Shown in pieces: positions 1-64,000 of a stretch of 64,000 bases of DNA. The first letter of the stretch is position 1, and each line of letters opens with the position of its first letter. The stretch lies in sequence record ON113170.1; one strand, given 5' to 3'. The stretch is from Enterococcus phage vB_OCPT_CCS1. Below the pieces are notes generated by a model. That model was not told the origin of the DNA, made no database searches, and worked only from the letters and a program-made list of their open reading frames with translations. The position numbers and the translations under genes are program-made.

Positions 1-2
1 AT

Positions 3-1259
3 ATCCGTGTGACTATTCCTGCTAACTTTGCCACAGGTCAAGGATTCTCAACGATTAAAACCGTTCAAGCCTCTTTAGGTGGTGCTACCAAGACAGCAAA
101 CTATGATGCTTCTGGATTTAATATTGATATTGGAGCACCAAATGAAGGAACAGCTTCTACATTAGTTGTTACTGTGTTAGATAGTCGTGGATTCAATACT
201 TCATGGACAAAAACAGTTCAAGTATATCCGTATACAAATCCGGATGTTGCTTACACGATTGCTCGTAGAAACAACTTTGAAGTAGACACGGAGTTAACAG
301 TTTCAAGTAGTTGGGCACCCGTTACTATTAGTGGGGTAAACAAAAACGCAATTACTGCTGTAACTTACGCAACAAAACGAGCAGGTACTGATACTTGGGG
401 TTCAGAAACACCCGTTACTTTTAGTACTGATGGTACAAAAGTTATTGTTCCTACCACTGTTGTTCAGATACCTAACGAATATAGTTGGAATTTCCGTCTA
501 ACTATTAAGGATAAATTTGGTAGTTTTTCTAGGGAAGCAAATATTCCTGCCGGAAAGCCTATCATGTTCATTGATGCGGTTCGTGAATCTGTAGGTTTTG
601 GTAATTTAACCGGTACAGGAGAAAGCCGTAATCTTAATGGTGTTATTGAGATTGAACCTGATAGATACCACAGCACAGGTAAAACTGGTATTCAGATGAA
701 TAATAGTGATATTTCTGGTCTGAATGGTCTATTCTTCTCTAATGACGTAATGGATAATGACGGGGAAGGTCTTCACTTTATTAAGTCAGGTAAAAATATT
801 AACTCCCCTAATCAAAGTCAAGATTACGATCGTATGTACATGAGAGATAACGGATTCTATGTTAACCATGATGGCACTCCAATATTTAAAGTTACTGATA
901 ATGGTCGTATGTACTATCCGGCTAACATGCTATGGTCAGGTGGTTGGTATATGTCAGCCAGTCAAGTTATAACACCATCTAAGCCTTTGTCTGAATGTAG
1001 AAATGGTTGGGTGCTTATGTGGGTTAAATACATGAATGGTGCTTCTTCATGGAACGACATGATTCAAACTTACATTGGAAAAGATATGGTAACTACTGCA
1101 TCTACTTCGGGCGTTCGATTGTTGTTCGGTGGATATGGTGACGTTGTTGCTCATAAATATCTCTATGTTACTGATACGCAAATAAAAGGTAATGACAACA
1201 ATTTTAAAGGTGAAAACTACGCTAACCGAGCGGTACTAGTAAGGGTACACGAATTTTAA
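3..1259 (+). CDS. virion structural protein (tail/baseplate region), 5' end truncated by window edge
   Basis: Frame open from nt 3 with no upstream stop in window (tool start at 9 is GTG). Sits at the head of the baseplate module. No catalytic motif recognised. Confidence 0.4.
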   Translation: MRVTIPANFATGQGFSTIKTVQASLGGATKTANYDASGFNIDIGAPNEGTASTLVVTVLDSRGFNTSWTKTVQVYPYTNPDVAYTIARRNNFEVDTELTVSSSWAPVTISGVNKNAITAVTYATKRAGTDTWGSETPVTFSTDGTKVIVPTTVVQIPNEYSWNFRLTIKDKFGSFSREANIPAGKPIMFIDAVRESVGFGNLTGTGESRNLNGVIEIEPDRYHSTGKTGIQMNNSDISGLNGLFFSNDVMDNDGEGLHFIKSGKNINSPNQSQDYDRMYMRDNGFYVNHDGTPIFKVTDNGRMYYPANMLWSGGWYMSASQVITPSKPLSECRNGWVLMWVKYMNGASSWNDMIQTYIGKDMVTTASTSGVRLLFGGYGDVVAHKYLYVTDTQIKGNDNNFKGENYANRAVLVRVHEF

Positions 1260-1273
1260 GAGGAGGTGCACAT

Positions 1274-2002
1274 GTGGTTATCTATGTTGAATTAGACGAA
1301 AACAACGTAGTTCTTGGGTGGAGTAGCAGTTACTCCGAAGGTTTAACGGAAGTAGAAATACCGGAAGACCACCCAATCATTGTTTTAAATGACTTCTTCG
1401 GAAACTACGTATTTAAAGATGGTAAACTAATAAAAGACCCCTCCAAAGAACTAGCTAACTTAAAAGAATACGTTAAAGATACTTTAGCGGATTCTTGCTA
1501 CCAAGAGACGTTAAAAGGTTTTGACTACCCATTTTCTGATAGTGAAACCTATCATGTCTCCTACTCTAAAAATAAACAACAATACTTCGAAGAGATTAAG
1601 TCGCTCTTCGAACGTAAAGTTGTTACGCATATTAACTGGGAGTTTATTAATGCTGATGGGGGAACTATCTTAAAAGAATTAGATGAAATAAGTTTCTTAA
1701 CGCTTTATACTTTTGCTAGTTTAGTAAAAACAGCTAAAATGAGCAAACTAAAAGAAAAGCTGTACCCATTAGTAGACAGTCAAACTGATAAGGACGAGCT
1801 ACTTAAAATTACGTGGGATTCTATTCCTGATGAACCGTTACCAGAAAAACCTGTAATTGATTTAGATGGAGACGGAGAAATCAGCCAAGAAGAGTTTGAT
1901 GCACTGGCTAAAGAAAACAAAGAGTTAAAACAAAAAGTAGAATTAAATGAGTTAGCTCTAATGGATGCAATCAATATGCTGTCAAGCATGATTACAGGTT
2001 AA
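1274..2002 (+). CDS. hypothetical protein of tail/baseplate module, acidic coiled-coil C-terminus
   Basis: ATG 8 nt after GAGGAGGTG. 242 aa, no recognisable motif. Confidence 0.5.
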   Translation: MVIYVELDENNVVLGWSSSYSEGLTEVEIPEDHPIIVLNDFFGNYVFKDGKLIKDPSKELANLKEYVKDTLADSCYQETLKGFDYPFSDSETYHVSYSKNKQQYFEEIKSLFERKVVTHINWEFINADGGTILKELDEISFLTLYTFASLVKTAKMSKLKEKLYPLVDSQTDKDELLKITWDSIPDEPLPEKPVIDLDGDGEISQEEFDALAKENKELKQKVELNELALMDAINMLSSMITG

Positions 2003-2022
2003 CTTTAAAGGAGGTGATAACT

Positions 2023-2169
2023 GTGTATCCACATCTATCAATGCTATATGCAACGTATGTCATGAAAGACCCAACGGTATGGACAATGGACAAAGTTCCT
2101 GCTATGATTCGAGACGATGTACAAAGAATTGTAGACGAAATGGCAAAAAAAGAACAAACACCCGAGTAG
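2023..2169 (+). CDS. small 48-aa protein, XkdX-like; absent from ORF track
   Basis: GTG start 6 nt after AAAGGAGGTGA, directly behind the preceding gene. Size, Trp-containing composition and position in the fibre region recall XkdX-family small phage proteins. Confidence 0.3.
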   Translation: MYPHLSMLYATYVMKDPTVWTMDKVPAMIRDDVQRIVDEMAKKEQTPE

Positions 2170-2287
2170 TCTTTCTAACACTGGGGATTTCCATTGGCTT
2201 AGTCGCAGGACTAGCTATTGGGTTCTTCCTATAATGCTCGGGGAGAGGAAGAGGGTGGCTTAGGCTGTCCTCTTTTTTCTTAGTTAA

Positions 2288-3025
2288 TTGTACTATATTA
2301 ATGGACGAAAGGACGTGATAAGTGTGGGACAATCAGATGGAATGGGTGGAACATTAAAAAGAATTGCTATTCAAGTTGGGGACGACCCAAACACAGGTTG
2401 GTATAGATTTCAAGTTAACCCAACTCAATATAAATACAGCAAACCACACCGTGTAACAATCTTTAAAACAAAGTCTAACATTATCACTGAGGACTTTGGT
2501 AAAGATATTGAAACCATTCAATTCTCTGGTACAACTGGATTTAGAAAAGACTCTAGAGGAATGAACGGTGCTGATAGATTAAGAGAACTATCAGATATGA
2601 TAGACGACTACGCAAATAAAGGTGGGAATGGGAACCGTCCAAAAGTAGAAATGAAGTTCTATAATTTTACTGATGACCAGTACTTTGTGGTTCATTTAGC
2701 CCCAGAGGGTCTCATAATAGAACGTTCTGCGGAACAGCCATTACTATTTACTTATACATTAAGCTTAGTTGTATTAAGAAAAGCAGGGGAACCTGCTGAA
2801 CGTGACCAAGTTAACCCAGAAATCGGAAATAAAAATCCTAGTGTAGGAGACAAAGACAAAGACACAAGAAGTGGTATAATTAGAACACCTGCACAGTTAC
2901 TACATGAACAGTATAAAAATTCTGTGTTGCCAAATATAGCAGTAAACCCTAGTGGTACATCTGGTGCCTATAACTACGGTTTAGTTGAGCTAAAAAGATT
3001 AATTGGTTACGGAGGTGGTCAATAA
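2288..3025 (+). CDS. baseplate/tail structural protein
   Basis: 245-aa ORF. An alternative GTG at 2333 has a better RBS (AAAGGA). Stop overlaps next start (ATAATGG). Confidence 0.45.
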   Translation: MYYINGRKDVISVGQSDGMGGTLKRIAIQVGDDPNTGWYRFQVNPTQYKYSKPHRVTIFKTKSNIITEDFGKDIETIQFSGTTGFRKDSRGMNGADRLRELSDMIDDYANKGGNGNRPKVEMKFYNFTDDQYFVVHLAPEGLIIERSAEQPLLFTYTLSLVVLRKAGEPAERDQVNPEIGNKNPSVGDKDKDTRSGIIRTPAQLLHEQYKNSVLPNIAVNPSGTSGAYNYGLVELKRLIGYGGGQ

Positions 3026-3561
3026 TGGCAACTGTATATCAATCTGCGGACTTGCTAAGATTCTTTCGTTACTTAAACGTAAACGTGCAAGGAGATGTCG
3101 TTAGTAATGTCATAGACGACCAACCTAACTTTATTTCTAGATTTTACACACCGCACACAAGAGTGAATAAAATATCTAGTACCTTATTAGATATTGTGAA
3201 AGACAATAACATTAGTGAAACAAATAAAGAGTTATCCAAGGATTCACTAACCTATAAGTTCTTGAAGAGTGGACTACGATTAACAGCTCCTGACATTTAC
3301 CAGTTAGCTCAAATCGTAGTACTTGAATCTTTTGCTTTAATTTATGCAATTGAAGAAAAACCTGAAATGTTCAAAATGATTAATGAATCAGATGTGAAAC
3401 AAACACGTGAAAACGTGAAGTATCTTGTGGACTACTTAGGGGAGAAAAAAGATTATACTGATATTGTAATGGATTTACACTCTATGGATATTGCCCTTGG
3501 TTATATTCAAGAACAGATTCCATTAATTCAAGGAGGGTTACCAGTAAATGGCACGATATAA
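3025..3561 (+). CDS. baseplate-associated protein
   Basis: Translationally coupled to both neighbours by overlapping stop/start. Confidence 0.45.
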   Translation: MATVYQSADLLRFFRYLNVNVQGDVVSNVIDDQPNFISRFYTPHTRVNKISSTLLDIVKDNNISETNKELSKDSLTYKFLKSGLRLTAPDIYQLAQIVVLESFALIYAIEEKPEMFKMINESDVKQTRENVKYLVDYLGEKKDYTDIVMDLHSMDIALGYIQEQIPLIQGGLPVNGTI

Positions 3562-4252
3562 GAAACATACAATCGTTTATGGAGAAACCATGCAATCCAT
3601 TGCTCAAATGGAGACAGGTTCTGTAAATGACTGGATAAAGATTGCTGAGTATAACTCCTTGGTTTATCCATACATAGTAGACACTATGCAGGAGAAGATG
3701 GCTAATATTGAACACCTAGCAACACCGGGAGACACCTTAGTGATTCCTGTAGAAGCTAATCTGTTAGACATGGATATTAACCACTTAAACCAACGAGACA
3801 TGGACTTCTTGCTTAGCCTCTCTTTAGGTAGAGATTTAGACATGACAAGTGAGACAGAGTACTACGAAAATCATGGTACAAGTGATGAGGTGTTCTCATT
3901 GACCCATAACGGGCACGGAGACCTTAAGACAGCCAGCGGAGCAGACAATATAAGGCAAGCTACTATCTCTCGTCTAATGACCGCTAAGGGGTCTTTAATG
4001 CTACACCCCGAATACGGAAGTAATTTACATTTGCTTTTCGGTAAAACCACTATTGAGCAGATGAAACTAATCAGCTTAGAAGTGTGCGAAACGGTACTAA
4101 AAGATACTCGAGTAGCTGAGTGTGTATTAGTCAGTCACTACATCGAAGAAGACCATTATGTAGGGAACTACAGAGCAACCATACAATCTACAAAAGACCA
4201 GTTTGAATTTGTAGTACAAAATGATAGTGTGGGCGCAATTGTGATAGAGTAG
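3548..4252 (+). CDS. baseplate wedge protein (gp25/GpW-like) with N-terminal LysM-like domain
   Basis: N-terminal YKKHTIVYGETMQSIA...PGDTLVIP fits the LysM pattern. The C-terminal half sits where a gpW/gp25-like protein precedes a J-like gene. Confidence 0.5.
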   Translation: MARYKKHTIVYGETMQSIAQMETGSVNDWIKIAEYNSLVYPYIVDTMQEKMANIEHLATPGDTLVIPVEANLLDMDINHLNQRDMDFLLSLSLGRDLDMTSETEYYENHGTSDEVFSLTHNGHGDLKTASGADNIRQATISRLMTAKGSLMLHPEYGSNLHLLFGKTTIEQMKLISLEVCETVLKDTRVAECVLVSHYIEEDHYVGNYRATIQSTKDQFEFVVQNDSVGAIVIE

Positions 4253-4266
4253 AAAGGAGTATCCCT

Positions 4267-5319
4267 GTGAGACTAAAGAAAATTTCAGAAATTTTAGGTA
4301 GACTAATTGACGTAACCATGATTAACACTCATGAGTTAAACGACTTCTCTGTAGGGTCTACGATTCGTTCCATTTATGAAGCTGTATCAATGGAACTTGA
4401 ACAATACTACATTTTAGGAAGAGAAAATATTTTATGGGGGATTGAGCAGGGGGTACTAAATGCTTTCGACTTTAGAAAACGTGAAGCCAAACGAGCTTAC
4501 GGTATGGTGACTCTAGAGTTCCATACTGTAACACAAACCCCTGTTTATGTCCCTACAGGTACAACTTTTGACTCTAGCTTGTCTGGTGCACCTAGTAACT
4601 TGACATTCCAAACAATGCGAGACTATGTGATTCCTGCCGGAGTTGTTACAGCAAAAGTAGAAGTTTACTGTACGACAGTAGGTTCGAAAGGGAACATTGC
4701 TAAAGGTAGAATCAATCGTGTTATTAACAACATCTCTAACCTGAAAAAAGTGTATAATGAATATGACATACTTACTGGTACAGATGAAGAAAGTATTGAA
4801 TCTGTGAAGAAAAGGTTCCATGCTTTTGTTGAGTCCCGTGGTAGAGCTACGATTAAAGCTTTAGATTACGGTACACGACAAGTAGAAGAGGTATCCGGTG
4901 TGTATATCAAAGAGGAAGTTGGTTATGTACGTATTTACGCTCATGACTTGAACGGGGACTTAAAAGGTGAAACACTAGCTAAAATCAAAACAGCTATTGA
5001 AGACTATCGACCTGCGGGAATTAAACTAGATGTGTTCCCTGTAGTCAAACTTACAGTACCAATTGATGTAACAATCACAATTAATAATAAAAACAGAATT
5101 AACACTGCACTAGAAGAAAGAATTGAACTAACTATCAGAAACTATCTAAACAGTCGTACAGTATCTCAAACATTAGTGAAAGCTGACTTGTTACAGGCTA
5201 TCATGAATATTGATGATAACTTAATATATGACTGCGTAATTAATAACTTGGATGGTAACTTAGATATTAGAGACGAGGAAATCATTCGTGCAGGAGATGT
5301 AACAATAGAATTAATCTAG
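4267..5319 (+). CDS. baseplate J-like protein (gp6 family)
   Basis: 350 aa, follows the gp25-like gene as in myovirus baseplate cassettes. GTG start after AGGAGTA. Confidence 0.5.
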   Translation: MRLKKISEILGRLIDVTMINTHELNDFSVGSTIRSIYEAVSMELEQYYILGRENILWGIEQGVLNAFDFRKREAKRAYGMVTLEFHTVTQTPVYVPTGTTFDSSLSGAPSNLTFQTMRDYVIPAGVVTAKVEVYCTTVGSKGNIAKGRINRVINNISNLKKVYNEYDILTGTDEESIESVKKRFHAFVESRGRATIKALDYGTRQVEEVSGVYIKEEVGYVRIYAHDLNGDLKGETLAKIKTAIEDYRPAGIKLDVFPVVKLTVPIDVTITINNKNRINTALEERIELTIRNYLNSRTVSQTLVKADLLQAIMNIDDNLIYDCVINNLDGNLDIRDEEIIRAGDVTIELI

Positions 5320-5330
5320 GAGGTAAAATT

Positions 5331-8300
5331 GTGAGTAATTTTTTCAGAAACATACACCCACTCTTGCGAAGAAATAAACGTCCGGAGAAGTACGATGACA
5401 CGAATTTCGCTGTGTTAAATGCGTTGAATTATGAATTAACACAGGCAGAGCAAGAAACCATTGCTAGTAAAATACAATCCTCCTTAGAGTCTGCTACAGA
5501 TACGTACCTAGACACTTGGGGAGATTGGTTCGGGGTGTACCGTAAGGACGGTTGGGACGATGAGTACTATCGTGCACGTATCATACGGGAACTACTTCTT
5601 AAGCGTGGTACAATTCCTGCTATCATTGATGCACTAGTAGATTTTCTTAATGATAATGATGCAGTTGTTCAAATCTACGAACCATGGAGAAACATCTTCT
5701 ATACAAATAAATCTAAATTAAACGGTGATGACCACTTAATGGGTTATTACTACCGTTTTGCAATTATTGACATTTCAATTGACAGACCGTTTCCTCCTGA
5801 AATCGTAGAAATTATCAAGGCTTTCAAACCTGCGGGTGTTTTATTCTATCTAAGACTAGATACAAGCTTAGACAAGAATAAAACAACTGTAGAAAGTCCT
5901 TATGTATACTTAGACGTAACAAATAAAACAGAATTAGAGTTCCTTAACGGTTTGTATTATGACCTACGAGGTAACATTAACCTGTCTGACCAACGAACAC
6001 AAGTTGTGGGGAACAACATCTTCCACACAAATAACTCTAAGCTAAACGGAGAAGACGTGCTTGCAGGGGCGTTTAACCATGGACGAGGCTATATTCACTT
6101 AGCAAGTACCACATTGCTTGATTACACACCAAAAGCTACTGATTCTATGAGTAACTTAAAAACAACTCTAGGTGAAGCAGGCTCTGACATGTACAATCAA
6201 ACAAAAGAAAAAGACGGAAGAACAGCTTCTATTCAAGTACCTGCAACAAAAAATGTACACACCCTATACTCCAACAGTTTAGACTTTGGTGACTATGATT
6301 ATTCAACCGCACCAAACCTTTTGCCTACATTAGATTATTCTAAATTGAGTAAAAACGGCTCAGCTTTACAAACACCTTTACCATATATTAAAGACTATGG
6401 TGACTACTTTGTACTTGACTCTAATGACGCATCAGCGGTTGGAACGTCTAGAAACTGTTTTGTACCGTTTCTAACACGTTTAACTAAAGGTAAAACGTAT
6501 ACACTAAGCGTTAGTATGATGGTTGATGATGAGTTTGCGAACAATCAAGGTTATTATAATTCACCATTAAATTATACAATATCCACAACAAACCCAGCTA
6601 AATCAGATATAATAGCTAGTATATATTCGAGTGCTGATATGCGTAACCAATGGAAACGAGTGTCTAAAGTATTTACTGTACCAGCAAACCAAACAGACGG
6701 TGACTATGTATATTTACAACTATATCAAACCGCAGGTGTCAAAGGTAAATTATACATTCGTTATGATATGATGATTCAAGAAGGAGACCAAACCAGTTCT
6801 CAAGCACCAGCTAACCAAATGCCAAAAGTCGCAACTGATGATTATATGTTTTCACACCAGAATGTTACTAAGACTGAGGAAGATGGTAATATAACTAGTT
6901 TTAATAATTTACCAACTAGCGAACCTATTCGCAATATATACGTTAGGAACACAGAGGGTACTAAAAAACTAATTCCTTTGTTATCAGATAAAAAACAATA
7001 TACCATGAGCGTTGAAATGTGGTCTGAAAAAGAAGTAACACCAGTAATAAGATACCGTGTTAATGATAGTAATAACACACCCAAGTTCCCTTTAGAAATA
7101 GCTAATAAAAAAATACCAGCTAAACAATGGACTGAGGTGTCTGTTACGAACACGCTTGACTTACCAAGTAATCTCAATATGATTAAACCTGAGTCACAAA
7201 AACCAGTTACTAATAGTAACTATCTTATTAAAATCTATAACATTGAACCAATGGTAAAAGGCAAGAAGTATACCATCACATTGAAAGGTACAAAGCCAGA
7301 TACACAATCGTTTAGACCCTTCTTTACACGTGAAACTGGTACTCCGTGGGGTTTTGGTGATATGAAACTAGTTTCTGGTACTACAGACATTTATAGCGGA
7401 ACATTCACCGCTGCTGCAGATGCTCACCCAACTAGTCCGCAAGTTCAAATATATCAAGTACCAAATACTACAGTAGATGAGTGTACGATAGAATGGTTAA
7501 AACTAGAAGAAGGTGAAACTTATACACCTGACTACCCTCAACACTGGTTGCACATTGCTATTCCACAAGCATATGAAGGTACTATTAAAATCAAAAATGA
7601 TAGTATCAAAATCCAAGAGGGAGCAACAACAACAAAACCGGCTTGGAAACCTAATTTACTAGACGCTCCATATTATTTGAGTAAGGTGCCTTTGGGTGAG
7701 AATATTGCTAATAAAGATATTCAGTTTCCAATCAAAACCAGTGAATATCTTTCATATATCGCTAGAATGATAGAACCTTTTGTTGTAGGAGAAACTTATA
7801 CAATTACCATAAAAGCAACAAAACCAACCAGTCAAACGTTTATGGTTTATAACAGCGGTGTAGGGACTACTTATTACGGAAACCTAAAACCAGTTGAGGG
7901 ATTGACAGATGTATGGTCACTAACATTCACACCAACGAATGTTTCGTCAGTTAATCCTAGCGATTTACGTATATTTCAGTATCCATCATCAACAGTAGGC
8001 GCTGTTCAAATTGATTGGTTAAAAATCGAAAAAGGAGATACAAGAACTCCTAACATTGATTCCTACGACTATGTAGGCTCTCTGATAGAAGATACGGAAA
8101 CACCTACATTAGACCCGACTAAGTATACATGGACGGTAAATGGGGATGTAACAAATAAAAAGGCATATATGATATTTGACATTAAAACATTTATCGAAGA
8201 AAATTATGCTACAGAATTTGAAAAACTTGTTGCTGACCTAGGTGAAGACCAAGCGTTGAACGCTGTATTTGAAAATTTCAACATCTCTACAGCGCTTAAA

Positions 8301-8906
8301 GCTTTAGTGAGCCCAAGTTCACCAATTAATTTCTCAGTTGAGCTATACGACTTTTCTACAAGTGCATGGCACAAACTAAACACGGATAGTTTAGACCTAC
8401 GTATGCGTACGTTTAACTTAGTAGCGAATCGTATTACAGACTATTTAAACGACTACAAGCTGTTATTTGTTCGTTACGTTTTTGATAACGAAACAGATAA
8501 AGATGTGACAGTTGAACTAGACATGCTAAACGTACTATGCAATTATCGTTTAGGTGACGGGTACAGCGTTGGTTTACAGAGCAAAGTAGAAACATTAACA
8601 GATATACCGGCAAGTAATGTAAGTTTGTCAAAAGAATCATTAGTACTAGGGATAGGCGAATCAGAGGCAGTAACTGCAACTCTTTTACCTGCTAATACAA
8701 CTAATACTAATTTAGAATGGTTAATTCTAGACCCTAACATTGCTAAGGTATCCAGTTCGGGTAATATTACGGGGTTGTCCGAAGGGAAAACAAAACTTGT
8801 AGTTTACGGGGATGACCGAAACGTAAGTGCTGAGTGTGATGTAAAAGTCGTAATTAGACCTACAGCAATTGCACTAGACAAGGAAACAATAAATATCAAT
8901 ATCTAG
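5331..8906 (+). CDS. large baseplate/tail fibre protein with four ~100-aa carbohydrate-binding-like repeats and a C-terminal Ig-like (Big_2) domain
   Basis: 1191 aa. Internal repeats begin YTLSVSMMVDD, YTMSVEMWSEK, YTITLKGTKPD and YTITIKATKPT; the last two end in WLK[LI]E.G.T.TP. A second duplicated motif is IFYTNKSKLNGDD / IFHTNNSKLNGED. The C-terminal LVLGIGESEAVTATLLPANTTNTNLEW...GKTKLVV is Big_2-like. Confidence 0.55.
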   Translation: MSNFFRNIHPLLRRNKRPEKYDDTNFAVLNALNYELTQAEQETIASKIQSSLESATDTYLDTWGDWFGVYRKDGWDDEYYRARIIRELLLKRGTIPAIIDALVDFLNDNDAVVQIYEPWRNIFYTNKSKLNGDDHLMGYYYRFAIIDISIDRPFPPEIVEIIKAFKPAGVLFYLRLDTSLDKNKTTVESPYVYLDVTNKTELEFLNGLYYDLRGNINLSDQRTQVVGNNIFHTNNSKLNGEDVLAGAFNHGRGYIHLASTTLLDYTPKATDSMSNLKTTLGEAGSDMYNQTKEKDGRTASIQVPATKNVHTLYSNSLDFGDYDYSTAPNLLPTLDYSKLSKNGSALQTPLPYIKDYGDYFVLDSNDASAVGTSRNCFVPFLTRLTKGKTYTLSVSMMVDDEFANNQGYYNSPLNYTISTTNPAKSDIIASIYSSADMRNQWKRVSKVFTVPANQTDGDYVYLQLYQTAGVKGKLYIRYDMMIQEGDQTSSQAPANQMPKVATDDYMFSHQNVTKTEEDGNITSFNNLPTSEPIRNIYVRNTEGTKKLIPLLSDKKQYTMSVEMWSEKEVTPVIRYRVNDSNNTPKFPLEIANKKIPAKQWTEVSVTNTLDLPSNLNMIKPESQKPVTNSNYLIKIYNIEPMVKGKKYTITLKGTKPDTQSFRPFFTRETGTPWGFGDMKLVSGTTDIYSGTFTAAADAHPTSPQVQIYQVPNTTVDECTIEWLKLEEGETYTPDYPQHWLHIAIPQAYEGTIKIKNDSIKIQEGATTTKPAWKPNLLDAPYYLSKVPLGENIANKDIQFPIKTSEYLSYIARMIEPFVVGETYTITIKATKPTSQTFMVYNSGVGTTYYGNLKPVEGLTDVWSLTFTPTNVSSVNPSDLRIFQYPSSTVGAVQIDWLKIEKGDTRTPNIDSYDYVGSLIEDTETPTLDPTKYTWTVNGDVTNKKAYMIFDIKTFIEENYATEFEKLVADLGEDQALNAVFENFNISTALKALVSPSSPINFSVELYDFSTSAWHKLNTDSLDLRMRTFNLVANRITDYLNDYKLLFVRYVFDNETDKDVTVELDMLNVLCNYRLGDGYSVGLQSKVETLTDIPASNVSLSKESLVLGIGESEAVTATLLPANTTNTNLEWLILDPNIAKVSSSGNITGLSEGKTKLVVYGDDRNVSAECDVKVVIRPTAIALDKETININI

Positions 8907-8920
8907 ATAAGGAGTTACTC

Positions 8921-11455
8921 ATGATATATACAGCTTACGCAAATTCAGCCGATGGCACAAAAGACTTTACTAAAGTGAGACCTAAACCAAACCTGTATAA
9001 TTCCAGTCTCCTAAATTCTGACTCCTCTATTATTGTAGAGGAGACAGGGTTTAAGCTTTTGGGAGGTTGGGCTAAAACAGTAATCAACCATGCAAATCTT
9101 CGGAAAATTCTGAAAGTGGGGCATACGTATCATTTTTCCTATGACTTCGAATTACTAACCCTGCAAGAAGGGACTGTTCCATATGACCAACCTCAACATA
9201 CAACTCTGCTTTTATATAGTGAAAAAGATGTAAGAAATTATCCGGTAATTGTACTTACACAGTATAGTAATTCTGATAACCGTGAATTAATAAACAACCT
9301 AAGAGTAGGAGATATTGTACACCACACGAAATCGGTAACAATACCAGAATGTGTGGGGGATGTGTTTGCTGATTATCGTATTCTTGCTTATGGTAGACGA
9401 AGTATTAACCCAGACGGTACATTAAATCGTGTGGAAGACGGACGATTTATGAACATCAAAATCGAGGACTCTCAAACAGGAGAGACTGTTTACCTGCAAA
9501 ATGCTATTGATAATCTAGGCAAATCCTATATGCGTTATATTGGTACCTCAAACACTGATAGTAACAATCCTAGTGATTACACATGGAAATTAAACTTAGT
9601 AGGAGAAGCACGCCATACAATAACACCAGAAAATGCAACAGTGAAAGATGTAACTTATAGTGTAGCAGATAAATCAGTGGTTACCATTACACAGAATGAC
9701 GACCATACCGGCGTTTTACTATCTCCGGAAAGTTACGGGAAGACAATTCTAACAGCTAAAACTGTGGATAGCGGTAAAATTGCAAATTTAACGGTAAACA
9801 CCATAAAAACATTGAACCTAGACCATAGTAATCGTATTTCCTTATCACCGGTGGGAGATGCACACAAGATACTTACGGATATTAGAAACTCTGGTACAGT
9901 TAACTTACTAAAAGGTACAGGAGATGCTAGATACTCAAGAGTTTACTCAGTAAGGTCAAATAATTCATCGGTGTCCCCAATAACCTCTGAAGATATAGTT
10001 GAATCAGATACATTAGCCTATACCCGTGTCAGACGTGCAAAGCTAGAAGATGGTACATGGGGTTCTAAATCCTTTAGTCTATACATGGCAGGTGCACCTG
10101 TAGAGCAGTGGGCAACAGAAGACTTTATTGGAACAGGATATTGGTTCTCAGTTATGATACGAAGTAACATAGAACTAACAATATCTAAATCTAAAATGAG
10201 TGTTAGAGAATTTACAGGAGGTACCGATTACGGTAGAGCAGACACACTCGAAGACGTACCGTTAGAGGCAGATAAATGGAAAATGATTAAAGTATGGGTG
10301 CCAGAATCCGAGGAAAGTGCTAGATTAGCTACTAATATTCGGTTTATTCTATGGACACGCGATTTAACAGATACACAATTAGCTACTACATCATTAGACG
10401 TAAGCAGACCTATGGTATCTAAAGAAGAACCATACTATTGGTTACCTGCTCCGGAGGATGTTGGGGTACCTCACGGTCAACCAAATTTAGCTAATAATAC
10501 CTTTAAGGATTGGAAAAGCTACACATTTACTTATTGGAGACCTGATGACATGTTGCGTTCTATAAACCCCGTAGACTTAGGACTATCTGTTGGAGATGTA
10601 TTAACTGTTAAATCAGAGATTACGAATCCTGCGGACAGTAATGTAAAATTAGCCGTAGAAATTTCACAAATGCATGAGGGAGTACGTATTGCTGGAACAC
10701 CAAATGAAATCATCAGTGGTACTAGTGGAACTTCTGTTGCATCTCTTACAGTTAAAAACCTAGAAAACCCTATTAAAGTAGGAGAAATAGTAAAGAGTGA
10801 TTTAAGTACTACCGTAACTGGTGCGCAAGCTAGAAGATTAAAATTAATAAAGGGAGACGAAACCCTAATGGACTTCTGGACACCGAGTTTTGCTGATTTT
10901 AGCGCAGGTAAATATCTACTAAATCCTTATTTTGAAGTAGCACAGGAAAACTATTCTAAGTTAACTACAACTGCTGAACTTACCAATACTACTAAAATTA
11001 TTGGAACAAAAGCGGAAACACAAATAGTATTTGATACTGTTAATACGGTTCGTGACTACTTCCCTAGAGAGTTTTCAGGATTGACAACTAATGAGAGTAT
11101 ATTAGTTAAATTTGCAACCATTGTTAAAAGTATTAAAGTGGTTATCCCGTTCAAAGGGGTTTCCAGTACTCGAACGTACGCTGAACGAGGTATCATAAGC
11201 AATACAGGAGAATATAACGGAATAAGCACAAATGTAACTACAAATTTAGATAGTAGAGAACATGTGCTAACAAGTAATTATGCACCGTATATTCAACAAG
11301 ACATGACTATGAAATATTTTGTCTGCACAGATGCTACGAATGGGTTGGTGGCTAGCTCAGTTACAGTAGGTAAACCTGTTCAAACGGTTATTGTGCAACC
11401 AAGTGAAAATCCAAATGGTGAGGCTGTAGAAATTACAGTCTCCCCTAAAGTATAA
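8921..11455 (+). CDS. tail fibre / receptor-binding-like protein with Big_2 domain
   Basis: 844 aa. The ITPENATVKDVTYSVADKSVVTI...GKTILTAKTVDSGKIANLTVN segment is Big_2-like. Confidence 0.5.
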   Translation: MIYTAYANSADGTKDFTKVRPKPNLYNSSLLNSDSSIIVEETGFKLLGGWAKTVINHANLRKILKVGHTYHFSYDFELLTLQEGTVPYDQPQHTTLLLYSEKDVRNYPVIVLTQYSNSDNRELINNLRVGDIVHHTKSVTIPECVGDVFADYRILAYGRRSINPDGTLNRVEDGRFMNIKIEDSQTGETVYLQNAIDNLGKSYMRYIGTSNTDSNNPSDYTWKLNLVGEARHTITPENATVKDVTYSVADKSVVTITQNDDHTGVLLSPESYGKTILTAKTVDSGKIANLTVNTIKTLNLDHSNRISLSPVGDAHKILTDIRNSGTVNLLKGTGDARYSRVYSVRSNNSSVSPITSEDIVESDTLAYTRVRRAKLEDGTWGSKSFSLYMAGAPVEQWATEDFIGTGYWFSVMIRSNIELTISKSKMSVREFTGGTDYGRADTLEDVPLEADKWKMIKVWVPESEESARLATNIRFILWTRDLTDTQLATTSLDVSRPMVSKEEPYYWLPAPEDVGVPHGQPNLANNTFKDWKSYTFTYWRPDDMLRSINPVDLGLSVGDVLTVKSEITNPADSNVKLAVEISQMHEGVRIAGTPNEIISGTSGTSVASLTVKNLENPIKVGEIVKSDLSTTVTGAQARRLKLIKGDETLMDFWTPSFADFSAGKYLLNPYFEVAQENYSKLTTTAELTNTTKIIGTKAETQIVFDTVNTVRDYFPREFSGLTTNESILVKFATIVKSIKVVIPFKGVSSTRTYAERGIISNTGEYNGISTNVTTNLDSREHVLTSNYAPYIQQDMTMKYFVCTDATNGLVASSVTVGKPVQTVIVQPSENPNGEAVEITVSPKV

Positions 11456-11470
11456 AAGGAGAAATAGACT

Positions 11471-11980
11471 ATGCCAGATAAAACTAATCTAGTTGATGTT
11501 GAGTTAAAAATTCCATTAACTGAAATTTCACAACCTGTATATAGTAAGGTACGGGTTCGTGTTCCACAAGTATTGATTGAGGATGAAATTGTACTAGTTG
11601 AAGACTCGGAAGGTAACCCTATACTAACAAGACTAGCTCTTGAAGTAGAATTAGAAAAATATGTAAAGAACTATTCTGAGCTAGGTACAAAGATAGCTAA
11701 CTTTCGAAAAGTAGCAAGTGAGCTATTGCCAGATGGGTTGGGCGTAACAGACTTTGTTAGTGTCGGAATAACCCATGCAACAGTTATTGACCAGTTTTTA
11801 AAATCGAAATCAAGTGAGGCAAAGGTTATTTACCTTGCAGTTTGGGACGATGTTACGAAGGTAGATGCACCTATTATTAAAGAAGCGGATACACCTACAA
11901 CAGACTCCGATTTTCCTAGTACAGAGATACCTACTGAAACTGAGGAGGAACCTAACCCTGACGAGGGCGTAACAGAATAA
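11471..11980 (+). CDS. hypothetical protein with acidic Thr/Glu/Pro-rich C-terminus
   Basis: ATG after AAAGGAGAAATAG. A strong terminator follows. Confidence 0.45.
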   Translation: MPDKTNLVDVELKIPLTEISQPVYSKVRVRVPQVLIEDEIVLVEDSEGNPILTRLALEVELEKYVKNYSELGTKIANFRKVASELLPDGLGVTDFVSVGITHATVIDQFLKSKSSEAKVIYLAVWDDVTKVDAPIIKEADTPTTDSDFPSTEIPTETEEEPNPDEGVTE

Positions 11981-11997
11981 TATGCTATAATATAAAT

Positions 11998-12024
11998 AGG
12001 GCACGATGCTGTGCCCTATTTTTT
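11998..12024 (+). terminator. rho-independent terminator
   Basis: AGGGCACGATGCTGTGCCCT hairpin followed by TATTTTTTAAT. Confidence 0.7.
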
Positions 12025-12075
12025 AATTGAATGCTATATTATCTAATGAAACCATAGAAGAAAAGAGGTTATAAA

Positions 12076-12621
12076 GTGGCTATTGCAACTAATAATTCCC
12101 GAGTGTATGCTTCATTACAACTTAAAAACAAAAAAGACAGCATGTACTTAGTTATCGGTAAAACCTCACCTTGGACAAACGAAGATGCTCCACCTGCTAC
12201 TGACCCAAATACTTCAACATTACAAGAAGTTGTCGGTTACAAAAAAGTAAGTAAAGCATCTCTATGTCGTGAATACGTTGCAGATGACGAAAACAAGTAC
12301 CCAGTAATCAGTTACGGTGCTCGCAAATTTACTTTGATACCAGATGAGGATGCTTATAGAGAAAAAGCATGGATGGTATATATCGAATCTGAAATCGTAG
12401 GTGACGAATTACCTTTAGGTACATTTAGACAAGTAGGACTCCATACTGACCTAGTACCAAAAACAGGTGTAGATAAAGATGCACTATTACCTAGCGAGGT
12501 AACAAATGCAGGTATTTTACAATTCTTTGAAAACAGACAACAACAAAACAGAACTGCCGATGTAACAATCCGAGAAAAATTTATCGTTACAATGGAAAAC
12601 GGCAAAACATTAAAAGCGTAA
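12076..12621 (+). CDS. hypothetical protein (181 aa)
   Basis: GTG start after GAAAAGAGG. Confidence 0.45.
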   Translation: MAIATNNSRVYASLQLKNKKDSMYLVIGKTSPWTNEDAPPATDPNTSTLQEVVGYKKVSKASLCREYVADDENKYPVISYGARKFTLIPDEDAYREKAWMVYIESEIVGDELPLGTFRQVGLHTDLVPKTGVDKDALLPSEVTNAGILQFFENRQQQNRTADVTIREKFIVTMENGKTLKA

Positions 12622-12637
12622 GAGAGGATGATAAGCA

Positions 12638-15600
12638 TTGGCAAAAGAAATTACAAATGACGATTTAAGTAAAGACCCATACCTTGACCGCTTTGAGGAA
12701 GACCAGAACAGAACCATGGTTCTGTTCAAACCAGATAAGCCCCTACAACAAGCAGAACTTAACGAAATGCAATCTATGCAAAACTATGCGTTATCTAACG
12801 TAGCAGAAGCTATTTTCAGTGATGGGGATATTCAAACAGGTATGGAGTATATCCTTCAAGGAACTACGCTTACTGTTAAAAAAGGTAAAGTATTCCTTGG
12901 TGGTAAAATGCGTAACTTTAACGAACAAAGTATTGAAATCACAGGTAGAGGTACTGAGTACATTGGTGTTAAACTTGTTCAAAAGGTAATTACCGCAGAA
13001 GATGACCCAACCTTGTTAGACCAAACAAGTGGCGTTCCTAGTCATTTCTCAGAAGGTGCAGACCGTCTAGAGGAAACAGTTGTACTAGGAGTAAACGATG
13101 ATGAAGCTTCAAACATTTATCGTTTTGAGAACGGTCAATTATATATTAACCCAGATACACCAGAAATGGACAAAATCAATAAAGTATTAGCAGAACGTAC
13201 TTATGATGAATCCGGTTCTTATCGTGTACGTGGATTTGATATGTATACAGAAGTGCACCCAACAGACCCTAATAACAAAATCCAATTAGTTATTGACTCT
13301 GGACGTGCATATGTACTAGGCTTTAAAGTAGACAAACCTACAACTACTCGTATTGACATTGATAAGTCTCGTGATTTAGAAACAATCAATAACGAAGGTT
13401 TCTACTACAGTAATGAAACTCGTTTAAACAAACTAGGTAACGCACCTGTATCTAGCGTAGACCGTGTAACAGCCCAAGTGGAAGTTGCAAAAGAACAAGT
13501 GTCTCGTGGAGTTGTTGGTGGGGGTACTGATTACCTTAAAAATACTTCGGTAACAAGAGTTGTTCGTGTATGGACGGAAGGTTCCGGAGCGCACGAATAT
13601 ACACAGGGAGAAGACTTCCAATTAGTTAATGGTCAAGCTATCTCATGGGCACCTACAGGGCAAGAACCACCTGCCGGAGGTACTTACTTTGTACAATACG
13701 TTTACAACAAAACAATGATTGAAAACACTGATTATAAAGTAACTGTTAAAGGTGAAGGAGATAACCGTGAATGGTATATTGACTTTAACGAAATGACAGG
13801 TTCTAAACCAGTAGACGAATCATTAGTTAACGTAGACTACAAATACTTCTTAGCTCGTAAAGACCTTATTGTATTAGACCATAACGGAAACTTTACAGTT
13901 CATAAAGGGCAACCTAACGCAATGCGTTTAGTAGATTCTCCTAACCATATTGACCCATTGACACTGAATATTGGTACAGTGCTTGTTTACCCAGATTCAA
14001 GCACGGCAGAAGCTAAGCAATGGACAATCACTCGGTTAACGATGGAAGAGCTACAAAAATTATCTGTACGTGTAGACAACATGGAATACAACCAAGCGGT
14101 ATTCTATCTTGACCAACCTGCGATGGCAGGAGAAAACCCAATCTATTTACGTGGTGTGTTCTCTGATGCGTTTATCTCTTTAGATAAATATGATACAAGT
14201 CATCCAGATGCTACAATTGCTTTTGACTTTGATACAGCAGAAATTACTTTACCATATGCGGAAATCAACAAAACAGTACCATCTATTATCGAAGGTTCTA
14301 GTGAAGCGCATGTATGGGGACGATTAGTAACTGCACCATTTACCGAAGAAGTCGGTATTAGACAGCCGTTTGCTACAGAGGCAATGAATGTTAACCCATA
14401 CAATACGTTCAATAAGCAAGGTGTTCTAACACTAAATCCTAGTGCAGATAACTGGATTGAAGAAGAACGTATCACTATCACCAAAGAAGAAACATCTACA
14501 ATGACTATTCGTCAATGGTGGAGACACGGTGGAGCTTCTTGGACAAATGACGAAATGAACCTTGTATCTAACGTAGACCTAGACAACGGTATGAATTGGA
14601 GCGACCTAAAAGACGACTATCGTAAGTCTGGATTGTCTGGTACTACACTATCTAGTGGTGGACAACAAACAAAAGAGTCTATGATTGAGTTCATGAGACA
14701 AATTGACGTTGAAATCTACGCTGAGAACTTAGAGCCAAATGCAAACAACTTAGTTGTGTCATTTGATGGACTACGTGTCCCTGTAACACCATCTTCTGGT
14801 TACCGTAGAGGTTCACAAGAGGGTACTGGTATGGCAAATGCTGATGGTACGTTCAAAGGTGTATTCAAGATTCCTGCGGGTGTACGCTGTGGTACTCGTG
14901 AAGTATCTATCCGAAACGATACGAACTTAGCAAGTACAACGTTCACTGCACAAGGAACAATGAAAACTACTGAGGACATTATTATCCGTACTCACGTAAC
15001 AATTAACCTAGTTGACCCGTTGGCACAATCATTCAGCTTCAATACAAACCGTATTGCTACAAGCTTTGATGTGTTCTTCGCTTCTAAGGATAGCAGTACA
15101 AACATTATCTGTCAAGTACGTGGTATCTCAGAAGGTGGTCAACCAAACAAAACGGTTTATGCAGAACGTGTATTAAAACCTTCTGAAATCAATGTATCTG
15201 ACGATGCTAGTGTAGCAACTAAGATTACGTTTGATGACCCATTGATGTGTAAAGCAGGTCAAGAGTACTGTTTAGTGTTCATTACTGACTCTGATAAATA
15301 CACAATGTGGATTGCTACAATGGGACAAAACAGAATTGACGACCCAACTCAAAGTGTGAACTCTAACCCTTACTTAGAAGGTGTGCTTTACAGTTCATCT
15401 AATGCGAGTGCATGGTCTATTCACCAAATGTCTGACTTGAAATTTACTGTGTACACAGCTAAATTTAACGAAGAAGCTGTCTTGGAGTTCGATGTAATGA
15501 GAAACATCAACGTAGACCGTGTGGTTCTTATGTCCACATATTTAACTCCTGCGAATACAGGATGTAAATGGGACATGAAGATTGTTCTCAACAACGAACC

Positions 15601-16096
15601 TTCCGGAACAACCGTCAATGACAAGCCTTGGGTTCCAATTGCGAACTACGTAGACTTAGATGTTAACCAGATTGCTCGTGAAGTTAAACTTCGTGCAACG
15701 TTTAAAGCAAACCAATATATTTCTCCAATGCTTGCATTAGACGATATTATGTTTGCCGGTTTCTTAACTGCCTTGAAGGGTAGCTACGTATCTCGTACAA
15801 TTGATTTATCCGAGGCTCCATACAACACTGTTAAAATGTCTTACGAACAGTTTACTCCTGCTGGAACTACTGTTGTTGCAAAATACAGTACTGACGAAGG
15901 TAAAACATGGAAGACATTCACTGCTCATCCTACAACAACACAACGTACGCAAGATTTCGTTCGTGTAGATTACGTTGAGAAGATTAATACGGGTGGAACA
16001 TTTAAATCCATTAAGTTCCGTCTTGACATGTCAACCCAGAACTCATTCCTTCGCCCGAGGGTGAGACGCTTAATGACGAATATGACCGACAAATAG
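12638..16096 (+). CDS. large virion protein (1152 aa), adsorption-associated/tail protein-like
   Basis: TTG start after AGAGAGGATG. Long uninterrupted ORF. It lies between the fibre genes and the replication module, as in SPO1-like myoviruses. Confidence 0.45.
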   Translation: MAKEITNDDLSKDPYLDRFEEDQNRTMVLFKPDKPLQQAELNEMQSMQNYALSNVAEAIFSDGDIQTGMEYILQGTTLTVKKGKVFLGGKMRNFNEQSIEITGRGTEYIGVKLVQKVITAEDDPTLLDQTSGVPSHFSEGADRLEETVVLGVNDDEASNIYRFENGQLYINPDTPEMDKINKVLAERTYDESGSYRVRGFDMYTEVHPTDPNNKIQLVIDSGRAYVLGFKVDKPTTTRIDIDKSRDLETINNEGFYYSNETRLNKLGNAPVSSVDRVTAQVEVAKEQVSRGVVGGGTDYLKNTSVTRVVRVWTEGSGAHEYTQGEDFQLVNGQAISWAPTGQEPPAGGTYFVQYVYNKTMIENTDYKVTVKGEGDNREWYIDFNEMTGSKPVDESLVNVDYKYFLARKDLIVLDHNGNFTVHKGQPNAMRLVDSPNHIDPLTLNIGTVLVYPDSSTAEAKQWTITRLTMEELQKLSVRVDNMEYNQAVFYLDQPAMAGENPIYLRGVFSDAFISLDKYDTSHPDATIAFDFDTAEITLPYAEINKTVPSIIEGSSEAHVWGRLVTAPFTEEVGIRQPFATEAMNVNPYNTFNKQGVLTLNPSADNWIEEERITITKEETSTMTIRQWWRHGGASWTNDEMNLVSNVDLDNGMNWSDLKDDYRKSGLSGTTLSSGGQQTKESMIEFMRQIDVEIYAENLEPNANNLVVSFDGLRVPVTPSSGYRRGSQEGTGMANADGTFKGVFKIPAGVRCGTREVSIRNDTNLASTTFTAQGTMKTTEDIIIRTHVTINLVDPLAQSFSFNTNRIATSFDVFFASKDSSTNIICQVRGISEGGQPNKTVYAERVLKPSEINVSDDASVATKITFDDPLMCKAGQEYCLVFITDSDKYTMWIATMGQNRIDDPTQSVNSNPYLEGVLYSSSNASAWSIHQMSDLKFTVYTAKFNEEAVLEFDVMRNINVDRVVLMSTYLTPANTGCKWDMKIVLNNEPSGTTVNDKPWVPIANYVDLDVNQIAREVKLRATFKANQYISPMLALDDIMFAGFLTALKGSYVSRTIDLSEAPYNTVKMSYEQFTPAGTTVVAKYSTDEGKTWKTFTAHPTTTQRTQDFVRVDYVEKINTGGTFKSIKFRLDMSTQNSFLRPRVRRLMTNMTDK

Positions 16097-16176
16097 AAGA
16101 TGTAACTGTAATGTAACATTTCTATGCCTCTTACTGTGGTATACTTATTGTATACGAAATAGTAGGAGGTTTTTTA

Positions 16177-17139
16177 ATGGTTAAAGCATTACAATTAGCA
16201 GGTACTACATTTGGTAAATGGCACGTAAAAGAACGAGATACTTCTAAGAAAGGTAGAGCATACTGGATTTGTGAATGCTCTTGTGGAAGAACAGTTCAAT
16301 CTATTCCGAGCGGTACTCTTACTACAGGCTCATCTGTGATGTGTAAACAATGTGCAAATGAGAAATCTTTAGTGGGTAAGACTTTTGGTAGGTTGACCGT
16401 CATTAAAGATTCAGGTGAACGAGCAACTAATGGTAGTATCCTTTGGGAGTGTAAATGTTCCTGTGGGAAGACAAGCCTTGTCAGGGGTTCAGAGTTAACA
16501 GGGGGTCGCACAAAGAGTTGTGGTTGTTACTCCACGGATGTACTCAAAAAAGTAGCCACTAAACATGGATTGTCTAAAGTGAACGGAAAACCCACAAAAT
16601 TATTCCGGGCATGGGCTTCGATGAAACAACGGTGTTACAACAAGAACCATGCGAGTTATAAAGATTACGGTGGAAGAGGTATAACCATATGTTCTGAATG
16701 GCGTGAAAACTTTGAAGCTTTCCATGATTGGGCTATGACTAACGGATTTTCCGATGACTTGTCTATTGATAGAATTGACAATGACAAAGGCTATTCACCA
16801 GATAACTGTCGATGGGTAGATGCTAAAACCCAGATTCGAAATAGACGAAATACAGTTACTTATGAGTGGCAAGGAAAGGAGTATACTCGAGCTGAGTTAA
16901 GTAGGTTGACAGGTATAAATGAGCAAACCATTGCTTCAAGATTGAACAAAGGTTTTTCCCTTGAAGAAACCCTTTCTTCAAAAGTAGGCACTTCTGTATT
17001 ACTTATGACCTATAAAGGGGAGACTAAACCTGTCAAACAATGGTGTAAAGAACTAGGGTTGAACTATGCAACTGTACGTAACAGACATTATAAGGGTTGG
17101 ACTGATGAAGAAGCTTTGACTGGTATACGTAATAAATAG
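16177..17139 (+). CDS. free-standing HNH homing endonuclease with tandem Cys-rich modules and duplicated C-terminal DNA-binding repeats
   Basis: Two WxCxCSCG...C..C modules. HNH core YKDYGGRGITICSEW...GYSPDNCRWV...NRRN. Two C-terminal repeats (TYEWQGKEYTRAELSRLTGIN / TYKGETKPVKQWCKELGLNYATV). Confidence 0.7.
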   Translation: MVKALQLAGTTFGKWHVKERDTSKKGRAYWICECSCGRTVQSIPSGTLTTGSSVMCKQCANEKSLVGKTFGRLTVIKDSGERATNGSILWECKCSCGKTSLVRGSELTGGRTKSCGCYSTDVLKKVATKHGLSKVNGKPTKLFRAWASMKQRCYNKNHASYKDYGGRGITICSEWRENFEAFHDWAMTNGFSDDLSIDRIDNDKGYSPDNCRWVDAKTQIRNRRNTVTYEWQGKEYTRAELSRLTGINEQTIASRLNKGFSLEETLSSKVGTSVLLMTYKGETKPVKQWCKELGLNYATVRNRHYKGWTDEEALTGIRNK

Positions 17140-17155
17140 TCAACCAAGTTGAATA

Positions 17156-17196
17156 GCCTCTATATGCTATACTAGGCATATAGGGGTTATTTTTTA
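17156..17196 (+). terminator. rho-independent terminator
   Basis: CCTCTATATGC...GCATATAGGGG stem followed by TTATTTTTTAT. Confidence 0.6.
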
Positions 17197-17216
17197 TGTA
17201 AAGGAGACTTATTTAT

Positions 17217-17423
17217 ATGCCAGAATCATTTAGACAAAAATCATCAGGAGCTTTAATTTTTAGACCTACAGTTTCTGAGAAAATTCATTCTAACCAGATG
17301 AAAGCTCTTGCTAAAGATAAAGAGAAATTGAACAGAGACATACAAGAGGTTAATAATTTAAAACAAGAATTGACTAAGGAACTAGAAGAAATTAGAGAAC
17401 TAAAAAACAGGTTAAAAGGATAA
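17217..17423 (+). CDS. small coiled-coil protein (68 aa)
   Basis: ATG after AAGGAGA. Heptad-rich KEKLNRDIQEVNNLKQELTKELEEIRELKNRLK. Confidence 0.4.
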   Translation: MPESFRQKSSGALIFRPTVSEKIHSNQMKALAKDKEKLNRDIQEVNNLKQELTKELEEIRELKNRLKG

Positions 17424-17553
17424 AATGTCCTATTTTAAATTTTTGACCTCCTTATATATTTAATATTATATATTTAACTATTTATCTAAGTTATATGTAT
17501 TTATATATTATATATTTATATATAAGGGAACCAAAAATGGAAAATAGGACATT
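17422..17553. promoter_or_regulatory. AT-rich simple-sequence block flanked by ~14-bp inverted repeats; candidate origin/unwinding element or regulatory region
   Basis: AAAATGTCCTATTTT (17422-17436) and AAAATAGGACATT (17541-17553) are reverse complements. The interior is TATATATTTAATATTATATATTTA... Confidence 0.35.
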
Positions 17554-17580
17554 GACACACACTTACAGTACTGGTACAAT
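17552..17580 (+). promoter_or_regulatory. sigma-A-type promoter
   Basis: TTGACA-17 nt-TACAAT, 37 nt upstream of the helicase ATG. Confidence 0.6.
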
Positions 17581-17616
17581 AGTATTGTAAGGTGTGAGAC
17601 ATTATTAGGAGGACTT

Positions 17617-19392
17617 ATGAGACTAGTAATAGATGTAATGCACACTCAGATTAGATTTGATGAAAACGAAGGTAGCCTTCGTAGCACTATACATAAAGTA
17701 ATGCACGAAGAACTTGGAGTAAAAGCAGATGGCTATCAATTTAGTCCTGCATATAAATCAGGCTACTGGGATGGAATTATTGATTTTTACAATAAGGACA
17801 ACGATACGTTCCCTACAGGTCTAGTACCTAAAGTAGAGGAAATCCTAGGAAGACTACAAACTGCTATGGGTAGTAGAGGTTACATGTTTCAATTTGAGAT
17901 TATTGATGACAGACCTGACAAATTCATGGAAGTTGAGGAAATGGATTCAGAAATTAAATTGAATGGTGACAATGGAGAAGTAATTACTCTACGTGACTAT
18001 CAATATGATTCTGTAAAAAGTATTATTGAGAAGCAAACAGGTATTATCAATGTTGCTACTAACGGTGGTAAAACTGAGATTGCTTCTGGGTTAATACAGC
18101 AAATCTTACCTGCTTTAGAGTCAGGAGAAAGAATTGCATTCTTCACAAACAGCTCCTCTATCTTCACTCAATCTATCGACCGTATTGAAAAACGATTAGG
18201 CATTAAAGTAGGTGCCTTTGGAGCAGGTAAAAAGGATATTCAACAAGTTACATTTGTGATGATTCCAACAATTACCTCTGCTATTTCAGCAGACCCAGAA
18301 GCTAAACTTAAACTTACACCAAAAGAGCGTATGTACAAAAAGTTAGCTAAAGAAATTGCTCCTAAGTTCCTTACAGGGTTTAATCAAAAAGGACTACTTG
18401 AAGGTTACATTCGTAACTTCCAAGTTAAAACAAAAGCTGACTTACAGTTGAAACATGAATTGGAAGAAGCTTACTACAGTTGTGGAACTAACAAACAGGT
18501 AGTGATGAAAATGCGTAGCTATCAAGCTGAGTATGAAAAGGTAGTCGAGAAAAAGAACGGGAAGGTCTTGAAGAAATACAACGAAGCAAAAGAGTTTTTA
18601 GAATCTGTTGCTGTTATGATTGTAGACGAGGCACACCATACTAGTTCTGATACTTGGTACCAAGCACTAACTGCTTGTTCTAATGCTCAGTATCGTATGG
18701 CTTTAACAGGTTCTATTGACATGAAAAACCATGTGTTATGGCAAAGAATGCAAGCCATTTTTGGTTCCATTACTACCAAGGTTTCGAATGATACCTTAAT
18801 CAGCTTAGGTCACTCTGCAAAACCTAAAATTACCATTTTCCCAATTATTGCCCCTACAGACATCGAAAACTCCAATTACATGGATGCTTACAAGATGGGG
18901 ATAGTGGACAATGTATACAGAAACTCTTTGATTGCTAAACTTACAAAGAAAATGTACGAGAGTGGTAGTGGAGTACTGGTAATTATTAATCGTATTGAAC
19001 ACGGGGAAACGATTAGTGAGTTATTAGATGCAGAAGGTGTACCACATTACTTCATTCACGGAGAGCTTGACAATGACTTACGTGATGAAAAGTTACAAGA
19101 AATGCGTGACGGACATTTGAAGGTGATGATTTCCTCAACAATTATTGATGAGGGGGTTGACATCTCCGGTATTGATACCTTAATATTAGGTGCAGGTGGT
19201 AAGTCCTTACGTCAAACCTTGCAACGGGTAGGTCGTGGCTTACGTAAGAAAAAGACAGGTGAAAACAAGGTATCTGTTTTTGATTTTTACGACTTGACAA
19301 ATAAACACTTGAAGAAACATTCGGAAGAGAGAAGAAAAATCTATGAGAAAGAACAATTTGAGATTGTTGACATCCCTCTTCCAACGAAATAA
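17617..19392 (+). CDS. SF2 DNA helicase (DEAH-type)
   Basis: ATNGGKTEIA (motif I), MIVDEAHH (II), LTGS (III), QTLQRVGRGLR (VI). Confidence 0.75.
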   Translation: MRLVIDVMHTQIRFDENEGSLRSTIHKVMHEELGVKADGYQFSPAYKSGYWDGIIDFYNKDNDTFPTGLVPKVEEILGRLQTAMGSRGYMFQFEIIDDRPDKFMEVEEMDSEIKLNGDNGEVITLRDYQYDSVKSIIEKQTGIINVATNGGKTEIASGLIQQILPALESGERIAFFTNSSSIFTQSIDRIEKRLGIKVGAFGAGKKDIQQVTFVMIPTITSAISADPEAKLKLTPKERMYKKLAKEIAPKFLTGFNQKGLLEGYIRNFQVKTKADLQLKHELEEAYYSCGTNKQVVMKMRSYQAEYEKVVEKKNGKVLKKYNEAKEFLESVAVMIVDEAHHTSSDTWYQALTACSNAQYRMALTGSIDMKNHVLWQRMQAIFGSITTKVSNDTLISLGHSAKPKITIFPIIAPTDIENSNYMDAYKMGIVDNVYRNSLIAKLTKKMYESGSGVLVIINRIEHGETISELLDAEGVPHYFIHGELDNDLRDEKLQEMRDGHLKVMISSTIIDEGVDISGIDTLILGAGGKSLRQTLQRVGRGLRKKKTGENKVSVFDFYDLTNKHLKKHSEERRKIYEKEQFEIVDIPLPTK

Positions 19393-19407
19393 ACGAGGAG
19401 GTACAAG

Positions 19408-21051
19408 ATGACAAGTCAATGCTTAACAAATGAAATTCGAGCACAATATAGTCTAGGCAACGGAATTGTTGAGTTCGTTGAAAGATTAGCTAAAAAAGCA
19501 CAGCAATGGGGAGAAACATTTGCTACCCCTATACGCAAGACAACTGTAGCTGAGGAGATGGGACGTGACACACGTACTGTTACTCGGTATCTAGGACAAC
19601 TTGAAGAGTTGGGTCTTGTTAGTACAGAAGCAAAACGTGGTAGAAATGGAGGAACTGTTGTCGTGTTTAATACTGATATTCTAAATTTTGAACCAACTGA
19701 TAACCCGATTACTTCGGAGACAAAGGAAGCTAAGGAGATTCGTGAACGTGTCTTCCCAAAAGCACCAACTCCGAAGCCTAAAAGACGGTACCGTACAAAA
19801 TTAGAGATTGCAGAAGCTCGCATTTTAGAACAAAAGCAAAAAAGCTTTGAAGAACGCTTAAACGACTTACTTGAACGTACCTTCTTGGATAGAGACTTTT
19901 TTGATAATTTCGAAGAACCTCGTTTGTATTTCCAAGGGTATTTAATTGCACAAATGTACAATGCTTATGCAGTTATTTTCCCAAAGAATAGACATGAGTT
20001 CTTCAAAGATATTGATGTTAAAAAATCAGAGGAAGGTTTACGTAGTATGAACAAAGCTAAATCATACAACGTGTTACCTGCTCGTTTTGTAGGAACCCCA
20101 CAGTACAACAAATTTGTTGAAGTAGCTAGGTACTGTAATGAGAATAATATTAACCCATTATCTTATCTAACTGTTCAATTTGAGCGTGCAGAGCATTTAG
20201 CTGACATTGGTAAAGCTCGTGTAGGGGCTATTCCTTATGTAAACACTCTACTGTGTGAAGAAGCTCGTAAAGCTTATTCTGACAATGTAATGTTTTATCG
20301 TAAAATGCGTAATAGCTTTAACTTATTCGGTATGAGTAGTAGTTCTGTTCCGTATAAAGGGGCTAAATATGAGATTATTGTAGCTCTACGTACTGCGTAC
20401 GAATTAGATAGAACAACGAGAGATACTTTCAACTACTTATTAGACGAATTAGCTAGTGGTGCACAACAATCAGTGAAACAAGCAACCTTGTTAGGTTATT
20501 ACAATACTACTTTAAATGCTCTTTCAGAAAGTGATTTAGCAGATGAAGACCAACAATTAATCAGAGATTTCTTAAAAGAGCAAGTATTGCTATATTCACG
20601 TAAGAACTCATTGAGCAGTACTATCTATGCTTTAGCTTTCCCATTACAAATTAGCGCTGTTAATTCAGTTGCGACCCTAAAAGGTCTTGACAAAGAGATG
20701 TATTACACTTATATTGGTAATATGTACAAGGTTACAGATGTTAACGATGATGAATACGATAGTTTCACGGAACGTGGTCGAACAATTGACTTCTCTTACA
20801 ATGCTAATGATACTTTCTTTAGTACAATGCGATTAATTGCAGATTGTAAGGGTCTAGGAGTTCCGGCAGGTAAGCTAGGAAGCGCCTTACAAAAATTCGG
20901 TGAAGAAAAAGTTCCGTTAGATACTTTTGGTATGTTAGATATTGAACGTATCTATGATAAATTGATTGATTCGGATGAGTTAGCCAAAGACCGATATATT
21001 CAAGACAAAGATGCAACCATGATGAGTATGGTTGTGACTGACGAGGGGTAG
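19408..21051 (+). CDS. replication initiation (Rep)-like protein
   Basis: N-terminal winged-HTH-like segment TVTRYLGQLEELGLVSTEAKRGRNGGTVV. Conserved position between the two helicase genes. Confidence 0.4.
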   Translation: MTSQCLTNEIRAQYSLGNGIVEFVERLAKKAQQWGETFATPIRKTTVAEEMGRDTRTVTRYLGQLEELGLVSTEAKRGRNGGTVVVFNTDILNFEPTDNPITSETKEAKEIRERVFPKAPTPKPKRRYRTKLEIAEARILEQKQKSFEERLNDLLERTFLDRDFFDNFEEPRLYFQGYLIAQMYNAYAVIFPKNRHEFFKDIDVKKSEEGLRSMNKAKSYNVLPARFVGTPQYNKFVEVARYCNENNINPLSYLTVQFERAEHLADIGKARVGAIPYVNTLLCEEARKAYSDNVMFYRKMRNSFNLFGMSSSSVPYKGAKYEIIVALRTAYELDRTTRDTFNYLLDELASGAQQSVKQATLLGYYNTTLNALSESDLADEDQQLIRDFLKEQVLLYSRKNSLSSTIYALAFPLQISAVNSVATLKGLDKEMYYTYIGNMYKVTDVNDDEYDSFTERGRTIDFSYNANDTFFSTMRLIADCKGLGVPAGKLGSALQKFGEEKVPLDTFGMLDIERIYDKLIDSDELAKDRYIQDKDATMMSMVVTDEG

Positions 21052-21064
21052 GGAGAAAAGCAGA

Positions 21065-22537
21065 ATGAGTCAAATTCACAAACAAACCATTTATAAAGCC
21101 ATTAGTGAACCTTTGTTCGCAAAGGATGTTTTTAGTCGATTACCAATTGAAGATTTTAAAGAGGATGGATACGACATGATTGTATCCACCTTAAATCTTT
21201 ATTATCGTACACATGATGCTCCACTAGAGGAACAAACGTTGTTAACTCTTGTGGAAGACAAAATGTTGAAACAAAACAAAAGTTTAGAAGCACAGCAAGT
21301 TGCTTTTAACTTAGTAAGTGACCTTTACAAATTAGAGGAAGCAGAAACAGATTCGGAAGCAATTAGTGAAAGTGTTCAGAACTATGTACGTAAGACTTTA
21401 ACACGTGAAGCTATCATGGAAGCTGTAACGAATGATGGAGCATTAGGTTCTGACCAAAACATTCAGAGCCTTATGGAGTCTTTGCGTGGAATCATGACAA
21501 TCGACACAGGCGGACATGGAGCAGAACTTTTAGATTTCTTTGCTGATATTGATAAGAAAAAAGAACATCTACGTAATTTACAGCAAAACAAATATCCAAC
21601 AGGTTTCATGGCTATTGATGCTATCTCTGATGGTGGTTTAGCCCGTGGTGAGGTTGGTATGGTTATTGCACCTACAGGTGGTGGTAAAACTACTTGGGCA
21701 GTAAACCAAGCTAGAAATTATGTTGTACGAGGTTTAAACGTGTTATACGTTCCTTTGGAGGAGAAAATTGACCGTATGATTGTTCGTTTTGAACAGCTTC
21801 TATCTCAACAAAGTAAGAACAGTATCCTAGTTGATGGGGAGTTAAACGAACAGTTATATGACCAAATTCAACAAGCGTATGGTGCAGGTAAAGAACAGTT
21901 AAACTGGGGGAACTTATGGATTCGTAAATACAAACCCCAAGAGCTAACTCCTAGTGGGCTATCTCAATTGATTTCTGACGTAATGATTCGTAAAGGACAA
22001 CAAATTGACGTAGTTATTATTGACTACCCTGATTTGATGAAGAATCCCCATTCAAGTGGTGGTAACGGAGAGTCAGATGCGGGTGGTAAATTATACGAAG
22101 ATATTCGTTCAATTGCCCAAGAATATGACTTTGTTTGTTGGACTCTATCTCAGTTGAACCGTGCTAGTTATGGTCAAGAAGTGAAGAATGCCGGAGCAAT
22201 TGAGGGTTCAAAACGTAAAATGAATGCGGTAGAATTAATCTTCACACTTAACCAAACACCAGAAGAGTTCCAAAGTGGGTTTATTCGTGCTTACGTAGAC
22301 AAGTTACGTAATAACAGTGGTGTAGCTTATGATAAAATGTTGTATTTTAAAGTTATCCCCGAAACAATGACAATTCGTGATGAGACCCAAGAAGAACGAA
22401 TGGCTCATGCGAACTTGTTAGAACAAACAATGGAAGTAGCCAGAGATAACTACAAGAAGGAAAACAATTTTACACCAAAGGATGCCCAAAGTAAAATTAA
22501 CAACTTAAACGCACAGCTAGCAGGAGGTCTAAAATAA
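21065..22537 (+). CDS. DnaB-like replicative helicase (RecA-fold ATPase)
   Basis: Walker A GMVIAPTGGGKTTWAV. Walker B DVVIIDYPD. Confidence 0.65.
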   Translation: MSQIHKQTIYKAISEPLFAKDVFSRLPIEDFKEDGYDMIVSTLNLYYRTHDAPLEEQTLLTLVEDKMLKQNKSLEAQQVAFNLVSDLYKLEEAETDSEAISESVQNYVRKTLTREAIMEAVTNDGALGSDQNIQSLMESLRGIMTIDTGGHGAELLDFFADIDKKKEHLRNLQQNKYPTGFMAIDAISDGGLARGEVGMVIAPTGGGKTTWAVNQARNYVVRGLNVLYVPLEEKIDRMIVRFEQLLSQQSKNSILVDGELNEQLYDQIQQAYGAGKEQLNWGNLWIRKYKPQELTPSGLSQLISDVMIRKGQQIDVVIIDYPDLMKNPHSSGGNGESDAGGKLYEDIRSIAQEYDFVCWTLSQLNRASYGQEVKNAGAIEGSKRKMNAVELIFTLNQTPEEFQSGFIRAYVDKLRNNSGVAYDKMLYFKVIPETMTIRDETQEERMAHANLLEQTMEVARDNYKKENNFTPKDAQSKINNLNAQLAGGLK

Positions 22538-23577
22538 TGAAACATATTATTAACTTTTCTGATTTTCATATGCACTTTTTTAAGGACTTCTCTAAGCCAG
22601 ATGCTGTTTATGTTACTGACCGAGCAAAAGAACAAATAAAGGTTCTCGAAGACTTAATGAATTACGCTCGTGAAGTTAAAGGAGATGTTTTATTTAATGG
22701 AGACCTGTTTCATAAACGGGTTTCTATTGATGTCAGAATATTCAACATGATGTTCGAGGTATTTAGTTCATACCCAGATGTACCAATAATCATGGTTAGT
22801 GGTAATCACGATAAGGTAACGAATGCTCTAGCCTCTGACAGCGCCCTAGAAGCGTTTAATGCTTTACCTAATGTAACTGTCATCTCTACAATGGAAAAGC
22901 TTGTACGGGACGAATACACGCTTTATGGAGTGAGTTACGGGGAAGAAGTAGATGAAATGAAGGAATGGATTGCAGAAGAGGCTAAGAAGTTAGACCCTAA
23001 CACAATCAACATACTTTGTGCTCATATCGGTGTTGATGGTTCTTCTACTGGACAGTATTCCCATACACTTAGTGGAGCATTCAAGGTAGCTGACCTGTAT
23101 CCTGATAATTTTGATATTGTTACGCTTGGTCACTATCATAAACGACAATTCTTAGGTGGACTATCTAATGTATTTTACGTAGGTAACACCTTACAGACTT
23201 CTTTTGCTGATGAAGGTCAAGCTAAAGGCTTTATGGATATTACCTTAGATGGTAAAGAATGGAGTATGGAATTTGTCAAAGCAAACTATACCCCATTTAT
23301 GACTGTAACAGCAGATACAGTACCAGAAGATTTAAGCGGAGCATTTATCCAGTTTGTTGGTAACGTTACTGAAACCGAAGCTGTTAAAAAGCTTAAAGAA
23401 GACAATGACCTGTCTAACTTACGAATTAAAGTGCAGAAGGACTATTATGTACCTCCACGTATTGAAATTACAGCAGGTTCCACCCCAGAAGAAGTTGTAC
23501 GAGCATTTACCGATAAGAAATACCCCGATTTACAGGACAAAGCTTTAGAATGTTTACGTATAGCTACAGAGATATAA
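22537..23577 (+). CDS. sbcD: SbcD/Mre11-family nuclease
   Basis: Metallophosphoesterase motifs DFHMH, NGDLFH, GNHD, GHYH. Start overlaps previous stop (TAATG). Confidence 0.8.
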   Translation: MKHIINFSDFHMHFFKDFSKPDAVYVTDRAKEQIKVLEDLMNYAREVKGDVLFNGDLFHKRVSIDVRIFNMMFEVFSSYPDVPIIMVSGNHDKVTNALASDSALEAFNALPNVTVISTMEKLVRDEYTLYGVSYGEEVDEMKEWIAEEAKKLDPNTINILCAHIGVDGSSTGQYSHTLSGAFKVADLYPDNFDIVTLGHYHKRQFLGGLSNVFYVGNTLQTSFADEGQAKGFMDITLDGKEWSMEFVKANYTPFMTVTADTVPEDLSGAFIQFVGNVTETEAVKKLKEDNDLSNLRIKVQKDYYVPPRIEITAGSTPEEVVRAFTDKKYPDLQDKALECLRIATEI

Positions 23578-23592
23578 ATTAATAGATTTTTT

Positions 23593-23620
23593 AAGCCCAG
23601 AACATTCTGGGCTTTTTTGG
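23593..23620 (+). terminator. rho-independent terminator
   Basis: AAGCCCAGAACATTCTGGGCTT hairpin followed by TTTTTG. Confidence 0.7.
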
Positions 23621-23629
23621 CATACACCC

Positions 23630-23658
23630 TTGACATGTAAGTGCTTGTAATGTATACT
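23630..23658 (+). promoter_or_regulatory. sigma-A-type promoter
   Basis: TTGACA-17-TATACT. Confidence 0.6.
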
Positions 23659-23695
23659 TATGTTAGTAACAGACATACACTTACAGGAGGTAAAA

Positions 23696-25588
23696 ATGTT
23701 AAAGTTTAAACGTGTAAGCGCAAAGAACTATCTCTCTATTGGAGAAGTATCTATCGACTTAGATAATCGAGGGCTTGTTTTAATCGAGGGAATTAATGAC
23801 ACGAACGAAACGTTCCAGAGTAATGGTTCAGGTAAAAGTACGTTGCTGTCAACTGTCACTTATGCACTATATGGCACTACACCTAGTGGCTTAAAAGCGG
23901 ATGCTGTAATTAATAGACAGGTCAAAAAGAACATGTCTGTTATTTTAGAGTTTGAAAAAGACGGTATCCCATATAGAATTGAACGTTATCGTAAACATAG
24001 TAAATTTAAAAATACAACGAAGTTATTTCAAGGAGATACTGATTTAACACAAAAATCTGTAGCCGATACAGACAAAAAAATCTTAGACATCTTCGGGATT
24101 GATTACCTTACATATGCAAATAGCATCATGTACGGACAAGGAAACGTAGAAATATTTGCTACTGCTACAGATAAGGGTAAGAAGCAAATATTAGAAAATC
24201 TAGCTGATATTGGTGTATACCGATATGCACAGGATGTAGCAAAAGAAAAAGAAAAAGAAGCTAATGCTTTAGTAGAAGAACTTGGTAGACAGCACATGAC
24301 TAAGGTAGCTGAGATAGAAACATTAAAACAAGTTTATTCTAGTGCATTAGAACAATACGCTAATACAGAAAGAATGATTGTTGCTCGGAAACAAGAGTAT
24401 GAAGAAGCCAGATTAAAATATACCGAGGCAGAAGACATGCTCGCTCAAATGGAACAAGAAGTAACACCAAAGATTGAACAACTAACTAAAGAGTTGGAAG
24501 CTTGCGCAGTCCCAGAAGATAGCTTTGCAATATCAGAGGAATTGCGAGAACAGCAGGCTAATCTGTTTAAGTTAAATCAAGCAAAAACTACTACACAACA
24601 AGCTATTAATAAAGCACAAGTAGATTTGAGTAACACTGAGCAAGCTACAAATTGTCAGTTATGTGGTGCACCTCTAGATGCGGAACATCGGCAAAAAGAG
24701 ATGTTACGATTGCAACAAGAAATTCAGGAGAAACAAGCTTTCATTACACAATTAGATTCAGCAATTGTTGCTTACTCTGATTTGGAACAGAAAGCTAAAG
24801 AAAAACAGGCAAGGGTACAGCAAGAAGTTAATGAAGTTGTTACAAAACAACGCAATATACAGTCAGCTATTAATGAATTAAACAATCGTTTACGTACGGC
24901 TGAAAATGCTGTAGCACTTACACGGAACAATGTAACTAATCTATCAGGAGCCATAGCTCACTTAGAGGGCATTCCGAAACCAGAATATGACACGGAAGCG
25001 GAAGCTCGTATTAAAGCAGAAATGGAAGACATTACTAAACGAAAAGAATTAGCAGAACAAGAAGCAAGACAATACCATATTTTAGCACTAGAAGTCTTCT
25101 CAAATAAAGGGATTCGTTCGGAGGTATTAGACCTAGTAACACCATTCTTAAATGAACGAGCTAACCACTATTTGTCTACTTTATCCGGTTCTGATATTGA
25201 AATTAGATTTAGTACACAGACAGAAAATGCAGACGGAAGTCTAAAAGATAAATTTGATTTAGAGGTAATTAACGGTTCTGGTGGAGACACCTACCAAGCA
25301 AACTCTGAGGGTGAGAAGAAGAGAATTGATTTAGCTATCTCCTTTGCCATCCAAGACTTGGTACAATCAAAAGCAAACATTGCTGTGAACCTAGGCTTAT
25401 ACGATGAATGTTTTGATGGCTTAGATTCTATCGGCTGTGAAAATGTGATTAAGATTTTGAAAGAAAGACAGAAAAACATTAGCAGTATCTTTGTTATTAC
25501 ACATAATGACAATCTCAAACCATTGTTCGAAAATGTAGTTACTATGCAAAAAACAGAAGGAAATTCCTTCTTAGTTGAAAATAAGTAA
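23696..25588 (+). CDS. sbcC: SbcC/Rad50-family ATPase
   Basis: Walker A QSNGSGKST. Long coiled coil with CQLCGAP zinc hook. Walker B LYDECFDGLD. The ATG at 23696 has an AGGAGGT RBS; the tool's 23660 start has none. Confidence 0.8.
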   Translation: MLKFKRVSAKNYLSIGEVSIDLDNRGLVLIEGINDTNETFQSNGSGKSTLLSTVTYALYGTTPSGLKADAVINRQVKKNMSVILEFEKDGIPYRIERYRKHSKFKNTTKLFQGDTDLTQKSVADTDKKILDIFGIDYLTYANSIMYGQGNVEIFATATDKGKKQILENLADIGVYRYAQDVAKEKEKEANALVEELGRQHMTKVAEIETLKQVYSSALEQYANTERMIVARKQEYEEARLKYTEAEDMLAQMEQEVTPKIEQLTKELEACAVPEDSFAISEELREQQANLFKLNQAKTTTQQAINKAQVDLSNTEQATNCQLCGAPLDAEHRQKEMLRLQQEIQEKQAFITQLDSAIVAYSDLEQKAKEKQARVQQEVNEVVTKQRNIQSAINELNNRLRTAENAVALTRNNVTNLSGAIAHLEGIPKPEYDTEAEARIKAEMEDITKRKELAEQEARQYHILALEVFSNKGIRSEVLDLVTPFLNERANHYLSTLSGSDIEIRFSTQTENADGSLKDKFDLEVINGSGGDTYQANSEGEKKRIDLAISFAIQDLVQSKANIAVNLGLYDECFDGLDSIGCENVIKILKERQKNISSIFVITHNDNLKPLFENVVTMQKTEGNSFLVENK

Positions 25589-25601
25589 GGATGGTAATTA
25601 C

Positions 25602-26261
25602 ATGAAATTATATTCAGTAGATAAAGGGCGTAACCTTGGAACGGTACTCGTCCCAACAAATGTAGGCTACACACAACGTTTAGATTTCCCACTTGACACA
25701 TTGTTTGATTGGTACCCATGTTGCCCAAGATATGATTACAAGTACAGTGATACACGAGATAAGATGTACATTGTAATGATTGAGGAAAATGAAAAGCTTC
25801 CGTTACGTTACAATGTACCACCAACAAAAAAACGTGTAAAGTCAAAAACTGCTTGCTTTATTACAAATACTTGGTATAATCAAGAAGTAGCTGACGAAAA
25901 TAAAAAGTTATTCAGCTTTGCAGAAAACTATGACATTGTAACACCTAACAAAGAGAATTATACTCTGGAAGACATAAACAAGAGTATTGAACGTGTACAG
26001 GACATTTTAGACATGCTGTACACAGTTCAAGAAAAACAAGTAGAAAAAGACTTGATTGTTCGAGTTGGTACTTTGGAAAAAGAAGCTCCTGATTCAGAAG
26101 AATTGAAGGCAGTACATCAGGAAATTAAAGAATACATGCAGTTAGACCGAGAGGGAAAAGCTTCACATGTATTAAGCTTATTGCCCCAACATGTCGAAGA
26201 GTTATATGCAAACTTTGGAGAAGTTTACACAATGTTAAATCTAATGAAGAAAGTAGTGTAG
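25602..26261 (+). CDS. hypothetical protein
   Basis: ATG after TAAGGATGG. Overlaps the sbcC stop. Confidence 0.4.
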   Translation: MKLYSVDKGRNLGTVLVPTNVGYTQRLDFPLDTLFDWYPCCPRYDYKYSDTRDKMYIVMIEENEKLPLRYNVPPTKKRVKSKTACFITNTWYNQEVADENKKLFSFAENYDIVTPNKENYTLEDINKSIERVQDILDMLYTVQEKQVEKDLIVRVGTLEKEAPDSEELKAVHQEIKEYMQLDREGKASHVLSLLPQHVEELYANFGEVYTMLNLMKKVV

Positions 26262-26264
26262 GAA

Positions 26265-27320
26265 ATGTTCTCAGACCTTCTAACAAATGAACTAGGCATA
26301 CCAAAAGACATTGAACACGAATTGCGATATAACTGTCCGTTCTGTGAACCAAATCATGACTATAAATTATACGTCAAGGTTAGTGATGATAATACGAATG
26401 GATTGTGGATTTGTTTTAAGTGTGGTCGTAAAGGTAACCCTATATCGTTTGTAATGGAATACTTTGGTGTCTCTTTTGAAGAAGCATTAGAGATTCTAGA
26501 GGGTTATGGTTACAGATTCCAGAATAAGAACTACATTCCAAAAGATGATTCATTAACGGATGAAGAGTACTTATTGTTACTACTTGATACTGTAGGGAAA
26601 CCTAAGACGGTAGAAGAGGAGGAAGAAGAAAACCTCACGCCCCCTCCTTTACCACAAGGATTCCAACTATTATCACAAAATCTCTACAATCCAGAAGCAT
26701 ACCCATTTTTAGTTTATTGTCATAAACGAGGTTTTACTTTAAATGACATTATCCGACACAATATTGGGTATGTACTAGATAGCACAGTCAATCTTCCATC
26801 AGGAAGACAGATTAGGTTAAAGAACCATTTAGTATTCCTTACACATGGTGACGATGGACAGTATCAGTATTGGAATACACGTGCGATTGCTGATAGCTAT
26901 ATAAAGTCTTTTAATGCACCTAGTAAGGATGGAGAGTACTCCAAGAAGAATACTATATTCAATCTTAACATTGCGTGTAAAACTCCACAAGTAGTAATTA
27001 CTGAGGGGGTTCCTGATGCACTAACTTTAGGAGAATCTGGTGTAGGTACATTTGGTAAACAGGTTACAGATGCGCAGATTAATTTAATACTTAAGAGTGT
27101 TACTCCTGAGCAACCAATTTATGTGTACCTAGACAAGGATGCAAAGAATGAGATAAAAAAACTTGCAGAGCGTTTGTATGAACGACATAAAGAAACTTAT
27201 ATTGTTATAAGTCCTACAGACAAAGACCCGAATAGTATTGGTAAAGAGAGTGCTTGGGAAATTATTAAGAACCATTCTGTAAGAGCAGATGGCGTAGGTA
27301 TAATTAAATTGATGTTATAG
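26265..27320 (+). CDS. DNA primase (zinc-binding + TOPRIM)
   Basis: CPFCEPNHDYKLYV...CFKCGRKGN zinc ribbon. TOPRIM ITEGVPDALT...YLDKD. Confidence 0.75.
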   Translation: MFSDLLTNELGIPKDIEHELRYNCPFCEPNHDYKLYVKVSDDNTNGLWICFKCGRKGNPISFVMEYFGVSFEEALEILEGYGYRFQNKNYIPKDDSLTDEEYLLLLLDTVGKPKTVEEEEEENLTPPPLPQGFQLLSQNLYNPEAYPFLVYCHKRGFTLNDIIRHNIGYVLDSTVNLPSGRQIRLKNHLVFLTHGDDGQYQYWNTRAIADSYIKSFNAPSKDGEYSKKNTIFNLNIACKTPQVVITEGVPDALTLGESGVGTFGKQVTDAQINLILKSVTPEQPIYVYLDKDAKNEIKKLAERLYERHKETYIVISPTDKDPNSIGKESAWEIIKNHSVRADGVGIIKLML

Positions 27321-27329
27321 GAGGTACGT

Positions 27330-27992
27330 ATGGAGACAATTAAATATGAAGTACATTGGGTACACCATCAATTAGACGAAGACAAAACTCATGGTGTTTT
27401 TGATACATTGGAAGAAGCTATTCAGTCCGTATACGATTGGTGGAATCAGCATGATTATGAACCACCATATGTGCGTATGTGGACAAAAGACGGTGTAACT
27501 ACATTGGACTATGGCTTCCATTACATGTTTTACAAAATAAAAGAGATAAAGGAGACTAATGAATTGAATCCAGTAGTTAAGTTTACTAAGAGTGAGGGAG
27601 CCATTGCTCCAAAACGAGGACGAGAAGCTGATGTAGCACATGACTTGTTTACAGATAAGGATGCTGTAATTGTACCGGGAAGGCTAGGAGCAACAGTAGT
27701 TACTACAGGAATTAGAACAGCTTTTGACCCTAATTTGTATGGTCTGTTTATCAACCCACGTGGGGGCATGATGAAGTACCCATTAACTCTAGGTAACACA
27801 CAAGGTGTTGTTGAAGGAGAATACCGTGGGGATGTCGGACTTCCTCTTAAGAATACTTTCTCTTTACAATTCGGAGAATATACTAACGCTACTCATGTTT
27901 TAGTTATTACCGAAGACGGTAAGCTTGTAGGGAAACCAGTTAAAGAAGTACGTGAAAGCTATCCAGAATTTGATAAGCTTTATGAAGAATAA
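27330..27992 (+). CDS. dut: dUTPase, N-terminal 220 codons (motifs I-III) ending at an in-frame TAA
   Basis: AHDLF (motif I), INPRGG (II), GVVEGEYRGDVG (III). Preceded by a ~90-aa N-terminal extension. Confidence 0.7.
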   Translation: METIKYEVHWVHHQLDEDKTHGVFDTLEEAIQSVYDWWNQHDYEPPYVRMWTKDGVTTLDYGFHYMFYKIKEIKETNELNPVVKFTKSEGAIAPKRGREADVAHDLFTDKDAVIVPGRLGATVVTTGIRTAFDPNLYGLFINPRGGMMKYPLTLGNTQGVVEGEYRGDVGLPLKNTFSLQFGEYTNATHVLVITEDGKLVGKPVKEVRESYPEFDKLYEE

Positions 27993-28211
27993 CTAACTAA
28001 ATTAGGTAATGAGCTGGATTTAATCTATGGCAATATGTTTACTGGTGTTTCTGAAACCTATGTTGTTGCAGGAACTATCTTTATTCCAAAGGGTACTCGT
28101 TTATGCCAAGCATTCTTGCTTCCACGTTACGCTACTAATTTTGTTGAAGTAGACGAATTAGATGAAACAGAACGTGGTGAAGGTGCATACGGTTCGTCTG
28201 GTGTTAAATAA
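27993..28211 (+). other. dut: in-frame continuation of the dUTPase reading frame encoding motifs IV-V, with no start codon of its own
   Basis: Same frame as the 27330 ORF. Translates to ...IFIPKGTRLCQAFLLPRYATNFVEVDELDETERGEGAYGSSGVK*, which matches the E. coli Dut C-terminus pattern (RIAQ...RGEGGFGHSG). Confidence 0.7.
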
Positions 28212-28447
28212 TGGCTAGCCGTATCCCAGATTTAAAGATGCCACTTCTTTATCTTGTAGGAAATGCTTCTATTGGTACTCGTGAGCGTGGCTGTGATGTA
28301 ACAGTTACCTTACGAGACTTTTATGTAGACACCCCTGATGACAAGTTAGAACAACTAATAACTTTGACATACAAAGAAGACAAAATTGAAAATTTTACAC
28401 GAATTAGTGCAGATAAATGTTCATTTCGTGTTATACTAGGAGAGTAG
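28211..28447 (+). CDS. hypothetical protein (78 aa)
   Basis: Start overlaps the end of the dUTPase frame (TAATG). Confidence 0.45.
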   Translation: MASRIPDLKMPLLYLVGNASIGTRERGCDVTVTLRDFYVDTPDDKLEQLITLTYKEDKIENFTRISADKCSFRVILGE

Positions 28448-28450
28448 ACA

Positions 28451-28762
28451 ATGAAAGAATCACCAAGTGTAAAACTTACAGAAACTCATACAGTTACTCT
28501 TGTAAACACTGACGTACTTAAAGTAGGACAGGTTATTGGCTTTAGGGTTAACAGTCCTAAACAAGTAGGCACAGAAGTAGTAGATGTTTATTCCGAAGCT
28601 GTTGGGGTCATTGAACGTATCTGGTCAGAACGAATTGAGGTTTTAAACCTGATTACCGGTGGTCGTACAGACCTATGGGCAAATACGTTCGATTGGAGAG
28701 AAATTGAAATACTGTCAGATGCGGAACACCTGTTGGAGGCGTATAAGAATGGAATTTGCTGA
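28451..28762 (+). CDS. hypothetical protein (103 aa)
   Basis: ATG after GGAGAGTAGACA. Confidence 0.45.
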   Translation: MKESPSVKLTETHTVTLVNTDVLKVGQVIGFRVNSPKQVGTEVVDVYSEAVGVIERIWSERIEVLNLITGGRTDLWANTFDWREIEILSDAEHLLEAYKNGIC

Positions 28763-29060
28763 GTATTTCAATAAAATGCAAGAACATTATGCAAAAGGTG
28801 AAACTATTGAGGTAGAAAAGCTTATTAAAAGCGATGGTTCCAAACTAGTTACCTATGCTGAGTTTGAGGATGCTTTAGCTACTGTAGCACAGATTACTAC
28901 ACTTGCTATTGAAGAAGCATTTCAAGCACAGGAAGCCAAGTTTGGTCTTGTACTAAAAACATTAAGAGAACAAAAAGTTATCTCAGAAGATACTGAAAAA
29001 GCTATTCTTGCTGAGTTTAATAATATAAATGAACTTATGGAGGACGACATTAATGAGTAA
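28749..29060 (+). CDS. hypothetical protein
   Basis: ATG at 28749 (MEFAEYF...) overlaps the upstream stop. The tool's 28659 start lies inside the previous gene. Confidence 0.4.
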   Translation: MEFAEYFNKMQEHYAKGETIEVEKLIKSDGSKLVTYAEFEDALATVAQITTLAIEEAFQAQEAKFGLVLKTLREQKVISEDTEKAILAEFNNINELMEDDINE

Positions 29061-29421
29061 AAAAGCAAAACGTGTAGGATTTATTTCTGAGGAAGATATG
29101 AGAACATGGACAGAGTATTTAGCTACAGGACATGTTCATGATAAAAACCATGCAAAACAATTAGAACGTTTAAGTAAACGTGATATTAGCTTAGGGGACG
29201 TAGCTACTATCGTAGATTTCATGTCAAGACGTAATGATGGTTACATTACTGCTTTAATCGAACAAAACTCTGTTAACGAAAAATTATTTAATAAATTGGG
29301 CGTAACAGATGAAATGCGTAATGAAGCAAAAGCTGAATACGAAGTTGAATTGAAACAGGCACAGGAAGAAATTAAAAAGTTACAAGAAGAGCTAGCTGAA
29401 AAACTACAAAAGGGTGAGTAA
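29053..29421 (+). CDS. hypothetical coiled-coil protein
   Basis: ATG at 29053 (MSKKAKR...) after GGAGGACGAC. Confidence 0.4.
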   Translation: MSKKAKRVGFISEEDMRTWTEYLATGHVHDKNHAKQLERLSKRDISLGDVATIVDFMSRRNDGYITALIEQNSVNEKLFNKLGVTDEMRNEAKAEYEVELKQAQEEIKKLQEELAEKLQKGE

Positions 29422-29422
29422 T

Positions 29423-30070
29423 ATGAGCACACATGAGGAATTACGTGAACTTGGTTTAGTTGACGAACAAGGTAGCTTAAAGATAGAAGCTAGAAAAACA
29501 ATGGAAACTCCGTTACAAGCACTAGCTGATTTATTAAACGATAAGGTATCCAGTGATTCTGGGGTATACGTAAGCGACTGCTTTCAAAGTGTTATGATTC
29601 GGGAGGAAAGACCTTATCGAGTAGTTAAGGGGTTGCATGATATTCCTACGTTGGTATTTTCGGGAACAGTTTATCCATTAGACAGATTAACATGTTATCC
29701 AGACATTCATAATATTAACTATCAGGATGTAAGTTTATTTAAACCTGTTAAAGAGGAACATGTAGACCAAGTAATTTTCATGGTACAACACCTTTATAAT
29801 TTGAACAATAGAAACAACAATTTGTATATGCAGTTTAAGAGATACCAATGTGGAAAAGTTACCTATGAAGAAATAATGAACACACTTAAGTCTAATATGG
29901 AGTTCTGGTCTGTACCTAATTATGTAGAATCATTAGTTGAAGAGTATTATGTGAACCCACATCTATTCGATGTTAAAACACCTGTAGAACAACTAATTGA
30001 ACAAGTAGAACTTATTGAGTCTAGACGTAAACGTGTTAAAGAAAGGGATGACGAGAGTACCCATGACTGA
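29423..30070 (+). CDS. hypothetical protein
   Basis: ATG at 29423 after AAGGGTGAGTAAT. Confidence 0.45.
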   Translation: MSTHEELRELGLVDEQGSLKIEARKTMETPLQALADLLNDKVSSDSGVYVSDCFQSVMIREERPYRVVKGLHDIPTLVFSGTVYPLDRLTCYPDIHNINYQDVSLFKPVKEEHVDQVIFMVQHLYNLNNRNNNLYMQFKRYQCGKVTYEEIMNTLKSNMEFWSVPNYVESLVEEYYVNPHLFDVKTPVEQLIEQVELIESRRKRVKERDDESTHD

Positions 30071-30740
30071 TTACAGTGCAGTAGGAAGAAAGTCAAAATC
30101 TAAAGGTGCTCGGTTTGAACTAGAAACAGCTAAAAATTTATCTAAGTGGTGGGGACATGACTTTCACCGTGTCCCTGCTTCTGGTGGCTTACATTGGAAA
30201 GGGAGTAACAATGTTGTTGGAGATATTGTAGCTCCTATAGAGGCAGGATTTCCTTTTGTTGTTGAATGTAAAAACCGTGAAGAATGGACTATAGAAAACT
30301 TATTCCTCAATAATAAAGAAATAAAAAATTGGTGGGCACAGGTTGTTGGTGATGCTAAAGAATCTGGTAAGATTCCTATGCTTATCTTTACCCGTAATCG
30401 TGCTAAAACTTTTGTGATGATGGCTTACAACGAAGACCTCATCAAAGAAATTGAAGACCGTGGTTATCCTCTTATGGTCTCTAATGTAGAATATGTAGAC
30501 GGGTATAAAGATACCCATTGTTATAAAACATTTACTACTGTGTTAGAAGCTATTACAAGCTTTAAACCTCGTAAGAGCCAAGGGGAAGAACATCTACTTC
30601 ATTATTTTAACCCAAAAGAGTATGATTGGCAAAAATCTGGTCTTGTCAGAGAAACAAAAAAAATGGAAGAAGCAAAACAACTTGATGTTGAGGAGTCTTT
30701 GGACTTACTTGTTAATTCCTATTTAGAAGGAGAAAAATAA
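30063..30740 (+). CDS. PD-(D/E)xK nuclease, Holliday-junction-resolvase-like
   Basis: GARFELETAK...GDIVAPIEAGFPFVVECKNRE (E, D and ExK triad) in the N-terminal 100 aa. Confidence 0.5.
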   Translation: MTDYSAVGRKSKSKGARFELETAKNLSKWWGHDFHRVPASGGLHWKGSNNVVGDIVAPIEAGFPFVVECKNREEWTIENLFLNNKEIKNWWAQVVGDAKESGKIPMLIFTRNRAKTFVMMAYNEDLIKEIEDRGYPLMVSNVEYVDGYKDTHCYKTFTTVLEAITSFKPRKSQGEEHLLHYFNPKEYDWQKSGLVRETKKMEEAKQLDVEESLDLLVNSYLEGEK

Positions 30741-31105
30741 TGGCAGAAATAAACTTTCCAGAAGCGATTAAAACCTACTATTCTTACTTACGTGTTCCTG
30801 ATTTAAAAGAACAAGTATCTAGTATCTCTATTGATTTTGTAGAGAACTGGACAGGTCAAGAAGAACGGTATGTACTTGATACGCTCACTTCTGAAATTAA
30901 GCCTCGTTTATATAGCTTAGAAACAGCGTATATCATTGAGGACTTTTCACTACCGGAAAAAGAAGCTGACGTAAACGTAGATGAATTGAGCAAAGAAGTA
31001 GCAGAGTTCTTTAAAAAAGCATCTACAGACTTGAAAGAAGCAATTGAGGCATCTAATGACAATCAACCAAGTCATTCAGAAGATACTGAACCGATTAACG
31101 ATTGA
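30740..31105 (+). CDS. hypothetical acidic protein
   Basis: Start overlaps the previous stop (TAATGG). Confidence 0.45.
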   Translation: MAEINFPEAIKTYYSYLRVPDLKEQVSSISIDFVENWTGQEERYVLDTLTSEIKPRLYSLETAYIIEDFSLPEKEADVNVDELSKEVAEFFKKASTDLKEAIEASNDNQPSHSEDTEPIND

Positions 31106-31265
31106 CCAATTAGAAGTCACTCCTGCGATGGTAGATATTGTTCTCGAATATCTACCCGCAGGATTGCTTTTAACAGCCAATAACGAGGGTTGGGATGCGG
31201 TAGAGCCTGACCTGCAAGAAGTGGTTATTTCCAATTTGGAAAAAATGAGAGGAGCATCTAAATGA
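31056..31265 (+). CDS. hypothetical small protein
   Basis: ATG at 31056 after GAGG. The tool's TTG at 31044 is less likely. Confidence 0.35.
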   Translation: MTINQVIQKILNRLTIDQLEVTPAMVDIVLEYLPAGLLLTANNEGWDAVEPDLQEVVISNLEKMRGASK

Positions 31266-31684
31266 TTGAATCAAGTAATGTAAATCATCCAAAACACTAT
31301 ACACAGGGAGGCACAGAAGTAATTGACGTTATTGAATACCTAACTTCTAAGTATCCCCCATCAATTCGTTACTCATTAGGCAACGTGATTAAATATGTTT
31401 GTCGTGCACCGTACAAAGGAAAAGAGGAAGAAGACTTAAATAAGGGTCATTGGTACTTGAATCGCAGTCAGTCAGATATTACTGCAAGCGTAAGTAAAAC
31501 TACGTGTTCTATTCCTACTTTTGACATGGAAGCTTTCATCCAAGATACTGCAAAAGGCTATCGTGAAGAACAGCAACCATTCTTTAAATCCATTATGTAC
31601 ATGTTGGACGATACAGAAGGCACTCCTGTGTTCCGAATATTAAAACTTGTTGAGCGTGACCTTAAGGCTCTTAAAATTGCATAG
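31262..31684 (+). CDS. DUF3310-like phage protein
   Basis: N-terminal NHPKHYTQGGTEVIDVIE resembles the conserved DUF3310 opening motif. Confidence 0.45.
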   Translation: MIESSNVNHPKHYTQGGTEVIDVIEYLTSKYPPSIRYSLGNVIKYVCRAPYKGKEEEDLNKGHWYLNRSQSDITASVSKTTCSIPTFDMEAFIQDTAKGYREEQQPFFKSIMYMLDDTEGTPVFRILKLVERDLKALKIA

Positions 31685-31789
31685 TTACTACTAGGTAGTA
31701 CAGAGTTTTACTCCTTTTGCTTGTAAGGCGTTCCTGTCAGTTATGTTATAATAGAGATAGGAAAACTAAATAGCAAAAGGAGTTTAATT

Positions 31790-32584
31790 ATGAGTAGCAC
31801 ACCTCGAGTAAAGCGGTTAAATATCTATAATACCGACCGACACTTTAATATAAACTTAATGAAACGTGAAGACATTGCAAGTAAAATTAAAGTGAATCGG
31901 TTAAATGAAAAAGAAATTGAAAAAGAGATGGACGAATTAAGCAAAGTATCGGTTGTCACACCAGTTTGGACAATGAACATGAAGAATGAAAAGTCCTATC
32001 TCCTATACCAAGAAAAATATACAAATGATACATTGATACAGAAATTATTTAAACATGCAGGGTCTGTTTCTTACTATACAGATACAATTGTACCTTACTA
32101 TGTTATTGAACAGATTGCTAAAAATCTAACAAGTGAAGTAATTTATCCAACAAAACCTAAATATGAAAATAGAGAGATTGAAAATATCCAGCTAGCATTT
32201 ACGGCTTGTCCTGTAACCATTGATTGTCCGGTAGTTATTCCAGATGTTAGTCCTTATGACGTTTTATTTGCTTTACACCCCTTAAAAACAAGTGTAGACA
32301 AAGTACAAATTTCATTTCCGTGGCTGTCAGAATCAGAAATATCTGACAGACATAGACGTTATTATCATAAGGTTGGAGACCATTATGAGGTTAAAGCAAA
32401 ATATAAATATCAATTCTTTAAATATGTCCAGACCTCACTATCCATCTGGGCTATGAACATTTGGATTGTTTGTGATAGTGATGAGGATTTTGCCAATGTC
32501 GATTACTATGTACAAAAAGAAAAAAATAAAAGAAACGTCAATAGAGAACGTGCTCTCCAACGAAAGGAGAAGTCCGATGAGTAA
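31790..32584 (+). CDS. hypothetical protein (264 aa)
   Basis: ATG after AAAAGGAGTTTAATT. Confidence 0.45.
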   Translation: MSSTPRVKRLNIYNTDRHFNINLMKREDIASKIKVNRLNEKEIEKEMDELSKVSVVTPVWTMNMKNEKSYLLYQEKYTNDTLIQKLFKHAGSVSYYTDTIVPYYVIEQIAKNLTSEVIYPTKPKYENREIENIQLAFTACPVTIDCPVVIPDVSPYDVLFALHPLKTSVDKVQISFPWLSESEISDRHRRYYHKVGDHYEVKAKYKYQFFKYVQTSLSIWAMNIWIVCDSDEDFANVDYYVQKEKNKRNVNRERALQRKEKSDE

Positions 32585-32888
32585 AGATAAAACAATGAAC
32601 CGGACTGATGTTGCACGTGCCATCTCTCAATATACAGGTTATCGTATGAAAGACGTGTTAGCTATCTTACAAATGGAAGACGAAGTTATCACACAAGCAA
32701 TTTCACAAGGAATATCAATTAAAAACCATAAATTATGGAAATTGAATATTAAGAAAAAACCTGAGAAGGTCGCATGGGATGGCATTTCTAAGAAGACGTT
32801 TATTCAACCAGAAAAATATGTAGTTAAGTTTGTGCCACTTTCTAGGTTAAAAGAAGCTATAGATACTTACAACGAAGAGAATGATTAG
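32577..32888 (+). CDS. HU/IHF-family (TF1-like) DNA-binding protein
   Basis: MNRTDVARAISQYTGYRMKDVLAIL...ISIKNHKLWKLNIKKKPEKVAWDGISKKTFIQPEKYVVKFVPLSRLKEAI matches HU topology (N-terminal helices, long beta-arm, C-terminal helix). The ATG at 32577 overlaps the upstream stop. Confidence 0.5.
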   Translation: MSKDKTMNRTDVARAISQYTGYRMKDVLAILQMEDEVITQAISQGISIKNHKLWKLNIKKKPEKVAWDGISKKTFIQPEKYVVKFVPLSRLKEAIDTYNEEND

Positions 32889-32904
32889 TCATTCTCTTTT
32901 TTTT
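32876..32904 (+). terminator. rho-independent terminator
   Basis: AGAGAATGA-TTAG-TCATTCTCT followed by TTTTTTTTG. Overlaps the HU-like stop codon. Confidence 0.65.
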
Positions 32905-32908
32905 GTCC

Positions 32909-32936
32909 TTGACATACCTTACAAAAATGCTATACT
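32909..32936 (+). promoter_or_regulatory. sigma-A-type promoter
   Basis: TTGACA-16-TATACT. Confidence 0.5.
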
Positions 32937-32969
32937 GAAATAGTAGAATTACAGAAGGGGGAAGAGAGC

Positions 32970-33809
32970 TTGAAAATACTGTTCTTACAAGATTATATCA
33001 GAGAGACCCATGTACATAACAGTCAGAATGGACAATATGTAGACTATAAACGTACTGACATGGGTAAAAAGCTTACAAGTTTACTTAACGACATAGGTCT
33101 AACAGGTCGTGATTACATGATTGACTACGACTATGACCTAATTCCTGAACCACAGAAGGTAAATACTAAAACAGGTAAAGTTATTAAATACAAGGAGCCT
33201 GTATTAAAACTCCGGAAAGAACCTGAAAAACGTCTATTAAAACGATTAATGAAAACAAAACCAGACATCATTATTCCTATGGGAGGAATGGGATGTAAGA
33301 ACTTATTGAATAGTACTTCTATTACGAAAGCACGTGGTGTTCCTGTACAAAAAACAATCACTGATGAAGAAACAGGAGAGTTTTTTGATACATGGATTCT
33401 ACCAATGTTTAGTATGGAATACCTGTCAATGAATCCTAATATTGAGAACTTGGTTAAAGCAGACATTTCTACTTTATCTCGTTTTATTGCAGAGGGCGCA
33501 CAAGCATTCGAGCCAAAGAAAGTCGAATATGAGCTTGTTATGACAATTGAACGAGTGAAACAAATCTTTGAGTTCTTGTCTCGGTTTAAACCTCTTACTG
33601 CATGGGACTTGGAAACAAACAGTCTACGTGGAGATGTATTGGGTGCGAAACCACTAGTTATGTCTCTTAGTTGGGAAGAGGGACAAGGTGTTACGATTCC
33701 CTTAGAACATCATGAATCCCCTTGGAATGAAGAAGATTTAGCTATTGTATACAATCATTTACAAGCTTTTGTAGCTGATGCACAGCAACCAAAGGTAGGA
33801 CACAACATT
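32970..33809 (+). CDS. DNA polymerase (family A) exon 1: N-terminal domain plus 3'-5' exonuclease motifs Exo I and the start of Exo II
   Basis: TTG start after GGGGGAAGAGAGC. Exo I AWDLETNSL. Ends ...KVGHNI immediately before an in-frame stop, i.e. midway through Exo II. Confidence 0.7.
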
Positions 33810-34540
33810 TAACAACATGGGTGTTGTAAAATCCCTCTCATATCGGTGAACGCTAAGGGAGAAATCCTATGCCAATACCGAGCCTACATTAACGGTGACG
33901 TTAGATGGGGTGTAGAGACTGAGCCGAGTCCTTGCAGGACAAGGTGAGAAGTGGTGTATCATGACAGAAAGGTTGTGATACTATGAAGAAATGTAAAGTA
34001 TGCGGAAAAGAAAAGGATTTAGACCAATACTACACATATAAAAAATATGGCAAAACCTATATCAATGGTAAGTGCAAAGTGTGTACTCTAGCTCAAAACA
34101 AGAAATATAGAGATACTACTGGTTATGACAGAGCACGTTACCAAAAAGATAAGGAAAAAATTAGACAACTACAAAGAGAGTACAGTAAAACAGAGGAAGG
34201 GCGTAAAGCTCGACTAGAAGCTTCAAGACGTTATCGAGAATCAGAACACGGTAAACTTAAGCAGAAAGCACGAGCAGTAGTTAACCATGCAATTAGAGAT
34301 GGTAAGCTAATTAAGCCAGAAACCTGTATGGATTGTGGTAGAAGCACTCAGTTAGAGGCACACCATAAAGATTACAACAAGCCCTTAGATGTAGATTGGA
34401 TTTGTAAAAATTGTCATGAAAATAGACACCACTTAAATGAGGGAAGTACATCTGAGTAGGTACCTGCAAGCAAACCTACTGAATTACCACAGGTGTACTA
34501 AGGTATAGTCCACTCCTTTAGGAAACTAGAGGGTACAGTG
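33810..34540 (+). mobile_element. group I intron interrupting the DNA polymerase gene
   Basis: Exon 1 ACAACATT pairs with the intron guide sequence GGTGTTGT (33820-33827), with a U-G wobble at the 5' splice site. The intron ends in G at 34540. Splicing joins GHNI+QFDIRFL, restoring Exo II. CTTGCAGG (33935) pairs with CCTGCAAG (34465), bracketing the HNH ORF. Confidence 0.6.
33983..34459 (+). CDS. intron-encoded HNH homing endonuclease
   Basis: CKVCGKEKDLD...CKVCTL zinc finger and HNH core CMDCGRSTQLEAHHKDYNKPLDVDWICKNCHENRHH. Confidence 0.7.
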   Translation: MKKCKVCGKEKDLDQYYTYKKYGKTYINGKCKVCTLAQNKKYRDTTGYDRARYQKDKEKIRQLQREYSKTEEGRKARLEASRRYRESEHGKLKQKARAVVNHAIRDGKLIKPETCMDCGRSTQLEAHHKDYNKPLDVDWICKNCHENRHHLNEGSTSE

Positions 34541-36727
34541 CAATTTGATATTCGTTTCTTAATGAACACAAAAGGGTTTGCTTATTTTGAGAATAACCGT
34601 GATACATTGATTGGGTACTACTTAATCGTAGCACAGAAAATTGAAAGCTCTAAACGTTTGTCAGACCTTGCTTATGAATTAACTGATATGGGCGGTTATG
34701 ATAACCCGTTAGAAGACTATAAGAAGAAATACAAGGAAGACTACATTGCTCGTAAGAAAGCTGAAATTGATGAGTTAAAAGCTTCTGAGAAAGCACGTGT
34801 AGAGAAGGAATACAAACTAGCACAGGCTAAATACAAAGAAGAAGTGGCAAAAGCTAAGAAATTAGGTAAGTCTACTAAATCAATTTTGAAACCTGTAAAA
34901 GAAAAAGTAGTTGTTCCTTCTAAGACAGAAGTTAAAACTGTGAATGAAATTGATGGAGGGGACTTTAACTATGATTGGATTCCATTAGAAATTATGCACC
35001 CATACGCAAGTGGAGATACAGATTGTTGCTTACGTATTTATAACGTACTATACCAACGAATTGCTCCTCATGAAAAGATTCTAGCTCTTTGGACAGACTT
35101 CTATCCTAAACTTACACGGACACTTGCTCATCTAGAAGCAGAAGGTATCTTCGTTGATAAAGAATATGCGAAAGTTCTTGAAAAGGTATATGCAGAAGAG
35201 GAAGAACGTCTTATTGAAGAACTACGTAAGTTCCCCGCTGTTAAAGAGTTAGAAGCAGAGCACATGGCACTCTATAAAGCAGGTCTAGAAGAATGGAAGA
35301 AACCCAAGTCAGAACGAGACGAAGAGGTTGCTAAACTTCGTGATAAATATAAGATTTCTGATAAGGAAAACAAAGTTAAGTTCAATCCCGGCTCTGCTGT
35401 CCATAAAGGAAAAGTTCTTTATAAGATTCTTGGTCTAACATTACCTTATGACAAAGAGTCCATTAAAGAAAAACCTTTTGATAATGGTGTTCCTGAAAAT
35501 GAATTAACTTGGGAAGACTACAAGACAGATAAACATGCTTTGGGCTATATCGCAGAGCACAATGAAGATGCAAAAGAATTAGCAGAAATGCTACTGGAAT
35601 ACTCTAAAGTAAACACCTTGAAGAACAACTTTGCTCAGAAACTTCCGTTACTAGCTTCAAACAAAGATGGAAAAGTACATGGTTCGTTCAAGATTACTGG
35701 TACAGAAACAAGCCGTTTATCTTCTAAAGAACCTAATATGCAACAAGTACCATCTAAAGTTGGAGACCCTAAACGTTTTGACTATACGTACCCAATTAAG
35801 CGTATGTTTAAAACAAGCTTTGAAAACGGAGCTTTATTACAGCTCGACTACTCAGCCCTAGAAATGCGTATTCTAGCTTTAGTAGCCGGAGACGAAGCTA
35901 TGACCCAAGCTTTCTTAGATGGAGAGGACTTACACAAATCAACCGCTTCTATTGTTTGGAAAGTACCTGTATCAGAAGTATCTAAGGATATGCGTAAGAA
36001 TGCTAAGAGTGTTAACTTTGGTATTGCTTATGGGGAAACACCTTTCTCTATTGCTCCTAAATTAGGTGTAACACCCGAGGAAGCTGAACGTATTTTTGAA
36101 GACTACTTTGCAAATAAACCACGTATTAAATCCTTTATTGATGAAACACATGAGTTTGTTAAAGAAAACGGATATGTAGATACCTTACAAGGACATCGTA
36201 GATTAATTCGTGATGCGTTCTCTAAAGACCGTAACACATTCAATGGCGCTTTACGTAAATCAGTAAACACAATCATTCAAGGAACTGGTGCATATTTAAC
36301 AAACATGTCTCTGGTGTATATTGACGATTATCTAAGAACTAAAGGTATGAAGTCTCGTATTGCTATTACAGTACATGACTCCATTGTAATTGATTGTCCT
36401 CGTGAAGAAGTAGACGAAGTAGCAAAAGTAGCTTGTTTTATCATGGAAAACCTACCGATTGATTTCTTAACAATTAATTGGAAAGGGGAACAAATGCGAT
36501 TTCCTATTGTAGCCGATGTAGAAATCGGGGAAAACTACAATGACATGGTAGACTATGATGCAGACGAAGTGAACAAATTTGCTTCTTATAAAGGATATGT
36601 TAAGTATTACAAAGACCAAGCTAAATTTGAGGACTATAAGAACGCAGGTATGATTAGTGAGGAACAAATGGAAGTCGGTATTAATGCAGTTAAGGCTTCT
36701 ATAGAACAGTACAAACTAATTGTGTAA
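34541..36727 (+). CDS. DNA polymerase (family A) exon 2: rest of the exonuclease domain plus polymerase domain
   Basis: Begins QFDIRFL (Exo II). Pol motif A LLQLDYSALEMRILAL, motif B KSVNFGIAYG, motif C VHDSIVIDC. Confidence 0.8.
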   Translation, partial: QFDIRFLMNTKGFAYFENNRDTLIGYYLIVAQKIESSKRLSDLAYELTDMGGYDNPLEDYKKKYKEDYIARKKAEIDELKASEKARVEKEYKLAQAKYKEEVAKAKKLGKSTKSILKPVKEKVVVPSKTEVKTVNEIDGGDFNYDWIPLEIMHPYASGDTDCCLRIYNVLYQRIAPHEKILALWTDFYPKLTRTLAHLEAEGIFVDKEYAKVLEKVYAEEEERLIEELRKFPAVKELEAEHMALYKAGLEEWKKPKSERDEEVAKLRDKYKISDKENKVKFNPGSAVHKGKVLYKILGLTLPYDKESIKEKPFDNGVPENELTWEDYKTDKHALGYIAEHNEDAKELAEMLLEYSKVNTLKNNFAQKLPLLASNKDGKVHGSFKITGTETSRLSSKEPNMQQVPSKVGDPKRFDYTYPIKRMFKTSFENGALLQLDYSALEMRILALVAGDEAMTQAFLDGEDLHKSTASIVWKVPVSEVSKDMRKNAKSVNFGIAYGETPFSIAPKLGVTPEEAERIFEDYFANKPRIKSFIDETHEFVKENGYVDTLQGHRRLIRDAFSKDRNTFNGALRKSVNTIIQGTGAYLTNMSLVYIDDYLRTKGMKSRIAITVHDSIVIDCPREEVDEVAKVACFIMENLPIDFLTINWKGEQMRFPIVADVEIGENYNDMVDYDADEVNKFASYKGYVKYYKDQAKFEDYKNAGMISEEQMEVGINAVKASIEQYKLIV

Positions 36728-36764
36728 GTCTTACAAGTTTATTTAAAAAAGTTACAAAATGATG

Positions 36765-36793
36765 TTGCCCTAACTTGTAATGTGTGCTATAAT
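36765..36793 (+). promoter_or_regulatory. candidate promoter with extended -10
   Basis: TTGCCC-17-TATAAT preceded by TGTGC. Flanked by the ACAAGTT/AACTTGT inverted repeat. Confidence 0.4.
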
Positions 36794-36849
36794 AATAGAG
36801 CAGACAGGTTAGGGAATGTCTGTAATACCGGAAAGGAGAATAAGACAGT

Positions 36850-37380
36850 GTGCTAGACTTACGAGTGAACGACCTTGAATTTCGTAAGATACGAGTTACC
36901 GATGAGAACGGTGAAACAATTGTGTTTGACCTTACAGAGGAACTACAGGTAAACGAGTTTAGTGTACGCCAAGCGTTCTTAGAACAACCGGCTAAATACA
37001 CGTATTGGACTTCTTTACTTGAACGCTTACGAATGTACCAAGAAAACTACGAGTTACAAGCTGAGAAGCGTAAAGCAGAACTGTATGAGCCTTCTAGAAA
37101 GTCTTTGATTGAGCAAGGGGTAACTAAGCCAACAAAAGACCAAATAGAAGCACAGATTATGCTTGACGAACAGTATTATGCTCTGAGACAGAACATAATC
37201 AGTTTAACATTTAATGTTAGACAAGTGCAATATGTAGTAAAAGCCTTTGAACAAAGGAAAGACATGTTGATTCAGTATGGTGCAGACTTACGGAGGGATT
37301 TCGAGTATAGCCAGAAAGTGTCTATGCCAGACCCACTAAAAGGTCAAAGGACAAGTTATAGCAATCCATATAACACATAA
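36850..37380 (+). CDS. hypothetical protein (176 aa)
   Basis: GTG start after GGAAAGGAGAATAAGACA. Confidence 0.45.
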   Translation: MLDLRVNDLEFRKIRVTDENGETIVFDLTEELQVNEFSVRQAFLEQPAKYTYWTSLLERLRMYQENYELQAEKRKAELYEPSRKSLIEQGVTKPTKDQIEAQIMLDEQYYALRQNIISLTFNVRQVQYVVKAFEQRKDMLIQYGADLRRDFEYSQKVSMPDPLKGQRTSYSNPYNT

Positions 37381-37452
37381 CCTTAGAACCTAGTTGAACA
37401 ACACATAATTCGAGAAACCAAAATAAAAAAACAAAAGAATGGAGAAATTAAA

Positions 37453-38769
37453 GTGAACTTTCAAGAACAATTAAAACAACAACTTGCCCAACAAAACCGA
37501 GGAGAACGTGCTGAGGTAGACTATCCTTCCAATCATCTTAAACATAAAGAGTTATTTATTCCAAAAGAAACTAATCACGTATTAGTTCGTATCTTACCTC
37601 CTAGTGTTTCTGGTGAGAACTACAACCAAATGGTTCGTGAAATCTTTTTACAAGCTCGTAACCAAAATGGTAAAGAACTAAAATTAAATGCTGTCTTATC
37701 TGCATTCCCTAACGTAGAAGACCCATTAGACCAAGCACTTATTAACTGGAATGCACAAAACCGTGTTCCTAACAAATGGAACAAGAACGCAACTCCAACT
37801 AAAAAGTATCTGGCTAATGTTATCCAATTGATTAAAGACCCACAAACAAATCAATACCGATATGAAACTGACGAGCAAGGAAACTTAATGATTCGTCTAT
37901 TTAAGCTATCACATTCAGCTTGTCAAGCAATCAATGCTAAACTAACTGATACTATGTTAACACCAAACTTTAGCCCTGATGTTCCTGATTCTGTTAAACA
38001 ATACAGCTTCATCTCATCTGCGGAAGCATTCCCAATCATGATTAGCAAACCTGCTAAAGGCTCTGGTCAAATGTCTTATGGCGTAGATGTTTATAGTAAC
38101 ATGCCTCTAGGAGCTTTACCACAAGGTTGGGAAACTCAACTAGAAGACTTAGCTTACCAAGCTACACCTTCATACAGTTACAATAAAGATTACATTGATT
38201 ACTTTATTGATGTAGTAAACGGTGTTGAACCTGTGAGCCAAGCACAAGGTGGACAACAAGCACAACCACAACAAGGTTACCAAGCTCCTGCAATGGGACA
38301 AGGCTTTGCTTCTGCTCCACAACAACCTGCTTACAACATGGCACAACCACAGCAACCAATGAATACTGGTTTTAACCAACAACCTGTAGCTCCAGTTCAA
38401 CCACAAGCTACAAACATGGGTACCCCTTCATTTGGTCAAACAAATATGGGAACAGCACCTACAATGAACGGTGGATTTGCACAAGCACCACAACAACCTG
38501 TACAACCTGCTCCAATTGCAGACCCTATGGGTTTTCAAATGCCAATGAATCAAGCACCAGTAACTGACCCATCTACTATTTCAGATGCTGATATGCCTTT
38601 TAACATGCAAGCAATGCCAGATGTAACACCGCAAGCAACAAGTGTTCCTGAGCAACCAGTAGTTGCAACTCCTGAACCACTACAACAAGCTCCTGTAGCA
38701 CCGGTAGAAACAGCTACAAATACTACTTTACCAGATGTTGATAGCTTGCTACAACAAATGCAAGGTTAG
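37453..38769 (+). CDS. DNA-binding protein candidate (possible SSB) with long Q/P-rich low-complexity C-terminal tail
   Basis: GTG start after ATGGAGAAATTAAA. The C-terminal ~180 aa are Gln/Pro/Ala-rich with a DADMPF segment resembling the SSB acidic tip. Sits between the polymerase and RecA-like genes. Confidence 0.35.
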   Translation: MNFQEQLKQQLAQQNRGERAEVDYPSNHLKHKELFIPKETNHVLVRILPPSVSGENYNQMVREIFLQARNQNGKELKLNAVLSAFPNVEDPLDQALINWNAQNRVPNKWNKNATPTKKYLANVIQLIKDPQTNQYRYETDEQGNLMIRLFKLSHSACQAINAKLTDTMLTPNFSPDVPDSVKQYSFISSAEAFPIMISKPAKGSGQMSYGVDVYSNMPLGALPQGWETQLEDLAYQATPSYSYNKDYIDYFIDVVNGVEPVSQAQGGQQAQPQQGYQAPAMGQGFASAPQQPAYNMAQPQQPMNTGFNQQPVAPVQPQATNMGTPSFGQTNMGTAPTMNGGFAQAPQQPVQPAPIADPMGFQMPMNQAPVTDPSTISDADMPFNMQAMPDVTPQATSVPEQPVVATPEPLQQAPVAPVETATNTTLPDVDSLLQQMQG

Positions 38770-38780
38770 TAATAGAGGGA

Positions 38781-38812
38781 CAGGGGGCTGAAATAGCCCC
38801 TTCTTCTATTTA
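38781..38812 (+). terminator. rho-independent terminator
   Basis: AGGGGGCTGAAATAGCCCCT followed by a T-rich tract. Confidence 0.65.
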
Positions 38813-38849
38813 AATTTGATATGTAATTCATTACTAGGAGGAACAAATC

Positions 38850-40097
38850 TTGGCAAGAAAAAGACAAAGTGAAACAGTAGAAGCAGGTACAATTGATTTA
38901 ACAAAAGAATTGGGCTTAACTTCTTTTAGAGATACAAAATTTTCTAGTGTAGCAGACCGACTACCTACAATGATTCCTCAATTAGACTACATCTTAGGCG
39001 GAGGACTTCCATTTGGACGTATGGTAGAAGTTATCGGAAAGAACTCTAGTGGTAAATCTACTTTTGCAGTACACCTTACTAAAATTGCTCAACTATTGAA
39101 GGTGCCAACATTGTGGATTGACGTAGAGGGAACTGCTGACCCTGACCGTTTAGCTGAACTGGGAGTAAACCCTGATGCAGGGGATGTATTCATGGTAGAG
39201 CCTGCTTTGAAAAAAGATGGTACTAAGGATACAATGACAGTAGAACGGGTAGCAGAAGAACTACAACGTATCCTACCAGTAATTAATAAGACAGGTAAAC
39301 CTATTTTAATCATCTGGGATTCCGTAGCACAGACTGCCGCTGAAAAAGAAATTGAACGTGGTGTAGGTAACCAACAACCGGGTATTAAAGCTAAAGCAAT
39401 GGCACAATTCTCACAAATCATTGCACCTTTAATGACTAATTCGAAAGCATTATTTGTTGCAATTAACCAAGCTCGTGATGAGATGGGTAGTATGTTCGGA
39501 GGTATTGATTCTCCGGGAGGACATGCACTTCACCACTGGGCAAGCCTACGACTAGAAGTCCAAAAAGCAAGTAAGATTGAAAATAGTGAAGTAAACGCCT
39601 TTGGTGTAGAAGAGAAGTCTTATATCGGACACATCATGCGTATTAAGACGTTAAAATCTAAAGTATCTAGACCACAGCAAAAAGCTGAAATGTACCTAAT
39701 GGCTGATTCCGGTTTAGACCTTGAAGAAAACATCTACCGTGCATGTTTCGCAACTAATAAGCAATATGGATTTATTAGCGGTGGTGCATGGAAAGCTTAC
39801 ACAACAGATTCAGGTCAAGAAATCAAGTTTAATTCTGAAAAGAATTGGGTAGACTTCCTGAAATCAGAAGAAGGGCAACCTGTACGTGATGAACTATTTG
39901 CTAAAATGATGGCTCGTAGTTTCCCTAATGGATATGCACCTTATAAAAATGAAGAGATTGACATTTGTCAAATACCATTATATAAATACGTTAAAGATTA
40001 CATGGAAACTCATAAAGAAGAAGCACAACCTGTAGAAGAGCAAACAGCTCCTGTATCTGCAACAGATGTTTCAGACTTATTAGACCAAATTAAGTAA
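38850..40097 (+). CDS. RecA/UvsX-like recombinase
   Basis: Walker A EVIGKNSSGKST. Walker B LWIDVEG. RecA-like core length. TTG start after CTAGGAGGAACAAATC. Confidence 0.75.
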   Translation: MARKRQSETVEAGTIDLTKELGLTSFRDTKFSSVADRLPTMIPQLDYILGGGLPFGRMVEVIGKNSSGKSTFAVHLTKIAQLLKVPTLWIDVEGTADPDRLAELGVNPDAGDVFMVEPALKKDGTKDTMTVERVAEELQRILPVINKTGKPILIIWDSVAQTAAEKEIERGVGNQQPGIKAKAMAQFSQIIAPLMTNSKALFVAINQARDEMGSMFGGIDSPGGHALHHWASLRLEVQKASKIENSEVNAFGVEEKSYIGHIMRIKTLKSKVSRPQQKAEMYLMADSGLDLEENIYRACFATNKQYGFISGGAWKAYTTDSGQEIKFNSEKNWVDFLKSEEGQPVRDELFAKMMARSFPNGYAPYKNEEIDICQIPLYKYVKDYMETHKEEAQPVEEQTAPVSATDVSDLLDQIK

Positions 40098-40117
40098 GGG
40101 GCGTTATGCCCCTTTTT
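40098..40117 (+). terminator. rho-independent terminator
   Basis: GGGGCGTTATGCCCC followed by TTTTTAT. Confidence 0.65.
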
Positions 40118-40139
40118 ATAAGAGATGGAGGAAACCTAA

Positions 40140-40514
40140 TTGCGTAAAACTACACCAGTTAACACTGTACTAGAAGCCTTAGAAATGTTTCAACAAGGAA
40201 CAACAACTACAGAGGTTCGTATGCCTGTTTCTTTACAATCTGTACGTAAACGTTTCTTAGATGCTAAAGAAGCGGGAAAACGTGTATTGATTGAAAACTC
40301 TGATTTAAGTAGTGCAAACTCTGTTGTTGTTGATATTGACTATGTAGGTAGCCGTTGGTGCTTAGGTTATCAAAAAGTATTGTACTTTGGAGAAGAGATA
40401 CGCATTCCACATACTATTCACTTTTGCGATGTATATGGGGCTTATGGTAATGAAGCACAAAGGAGTAAACGACAAGTGAAAATCATTTTTGAAGGAGAGA
40501 ACCCTTTTGAGTAG
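40140..40514 (+). CDS. hypothetical protein (124 aa)
   Basis: TTG after GAGATGGAGGAAACCTAA. Confidence 0.4.
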   Translation: MRKTTPVNTVLEALEMFQQGTTTTEVRMPVSLQSVRKRFLDAKEAGKRVLIENSDLSSANSVVVDIDYVGSRWCLGYQKVLYFGEEIRIPHTIHFCDVYGAYGNEAQRSKRQVKIIFEGENPFE

Positions 40515-41124
40515 AGACCTTAACAAAGAGGAACGTGAGATTAGAAACGGAAATCGTTTCATTACTGAGGTTCACGGTAAGGGGGTCTTTCCACGAGATG
40601 TTGATAGACTGTACCACCGTTATGCCAACTTACGTTACAAGGTCTATAACACTCATAAAGACTCTTTTCGAAGTGAAGCCTCACGAAAAGAACTAAGAAG
40701 TTATATTGATGAACAGTTTATCAAGTTAACGAAAGAATATGATATTAACGGAGAGGTTGACTTTCCGGGATATATCAAAAAGGCTCTTAATCTAAGAGTT
40801 AGACATAGTTTTGTGAAAGGACGTTTCCGTGATAGTGCTCGTGAACGTCTGGGCGCAGAGGACAATGAGATTGAAACCTTACTGGGAACAGATACCTCTT
40901 CTCAGGAAGCGATTGAAGATGCTGAACTAATTGATGATTTACTATCTAAAGCGAAGTTTAGCCCTGTAGAGTTAGCCGTGTTCAGCTACTTACTACGAGG
41001 CAAGGTAAAAGATGCCAACATCATTAAAGAGGTGTCAGCGAAGTATAAAGTATCTCAAAAGTCCGTTAGAGATGCAATCAAAAACGTGCGAGAGTACGTT
41101 GCGTTAAATCTTAAAGACCGATAG
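40489..41124 (+). CDS. sigma-70-family sigma factor (phage late/middle sigma)
   Basis: Region-2-like YHRYANLRYKVYNTH. C-terminal region-4 HTH LAVFSYLLRGKVKDANIIKEVSAKYKVSQKSVRDAIKNVREYV. The true start may be the TTG at 40510. Confidence 0.55.
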   Translation: MKERTLLSRDLNKEEREIRNGNRFITEVHGKGVFPRDVDRLYHRYANLRYKVYNTHKDSFRSEASRKELRSYIDEQFIKLTKEYDINGEVDFPGYIKKALNLRVRHSFVKGRFRDSARERLGAEDNEIETLLGTDTSSQEAIEDAELIDDLLSKAKFSPVELAVFSYLLRGKVKDANIIKEVSAKYKVSQKSVRDAIKNVREYVALNLKDR

Positions 41125-41132
41125 AATTAGTT

Positions 41133-41187
41133 AAAATCCTCCTTGTGTGTATGCTATATTAGCAGTAGAAACACAAAGGAGGATTTT
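41133..41187 (+). promoter_or_regulatory. 17-bp-stem hairpin acting as a terminator for the sigma gene and sequestering the RBS of the next gene
   Basis: AAAATCCTCCTTGTGTGT ... ACACAAAGGAGGATTTT followed by TGTAATG. The AAAGGAGGA RBS of the 41192 gene is the 3' arm. The loop contains TGCTATATT. Confidence 0.5.
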
Positions 41188-41191
41188 TGTA

Positions 41192-41470
41192 ATGGAAGAA
41201 CAAAATAACACTGGCAAATACGCTCCATTTATTCGACTAATTGTAATGGGTATCTCCTTCGTGGCTACTGGTTTAACAACTATGTTTGGTTGGGAACCAC
41301 TACCTTTTACAGACGAACAAATGAACCAAGGTTTAATGCTTGTACTTTCTGTTGGGCTTGCTATCTATAACTGGTACAAGAACAACGCTGTTACTAAGTA
41401 CGGTAAAGCTAAAGAGCAAGCAGGTAAAGAAGTTGTCGGAACTCGACAAGACTTCAAACAACAAGGCTAA
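41192..41470 (+). CDS. small membrane protein (two predicted TM helices)
   Basis: ATG at 41192 after AAAGGAGGA. FIRLIVMGISFVATGLTTMF and LMLVLSVGLAIYNWY hydrophobic spans. The tool's 41147 start is upstream of the RBS. Confidence 0.5.
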   Translation: MEEQNNTGKYAPFIRLIVMGISFVATGLTTMFGWEPLPFTDEQMNQGLMLVLSVGLAIYNWYKNNAVTKYGKAKEQAGKEVVGTRQDFKQQG

Positions 41471-41519
41471 GCTTGAGGGGGTAAGACCCCTCCTTAGTTG
41501 ATATTAAAGGAGTATGACA

Positions 41520-42716
41520 ATGGAACTAATAAATTTAAGTGCTAGAACACTACCCGAATTACACGGGAAGTTTCTTGTTGTAGAGACTCTATCAGACGGA
41601 TACACAGGAACCGTAAACGGTCATTATAACTATGAAGTTGTTACTAAAGGTGAGGACTATGAAATCTATCCCACACTTTGGAACAGCGAAAAAGCGCAGT
41701 TTGTAAAAGCTGACGAAATGGTTGTGTATACAAACGGAGATACTGTATTCTATGTAACAAGAACAACAAAAGACCCTTATAATCATGCTGTTATCAGTGA
41801 GTTAATCGTTGAAGAAGGAATGGACAAGGCTAAGCGTACCCTTCAAGCTTTCCGACTATTCGCAGACGATTTATTCTCTATTGGAAACTATAACGTGTTC
41901 TTAACACACCAAATTGGTGTAGTAGACAGCCCAAGTAACGTAAAAGTTGAATCAGTTTCCTTAGACAAAGAATCCGGAACATTATATGTAGGTGACACAG
42001 TAGAATTAACAGCAACTGTACTACCAGAAAATGCCACAGTCAAAGACGTAACATTCTCTGTTGTTCCAGAAGGAATCGCTACTGTAACTGCTACTGGTGC
42101 CAAGGCAACAGTTACAGCTAAAGTAAAAGGCTCAACTAACGTTATCGTAACTACATTAGACGGAGACAAAACAGCTCAATATGCTTTAACAGTGAAGGAA
42201 CACGTTTTAGTTTCTGGTATTACTTTAAACAAAGAAGCTACTTCAATTGTTAAAGGTGCTACAGAAACACTTGTTGCAACAGTAACTCCACCAGATGCAG
42301 AAAACAAAGCTGTAACATGGGCATCTGATAAACCTGCCGTAGCTATAGTAGACCAAAACGGGGAGGTCACAGCAGTAGATGGCGGTACAGCTAATATTAC
42401 TGCAACAACAGTTGACGGTAATAAAGTAGCAACTTGTGTTGTGACAGTAACTGTTCCTGTAACAAGCGTTACTTTAAACAAAGAAGCTACTTCAATTGTT
42501 AAAGGCGCTACAGAAACACTTATTGCAACAGTTGCCCCTACTAACGCAACAAATAAAAAAGTAACATGGAAATCTGATAACATGGGCATTGTTACTGTAG
42601 CCCAAAGCGGAGAGGTCACAGCAGTAGATGGCGGTACAGCTAACGTAACAGCAGAAACAGAAGATGGTAAGAGAGTAGCTACTTGTGCGGTAACAGTTAA
42701 CCCTGCACAAGCATAA
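41520..42716 (+). CDS. virion-associated protein: N-terminal domain paralogous to the 42743 gene, fused to three Ig-like (Big_2) repeats
   Basis: N-terminus FLVVETLSDGYTGTV...DPYNHAVISE...FLTHQIG. Three Big_2 units, the last two nearly identical at the DNA level (LNKEATSIVKGATETL[VI]ATV.P). Confidence 0.5.
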   Translation: MELINLSARTLPELHGKFLVVETLSDGYTGTVNGHYNYEVVTKGEDYEIYPTLWNSEKAQFVKADEMVVYTNGDTVFYVTRTTKDPYNHAVISELIVEEGMDKAKRTLQAFRLFADDLFSIGNYNVFLTHQIGVVDSPSNVKVESVSLDKESGTLYVGDTVELTATVLPENATVKDVTFSVVPEGIATVTATGAKATVTAKVKGSTNVIVTTLDGDKTAQYALTVKEHVLVSGITLNKEATSIVKGATETLVATVTPPDAENKAVTWASDKPAVAIVDQNGEVTAVDGGTANITATTVDGNKVATCVVTVTVPVTSVTLNKEATSIVKGATETLIATVAPTNATNKKVTWKSDNMGIVTVAQSGEVTAVDGGTANVTAETEDGKRVATCAVTVNPAQA

Positions 42717-42742
42717 TATATTAGGAAAAGAGGAATACTAAA

Positions 42743-43183
42743 ATGGCTAAAGAAATTGCAAATATTGCAGACCTATTAAAACCAAGCGTAGGTGCTGTTG
42801 AATTGGATGGTAAATATCTTGTAGTATCTACCCTATCAGATGGGTATACAGGTACAGTACAAGGTGCTTACGCTTATGAAGTGAAGAAATCAGGAACAGA
42901 TTACAAAGTGAGTGAACTTATCTATGATAAAGGCAAGAACAAGTTTACTCCTGCGGATGCTCCAATTATCATGACAGATGACGATACAATTTTCTTCGTT
43001 ACTCGTACGTTGATTGACCCTTATAATTACCCAGTAATTAGTGAAGCTACAGTTAAGGCTCACGAAATTAAAGAAAAACAAGTACTTCAAGCGTTTATTG
43101 CCTTTGCAGAAGACAGATTCAAACTAGGAGTATACAACGTATTCTTAGCAGACGACCCTTACATTCTACAAGACAAAGCATAA
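42743..43183 (+). CDS. paralog of the N-terminal domain of the preceding gene (146 aa)
   Basis: YLVVSTLSDGYTGTVQGAYAYEV...DPYNYPVISE...YNVFLADDP aligns with the upstream protein. Confidence 0.5.
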   Translation: MAKEIANIADLLKPSVGAVELDGKYLVVSTLSDGYTGTVQGAYAYEVKKSGTDYKVSELIYDKGKNKFTPADAPIIMTDDDTIFFVTRTLIDPYNYPVISEATVKAHEIKEKQVLQAFIAFAEDRFKLGVYNVFLADDPYILQDKA

Positions 43184-43205
43184 GAAGGAATCGGCGGATA
43201 ATAAA

Positions 43206-43232
43206 AAGAGACCAAAAAGGTCTCTTTTTTTG
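43206..43232 (+). terminator. rho-independent terminator
   Basis: AAGAGACCAAAAAGGTCTCTT followed by TTTTTT. Confidence 0.7.
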
Positions 43233-43261
43233 TTGACAAACAAAATACTCTCTGATATACT
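43233..43261 (+). promoter_or_regulatory. sigma-A-type promoter
   Basis: TTGACA-17-TATACT immediately after the terminator. Confidence 0.6.
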
Positions 43262-43293
43262 TTAGGTATAAGATAAATGAAGGAGAGATTTAT

Positions 43294-43698
43294 ATGGCTA
43301 TAGTATTAATGGGACTTACACTTTTGTTTATGGTTTTGAACATTGTGGTATGGGATGTTAAGAGCAAAAAAGGAGAAAAAAGTTTTAATAAGTTATTATT
43401 TATATTACCAAGTATATTCGGTATCATGGCTTTCGTTATTGTGCTAACTATTTCACCAACACTTAACCGAGCTGGCATTATTAAATATGAAGTACGCTCT
43501 GCTGAAAACTATGTAACTAGCTACACAGAGGAAGTAAAGGCTTGGGAAGCACGAGACACCAAAGACCCTGTAATTTTTAACTACCTACAAGAGTCAAAAC
43601 AAGACCTTTCTAGAGCTAAAGTTCAACTAGAAGATGCAAAGGATGAACTTAACAAATTAGAACAGGCAAAATGGTGGTGGAACTTTAACTTGTTCTAG
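43294..43698 (+). CDS. membrane protein (two N-terminal TM helices) with coiled-coil C-terminus
   Basis: ATG after GAAGGAGAGATTTAT. LMGLTLLFMVLNIVVW and LFILPSIFGIMAFVIVL spans. Confidence 0.45.
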   Translation: MAIVLMGLTLLFMVLNIVVWDVKSKKGEKSFNKLLFILPSIFGIMAFVIVLTISPTLNRAGIIKYEVRSAENYVTSYTEEVKAWEARDTKDPVIFNYLQESKQDLSRAKVQLEDAKDELNKLEQAKWWWNFNLF

Positions 43699-43731
43699 TA
43701 CAAAAAACCTGTACAAAATTTAAATAAAGTG

Positions 43732-43760
43732 TTGACGACTTACACCTCTCTTGGTATACT
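43732..43760 (+). promoter_or_regulatory. sigma-A-type promoter embedded in a 10-bp inverted repeat
   Basis: TTGACG-17-TATACT. CACCTCTCTT (43744) and AAGAGAGGTG (43776) flank the -10 element and the start site. Confidence 0.5.
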
Positions 43761-43792
43761 TAGACTATACTAAATAAGAGAGGTGTTTTATT

Positions 43793-44029
43793 GTGGTTAA
43801 AGCTAAAAAACCTGTACAAAGACGTAGAGGAACTTACAATAGTTGTGATGTGCTTGTTGAAGAAGAAAATGGGTTCTTTTTCTATAGTGTACTTAATTCA
43901 GAGGGTACAGAAATCATGAGTGGCTTTAGAGATAAAGGCTCACAAGATATTTTAACCTTCTACAACTATTTGCTTAAGCTAGTAGATGACTACATTAAAT
44001 ATCCGGAGGGTTTTATTGCGGATGTTTAA
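43793..44029 (+). CDS. hypothetical protein (78 aa)
   Basis: GTG after AAGAGAGGTGTTTTATT. Confidence 0.4.
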   Translation: MVKAKKPVQRRRGTYNSCDVLVEEENGFFFYSVLNSEGTEIMSGFRDKGSQDILTFYNYLLKLVDDYIKYPEGFIADV

Positions 44030-44291
44030 ACGTAAAAAATACTATGTAATTCAGTTAGTCGTTCAACCAGACAGTAAGCCTTGGTACCGAGAAATTCTTA
44101 TCCAAAGAGAAGATGGGTACCTATTAACAGGAGCTTACAACAGGGAGTGTAAAGTAGAGCCTAAATACTCAACTTTGGATACGGAGTACAAACAGGTGTT
44201 TACTGAAAAAGAAATACGTGCAATCAATCCAGATTACATGTACTTTGCAGTGGAGGTAACCAAAGATGGCAGACCTATTGATGATAACTAA
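44022..44291 (+). CDS. hypothetical protein
   Basis: ATG (MFKRKKYY...) inside the tool ORF 43986-44291. Start uncertain. Confidence 0.35.
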   Translation: MFKRKKYYVIQLVVQPDSKPWYREILIQREDGYLLTGAYNRECKVEPKYSTLDTEYKQVFTEKEIRAINPDYMYFAVEVTKDGRPIDDN

Positions 44292-45204
44292 GAAAAATGT
44301 TCAAGGTTACGTATTAAACTATTTGTTTAAGCAACTAGCTGTAAAGAGTGGGCATAACTATACTTGTGAGTTTTTGGATAAGTTTAATCTGCCCGATATT
44401 GGAAACTATGCAGACAAAGCAGACATCCTTATTGTTGCAGGCTTCCCTTTTTATGAGAGCCAACGCACCGCTTTAGATGAAGCACTACAAGCTATGAACA
44501 ACCCATTCAGTCAGTTTTATCACTTAGCAACTTTCGGAGATACTTATAGCAACGAGGGTGCTTTCCACTCTTACGTGGATACAACAGTAAGCCCTGTAGG
44601 TAACTTCTCAAAAGTAGTTAAAGAACTAAAGAACTTTTTGAAATTTGCTGATGCTATTCAGCCCTTACTTTTAAGTGATATGGAAAGTATCATCGAAGCA
44701 ACCGATGCGTATAATCGTTATGAGGTAACAGATACTACTTTAGATTGGATTTCTCTTGTAGAAACATACAGAGACCAGTTATACGCAAGATACGGAGTAG
44801 GTACAGACTTAGAGGAAATACTTGATAAGGATAAAACCTTAGTCAAAGCATTGCGAGAGAAAAGAGACGACTATATTAAACGAATACTTGGCAGAACTTC
44901 TGCACAGGTAGTCAATGGTACAGTCATATGCTTTACTTACGCAGAGGAATATGTAAATGAGGTAGCCCACAAACTGATTGAGTTCTATCAGTCATATAAT
45001 TATACCCGAATAGCTGTATTTGTTGGAAGACATACCAAAGGTGATGACATGTTCAGCATTCGTACATCGGGAATAGATGCGGGAGAACTTGCCTATAAGG
45101 TAAACAGAGGTAGAGGAAAACCTACTACAGCAACTGTTTTCTTAGGCAATTCTGGTCAATCCACATTTAACGCATTACTTAACACACTTGCTCAAATTGT
45201 ATAA
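44266..45204 (+). CDS. hypothetical protein (312 aa)
   Basis: No confident motif. A DHH/DHHA1 assignment was considered and rejected. Confidence 0.45.
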   Translation: MADLLMITKKNVQGYVLNYLFKQLAVKSGHNYTCEFLDKFNLPDIGNYADKADILIVAGFPFYESQRTALDEALQAMNNPFSQFYHLATFGDTYSNEGAFHSYVDTTVSPVGNFSKVVKELKNFLKFADAIQPLLLSDMESIIEATDAYNRYEVTDTTLDWISLVETYRDQLYARYGVGTDLEEILDKDKTLVKALREKRDDYIKRILGRTSAQVVNGTVICFTYAEEYVNEVAHKLIEFYQSYNYTRIAVFVGRHTKGDDMFSIRTSGIDAGELAYKVNRGRGKPTTATVFLGNSGQSTFNALLNTLAQIV

Positions 45205-45252
45205 CAAGTAAGTGTGTTATAATAATGTTAGGTATAAAACAATACACAGGGA

Positions 45253-46545
45253 GTGTGCTACTTGAAAAAGAATAAAATGCTAGAAGACCTAATGAAACAA
45301 TTAGACAACCCATATGTAATTGGGGCAATTATTGCAGGAACTTTGCAACATGACTTTAACCGTATACACGTTAGCAAATATAATAAATATGCTCGTGAAT
45401 TTGGTTTAGACCGAGAAAACAAAGATAGCTTAGAAGCATTAATCGACCATTTTGATTCTGATAAGTTATTAAAGGAATTATACATGTCAAGTATTGCAGG
45501 AGAAATTAATGTGGACATGCTTCGTTCATTTAAAGATAAAACGAAAAAATCTGCATTCCAGACTTTATCTCCATTCGTGGTAGACAACCAAGCTGTTTTA
45601 GCTCGTAATCGTGAGTTCAACAAGATTCAACGTGAGGGTGCTTACTTAGACCACTTAATTGAGGGCTTGAAAGAACATTTATCCGAAGAACTTGAAAATA
45701 CTAATACGCTTAAATACATTGAACCAGAATTACGAGTAAAAGGCAAGCCAAGTGACCGTGAAATGATTCTATGTTTATCTGACTGGCATATTGGAGCATT
45801 TGTTAACAATATTGATACAGGCGGATATAATTACGACATTTTCCGTGAACGGTTAAACAGTCTATTGTCAGAAGCTTTCCGTATTGTGAAAGAACAAAAC
45901 ATTCGAACAGTACATGTTTACCATATTGGAGACATTATTGAACATATCAATATGCGTAATGTAAACCAAGCGTTTGAAGCAGAGTTTCCGGCAACAGAAC
46001 AAATTGCTAAAGGGATTCGAGTATTAGTTGAAACACTAAACGTACTAGCTAAAGCGGGTCTAGATGTAACCTTTGGTATGGTAGGTGGTAACCACGACCG
46101 ATTCCAAGGAAATAAGAATGATAAAATTCATAATGATAACGTTGCTTACTTAGTAGTTGACCAATTACATTTCATGCAGGACTTAGGTTCTCTACACAAA
46201 AATGTAACTCTAATTGACAACCGTAAAGATGTTTACAGCTTCAAAGACAATGTAGCAGGTAAACGAATTAAAGTAGTACATGGAGACAACGAAGGTAAGA
46301 AAGTAGACGTTAAAATTCCAAAACATATTAAAGAAGAAGTTATTGAGTATCTAATTATGGGACATATCCACACAACACGTATTATTCAAGAAGACTACTC
46401 ACGATTCCATGTATACGTTGGGTCTCCAATGGGAGCAAATAACTACTCAGCAGAAAACAACCTACCAACAACAAGTCCGGCACAATTAATTATGGTTTTA
46501 GACCCTAAAGTGGATAGTCCACAATTTATGCCAATCTTTTTGTAG
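45253..46545 (+). CDS. calcineurin-like metallophosphoesterase with ~150-aa N-terminal extension
   Basis: LCLSDWHIG, HIGDIIEH, GGNHD, VVHGDNEG and MGHIHT form the metallophosphatase motif series. Confidence 0.6.
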   Translation: MCYLKKNKMLEDLMKQLDNPYVIGAIIAGTLQHDFNRIHVSKYNKYAREFGLDRENKDSLEALIDHFDSDKLLKELYMSSIAGEINVDMLRSFKDKTKKSAFQTLSPFVVDNQAVLARNREFNKIQREGAYLDHLIEGLKEHLSEELENTNTLKYIEPELRVKGKPSDREMILCLSDWHIGAFVNNIDTGGYNYDIFRERLNSLLSEAFRIVKEQNIRTVHVYHIGDIIEHINMRNVNQAFEAEFPATEQIAKGIRVLVETLNVLAKAGLDVTFGMVGGNHDRFQGNKNDKIHNDNVAYLVVDQLHFMQDLGSLHKNVTLIDNRKDVYSFKDNVAGKRIKVVHGDNEGKKVDVKIPKHIKEEVIEYLIMGHIHTTRIIQEDYSRFHVYVGSPMGANNYSAENNLPTTSPAQLIMVLDPKVDSPQFMPIFL

Positions 46546-46557
46546 GAGAGTGATAGA

Positions 46558-46926
46558 ATGAACCCAATTTATTTTTTACTATCTATCATGTATGTATTCG
46601 AGTTTGGACAAGCATTCTTGAATACTAAACGAAAAGAACGATATATGATTGAAGACGGTGGAGAACCTCTTCCTAGAAGCTCTTATGTGTTCTTATTCAT
46701 TCAATATGTATTGCGTACTCTTTTCGCAATCTTGCTTATTTTTATTGTACCGGAGAGCCTACAGTTCAACGTAGGAGGTATTACTGCCTTTATAGTAGTT
46801 TTGCTTATCATTCCATTTATCTCTCGGTTCATTGAAGTTGGTATTCGAGTATTGATTATTAAATACTTACAAGCCAAGCACATAAAACGTATTAAAGAAC
46901 AAGGGGACGAAAAAGAGACTAATTAG
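46558..46926 (+). CDS. membrane protein (three or more TM helices)
   Basis: Hydrophobic spans IYFLLSIMYVF, FLFIQYVLRTLFAILLIFIV and ITAFIVVLLIIPFI. Confidence 0.45.
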   Translation: MNPIYFLLSIMYVFEFGQAFLNTKRKERYMIEDGGEPLPRSSYVFLFIQYVLRTLFAILLIFIVPESLQFNVGGITAFIVVLLIIPFISRFIEVGIRVLIIKYLQAKHIKRIKEQGDEKETN

Positions 46927-46938
46927 AGTCTCTTTTTT
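46915..46938 (+). terminator. rho-independent terminator
   Basis: GAGACTAATTAGAGTCTC followed by TTTTTTG. Confidence 0.65.
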
Positions 46939-46970
46939 GTTATGTTATATTAAGTATTGAGGTGAAAAGA

Positions 46971-47615
46971 ATGAAATATACAGAAATCCAAGTAGGTGAC
47001 GGACAAAGCACCCTATTAGATGTAAAAAGTAAACCTGCTTTAATTCGTAGAGGCACATTAACAATGAAAGTTAAATCAAGAGATAGTTTAATCAGCAAGG
47101 TAGAAGAAAAACCTGTATATATTGTTGAGTTAGCAGAAGAATCCTATGGTACAAGCGTTGTTTCTGTTTTTAGTGCAGTACAGGAGAGGAGCGGAGACCA
47201 TGTAGTTGTTCAGAAGGCTTACACAGAGAATATCACTAAACCATCATTCAAAGGAACCACGTTTTTAGGTAAGGTTGCTCAAAAGGTTCATGAAAAGAGC
47301 TTAAAACCAAAACGGGTAGTAACAACTAAACCTCCTGTTTTTCTAGCGCCTGTTGTCATGGGAGTAGACACATTTACACAGGAACATGGACTAGGGTTTT
47401 ATGAACGGGAACCAGATAAATTTGTTATGAAAGACGGGCATCCTAGCATTGAGTATGGGAAGAACACAGGAGTCTTTATTTGCTTAAACTCTATTAAGTG
47501 GGATAAAGCTTATGTCAATGCAGGACAATTGATTCAAGACTATGTAGCAGACAAACAACTATGGTTTAATCTGGGAGGAACTAAACCACAATTTAAGAGT
47601 GAAGTTAATCAATGA
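46971..47615 (+). CDS. hypothetical protein
   Basis: ATG at 46971 after GAGGTGAAAAGA. Stop overlaps next start. Confidence 0.45.
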   Translation: MKYTEIQVGDGQSTLLDVKSKPALIRRGTLTMKVKSRDSLISKVEEKPVYIVELAEESYGTSVVSVFSAVQERSGDHVVVQKAYTENITKPSFKGTTFLGKVAQKVHEKSLKPKRVVTTKPPVFLAPVVMGVDTFTQEHGLGFYEREPDKFVMKDGHPSIEYGKNTGVFICLNSIKWDKAYVNAGQLIQDYVADKQLWFNLGGTKPQFKSEVNQ

Positions 47616-48352
47616 CCGATAACCGTTTCTATGAGGCAGACATACAAGAACTAATCTTGAACAAAAAACGTATTTTTGGAGACATCGGGGAAAGTGCTAT
47701 TGTATTTGAGAAAGCAGTTATGAGAGGTAATACTATTTGTGATTGCTTAATCTTTACAGAAAAACGAGGCGTTATTGGTATTGAAATCAAGACAGAACGT
47801 GATTCAACTAAACGTTTGAATAAGCAACTTAAAGACTATGAAAAAGTCTGTGATTTTGTTTATGTTCTTTGCCATGATACACATGTACCAAAAGTGGAAC
47901 AGATTCTAAATAGATACAATCATAGACATGTTGGTATTTTAGCTTACACGGAGTTCATGGGTGAAGCTATGTTAGGAATATACAAAGAAGCAACCCCTTC
48001 ACCAAGTAAGAGTGCTTATCATATGCTAGACATTCTTTGGAAAGAAGAAATTCTAAAGATGTTAGGTACATTCAGACATTACGGTATTCGAGTAGAGACA
48101 GCTACAGGAACCAAATTTATGCACACAGCTAATCGTAGCGGAGGTGTGAGTGGTCTTTATACGAAGTCTGCGACCGGTAGGACGATGCGAAAGCCAGACT
48201 TGATAAGAAACCTTATAAATCGTGTAGGAGGTGCTGAGGAGGCTACTAGGGTCTTCTGTGACGTGTTCATTCATAATAGACAGCATCCAGAGAAAGCTAT
48301 TAAGTTAAGACACTTTAAACAGCAACCAATAAGGAGTGATAACAATGAGTAA
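47612..48352 (+). CDS. PD-(D/E)xK-fold nuclease, VRR-NUC-like
   Basis: GESAIVFEK...GNTICDCLIF...GVIGIEIKTERD fits the E / hhhD / hhExK triad. Confidence 0.45.
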   Translation: MTDNRFYEADIQELILNKKRIFGDIGESAIVFEKAVMRGNTICDCLIFTEKRGVIGIEIKTERDSTKRLNKQLKDYEKVCDFVYVLCHDTHVPKVEQILNRYNHRHVGILAYTEFMGEAMLGIYKEATPSPSKSAYHMLDILWKEEILKMLGTFRHYGIRVETATGTKFMHTANRSGGVSGLYTKSATGRTMRKPDLIRNLINRVGGAEEATRVFCDVFIHNRQHPEKAIKLRHFKQQPIRSDNNE

Positions 48353-48848
48353 ACAAGGACTGCCTTTCGGTACTTGGGAGAACTCCGCAGGAAGAAACTA
48401 CTCGGGGTTAGGTAATACAGATAATGGACATAATAAGAAACGAATGTCCACAAGAGGGTATTATCACGTAGCTCTGACAAAAGAGTATAGAGGACTAACA
48501 GAGAGGGACTTTGAACTAAAACTTGAATATGGGAAAGACCTTGTTTCTCAATATACAGGTGTACCGATTGATATGCTTGTTCTTCGTAAAAAAACAGAAA
48601 AACAAACACTTTCGTCTATAGATAGTGTATACTATGTTTGTCGAGGAAAGGAACCTATCGGTAAGCTGTCTGTAAGGGCACAGAGACGGTTTAAAGACCT
48701 TGGACTCACATTTGTATACCTAGAGAAGAACTATGCCCCTAAAGTAGTGAGAAGGGTGTCTAAGGGACAACGTAGTTTATTAGGGCAAACAAAGTCGGAT
48801 AAACGTAAAGCCAATCGAAAACAGAAGAAACCAAAAACAACAAACTAG
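48348..48848 (+). CDS. hypothetical protein with basic C-terminal tail
   Basis: ATG at 48348 overlapping the upstream stop. C-terminus KRKANRKQKKPKTTN. Confidence 0.4.
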   Translation, partial: SKQGLPFGTWENSAGRNYSGLGNTDNGHNKKRMSTRGYYHVALTKEYRGLTERDFELKLEYGKDLVSQYTGVPIDMLVLRKKTEKQTLSSIDSVYYVCRGKEPIGKLSVRAQRRFKDLGLTFVYLEKNYAPKVVRRVSKGQRSLLGQTKSDKRKANRKQKKPKTTN

Positions 48849-48858
48849 GAGGACAAAC

Positions 48859-49725
48859 ATGTTAAGTAAGGGGAAACTAGCTACACTTAAAAAATTAAAT
48901 AATATTGTAACAAACAAGGAATACATTCTAGTGGGTGCTCGATATACAAATGATTCACTAGAAAGAGATATTCCAATTACAACTGTGATTGATGATGTTG
49001 TTATTGACTTAAAGAGAGACACTATGGCAGGCTGTGTGTTTTTTAGACCTGTTGGGGATGCGCAACGAAATGCCCTGTCCTTATTAAAAGATGCTTGTAT
49101 GCACTTTGGTTATGGGGAGTTCTTAGACGAAGCAATCGAACCACCTGCTATGTACGCAGGACTGAAAGCCAATGTCATGCTACCTGATACAGCTTTCTCT
49201 AATATTCAAGAAATTCCTTTTAATATTTACTTCACTGCACCAGAAGTGTTCTGTGAAGAAGTGACCATAAAAGGGCGAAAACATAGTCAGTACACCATTT
49301 TAGACCGTATTAGTTTAAACGAGGGTGACCATGTAGAACAATCACTTGTATTGCTTTTCCGTAAAGCGGAATATGACGGGGAAACTTTGTTAGGAGCATA
49401 TACAGACACAAAGCTTACTCGGACAGAAGCTATTAAGCTACTTCAATTTGTTAGTAATGGTTCCTTACTTGAACAAGTAGTTGGGGCAGTTACCGTATTC
49501 TCAAATAAAGTAGTGTCTACACTTATTCCTTTGTTTAATGATGTAGATATAAGCTTTATGAAATCAGGAGAAGGAAACCCTGTTGTCTCTATTACAGCAG
49601 ATACAGGAGGCATTACTTTTGATGAAAAAGATTTAGATGGTATGTCTATTGAATCTCCTAGTTTCGGAGCTTACCGTCTTGTGTTACATGTAGGAAAGGA
49701 TACAGTAAGTATTTTAATTGGATAA
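48859..49725 (+). CDS. hypothetical protein (288 aa)
   Basis: ATG after CTAGGAGGACAAAC. Confidence 0.45.
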   Translation: MLSKGKLATLKKLNNIVTNKEYILVGARYTNDSLERDIPITTVIDDVVIDLKRDTMAGCVFFRPVGDAQRNALSLLKDACMHFGYGEFLDEAIEPPAMYAGLKANVMLPDTAFSNIQEIPFNIYFTAPEVFCEEVTIKGRKHSQYTILDRISLNEGDHVEQSLVLLFRKAEYDGETLLGAYTDTKLTRTEAIKLLQFVSNGSLLEQVVGAVTVFSNKVVSTLIPLFNDVDISFMKSGEGNPVVSITADTGGITFDEKDLDGMSIESPSFGAYRLVLHVGKDTVSILIG

Positions 49726-49737
49726 ATTTTTTTGTAA

Positions 49738-49770
49738 GGGAGTCAAATTATATATTGACTCCTTTATTTT
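49738..49770 (+). terminator. rho-independent terminator overlapping a promoter -35
   Basis: GGGAGTCAA...TTGACTCC stem followed by TTTATTTTT. TTGACT-17-(TGC)TAAGAT follows. Confidence 0.6.
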
Positions 49771-49836
49771 TGTGTGCTAAGATAAGTTCAGTTGTTGTAC
49801 AGGGTTACAACGACAGCATGTACAGGAGGGAAAGAA

Positions 49837-50385
49837 ATGAGTATAGCATCAAGTTTAGATAGAGCAGATGATTGGTTGTTGTCGCACTTATGTGATATGC
49901 GTTTATTGTCCTTGTCCCAGAAGGAAGAATTAACTTCTAATGATAAAGCAGAAATAGAACTTATTAAAGACCTTAATATGAGGCTGATTTGTAATTCTCA
50001 GAAGAAAGAAGTTAAAACTGTAAATGTCTGTACACCAGACCTTACAGAGGGGCTTTTAAGTAACGCCTATTCAAACACTGTTGATATGAAGTCAGAAGAA
50101 GCATGGTATGCAACGTTGTTGAAGAGAACCTTAGATGTTATAGATGGTATTCCTTATGTAGGAAATATCTCGGTATTTGTAGAGTCGGATGACGTTTGTA
50201 TTACGCTTATGGGGCATGTAAGACACGACAATGACTTAGACTGTAATTTATACGAAATTTCTTTCGAAAATCTCGGTGGTTATGAAGACATAGCTATTTG
50301 TGTTGAAGGTGTTGACATATCGTTCCCTGAGTATTTAACCTTTATTGAAGAGGAACTTCCTGACATCTTAAAAAAATCATTATGA
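49837..50385 (+). CDS. hypothetical protein
   Basis: ATG at 49837 after CAGGAGGGAAAGAA. Confidence 0.4.
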   Translation: MSIASSLDRADDWLLSHLCDMRLLSLSQKEELTSNDKAEIELIKDLNMRLICNSQKKEVKTVNVCTPDLTEGLLSNAYSNTVDMKSEEAWYATLLKRTLDVIDGIPYVGNISVFVESDDVCITLMGHVRHDNDLDCNLYEISFENLGGYEDIAICVEGVDISFPEYLTFIEEELPDILKKSL

Positions 50386-50397
50386 GGAGAGAGAATA

Positions 50398-51246
50398 ATG
50401 GATTTAAAACAAGCTTACAACTATGCAGTAGAACATTTAAATGAAAATGTAACAACCGAAAGTGAACGTATTTACGTATTGGCTGTTTTCCAACTAGGAA
50501 GCCGATATGCAGGATACGATGTTGAATCAAGTGATTACGATTTTACAGTCGTTTACATGCCGTCTGCTTATGATTTATTAAACCGTGAGTATGGACGTAG
50601 CAAAATTAAGTTTGAACATAATGATTATGAAGTGGAAATGTCTTTCATGGATATTCGCAAATATGTGAACCGCTTGCTGTCAAGTGCGTTAGAAACCCTA
50701 CAAATGGTGTTTGCACCAGCTAGCATGAGCTACTATGCTAAATTTGGAGACGATAACTTATCATTACGAGCAGAAGAACTTGTAGGTTTTATGCTAAAAT
50801 TACGAGACAATCGTAAATCCTTTGTCTACTTGAACACAGATAAGCTATATGATTCAATTTCAGGAAGAGCAAAGTCTTCTATGGGTAATGCTAGCATTAG
50901 TTACACAAATGATGAATATGGTCGAACAATTAAGTATGCGATTGGTGTTGAATACATGCAAGACCTACTTCAAGCATTATACTACAATGAAGACATTCGA
51001 GAAGGTTTAACTGTTTCACCTATGCAAGCCCCTGTTTATAAGGAACATCGAAACAATCCTAGCTATGAAATTGCTCGTTTGTATCATTCTCGTGCTGTTA
51101 ACCTTATTGAGAAAATGGTTTTAAACAAAGAAGTGGTTCGTGAAACTTTACGAAAATTACAGCCGACCGCAGGTATGATTAGAGCAGTAAGAGAAGTATG
51201 GACAGAAGAGTTTGTAAACATTATCTTGGGAGGTTATGACGACTAA
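50398..51246 (+). CDS. Pol-beta-superfamily nucleotidyltransferase
   Basis: Signature hGS-x10-DhDh: VFQLGSRYAGYDVESSDYDFTVVY. Confidence 0.55.
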   Translation: MDLKQAYNYAVEHLNENVTTESERIYVLAVFQLGSRYAGYDVESSDYDFTVVYMPSAYDLLNREYGRSKIKFEHNDYEVEMSFMDIRKYVNRLLSSALETLQMVFAPASMSYYAKFGDDNLSLRAEELVGFMLKLRDNRKSFVYLNTDKLYDSISGRAKSSMGNASISYTNDEYGRTIKYAIGVEYMQDLLQALYYNEDIREGLTVSPMQAPVYKEHRNNPSYEIARLYHSRAVNLIEKMVLNKEVVRETLRKLQPTAGMIRAVREVWTEEFVNIILGGYDD

Positions 51247-52973
51247 TGATGGCAACAGCAGTGAAAGAAAGAACATTAGATGAAATCTTAACCAATCCTA
51301 AGAAACCAATGACAGAGAAACTGGTTGAAGCTGAACAGCTAATTAAGAGCAGTGAACATGTTTACGACTTTGGGTTAGGTACAATTAAAGAAACTATGGT
51401 GATGTCTGGCAAAAACTGGTTAGCTAGTCACTTATATATCAAAGAAGTTACTACTTACGGGTTTATCTTGCAAGCCGTTGTATACAAACAGTCCTTAGTT
51501 GAGCAGGCTATTACTAACGATGAAGGTGAAGAAATAAAACCTGCTTCTTATGACTATGAGCTAAACCGTGTCTATGAGTTAGAATACAGTCTACGAGATA
51601 AGTATACTAGACTGCTTAAAAATGGTAGTCCCTTGAAATTCTCAGAGAACAACATCAAAAACATGTTTTCAGGTCAAGAAGGTGTTATTCAAAAACTAGA
51701 TTCATGCTGTAACACTGAGATGTACTCTTCTATGTATGACGTGTTTAGTTGTATTGGAAATGAATCAGTACCCCAAGTAGCTCGCTTTCTTGTTAGATTT
51801 ATGCAATTGAACGTGGTTGAATTAATCTATAAAAGTGGGGTTCCTGTTCCTTTTGCTAAAGGCTTTGCTAGAGACCAAGCTAGGAAACTTGAGAAAGGTG
51901 GCAATTGGTATGCTAGCCCAGAGCCTAATGCTAACTGGGTAGATTGTACAGCTACTGCACCTGCAAAGGTTCTTGACATTCCAAAGTCCTTATTTAAGAT
52001 TATCTGTCAAGGTGATATTAGCTTCAATGAATATGTTTCAATGCACAGAGCTATAGAAAGAGCTGAAAGTGTGGGTTTTGAAAAGGAACCTCGTAAGGAA
52101 TGGAACAGGGAACTACGAATGTATATTAAACCCGAAGAAGACGAAGCTATTGTACAAAAAAGGGAGAAGTACAATGAGAAATGTCTAAAACGAAATAAAC
52201 AAGGAATCATTCGAGCTTGCGGTGCACTGTATCATTTGTTTACCTTTGCTGTGGAACTAGATAATGAATATGGAATTAAAAAAGCAAGTAATTTAGCTTC
52301 TCATGAGTTTGAAGACATGTTATCTAGGGAAGTAAAGCCTAACTGTGTAAACAATCTACAAAATAACTCAGCAGTTTGTATTGCCTTTTCTCTAGGATTG
52401 GAATTGAACCGTGTTGCTAGATACATGTATTATCAGTTACATGTGGAGCAGGGATTTACTAATGGATATTATAATGCAACTTACCGTGACTACCTGCGTA
52501 TGATGCGACAACTAGAAATTGCAGATAAAGGTAATTATCCTAAATCATTGAAAACAGTGCATGATGTAGCTGAAATGAATACCAGAATGATTGAGGACAA
52601 AGAACTAGCAGATAACTTTGCGGAACAAACTAAGCATTACCGAGAGTGGGAAGACGTTAAAGTTCGAGGTAGTAAGTACATTATGCGTGCACCTGAGAGT
52701 ATAGACGACCTTGCCAAAGAAGGTTCTAGTCTAAGCCACTGTGTATTCAGTTATGCTCGTTCAGTAGCCCTAGGAGAAACTACGATTATGTTCTTACGTA
52801 CTAAAGCTTCTCCAGATGATAGCTTGGTTACAGTTGAGATTAAGTACAGCCCTAGTCGAGAATGCTATAGAATTGTGCAAGCTCGTGGGCATTCCAACCG
52901 ACCATTAACGACTGCGGAAAACGAGTTTTTAGAGAAATGGTGCAAAAAATCGGGAAATGTGGAGAGAAAATAG
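51246..52973 (+). CDS. large protein with C-terminal Cys/His-containing domain (PcfJ-like by recollection), translationally coupled to the nucleotidyltransferase
   Basis: TAATG overlap with the upstream gene. C-terminus SSLSHCVFSYARSVALGETTIMFLR...ECYRIVQARGHSNRP. Confidence 0.4.
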   Translation: MMATAVKERTLDEILTNPKKPMTEKLVEAEQLIKSSEHVYDFGLGTIKETMVMSGKNWLASHLYIKEVTTYGFILQAVVYKQSLVEQAITNDEGEEIKPASYDYELNRVYELEYSLRDKYTRLLKNGSPLKFSENNIKNMFSGQEGVIQKLDSCCNTEMYSSMYDVFSCIGNESVPQVARFLVRFMQLNVVELIYKSGVPVPFAKGFARDQARKLEKGGNWYASPEPNANWVDCTATAPAKVLDIPKSLFKIICQGDISFNEYVSMHRAIERAESVGFEKEPRKEWNRELRMYIKPEEDEAIVQKREKYNEKCLKRNKQGIIRACGALYHLFTFAVELDNEYGIKKASNLASHEFEDMLSREVKPNCVNNLQNNSAVCIAFSLGLELNRVARYMYYQLHVEQGFTNGYYNATYRDYLRMMRQLEIADKGNYPKSLKTVHDVAEMNTRMIEDKELADNFAEQTKHYREWEDVKVRGSKYIMRAPESIDDLAKEGSSLSHCVFSYARSVALGETTIMFLRTKASPDDSLVTVEIKYSPSRECYRIVQARGHSNRPLTTAENEFLEKWCKKSGNVERK

Positions 52974-53100
52974 GCTATTTTAAAATGAAAAAATACTACT
53001 AGTTAGTTTGTGTTCTTAAGTTAGCTAAAACGAGTTATTTCAAATAACAATTTTCTACCTACAAATGTTTCATATATAATTCACAGAAAAAACACAAAAA

Positions 53101-53127
53101 ACCCTACAGTTATGTGGGGTTTTCTTG
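53101..53127 (+). terminator. rho-independent terminator (stem with one G-U pair)
   Basis: ACCCTACAGTTATGTGGGGT followed by TTTCTTG. Confidence 0.5.
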
Positions 53128-53250
53128 CGTTTCATTTATATCTGAAATTTAACAGTTATGTGTGCTATATTAACAGTAGAACCTAAGAAGGGCGGGCTTT
53201 ATCCGTGTTCTTAGAATATAGACATGTTGAAGGAGTTTGTATTTGAAATG

Positions 53251-53943
53251 GCTAAAAAAGACTTAAATAACAGTTCAGTATTGCTGAACCTATATCACAA
53301 TAAACTATTGGTATCAAAGGTTGATGAAGCCCTAGACGAGGGTAAACCTTATGATTTTATTATTGCTTTTTGTAAAGAGAAATTTGACTTTGAAATCAGT
53401 AAACCTGCATTATCTCGTTATAAAGAAAAACGTAGAGAGGCAATCGAACAGGGTGTAGACCTTGAATCTCTACTTGACAAAAGACGAAAATCTGGTAAAG
53501 TTATAGACCTAAAGGGAAAAGAGGTTGAAACTCTACCAAACACGAACACGTCTTATGACCAAACGTTTAATGCAGTAGAGCAAATTTATAATGACGTTGA
53601 AGTGTTAGACACTATCATTCAAAAAGGCTTTGCTAGCTTGAAAGAAGTCGATTATGTAGAAGCACCTCTTGCCATGAAAGCTATCGAGGTTAAAGCAAAG
53701 GTTACGGGTAATCAACTGCAAGGGTTAAGTCTAGTGGGATTGCGTGAACTAAGATTACGTCAGTCTGCTAAAGAACAAGCAATGACCGAAGTTATCTTAC
53801 GTTTTATCCCAGAGGAACAACACGAAGAAGTTTACCAAGCAATTGAAGAAGCAGAAGCAGAGTTCTATGAAAACTTAGACCTAACAGCAGAAGATGCACG
53901 TATCACTAGCGCACTCGAACAAGCGGGCATGAACATTATCTAA
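53251..53943 (+). CDS. hypothetical protein, helical/acidic
   Basis: ATG at 53251 (MAKKDLNN...). No motif recognised. Confidence 0.45.
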   Translation, partial: AKKDLNNSSVLLNLYHNKLLVSKVDEALDEGKPYDFIIAFCKEKFDFEISKPALSRYKEKRREAIEQGVDLESLLDKRRKSGKVIDLKGKEVETLPNTNTSYDQTFNAVEQIYNDVEVLDTIIQKGFASLKEVDYVEAPLAMKAIEVKAKVTGNQLQGLSLVGLRELRLRQSAKEQAMTEVILRFIPEEQHEEVYQAIEEAEAEFYENLDLTAEDARITSALEQAGMNII

Positions 53944-53955
53944 GGGGGCATTTAA

Positions 53956-54420
53956 ATGGCAGAAAATCTAGTGGAAGTAGACTATAAAGGGCTGACTTTA
54001 CAAGAAGCACTTCAAGCGCTACTAGACAAAAAAGTACTGTTAGTCAAAGGACTGGAACAAAGTCGGAATTTAGACGTATTGATACGTCTTTACACCGAAG
54101 GAGTCGTACCTGTTACTCAAATCAGCTATGATGTTGTTCCTGCTGATGGGCATTGGAGAGAAGAATATTGGCAGATATTTGATATATCTGTTAATGCACT
54201 AAGTACGTATCCGTGTTACGTATACGATGCTGAAACGGCTAATAAAGCACCTAAGTTCCTGATTGGAACAACAGTTTATTACACCAGTAAGATGGATAGC
54301 ACTCGGGATTCAGCTATTGTTATTGGTTTGTACAAAGATGAAGAAGGTAACTGGCACTACAAGTTAAGTAGAGACCAAGAAATTTATGCAGAGACAGAGC
54401 TTACAGCAGACAGGTTGTAA
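53956..54420 (+). CDS. hypothetical protein (154 aa)
   Basis: ATG after AAGGGGGCATTTAA. Confidence 0.45.
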   Translation: MAENLVEVDYKGLTLQEALQALLDKKVLLVKGLEQSRNLDVLIRLYTEGVVPVTQISYDVVPADGHWREEYWQIFDISVNALSTYPCYVYDAETANKAPKFLIGTTVYYTSKMDSTRDSAIVIGLYKDEEGNWHYKLSRDQEIYAETELTADRL

Positions 54421-54436
54421 GCCTGTCTTTTTTTTG
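54407..54436 (+). terminator. rho-independent terminator
   Basis: AGACAGG-TTGTAAG-CCTGTCT followed by TTTTTTTT. Confidence 0.7.
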
Positions 54437-54447
54437 TAATTAAAATG

Positions 54448-54476
54448 TTGACAATAAACAATAAGCCTGATATACT
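54448..54476 (+). promoter_or_regulatory. strong sigma-A-type early promoter
   Basis: TTGACA-17-TATACT. Confidence 0.6.
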
Positions 54477-54508
54477 CTAAGTATAGATTAAGAGAAGGAG
54501 AACTAAGC

Positions 54509-55213
54509 ATGAAAAAACCCTATGAAATACCCAATTATTTGCTAAACATGTTGAAGAATTACAAGGACGGTATTAAATATGGTAGTCCGTCATTAGACGA
54601 TTTTTTAGAAAAAAATTCAGACTATGAAGGCTACGTTAGACTAATTAAAGAGCGTACAAAAAGTGACGTAGACTTTAAAGCTATAGCAGGTAAGTTCCTT
54701 ATTGATGGTGATGTCACAGGTTATGATACAGAATTTGATAAACTATTGTTTTTGATAGACTCAATAAATCAACAAATAGCCAAATTTGTTACAGAAGCAA
54801 ATGAGCTAGCTGTATCAGGAAATTACTTTGGTAAGCCTAGTCGAAGTGATAAGGTATCCCGTGTATTTCTACGAGTTAAACCGGGTAAATGTTTAGATAA
54901 TATTGAAATCTATATCTATCCCAGTAGCTCACCATTTGCGGGCTTAGTTAGTGGAGTTGACTTCACCAATAAAGAAGGGTGCTCAACGGTTATTACACTT
55001 AAAGGGAAGCAGGGTTGCATAGATTTTAATGGGTTAACCACACATAAGTTATACTCAGCCTCTTGTTTTAAGACTGTACAGGGTAAAGCTAAAAAATACA
55101 TGGAATCTAAACTTTTTAGCCCCGAGTTTCGAGATTTAATTAGTACATTAAATGATTCGTTGTATTATATTTATCAGGGAGAAAAGAATCCAATGGATAT
55201 TTTAATTAAATAA
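54509..55213 (+). CDS. early protein, paralog A (234 aa)
   Basis: Shares N-terminal (K.YE.PNY.L.M...Y) and C-terminal (NPMDILIK*) blocks with the 55227 gene. Confidence 0.5.
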   Translation: MKKPYEIPNYLLNMLKNYKDGIKYGSPSLDDFLEKNSDYEGYVRLIKERTKSDVDFKAIAGKFLIDGDVTGYDTEFDKLLFLIDSINQQIAKFVTEANELAVSGNYFGKPSRSDKVSRVFLRVKPGKCLDNIEIYIYPSSSPFAGLVSGVDFTNKEGCSTVITLKGKQGCIDFNGLTTHKLYSASCFKTVQGKAKKYMESKLFSPEFRDLISTLNDSLYYIYQGEKNPMDILIK

Positions 55214-55226
55214 AGGAGAGATAATC

Positions 55227-55907
55227 ATGGAGAAAACTTATAAAATGCCTAATTACATGTTAACCATGTTTAATGAATACCTAGAAAAAAATGAAAGACC
55301 TTCTTTAGAAGATTTTTTAAAGAAGTACCCCAAGTATAAAGAATATGCGTATCTCATTAGTAATTACACTACTAATGGAGATGATTTATTAGCTTTAGCC
55401 GGAAAGGCACTTATTGATAATGACTCTATTCAGGGATACAGAACAGAGTTTGATGCAATTATTGGTCGTATGCGTAATATTAACAATATGTTGGAAAATG
55501 TAGCGTTAGGTGTGGTGGATAAAGTCAGCTTTTTTAGGCGCTCAAGAGTAGTTACCCCACAATTTGAACTTGACCTAGACATAGAGCAGAAAAAGGACGA
55601 AGCGATAGTTTTCTGGACAAGCTGTACGTGTAAAAAGTTTTTTGCGGGTTACCCAGAACAATATCAGTGGGGCAATGGGTACGTAAATGTAAGTCTCTAT
55701 GCAAAAAGAGGTAACATAACGTTTACTAATTTAACTATGGAGACTCTATGTCGTCTTTTTTGTGAAAAAGATGGAGACCAAGAAATCCAAGAGGGAGTAG
55801 AGCGCATATTGTTAAGACCAGAGTTTGTTGCCTCGGTTGAAGAATTTAGCAATAAGTTGTATGCAAGTTCAAGAAAACAAAACCCAATGGATATTTTAAT
55901 CAAGTAA
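55227..55907 (+). CDS. early protein, paralog B (226 aa)
   Basis: Tandem paralog of the 54509 gene with an identical RBS context (AAAGGAGAGATAATCATGG). Confidence 0.5.
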   Translation: MEKTYKMPNYMLTMFNEYLEKNERPSLEDFLKKYPKYKEYAYLISNYTTNGDDLLALAGKALIDNDSIQGYRTEFDAIIGRMRNINNMLENVALGVVDKVSFFRRSRVVTPQFELDLDIEQKKDEAIVFWTSCTCKKFFAGYPEQYQWGNGYVNVSLYAKRGNITFTNLTMETLCRLFCEKDGDQEIQEGVERILLRPEFVASVEEFSNKLYASSRKQNPMDILIK

Positions 55908-55920
55908 AGGAGAGATAATC

Positions 55921-56055
55921 ATGAAAGACATGAAAGACTTTAAACATAGAGACGATATTGATTCTGATATTTTTGCCCTACTTCTCAAACTTACTAATAT
56001 CAGTACGAGTTTGTTTCCGGGAAGTATTCTAATAAGTACTTCACACGAAAAGTAG
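55921..56055 (+). CDS. small 44-aa ORF behind a third copy of the shared RBS
   Basis: GTAAAGGAGAGATAATCATG, identical to the RBS of the 55227 gene. Not in the ORF track (<60 aa). Confidence 0.35.
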   Translation: MKDMKDFKHRDDIDSDIFALLLKLTNISTSLFPGSILISTSHEK

Positions 56056-56126
56056 TTGACAGTACTAGTACAAGATGTTAACATGTTTATGTACAAGAAA
56101 ACAAATCAAGGAGAGATGTACAGATG
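56056..56126 (+). repeat. 71-bp promoter/operator/RBS cassette, copy 1
   Basis: TTGACA-GTACTAGTAC palindrome-TAACAT...AAGGAGAGATGTACAGATG. Identical to 56424-56494. Confidence 0.7.
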
Positions 56127-56423
56127 GAAGAAAAAAAGACTTATACTTTAGAGGAAGTTAGAGAGGAAATTAAGGTGAGAGAGAGAGAAGCTAAAAAATT
56201 AGAAGAGTTGCTTGCAGAACTACCAGACGATGTCTTATGTAAGGAATATGATGCAATGACATACGACAGGTTTTATGCTTGGGGAAATGATTCTTGTAGA
56301 CAAGTGCAGGAATTATTGAGTAAACATAATTATAACTTGGACTCAATTCAATTGGTTCACGACGTATTCTATATACTGGAAGATTGGGTAGAAGGGGAAA
56401 TAGCTTACAGGGAAGATAAGTAA
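56124..56423 (+). CDS. hypothetical acidic protein (99 aa)
   Basis: Driven by cassette copy 1. Confidence 0.45.
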   Translation: MEEKKTYTLEEVREEIKVREREAKKLEELLAELPDDVLCKEYDAMTYDRFYAWGNDSCRQVQELLSKHNYNLDSIQLVHDVFYILEDWVEGEIAYREDK

Positions 56424-56494
56424 TTGACAGTACTAGTACAAGATGTTAACATGTTTATGTACAAGAAAACAAATCAAGGAGAGATGTACAGATG
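56424..56494 (+). repeat. 71-bp promoter/operator/RBS cassette, copy 2
   Basis: Exact duplicate of 56056-56126. Confidence 0.7.
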
Positions 56495-58894
56495 AAACCA
56501 TTCGAAGACATTCTTGATGTGTTGAACAAAGCACGTCAGGACAAAGACAAGGTAACACTTACTTTTATTGAAGGACTAGATAATATTGCTAAACTTCAAA
56601 TTGAGGATTCTTCTGCTACAGCAGGAATCACTCGTTACGTAAAGTTTTATAACAATGACATCCGTAAGTTCCATTACGTTGACCAAGCTGATTTTGAAGA
56701 AATGTATGCAGGCTTAGAAATGAAAACAGGTAAACCAAAAGAAGAAACAATTGAGTTTCCTTCTGAGGAAGTGGGTATTATCAGTGCTTTAAAAATCTTG
56801 CAACAAAGTGGTGTCTTTAGTGATGAAGATGGAATGCTAACTCTAGGAATTAACACGTCTACATTGAAAGATGCTCACTATATCTTACAGTATATTGAGC
56901 CTGCAATTGACCGTTACTTTGAATCTTTGAATAAGGATATTGAAGAATTAGACCGTGTAACGATTGACCAATCAGATGAACTTAAACAAAAAATCTGGGA
57001 AAGCTTTGTATTTAGCAAAGATAATCTAAGCAAAATGCTAGATGACTTTGAATTGGCAACTCTAGACACGTTCCCAAATGTACCGTCTAATTTAATTGTT
57101 GAGACTTGTTCAGAAGTGAAGAAAACTCTTGAAGGGTTATTGATTAAAGATGCGGAAGAAAATCCTATTGAGTGTCATGATTACCTTGTTGAAGGTTTCG
57201 TTGGTGCTATTATCCGTATTGAACAATTTATTATTTCTGTTGCAACATTACCTTACCGTAGAACAGAACTAGAACTTAGAGAATCAAGAGAAGCTTATAT
57301 CAAAGAGCTTGCTTCAAATCTATTTATCTTTGCAGAAGCTATTGCTCAGGCGTATACTAGACTTGTATGCTCTATCTTAATGGAAAATTCTATTGATATG
57401 CACAATGCTTCTGAATATATCCAAGTTATGGAAACAAAAGCGGTTCACTGGGTAAAAGAAGAAGCATTAGGTGGAACTATGTTAGCTAACAATGAGGAAG
57501 ACCTCGTTGAGTTATCCCAAGCTTTAAACTCTATGACACTAGATGACGTACGTGAAACCCGAGAAGACCCCGAGAAGGCTGAGTTTAAAGAAGCTTTGGA
57601 AGAATTGCTTAATGAGTTGGCAGATGTTTTTTCAGAAGACGAGGACGACGAAGAAGTTGACGAAACAGAAGACGAAGATGAGGAAGAAATAAAACAAGCC
57701 TTATTAGAATCACTAGAAGACCTGTTACGTTCAATTCAAGCCCCTACTATGGAAGAAGGGGAAGAAGACAATGAGGCACTTTTCGAAGCACCTATGGTAG
57801 ACATGGATGACCTCCTTGGATATTCACTATCGAAGGAACCTACAGAAAAAGAAGAACCTGTAGAACTTTCAGATGATGCAAAAGCAGAGTTTGAGGAATA
57901 CTTTGCAGATGAAATCTACGAGCTTCAAGAACTCCGTAAAAAGGTAGAAGATGCTTTAACCATGTACGATAAGGTTACCGGTGAACTAGCATTAAACGAG
58001 TTAGATTCAGTAGCTATGGGAAATATTCAATTAGCAATTTCAACGTTACGAAGAGCGCTAGATAACACAGAGCTTGACTACACTAAGAAAGGCTTACTTG
58101 AATCGTTAGCTATTCTTAAAGGAGACAAACATACTTTTTATGTTGAATCCATTAGTGTTTTAGGAGATGCGTACGAGCTTTACAAAACACTTGGTGTAGG
58201 TATTACGGACTATGCACATGCAGTTGTTGAGGGCATTGAATGTTCTGTTGCGAATAAACGGGGTACAAACCCAGAAACACAATTTGTGTTGAGTACAGTT
58301 ACCCGTTTAATCGAACGTGAAATCGAAGCCTTAGAGGATGCTGAAGAATACTCAGATTTATTAGCCTTTTCTCTAGCCCTTTCACTGACTGCTGTGTTAG
58401 CAGATTGGAATAATTCATTTGGTGTAGTAAATGTTGATGTAAATGACTTTATCCCTAAGAAACGACCTTCTGTTGTTGTCGAAGGAGACGAAGAGGATGA
58501 AGAAGAAACAACAGACCTAGCTAAAGAGTTAAAAGACTTAATTCGTGGAACAGCACTAGATGCTGATACACAATCAGCTAGTGATATAGACGAAGAAGCC
58601 TTGATTGCTGACTACAAGAACGGTGTCTCACAGAGAGAACTCACAAAATGTTATAATATAAGTACAGGGAAGTTCTACTCAATTCTACGTAGACACGGTA
58701 TCGCAGTAGATAGCTCTAAAGTAGCTAAGAAAGTTGCGCATGTAGAAGAGAATCCAGAAGTACTTGAACGAGTTCTTAAAGATTATATTGAAGGTAAAAC
58801 ACTAGCATATATTTACTCAAATTACAATCTATATAAGAACGGCTTGTTCTATTTGCTAGACAAATACCAAGTTCCACGTAGAAACAAACGTTAA
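56492..58894 (+). CDS. 800-aa highly acidic protein with two C-terminal HTH-like motifs
   Basis: Asp/Glu tracts (DEDDEEVDETEDEDEEE; EGDEEDEEETTD). C-terminal LIADYKNGVSQRELTKCYNISTGKFYSILRRHGI and a second HTH-like repeat. Confidence 0.5.
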   Translation: MKPFEDILDVLNKARQDKDKVTLTFIEGLDNIAKLQIEDSSATAGITRYVKFYNNDIRKFHYVDQADFEEMYAGLEMKTGKPKEETIEFPSEEVGIISALKILQQSGVFSDEDGMLTLGINTSTLKDAHYILQYIEPAIDRYFESLNKDIEELDRVTIDQSDELKQKIWESFVFSKDNLSKMLDDFELATLDTFPNVPSNLIVETCSEVKKTLEGLLIKDAEENPIECHDYLVEGFVGAIIRIEQFIISVATLPYRRTELELRESREAYIKELASNLFIFAEAIAQAYTRLVCSILMENSIDMHNASEYIQVMETKAVHWVKEEALGGTMLANNEEDLVELSQALNSMTLDDVRETREDPEKAEFKEALEELLNELADVFSEDEDDEEVDETEDEDEEEIKQALLESLEDLLRSIQAPTMEEGEEDNEALFEAPMVDMDDLLGYSLSKEPTEKEEPVELSDDAKAEFEEYFADEIYELQELRKKVEDALTMYDKVTGELALNELDSVAMGNIQLAISTLRRALDNTELDYTKKGLLESLAILKGDKHTFYVESISVLGDAYELYKTLGVGITDYAHAVVEGIECSVANKRGTNPETQFVLSTVTRLIEREIEALEDAEEYSDLLAFSLALSLTAVLADWNNSFGVVNVDVNDFIPKKRPSVVVEGDEEDEEETTDLAKELKDLIRGTALDADTQSASDIDEEALIADYKNGVSQRELTKCYNISTGKFYSILRRHGIAVDSSKVAKKVAHVEENPEVLERVLKDYIEGKTLAYIYSNYNLYKNGLFYLLDKYQVPRRNKR

Positions 58895-58952
58895 CTTCCA
58901 AATAACTTTAGGCAGTGGCTACTATGGTCACTGCCTTTAATAAGGAGAATAT

Positions 58953-59405
58953 TTGTTGGAAGAGACGGTTTATAATTTTATACAAGGTTTAACTAACACA
59001 CAGTTAGTTATACTAGAAGATATATTTGCTTTACTAGGACTAATCTTTATACTTATAGGAATACATCTTTTGGTAGAAGATACAGTTGAGTGGGTGAAAC
59101 TAGTTAAGAATCCAAAAGTTTCCACGTTTGCAACAATACACATGTATTTTACTTTTTATCTACCGATGTTCATTTTCTTTTTGGTAGATGGTAGTACGGT
59201 TACTACTTTTGTTGTTTCATTACTGATGTTTGCTGTTGTGTATACATGGATTGTCTGGTTTCGGGTGGGTAGATACACAGAAAATTGGTCAGTAGTACGT
59301 CCATTTGTTACCTACATTAAAGCACAAGACCATGTGTGTACGTTAGTTATTGGTTCAATACTTTTAAGAACAGTACTATTTTTTATAAAGATTAGGATAG
59401 GTTAA
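58953..59405 (+). CDS. polytopic membrane protein (about four TM helices)
   Basis: TTG after AATAAGGAGAATATTTG. Hydrophobic spans LVILEDIFALLGLIFILIGIHLL, YFTFYLPMFIFFLV, FVVSLLMFAVVYTWIVWF. Confidence 0.5.
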   Translation: MLEETVYNFIQGLTNTQLVILEDIFALLGLIFILIGIHLLVEDTVEWVKLVKNPKVSTFATIHMYFTFYLPMFIFFLVDGSTVTTFVVSLLMFAVVYTWIVWFRVGRYTENWSVVRPFVTYIKAQDHVCTLVIGSILLRTVLFFIKIRIG

Positions 59406-59432
59406 GATAGGATAGGATGGAGGATAAGATAG
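59395..59432. repeat. TAGGATAGGA-type short array immediately upstream of a start codon
   Basis: GATTAGGATAGGTTAAGATAGGATAGGATGGAGGATAAGATAGATG. Confidence 0.55.
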
Positions 59433-59993
59433 ATGAATGAAATAATGAGTTATGTTTGGTTGGGTGTGTTTATTGCTATACCTGTAATTGGCTTTATCTA
59501 TGTATATAACTACAATAAAAAAAATCCACGTTGGTACCTTCGTAAAAGCTATTGGGCGCCACTAGTGCTAGACTTAGTTGTTTTTGGTGTTTGGGCGTTT
59601 ATAGGTATAGGTACATTGGATGTTGGACATACAGAGACAATTGTTAAAACCTTTAACATTGAGCCACTTACTGTTTATAGCTCACCAGAAAATATTTATG
59701 CAAAGATAGGTAGCACGGATAACAGTTATGTTAACTTTGCAATTACAGGTAAGGGAACTCACTCTGCACCACTTGGTAACACTAGTATCCATTACGTTGA
59801 GTACGAAGGTAGACCGAAAGTCATGGTTACTTACTACAAATTAGATTCCCCTCTCTCAGCATTTATGGGAATACAAGGGATGCTTGTAGACAGTAAAACT
59901 CGTATAGACATTCAAGTTCCTATAGGCGGAGTCGATGTTACAAATACAGGTAGCACCTTTGAAGAGCAATCAGTAAACGACTTACTCAAATAA
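59433..59993 (+). CDS. N-terminally membrane-anchored protein (186 aa)
   Basis: One or two N-terminal TM helices (VWLGVFIAIPVIGFIYV; LVLDLVVFGVWAFIGIG) followed by a soluble domain. Confidence 0.5.
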   Translation: MNEIMSYVWLGVFIAIPVIGFIYVYNYNKKNPRWYLRKSYWAPLVLDLVVFGVWAFIGIGTLDVGHTETIVKTFNIEPLTVYSSPENIYAKIGSTDNSYVNFAITGKGTHSAPLGNTSIHYVEYEGRPKVMVTYYKLDSPLSAFMGIQGMLVDSKTRIDIQVPIGGVDVTNTGSTFEEQSVNDLLK

Positions 59994-59996
59994 TTC

Positions 59997-60060
59997 CCTA
60001 AGTAGCAGGCTACAAAAATCCTCTAAGTAGCAGGTTACAAAAAAACCTAAGTAGCAGGCT
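59997..60060. repeat. three direct ~25-bp repeats, CTAAGTAGCAGGCTACAAAAA type
   Basis: Each unit contains GTAGC-N2-GCTAC inverted arms. Same family as the 62444-62615 array. Confidence 0.6.
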
Positions 60061-60092
60061 AGAGACATCTTTTATAGGTGTCTCTTTTTTTG
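60061..60092 (+). terminator. rho-independent terminator
   Basis: AGAGACATCTTTTATAGGTGTCTCT followed by TTTTTTTG. Confidence 0.7.
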
Positions 60093-60171
60093 TTGACATC
60101 CCTATACAATCATGCTACGATATACATGTAGATAAGGGAAGCCAGAATAAATAAAAAATTTGAGCTTACCT

Positions 60172-60200
60172 ATTGACATTAAACAATGCAGGCTGTACAA
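60172..60200 (+). promoter_or_regulatory. strong sigma-A-type early promoter with conserved leader
   Basis: TTGACA-17-TACAAT followed by AGACTTGTAAGATAAAA. Confidence 0.6.
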
Positions 60201-60235
60201 TAGACTTGTAAGATAAAACAAAGGAGGAAATTACA

Positions 60236-60472
60236 ATGGAAAAACAAAAACAAGTGATTACAAGAAAACAATACGAGGAAATTATGGCACGTTATGACAA
60301 GGTAGACTATGCTATCATCGCAGGGTTCATTATCTTTGGTACAGTTATCTTTGGTTTCGGGGGATTTGTCTTTATGGCTGTTGTTGGTGCGTTTACGTTC
60401 CCACGTATGAAACAAAAAAGCATTAATTTAATAGAGCAAGACTACATTGTTAGAGATGACATTCAACAGTAA
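60236..60472 (+). CDS. small membrane protein (78 aa)
   Basis: Central hydrophobic span AIIAGFIIFGTVIFGFGGFVFMAVVGAF. Confidence 0.45.
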   Translation: MEKQKQVITRKQYEEIMARYDKVDYAIIAGFIIFGTVIFGFGGFVFMAVVGAFTFPRMKQKSINLIEQDYIVRDDIQQ

Positions 60473-60533
60473 GCTTAATTGTTGACTATGGAAATTACAG
60501 GTGTTAATATAATGGTACAAGGAGGACAAAGAA

Positions 60534-60782
60534 ATGGCAGAGGCAAAGAAAAGCTATGCTGACATGACAGAGGAGGAAGCACAATATGCAATGGTATTAG
60601 GTGCTAGAATCGCTCATGCACGAGAAGGGTTAGGTATTAGTCAAGGAGAACTAGGTAAGTTAGCAGGTTTCAATCAAACAACTATCTCTTTAATTGAGAC
60701 CGGTAAACGGCTACCTAACTTAAAGACCCTTATCAGATTGAGTAAGATTCTTAAAAAAAGTTTGAAAATTACATTGGAATGA
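60534..60782 (+). CDS. XRE-family helix-turn-helix regulator (82 aa)
   Basis: LGISQGELGKLAGFNQTTISLIETGKR is a Cro/CI-type HTH. Confidence 0.55.
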   Translation: MAEAKKSYADMTEEEAQYAMVLGARIAHAREGLGISQGELGKLAGFNQTTISLIETGKRLPNLKTLIRLSKILKKSLKITLE

Positions 60783-60814
60783 GGTAGAGAAAATAAAACA
60801 GGGGGAGATTTATT

Positions 60815-60925
60815 ATGACAACGAAAGTAAAAGAAACAAAATCAAAAGTAAAGAATGGTGAACGTACACCAATAGTAGGATTCTATTTATATAATTTAAG
60901 AGTCCTGATTCTACCGTATATTTAA
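60815..60925 (+). CDS. small 36-aa ORF with strong RBS
   Basis: GGGGGAGATTTATTATG. Its end is embedded in a 9-bp-stem hairpin. Confidence 0.3.
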   Translation: MTTKVKETKSKVKNGERTPIVGFYLYNLRVLILPYI

Positions 60926-60950
60926 CAGGAATGTGCGGTAGAATTTTATT
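60908..60950 (+). terminator. stem-loop terminator
   Basis: ATTCTACCG-17 nt-CGGTAGAAT followed by TTTTATTTAT. Confidence 0.5.
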
Positions 60951-60963
60951 TATACAAACCTAT

Positions 60964-60992
60964 TGACAATAAACAATAGAAGAGTTATACTA
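60964..60992 (+). promoter_or_regulatory. sigma-A-type early promoter
   Basis: TTGACA-17-TATACT. Confidence 0.55.
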
Positions 60993-61017
60993 TGTATGAA
61001 GATAAGGAAAGGGAGAG

Positions 61018-61350
61018 ATGACAATGTTAAACTTTAACAAACATGTAACAGTAGAGGATATTATTAGAGATGGAGAATATGACGATGCAGTGGTAGAACA
61101 TATTATTGCTGAACTAGAATCGAGTGACAAGAAGAAACTAGCTTTGTTCAAACAGTGGGTCGCAGACAAGAAGGAAGACGGAGACACGGAAGCTGTTGAA
61201 CACTTTAAAGATATGACGGACAAAGAAGTATTAGTATATATGGACTTAGATGAGATTGTAGAGTACTATGAAGAAACAGGTCTTGCAGATTTTGCAAACA
61301 GCTTGGACATTGATTGGACAGGTTTGCTAGAAAGTTTTGGAGTAGAATAG
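61018..61350 (+). CDS. hypothetical acidic protein (110 aa)
   Basis: ATG after AAAGGGAGAG. Confidence 0.45.
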   Translation: MTMLNFNKHVTVEDIIRDGEYDDAVVEHIIAELESSDKKKLALFKQWVADKKEDGDTEAVEHFKDMTDKEVLVYMDLDEIVEYYEETGLADFANSLDIDWTGLLESFGVE

Positions 61351-61363
61351 GGGGTTAAGACTA

Positions 61364-61852
61364 ATGTATGATATGGTAACTAAAAAGAAAAGAAATCAAG
61401 AAATTGTACGTATGAGACAAGCAGGAAAAACGTTTAAGGATATTGCTTCTGAGTATAACATTTCTCAACAACGAGTACAACAGATATACAAACGAGAAAC
61501 CTCGTTAAATAAGATTAGACCTAAAGCGGGTAGACCAAGAAAGGACGAAATTGATGAGAAACGAACAGACATTAGTACTTTTGCAGTAACGAAGAGACAG
61601 AGAGAAAGAATAGTTCAACAAGCTGAAAAGGAAGGAAAGCCAGTTAAGGAGGTAGTTGATTCTATTATTTTTAATACAATGAGTGGGAAATACAACAGCC
61701 TTTTCCATAAAAAAGGTGGAGATAACAAACAGGTTCCTATGGTAGGGAATAAACAACTGTTAGATGCTTTACGTGCATATCTTGGTGCATATGAGGAAAC
61801 CCCATCAGAGGCGTTAAGACTAGTTATAGATAGGATATACGGGGATGAATAG
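61364..61852 (+). CDS. HTH DNA-binding protein (sigma-70 region-4-like)
   Basis: EIVRMRQAGKTFKDIASEYNISQQRVQQIYKRE. Confidence 0.5.
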   Translation: MYDMVTKKKRNQEIVRMRQAGKTFKDIASEYNISQQRVQQIYKRETSLNKIRPKAGRPRKDEIDEKRTDISTFAVTKRQRERIVQQAEKEGKPVKEVVDSIIFNTMSGKYNSLFHKKGGDNKQVPMVGNKQLLDALRAYLGAYEETPSEALRLVIDRIYGDE

Positions 61853-61990
61853 CTATTAGGATAGGATGATAGGATACACTTAGGATAAGGTAGGATAGGA
61901 TAAGGTAGGATAGGTTTAGGATAGGATACACTTAGGATAGGTTTAGGATAGGATACACTTAGGATAGGATAGGATAGGATGAAAGGGGAT
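61852..61990. repeat. ~135-bp array of TAGGATAGGA/AGGATACACTTAGGATAGG units
   Basis: GGATAGGATACACTTAGGATAGG occurs three times; also GGTTTAGGATAGGATACACTT twice. Ends 10 nt before the ATG of the next gene. Related to 59395-59432. Confidence 0.65.
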
Positions 61991-61998
61991 ATGATACA

Positions 61999-62448
61999 AT
62001 GTTAGGTACAGCAGAATATGATACACTTAGAGAGTATTTAGTAGCCGTAATTCATAACCAAATTAGTGAGGGTGAGAGAGACACACAAAGCTTAGACGTA
62101 TGGAAGGAAGAGGTTGACAAGCTGACAGTAGACAATTGGAGAGAACGTTGCATGAACCTAGCAGATTTGTTATATGTAGACACTCCCGCTTCACTGGCAG
62201 ACATTTACAAAGACTATAAAGAGGAGCTAAATGAAATACTCAGAGATTACACAGATGAGTTACGTGCAGGAGCTACGTTCAATAAGGTAGCTGATGAGCG
62301 CCTAGGGTGGATGTGGGAAGATTATGACCCATTAATACTAGAAGCACATAATCAAGGTCTAGTGGCTCGTCTAGGGCTTCTAATCGTTGCTGAACAACTT
62401 GCTACTCAATTAGAACAAGGGACGTTTACAATACCATATGATAACTAA
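61999..62448 (+). CDS. hypothetical acidic protein (149 aa)
   Basis: ATG directly downstream of the TAGGATAGGA array (GAAAGGGGATATGATACAATG). Confidence 0.45.
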   Translation: MLGTAEYDTLREYLVAVIHNQISEGERDTQSLDVWKEEVDKLTVDNWRERCMNLADLLYVDTPASLADIYKDYKEELNEILRDYTDELRAGATFNKVADERLGWMWEDYDPLILEAHNQGLVARLGLLIVAEQLATQLEQGTFTIPYDN

Positions 62449-62615
62449 GTAACAGGCTAGCCTAAGTAACGGGCTAGCTTTTTTCTTCTAAGTAGCAGGT
62501 TAGCTAAAATTCTCTAAGTAGCGGGCTACAATAAAAAACCCTAAGTAGCGGGCTACAAAAATCCTCTAAGTAGCGGGCTACAAAAATCCTCTAAGTAGCG
62601 GGCTACAAACAGCTT
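62444..62615. repeat. seven direct ~25-bp repeats, CTAAGTAGCGGGCTACAAAAATCCT type (iteron-like array)
   Basis: Units at about 62444, 62467, 62497, 62520, 62545, 62570 and 62595. The last three are essentially identical. Each contains GTAGC-GG-GCTAC. Confidence 0.7.
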
Positions 62616-62700
62616 ATAAAGTTCCGAAGCGTGGCATCCGACCGCCAGACTTGCCACCTTTGCCCGTTTGATCTGCCACCACTTAAACCCGTTTTTTCCT
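62616..62700. other. GC-rich island (about 60% GC) directly after the iteron-like array
   Basis: GTTCCGAAGCGTGGCATCCGACCGCCAGACTTGCCACCTTTGCCCGTTTGATCTGCCACCAC with a GTGGCA/TGCCAC stem and repeated GCCACC. No ORF. Confidence 0.4.
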
Positions 62701-62832
62701 TATATATAGAAGAAAAAGTTTTTCATCTTTTTTAGTGTTTTATATTGACATTAAGAAATAAGCATGGTATAGTATAGACAGTTAAAGAAAGGAGCTAACA
62801 AAAAAATAAATAAAAAAATTTAAAAAAAGTTA

Positions 62833-62861
62833 TTGACAAAAAGAAATAGACCTGATACAAT
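62833..62861 (+). promoter_or_regulatory. strong sigma-A-type early promoter with conserved leader
   Basis: TATTGACAAAAAGAAATA...TACAAT followed by AAACTTGTAAGATAAATAA. Confidence 0.6.
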
Positions 62862-62898
62862 AAACTTGTAAGATAAATAAAAGAAAGAGGGACTAAAA

Positions 62899-63174
62899 AT
62901 GGAAAAACAAATTATTGTAAACTTTTTAAAAGAGATTGAAAAAAATATTAAAATGGTAAACAGGGGTTTAAAATCTGAAAATGAGGCATACAGCGAACTT
63001 GTCGGAATGTATAACGGTATTAAGTTAGCAATGAAAACAATCAATCCCGACACGGTAAACATGGATTTGCATTATACACGTAAAACACTTGACAACTTAT
63101 TTTTAGGAACAAACGAGCAAAAAGAAAACGCCTTAAAAGCTTTGGAAAATGCTTTACTAATTACAGAAAACTAA
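62899..63174 (+). CDS. hypothetical early protein (91 aa)
   Basis: ATG after AAGAAAGAGGGACTAAAA. Confidence 0.45.
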   Translation: MEKQIIVNFLKEIEKNIKMVNRGLKSENEAYSELVGMYNGIKLAMKTINPDTVNMDLHYTRKTLDNLFLGTNEQKENALKALENALLITEN

Positions 63175-63184
63175 CATATAAAAC

Positions 63185-63203
63185 GGCGGGACACGTTCCC
63201 GCC
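63185..63203. terminator. GC-rich stem-loop, probable terminator
   Basis: GGCGGGACACGTTCCCGCC. A-tract upstream but a weak T-tract downstream. Confidence 0.35.
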
Positions 63204-63239
63204 TTACATAAAAAAATAAAAAATTTTTATGTTTATCTA

Positions 63240-63268
63240 TTGACAAAAAGAAATATAGATGATAATAT
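63240..63268 (+). promoter_or_regulatory. sigma-A-type early promoter
   Basis: TTGACA-17-TAATAT. Confidence 0.5.
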
Positions 63269-63296
63269 AAAGACATAGAAAGAGAGAGGGGAAAAC

Positions 63297-63425
63297 ATGA
63301 AAAGAGTAAAAGCCTTTTTAATCGCAAGAAAGGAAAATAAAGAAGTAAAAGAGATTTTACAGACAAGAAGCAAGGCAATAAACGAGCTTAAAAATTTAAA
63401 TAAAAAACTTATACAAAACTATTGA
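63297..63425 (+). CDS. small 42-aa basic ORF
   Basis: ATG after AGAGAGAGGGGAAAAC. Not in ORF track. Its end overlaps the -35 of the next promoter. Confidence 0.3.
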   Translation: MKRVKAFLIARKENKEVKEILQTRSKAINELKNLNKKLIQNY

Positions 63426-63450
63426 CAAAAAGAAATAAACGATATATAAT
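63422..63450 (+). promoter_or_regulatory. strong sigma-A-type early promoter
   Basis: TTGACA-17-TATAAT followed by AAATATGTAAGGTAAAACAAGGAGG. Confidence 0.6.
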
Positions 63451-63485
63451 AAATATGTAAGGTAAAACAAGGAGGAAAAAGAAAC

Positions 63486-63674
63486 ATGCAAAAGAAACTA
63501 TACAAGAAAAGAGATTTTTATAAAAAGCTGGCTTCATTCGCTGTTATGTTTTTACTTGGTTCAGTTGTTACGGCGGTATTTTCGTTTACAGTGTCACTTA
63601 TTATCGGCTTGACTTTGTTCGTTTTTGCTTTTATGATTTTCGATGATTTAGATTATACAGTAAAAAATAAGTAA
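63486..63674 (+). CDS. small membrane protein (62 aa)
   Basis: Two hydrophobic spans (LASFAVMFLLGSVVTAVFSFTV; LIIGLTLFVFAFMIF). Confidence 0.45.
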   Translation: MQKKLYKKRDFYKKLASFAVMFLLGSVVTAVFSFTVSLIIGLTLFVFAFMIFDDLDYTVKNK

Positions 63675-63694
63675 AAAAAATTAATCAAATCTAT

Positions 63695-63723
63695 TGACAT
63701 TAAACAATAAACAATATATAATA
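63695..63723 (+). promoter_or_regulatory. strong sigma-A-type early promoter with conserved leader
   Basis: TTGACA-17-TATAAT followed by AAACATGTAAGATAAATAAG. Confidence 0.6.
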
Positions 63724-63758
63724 AACATGTAAGATAAATAAGAAAGAGAGTGATAAAA

Positions 63759-64000
63759 ATGGAAAACACAAAAAAATATACATTAGAGGACTTGAAACAA
63801 CTAGCAAAAGAAAGCGGGTTTGAAATTGAGGAGGTAAAACCAAAATTACACGATATTAATCGTTATTATTGGAGCGGTAGCATTTATGGCGGTTCAGACT
63901 TCATTTTTATTGACCACGATTTAAAAATTATTGTAACAGGTAACACACGAGCAACAAAAAGCGACATGTATACAAGAAATAACACGGAATGCAAACGAAA
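63759..64000 (+). CDS. early protein, 3' end truncated by window edge
   Basis: ATG after AAGAAAGAGAGTGATAAAA. Reading frame open to the end of the window. Confidence 0.4.
   Translation, partial: MENTKKYTLEDLKQLAKESGFEIEEVKPKLHDINRYYWSGSIYGGSDFIFIDHDLKIIVTGNTRATKSDMYTRNNTECKR

What the first reader, a model, noticed from the sequence alone, without database searches (positions are those of the whole stretch)
62444..62700. Seven-unit 25-bp iteron-like array followed by an unusual GC-rich island
Seven direct repeats of CTAAGTAGCGGGCTACAAAAATCCT, with the last three essentially identical, terminate in a ~70-bp segment of about 60% GC (GTGGCATCCGACCGCCAGACTTGCCACCTTTGCCCGTTTGATCTGCCACCAC). This is strikingly atypical for this ~38% GC genome, and contains a GTGGCA/TGCCAC stem and GCCACC direct repeats but no ORF. 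The two iteron arrays (here and at 59997) and the two TAGGATAGGA arrays alternate in the same order (TAGGATAGGA array, gene, iteron array). This may mark a replication origin, a partition or packaging site, or the boundary of a terminal redundancy. If this region lies inside terminal repeats, the array may be a concatemer-resolution signal.
Basis: seen in the sequence. Interest (0 to 1): 0.65.

Follow-up and report, generated by a model that had tools for sequence, protein, structure and literature searches.

The report
Conserved repeat array heading phage early genes
The repeat array and GC-rich patch are real and form a conserved, apparently non-transcribed DNA signal at the head of the early-gene block of a large Enterococcus phage; its core motif matches the one that marks genome ends in Staphylococcus phage K, yet here it lies about 5 kb from the mapped ends, and its job (most likely a protein-binding platform such as a replication origin) is untested.

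Summary
Seven same-strand copies of CTAAGTAGCrGGCTA lie at 62445-62615 and three more at 59998-60061. They are followed by the only 70-bp stretch of at least 57% GC in the window.

The window is an Enterococcus Schiekvirus (Herelleviridae), not a Bacillus phage. In relatives with mapped ends (iF6, 163, UTI-EfS3) the terminal repeat starts about 5 kb downstream, beyond the window end. In the complete iF6 genome the motif occurs only in these two arrays. The array is therefore not the terminal-repeat boundary.

No RNA family, tRNA or conserved fold was found, and the GTGGCA/TGCCAC stem is broken in relatives.

The module (TAGGA array, iterons, GC island, AT palindrome, strong early promoters) recurs in Kochikohdavirus and in Listeria phages A511/P100. 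There the region is a published "transcriptional dead zone" proposed as an origin. The core matches 10 of 12 bases of the published LTR-boundary repeat of phage K.

Best reading: a multi-site binding platform for a conserved phage protein at the head of the early-gene block, most likely a replication origin (about 0.35). Early-promoter control is a close rival (about 0.3). Function is unproven.

The parts
59393..59432 (+). TAGGA pentamer array 1 (about 8 degenerate units). It overlaps the stop of ORF 58953-59405 and runs into the ribosome-binding site of the next gene.
   Evidence: TRF; pattern search with 9 matches against 0.2 expected; sequence.
59433..59993 (+). 186-aa membrane-type protein gene enclosed by TAGGA array 1 and iteron array 1. 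It is unrelated to the 149-aa gene.
   Evidence: ORF list; PHROG 33649, unknown function; no similarity to p149.
59998..60061 (+). Iteron array 1: three CTAAGTAGCAGGyTA units at 24-25 bp spacing, starting directly after the stop codon.
   Evidence: Relatives carry 2-3 copies. The array is carried, with the adjacent promoters and the XRE gene, on an E. faecium plasmid.
60061..60085 (+). Intrinsic-terminator-like hairpin overlapping the last unit of array 1. Its T-run runs into the -35 of the early-type promoter at 60093.
60093..60201 (+). Two tandem sigma-A-type promoters (60093-60121 and 60173-60201), 30-95 bp downstream of array 1.
   Evidence: 10/12 and 11/12 matches to consensus.
60534..60782 (+). 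82-aa XRE/Cro-type HTH regulator gene lying between the two arrays. Candidate binder, but not shared with the Listeria phages that carry the same iteron.
   Evidence: Pfam HTH_3, 1.6e-12. tblastn hits are confined to Enterococcus phage records (68 named Enterococcus plus one record named only 'phage'); identity is 48% in Kochikohdavirus, where the gene lies about 10 kb from the array.
61364..61852 (+). 162-aa protein with an N-terminal HTH (HTH_28, HTH_23, sigma-70 region 4-like), ending 5 bp before TAGGA array 2. Present in only part of the Schiekvirus records.
   Evidence: Pfam; tblastn distribution.
61857..61980 (+). TAGGA pentamer array 2 (about 24 degenerate units), with strong G-over-C skew.
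   Evidence: The homologous arrays are (TAGGA)14 in A511 and (TAGGA)27 plus (TAGGA)33 in CKA15 (PMC12282133).
61999..62448 (+). 149-aa gene of unknown function enclosed by TAGGA array 2 and iteron array 2. No such gene is present in Listeria phages A511 and P100.
   Evidence: PHROG 17103; L019 and A511 have no ORF in the equivalent space.
62445..62615 (+). Iteron array 2: seven units, core CTAAGTArCrGGyTA, spaced 17/26/26/27/25/25 bp. Units 4-7 contain the imperfect palindrome GTAGC-GG-GCTAC.
   Evidence: Copy number is 5-8 in Schiekvirus and 4-17 in Kochikohdavirus.
62454..62480 (+). Terminator-like hairpin built from iteron units 1 and 2, followed by a T-run. It ends the upstream transcription unit, so units 3-7 and the island lie in a non-transcribed spacer (inferred).
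   Evidence: An annotated terminator sits at the same place in phage 113.
62616..62652 (.). Linker with an invariant TATAAA, followed by the variable 5' half of the GC island. Three sequence variants occur among 15 Schiekvirus copies, and the GTGGCA arm is lost in at least 7 of them.
   Evidence: Alignment.
62653..62691 (.). Conserved 3' half of the GC island: two GCCACC copies 22 bp apart, with CACCTTTGCCCGTT and AAACCC nearly invariant.
62692..62718 (.). T-run plus AT-rich imperfect palindrome (TTTTTTCCTTATATATAGAAGAAAAAG). It is a perfect 28-bp palindrome in Kochikohdavirus KEN16 and is recognisable in A511/P100 and in a Twort-like phage.
62745..62861 (+). Two tandem strong sigma-A-type promoters (62745-62773 and 62833-62861) in a 15-26% GC stretch. 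This is the start of the chain of small early genes.
62899..63174 (+). First small early gene (91 aa) downstream of the module, conserved at 49% amino-acid identity in Kochikohdavirus.
19408..21051 (+). 547-aa winged-HTH 'Rep-like' protein encoded between a UvsW-like and a DnaB-like helicase. Candidate iteron-binding initiator (inference only).
   Evidence: Pfam HTH_36, below cut-off. PHROG 1098 at 5e-159, plus weak hits to replication-initiation families at 4e-4 to 9e-4. The N-domain is found across Herelleviridae and is 48% identical in Listeria P100.
58532..58891 (+). C-terminal tandem-HTH domain of the 800-aa protein encoded three genes upstream of array 1. Second candidate binder (inference only).
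   Evidence: Homologous to the C-terminus of A511 gp167, which lies in the same position relative to the repeat region. Present in 571 phage records, almost all Herelleviridae of Staphylococcus, Bacillus, Enterococcus and Listeria.

Best explanation
What it is. The array at 62445-62615 is a row of same-orientation binding sites for a sequence-specific DNA-binding protein conserved in Herelleviridae. The core is CTAAGTAGCrGGCTA, a strong half-site TAAGTAGC followed by a weaker inverted GCTAC. Together with the GC-rich island, the AT-rich palindrome and, further upstream, the TAGGA pentamer array, it forms a cis-acting DNA module. The module sits between a terminator and the first strong promoters of the right-terminal early ('host-takeover') gene block. 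It works as DNA, not RNA, and it is not the physical genome end.

Most likely job. I commit to a replication origin at about 0.35. In this model an initiator oligomerises on the iterons; the candidate is the winged-HTH Rep-like protein encoded at 19408-21051 next to the DnaB-like helicase. The GC island acts as a rigid spacer or second binding site (two GCCACC copies 22 bp apart). Opening then occurs in the adjacent 15-26% GC stretch that holds the AT palindrome and the strong early promoters, whose firing would help unwinding.

Shown versus inferred. Shown: the repeats, their conservation, their uniqueness in a related genome, their position relative to mapped ends, and the absence of any RNA signal. 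Taken from the literature: the homologous Listeria phage region is transcriptionally silent. Inferred: protein binding, the identity of the binder, and origin function.
For: Anatomy. There are 10 same-strand copies against 1 expected. The island is the only stretch of at least 57% GC in the window. A 15-26% GC segment follows it. The array lies after a terminator and before the promoters.

Uniqueness. In the complete 156.6-kb iF6 genome the motif occurs only in the two arrays, on one strand only.

Selection. The core is kept in Schiekvirus, Kochikohdavirus and Listeria Pecentumvirus, although the neighbouring proteins are undetectably or only 49-51% similar. Copy number floats from 4 to 17. 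The order iterons, GC-rich island, TTTCYT..TATATA palindrome, promoters is the same in all of them, and also in a Twort-like staphylococcal phage, although the island sequence differs.

DNA level. In Listeria phage CKA15 the homologous 1.2 kb is a 'transcriptional dead zone' without coding sequence, and its authors suggest an origin (PMC12282133).

A candidate initiator exists. It is a wHTH protein with weak matches to O-like and replication-initiation PHROGs, it lies between the UvsW-like and DnaB-like helicases, and it is annotated 'Rep protein' in K-like phages.

From my own knowledge (not tested here): direct-repeat arrays combined with palindromic or promoter-overlapping single copies mirror the iteron/operator duality of iteron-plasmid Rep proteins.
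Against: There are no replication data for any of these phages.

Cumulative GC skew follows gene orientation only and shows no inflection at the array.

The AT-rich segment is fully accounted for by promoter UP-elements.

Spacing varies from 17 to 31 bp, with no fixed helical phasing.

The matches of the Rep-like protein to initiator families are weak and below Pfam cut-offs, and no solved relative was found.

A second origin-like structure exists at 17424-17553, directly upstream of the replication genes. For phage K a different site has been proposed as the origin (PMC11598898).

Motif copies near or inside promoters in staphylococcal phages fit a transcriptional role equally well.
Confidence: 0.35

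Rival explanations
1. Early-transcription control or boundary element. The iterons are operators for a phage-encoded (or virion-delivered) regulator. That protein coats the spacer upstream of the first early promoters. It would shut early promoters off at the early-to-middle switch, or insulate the early block from read-through from the co-oriented upstream genes.
For: Both arrays sit just upstream of strong sigma-A-type promoters: 30-95 bp for array 1 and 140 bp for array 2. In a Twort-like staphylococcal phage one copy lies inside a promoter spacer (TTGATT-TTACTAAGTAGCCATGA-TATAAT). In phage K a perfect palindrome TAAGTAGCTACTTA lies about 65 bp upstream of the first LTR promoter. Two HTH regulator genes lie between the arrays. 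An E. faecium plasmid has kept array 1, the promoters and the XRE gene as one block. Genes just downstream of the homologous Listeria region are the earliest expressed (PMC12282133).
Against: Six to seventeen tandem sites 140 bp from the nearest promoter is unusual for an operator. The many other near-identical early promoters further downstream (62.8-64 kb, and in iF6 up to the DTR) carry no copy. The nearby regulators are not shared with the Listeria phages that have the same motif.
Confidence: 0.3
2. Terminal-repeat boundary or terminase recognition signal. The array would direct end formation or packaging, either at a distance or as a relic of an ancestral, longer terminal repeat.
For: The core matches 10 of 12 bases of TAAGTACCTGGG, the published repeat separating LTR from unique DNA in K-like phages (PMC6022877 and PMC4111496). 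In phage K, 2.6 tandem 35-bp units carrying it end exactly at the annotated LTR start. The distance from the array to the right physical end is 7.2 kb in iF6, about 10.3 kb in Riverwalk and 10.5 kb in A511, similar to the 8.5-kb LTR of K.
Against: Mapped or annotated DTR starts lie 5.1 kb (iF6), about 6.8 kb (Riverwalk, by homology) and 7.4 kb (A511) downstream. Those boundaries share a different context, CCCC|AG.ATTTT, and carry no copy of the motif. There is no inverted partner anywhere in iF6. Database records that start inside the array are assembly breaks at a perfect tandem repeat.
Confidence: 0.1
3. Gate for stepwise genome delivery. The repeat region is a pause or stop signal. It would let the right-terminal early block enter and be expressed before the rest of the genome, by analogy with the first-step-transfer stop signal of phage T5 (analogy from my own knowledge).
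For: In four genera the motif array sits at the inner edge of a 7-10.5 kb terminal block of early genes. The region is dense in several repeat classes and is not transcribed in CKA15. There, a small basic virion protein is encoded immediately upstream (PMC12282133).
Against: There is no evidence that these phages deliver DNA in two steps, or which end enters first. The early genes point towards the end, so transcription could not pull in the rest of the genome.
Confidence: 0.08
4. Neutral variable-number tandem repeat or recombination scar with no function; the GC island would be a decayed gene remnant.
For: Copy number varies freely from 4 to 17. The 5' half of the island is variable. The island sequence is unrelated in three lineages.
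Against: The 15-nt core and the order of elements are conserved across subfamilies and host genera, while flanking genes have turned over. The 3' half of the island is nearly invariant in 15 Schiekvirus copies.
Confidence: 0.05
5. The GC island or the repeats encode a structured small RNA.
For: A GTGGCA/TGCCAC hairpin can be drawn in this phage, and one relative keeps it through a G-U pair.
Against: No Rfam match at E up to 1 in 59000-64000. No tRNA or tmRNA. Fold energies are not better than shuffles, with z from -0.85 to +0.64 for the Schiekvirus window and Kochikohdavirus islands on both strands; a variant island copy (L003) gave z -1.85, carried by the AT-palindrome hairpin. The consensus fold of 14 distinct sequences is -0.26 kcal/mol on the + strand, with no covariation on either strand. 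The stem is broken in at least 7 of 15 relatives. The homologous Listeria region is not transcribed.
Confidence: 0.02

Closest known systems
LTR-boundary repeats of K-like (Kayvirus, 'Twort-like') staphylococcal phages: TAAGTACCTGGG / CCCAGGTACTTA
   Same: The core sequence is shared: cTAAGTAcCtGG in K against CTAAGTAGCGGG here, 10 of 12 bases. In phage K the motif also occurs as a short tandem array (35 bp x 2.6) immediately upstream of a non-coding leader and the first early promoter. Same virus family.
   Different: In K-like phages the motif sits exactly at the LTR/unique-DNA junction and has an inverted partner at the other LTR edge (PMC6022877, PMC4111496). Here the array is 5 kb from the mapped terminal repeat. 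It has no inverted partner, carries more copies (7 plus 3), and the real boundary has a different sequence.
The 1.2-kb 'transcriptional dead zone' / proposed origin of Listeria phage CKA15 (P100/A511 group), PMC12282133
   Same: The modules are homologous. A TAGGA pentamer array starts at a stop codon, followed by the same CTAAGTAGCaGGcTA repeats, a GC-rich patch, an AT-rich stretch with strong promoters, and then the earliest genes. Both lie 5-7 kb upstream of the terminal repeat.
   Different: The paper reports the TAGGA repeats and the AT-rich stretch; the passages I read do not mention the CTAAGTAGC repeats. In the Listeria phages the whole region is gene-free and the iterons are partly dispersed. 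In this phage a 149-aa gene sits between the TAGGA array and the iterons, a second partial module lies 2.4 kb upstream, and the GC island has an unrelated, C-rich rather than G-rich, sequence.
Iteron-type origins (phage lambda ori with O protein; iteron plasmids such as RK2, P1, pSC101). Comparison from general knowledge.
   Same: Several same-orientation repeats of about 20-25 bp lie beside an AT-rich region. A second, smaller array lies nearby. A winged-helix initiator candidate is encoded next to the replicative helicase.
   Different: No initiator gene adjoins the array. Spacing is irregular (17-31 bp). No DnaA boxes were noted. Copy number is very plastic. There is no functional evidence.
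Putative origin of phage K: two 28-bp direct repeats between gp190 and gp191 (PMC11598898)
   Same: It is also a repeat-bearing, poorly transcribed intergenic region in a Herelleviridae genome, and it too was proposed as an origin on sequence grounds only.
   Different: The sequence, repeat number and genome position are all different. It is not associated with the early block.

Membership tests
K-like phage LTR-boundary repeat | Sequence TAAGTACCTGGG (or its complement) | tested here: inconclusive
   10 of 12 bases are identical (TAAGTAGCGGG(C)). The 7-mer TAAGTA plus C is shared by all lineages examined. This is similar but not identical, so homology is plausible but not proven.
K-like phage LTR-boundary repeat | Lies at the junction between the terminal repeat and unique DNA | tested here: not met
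   The iF6 DTR (mapped by RAGE) starts 5,061 bp downstream of the last iteron. The boundary positions in 163 and UTI-EfS3 agree. The boundary sequence is absent from the window.
K-like phage LTR-boundary repeat | Inverted partner copy at the other edge of the terminal repeat | tested here: not met
   There is no minus-strand copy of CTAAGTA[GC]C anywhere in the 156.6-kb iF6 genome.
Iteron-type replication origin | Three or more direct repeats in one orientation | tested here: met
   7 plus 3 copies, all on the + strand. The same holds in all relatives.
Iteron-type replication origin | Adjacent AT-rich unwinding region | tested here: inconclusive
   The segment 62680-62900 is 15-26% GC and contains an AT palindrome. 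However, the same segment is a pair of promoters with A-rich upstream elements.
Iteron-type replication origin | Cognate initiator protein that binds the repeats | not testable with these tools
   A candidate wHTH Rep-like protein is encoded at 19408-21051, with only weak matches to initiator families. Binding cannot be tested here.
Iteron-type replication origin | Replication starts there | not testable with these tools
   GC skew is uninformative because it tracks gene orientation. Marker-frequency or 2D-gel data are needed.
Pecentumvirus non-coding 'dead zone' module (CKA15/A511/P100) | TAGGA pentamer array, then CTAAGTAGC repeats, then a GC-rich patch, then AT-rich early promoters, in that order | tested here: met
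   Window; A511; P100.
Pecentumvirus non-coding 'dead zone' module (CKA15/A511/P100) | Gene-free and transcriptionally silent | tested here: not met
   Gene-free is not met: a conserved 149-aa gene (61999-62448) lies between the TAGGA array and the iterons. Transcriptional silence cannot be tested here. Only 62481-62744 lies between a predicted terminator and the next promoter.
Structured non-coding RNA | Match to a known family, or a conserved fold with covariation | tested here: not met
Repressor operator array (XRE/Cro type) | Sites overlap the regulated promoters and co-occur with the regulator gene | tested here: not met
   In the window the sites lie 30-140 bp upstream of the promoters, not over them. 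The XRE and 162-aa HTH genes are absent from the Listeria phages that carry the same motif.
pac / terminase recognition site | Lies at or next to the packaging cut | tested here: not met
   It lies 5 kb from the mapped left DTR boundary and 7.2 kb from the right physical end in iF6.

The most novel reading that the evidence does not exclude
The CTAAGTA(G/C)C arrays are an ancient, family-wide 'early-block boundary' element of Herelleviridae. A conserved, possibly virion-delivered protein binds them, and their role is separable from end formation. One possible role is a gate or pause site that lets the 7-10 kb right-terminal host-takeover block be delivered and expressed before the rest of the genome, like T5 first-step transfer. 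On this reading, the motif marks the LTR edges in K-like phages only because there the whole early block is duplicated.
Probability: 0.1. Interest if true: 0.8.

Novelty: new variant of a known kind. Interest (0 to 1): 0.5.

Why it matters
Herelleviridae include the main therapeutic phages for Staphylococcus, Enterococcus and Listeria. Their origins of replication, end-formation signals and early-to-middle switch are still essentially unmapped.

This analysis links three observations that were previously separate. The first is the K-like 'LTR boundary repeat'. The second is the Listeria phage 'dead zone' proposed as an origin. The third is the unannotated (in one record mis-annotated as a CDS) repeat arrays of Enterococcus phages. 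All three appear to be one conserved cis-element.

The analysis also shows that the element can be uncoupled from the genome end. That yields a concrete bait of about 170 bp for identifying the binding protein, and a defined target for deletion by phage engineering.

There are practical consequences too. The array breaks short-read assemblies, which produces false genome 'starts' and unresolved copy numbers in deposited records. In addition, an E. faecium plasmid carries a copy of array 1 together with the phage regulator gene, which may be a natural decoy or immunity determinant relevant to phage therapy.

Tried and rejected
RNA reading. Rfam at E up to 1 gave nothing. ARAGORN gave nothing. 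Single-sequence folds of the window and Kochikohdavirus islands on both strands were no better than shuffles, and a variant island copy scored z -1.85 only through the AT-palindrome hairpin. The consensus fold with a covariation term showed nothing on either strand.

Terminus reading from database record starts. KEN11 and KEN16 begin and end inside the array, which is an assembler break at a perfect 150-bp tandem repeat and not a physical end. The apparent 3.2-kb coincidence in Listeria phage LP-083-2 disappeared once A511, with its annotated repeat, was read.

A 9-nt match (CCCCAGATT) between the EF24C island and the iF6 DTR cut site. It is not conserved in Riverwalk (CCCTAGATT), and the Kochikohdavirus boundary homologue lies 6.8 kb away. 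I treat it as coincidence.

GC skew as an origin locator. It only tracks gene orientation.

Neighbouring HTH proteins as the general binder. The 162-aa protein is found in only some Schiekvirus records. The XRE protein is found only in Enterococcus phage records. The EF24C neighbours show no similarity to the window proteins.

Similarity to plasmid origins. The only plasmid hit is a captured phage fragment, not a plasmid iteron.

Host-genome motif. The two-copy pattern is absent from 185,579 species genomes, apart from that same phage-derived fragment.

Laboratory deletions in EfV12-phi1 (PMC6365445). These remove early genes 3-4 kb downstream and are not array-mediated.

AddAB Chi-site idea (own knowledge: the B. 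subtilis Chi site is AGCGG, which is present in GTAGCGGG units). I dropped it because most copies in Kochikohdavirus and Listeria phages read GCAGG.

PDB and NCBIfam searches for the candidate binders gave nothing usable.
Full report
OBSERVATION. The region was read directly. A search for CTAAGTAGCGGGCTA with up to 3 mismatches gives 10 hits in 64 kb, all on the + strand. Seven lie at 62445-62605 and three at 59998-60061. One hit is expected by chance, and none of 100 shuffles reaches 10. TRF reports a 25-bp period.

Unit spacing in array 2 is 17, 26, 26, 27, 25 and 25 bp. Units 5 and 6 are identical. The first two units are variants that together form a terminator-like hairpin (62454-62480) for the upstream gene. 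Each later unit contains the imperfect palindrome GTAGC-GG-GCTAC.

The GC island is real. The stretch 62621-62690 is 58.6% GC in a 36.9% GC window, and it is the only place where a 70-bp window reaches 57%. The two enclosed genes are unrelated.

IDENTITY AND GENOME ENDS. The window is 94-96% identical to Enterococcus phages vB_Edu_21C1, 163, phiSHEF16 and iF6 (Herelleviridae, Brockvirinae, Schiekvirus). It is not a Bacillus phage.

The iF6 genome ends were mapped by restriction analysis and RAGE, giving two 2,108-bp direct terminal repeats (PMC10054541). I assembled the whole iF6 record. The repeats at its two ends are identical. The last iteron ends at 149,424. The right repeat starts at 154,485, which is 5,061 bp downstream.

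Phage 163 has a PhageTerm repeat at 104,991-107,095, while the window segment 59901-63300 aligns to 96,850-100,828 of that record. The UTI-EfS3 record starts at exactly the iF6 boundary and annotates it 'Terminal Redundancy'. Porthos has a 2,552-bp repeat. By extrapolation the boundary lies about 3.5-3.8 kb beyond the end of the window, and its sequence is not in the window.

The iF6 boundaries carry no copy of the iteron motif. In the whole iF6 genome CTAAGTA[GC]C occurs only in the two arrays, on one strand (shuffles average 2). The array is therefore neither the terminal-repeat boundary nor inside the repeat.

Some database records start in or next to the array. For KEN11 and KEN16 I showed that the record both starts and ends within a perfect tandem array of at least 150 bp. 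This is an assembler break, not a physical end.

COMPARATIVE ANATOMY. In 15 Schiekvirus copies the array has 5-8 units. The iteron cores, an invariant TATAAA, the 3' half of the island, the T-run/AT palindrome and the promoters are nearly invariant. The conserved island half reads CACCTTTGCCCGTT...GCCACCA...AAACCC, with two GCCACC copies 22 bp apart. The 5' half of the island exists in three variants. The GTGGCA arm of the proposed stem is lost in at least 7 of the 15 copies.

In Kochikohdavirus (EF24C, EFLK1, KEN16, 156, Riverwalk) the same order is found: TAGGA array, about 148-aa gene, terminator, iterons (CTAAGTAGCAGGTTGC, 4-17 copies), a GC-rich island of unrelated sequence, an AT palindrome (a perfect 28-mer in KEN16), and strong promoters. 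The upstream protein is not detectably similar to the one in the window, and the first downstream proteins are only 49-51% identical. In phage 156 the 17-copy array is annotated as a CDS.

BEYOND ENTEROCOCCUS. A pattern scan of IMG/VR recovered Listeria phage P100. In P100 and A511 a perfect (TAGGA)n array starts at the stop codon of gp171. About 1 kb without any plausible ORF follows. It holds six CTAAGTAGCaGGcTA copies (three of them tandem), a G-rich island, an AT-rich stretch and strong promoters. The annotated A511 terminal redundancy starts at 134,495, which is 7.4 kb downstream.

For the P100-like phage CKA15, RNA-seq and ONT-cappable-seq showed that this region is a 1.2-kb 'transcriptional dead zone' with (TAGGA)27 and (TAGGA)33 and a 185-bp, 80% AT segment. 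The authors suggest an origin. The genes just downstream are the earliest expressed. The passages I read mention the TAGGA repeats and the AT-rich segment, not the CTAAGTAGC repeats (PMC12282133).

In phage K a 35-bp x 2.6 tandem repeat containing CTAAGTACC ends exactly at the annotated right LTR start. The literature states that K-like LTRs are separated from unique DNA by the inverted 12-mers TAAGTACCTGGG and CCCAGGTACTTA (PMC6022877 and PMC4111496). The window's core, TAAGTAGCGGG, matches 10 of those 12 positions.

A looser scan found further staphylococcal lineages. Phage MCE-2014 has 4 copies of CTAAGTAGCTC. A Twort-like phage has four iterons followed by a GC-richer patch, TTTCTACTATATAAAG and then promoters, plus one copy inside a promoter spacer. 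Phage K also has the palindrome TAAGTAGCTACTTA about 65 bp upstream of its first LTR promoter.

No paper in the searched library mentions CTAAGTAGC in a phage context. The two-copy pattern is absent from bacterial genomes except for a captured phage fragment.

A POSITIONAL REGULARITY. The distance from the array to the right physical end is 7.2 kb in iF6. It is about 10.3 kb in Riverwalk, where the boundary is inferred by homology and the record end is assumed to be the repeat end. It is 10.5 kb in A511. In phage K the array abuts an 8.5-kb LTR. In every case everything between the array and the end is a chain of small genes, each with its own consensus promoter. The array therefore marks the inner edge of the terminal early-gene block. 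Only in K-like phages is that edge also the repeat boundary.

The real boundaries in iF6 and A511 share a different context: GAACCCC|AGATTTTC in iF6 and GCGCCCC|AGCATTTTT in A511.

RNA TESTS. There is no Rfam match at E up to 1 and no tRNA or tmRNA. Folds of the island on both strands in two genera are no better than shuffles, with z from -0.85 to +0.64; a variant Schiekvirus copy gave z -1.85, carried by the AT-palindrome hairpin. The consensus fold of 14 distinct Schiekvirus sequences is -0.26 kcal/mol on the + strand, and the covariation term is unfavourable on both strands.

CANDIDATE BINDERS. The 162-aa HTH protein that ends next to TAGGA array 2 occurs in only part of the Schiekvirus records. 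The 82-aa XRE protein occurs only in Enterococcus phage records and is distant from the array in Kochikohdavirus. No A511 neighbour matches the window, with one exception: the C-terminus of gp167 matches the C-terminal tandem HTH of the 800-aa protein at 56492-58894. That domain is present across the family.

The 547-aa protein at 19408-21051 lies between UvsW-like and DnaB-like helicases. It has an N-terminal winged HTH with weak matches to O-like and replication-initiation PHROGs, and it is also family-wide. Its N-domain is 48% identical in P100, and it is labelled 'Rep protein' in K-like records. Neither candidate can be singled out computationally.

INTERPRETATION. The following points are well supported, at about 0.8. 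The element acts as DNA. It is under selection. It is a multi-copy recognition platform. It belongs to a larger conserved non-coding module. It is not the genome end in this phage.

Its actual job is inferred. I rank a replication origin first (about 0.35), for four reasons. The anatomy is iteron-like. The homologous Listeria region is silent. An initiator-like protein exists. Direct arrays and palindromic copies occur together, as with iteron-plasmid Rep proteins (own knowledge).

Early-promoter control or insulation is a close second (about 0.3), because copies lie next to or inside promoters and a plasmid has retained array 1 together with a regulator gene. Long-range or relic terminal-repeat function (about 0.1), a delivery gate (about 0.08), neutral repeats (about 0.05) and RNA (about 0.02) follow.

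There are counterpoints to the origin reading. GC skew is uninformative. Another origin-like structure lies upstream of the replication genes: a 58-bp nearly pure AT core between 36-nt inverted repeats at 17424-17553. A different site has been proposed as the origin in phage K.

NOVELTY. The K-like boundary repeat and the Listeria dead zone are published. The following appear to be new: the CTAAGTAGC arrays of Brockvirinae and Pecentumvirus, their similarity to the K-like boundary motif, their uncoupling from the mapped ends, and the position-conserved but sequence-variable GC island. I classify the finding as a new variant of a known kind.

Noticed in passing
L035 4553-5860 (E. faecium plasmid pCBA710401, NZ_CP025687, record about 131.9-133.2 kb); L026 (E. 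lactis CCM 8412 contig49); corresponds to window 59513-60871: A 185-kb conjugative E. faecium plasmid, and a small E. lactis contig, carry 1.3 kb that is 96% identical to phage iF6. The fragment holds the 3' part of the 186-aa gene, iteron array 1 (2 units), the terminator, both early promoters, the 78-aa membrane protein gene and the XRE regulator gene. It lies next to an IS256. It could be a natural decoy or immunity module against these lytic phages.
   Followed up: partly
window 17424-17553: A 36-nt inverted repeat (83% complementary) flanks a 58-bp almost pure AT core. A consensus promoter follows directly, and the structure lies immediately upstream of the UvsW-like / Rep-like / DnaB-like replication gene cluster. 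It is an alternative origin candidate.
   Followed up: partly
window 62700-64000 (continuing in relatives up to the terminal repeat): A chain of very small genes (42-91 aa), each behind a near-identical promoter cassette of about 100 bp (A-rich upstream element, TTGACA, 17 bp, TATAAT). In EfV12-phi1 two such genes (EFV12PHI1_123 and _126, 3-4 kb downstream of array 2) were lost in every laboratory passage line (PMC6365445). This is consistent with recombination between the repeated cassettes.
   Followed up: partly
L029 1596-2010 (phage 156, LR031359); L008/L012/L011/L013 (KEN11, KEN16): Record artefacts caused by the array. In phage 156 the 17-copy array is annotated as a protein-coding gene (PHI156_116). 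The KEN11 and KEN16 records start and end inside the array, so their true copy number is unresolved.
   Followed up: yes
iF6 genome 154,485 and 2,108 (L002 11486; L014 2108); A511 134,495 (L036 4496): Mapped terminal-repeat boundaries share the cut context CCYC|AG (iF6 left CCCC|AGATTTT, iF6 right CCTC|AGGCTT, A511 left CCCC|AGCATTTT). Both ends of the iF6 repeat carry YTATCAGGGCRC about 20-35 bp inside. This is a candidate end-formation signal, distinct from the iterons.
   Followed up: partly
window 61857-61980 and 59393-59432: The TAGGA arrays read as (UAG-GA)n and lie directly in front of ribosome-binding sites. The repeat has a strong G-over-C skew. It resembles arrays of GGA or UAG triplet motifs bound by RNA-binding regulators, and it could form two-tetrad G-quadruplexes (own knowledge, not tested). 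In Listeria phages the arrays reach 60 units.
   Followed up: no
window 62745-62832: The first promoter after the island is followed by a Shine-Dalgarno-like AAAGGAG but no start codon before the second promoter. This could be a short leader or a decayed gene.
   Followed up: no
window 42220-42687: A 249-bp tandem duplication (1.9 copies, 81% identity), apparently inside a coding region. It was reported by TRF only.
   Followed up: no
window 58532-58891 (C-terminus of the 800-aa ORF 56492-58894): The C-terminal tandem HTH domain is conserved in 571 phage records, almost all of Staphylococcus, Bacillus, Enterococcus and Listeria Herelleviridae. The long acidic N-terminal part is not. The domain is syntenic with the repeat region in both Enterococcus and Listeria phages.
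   Followed up: partly
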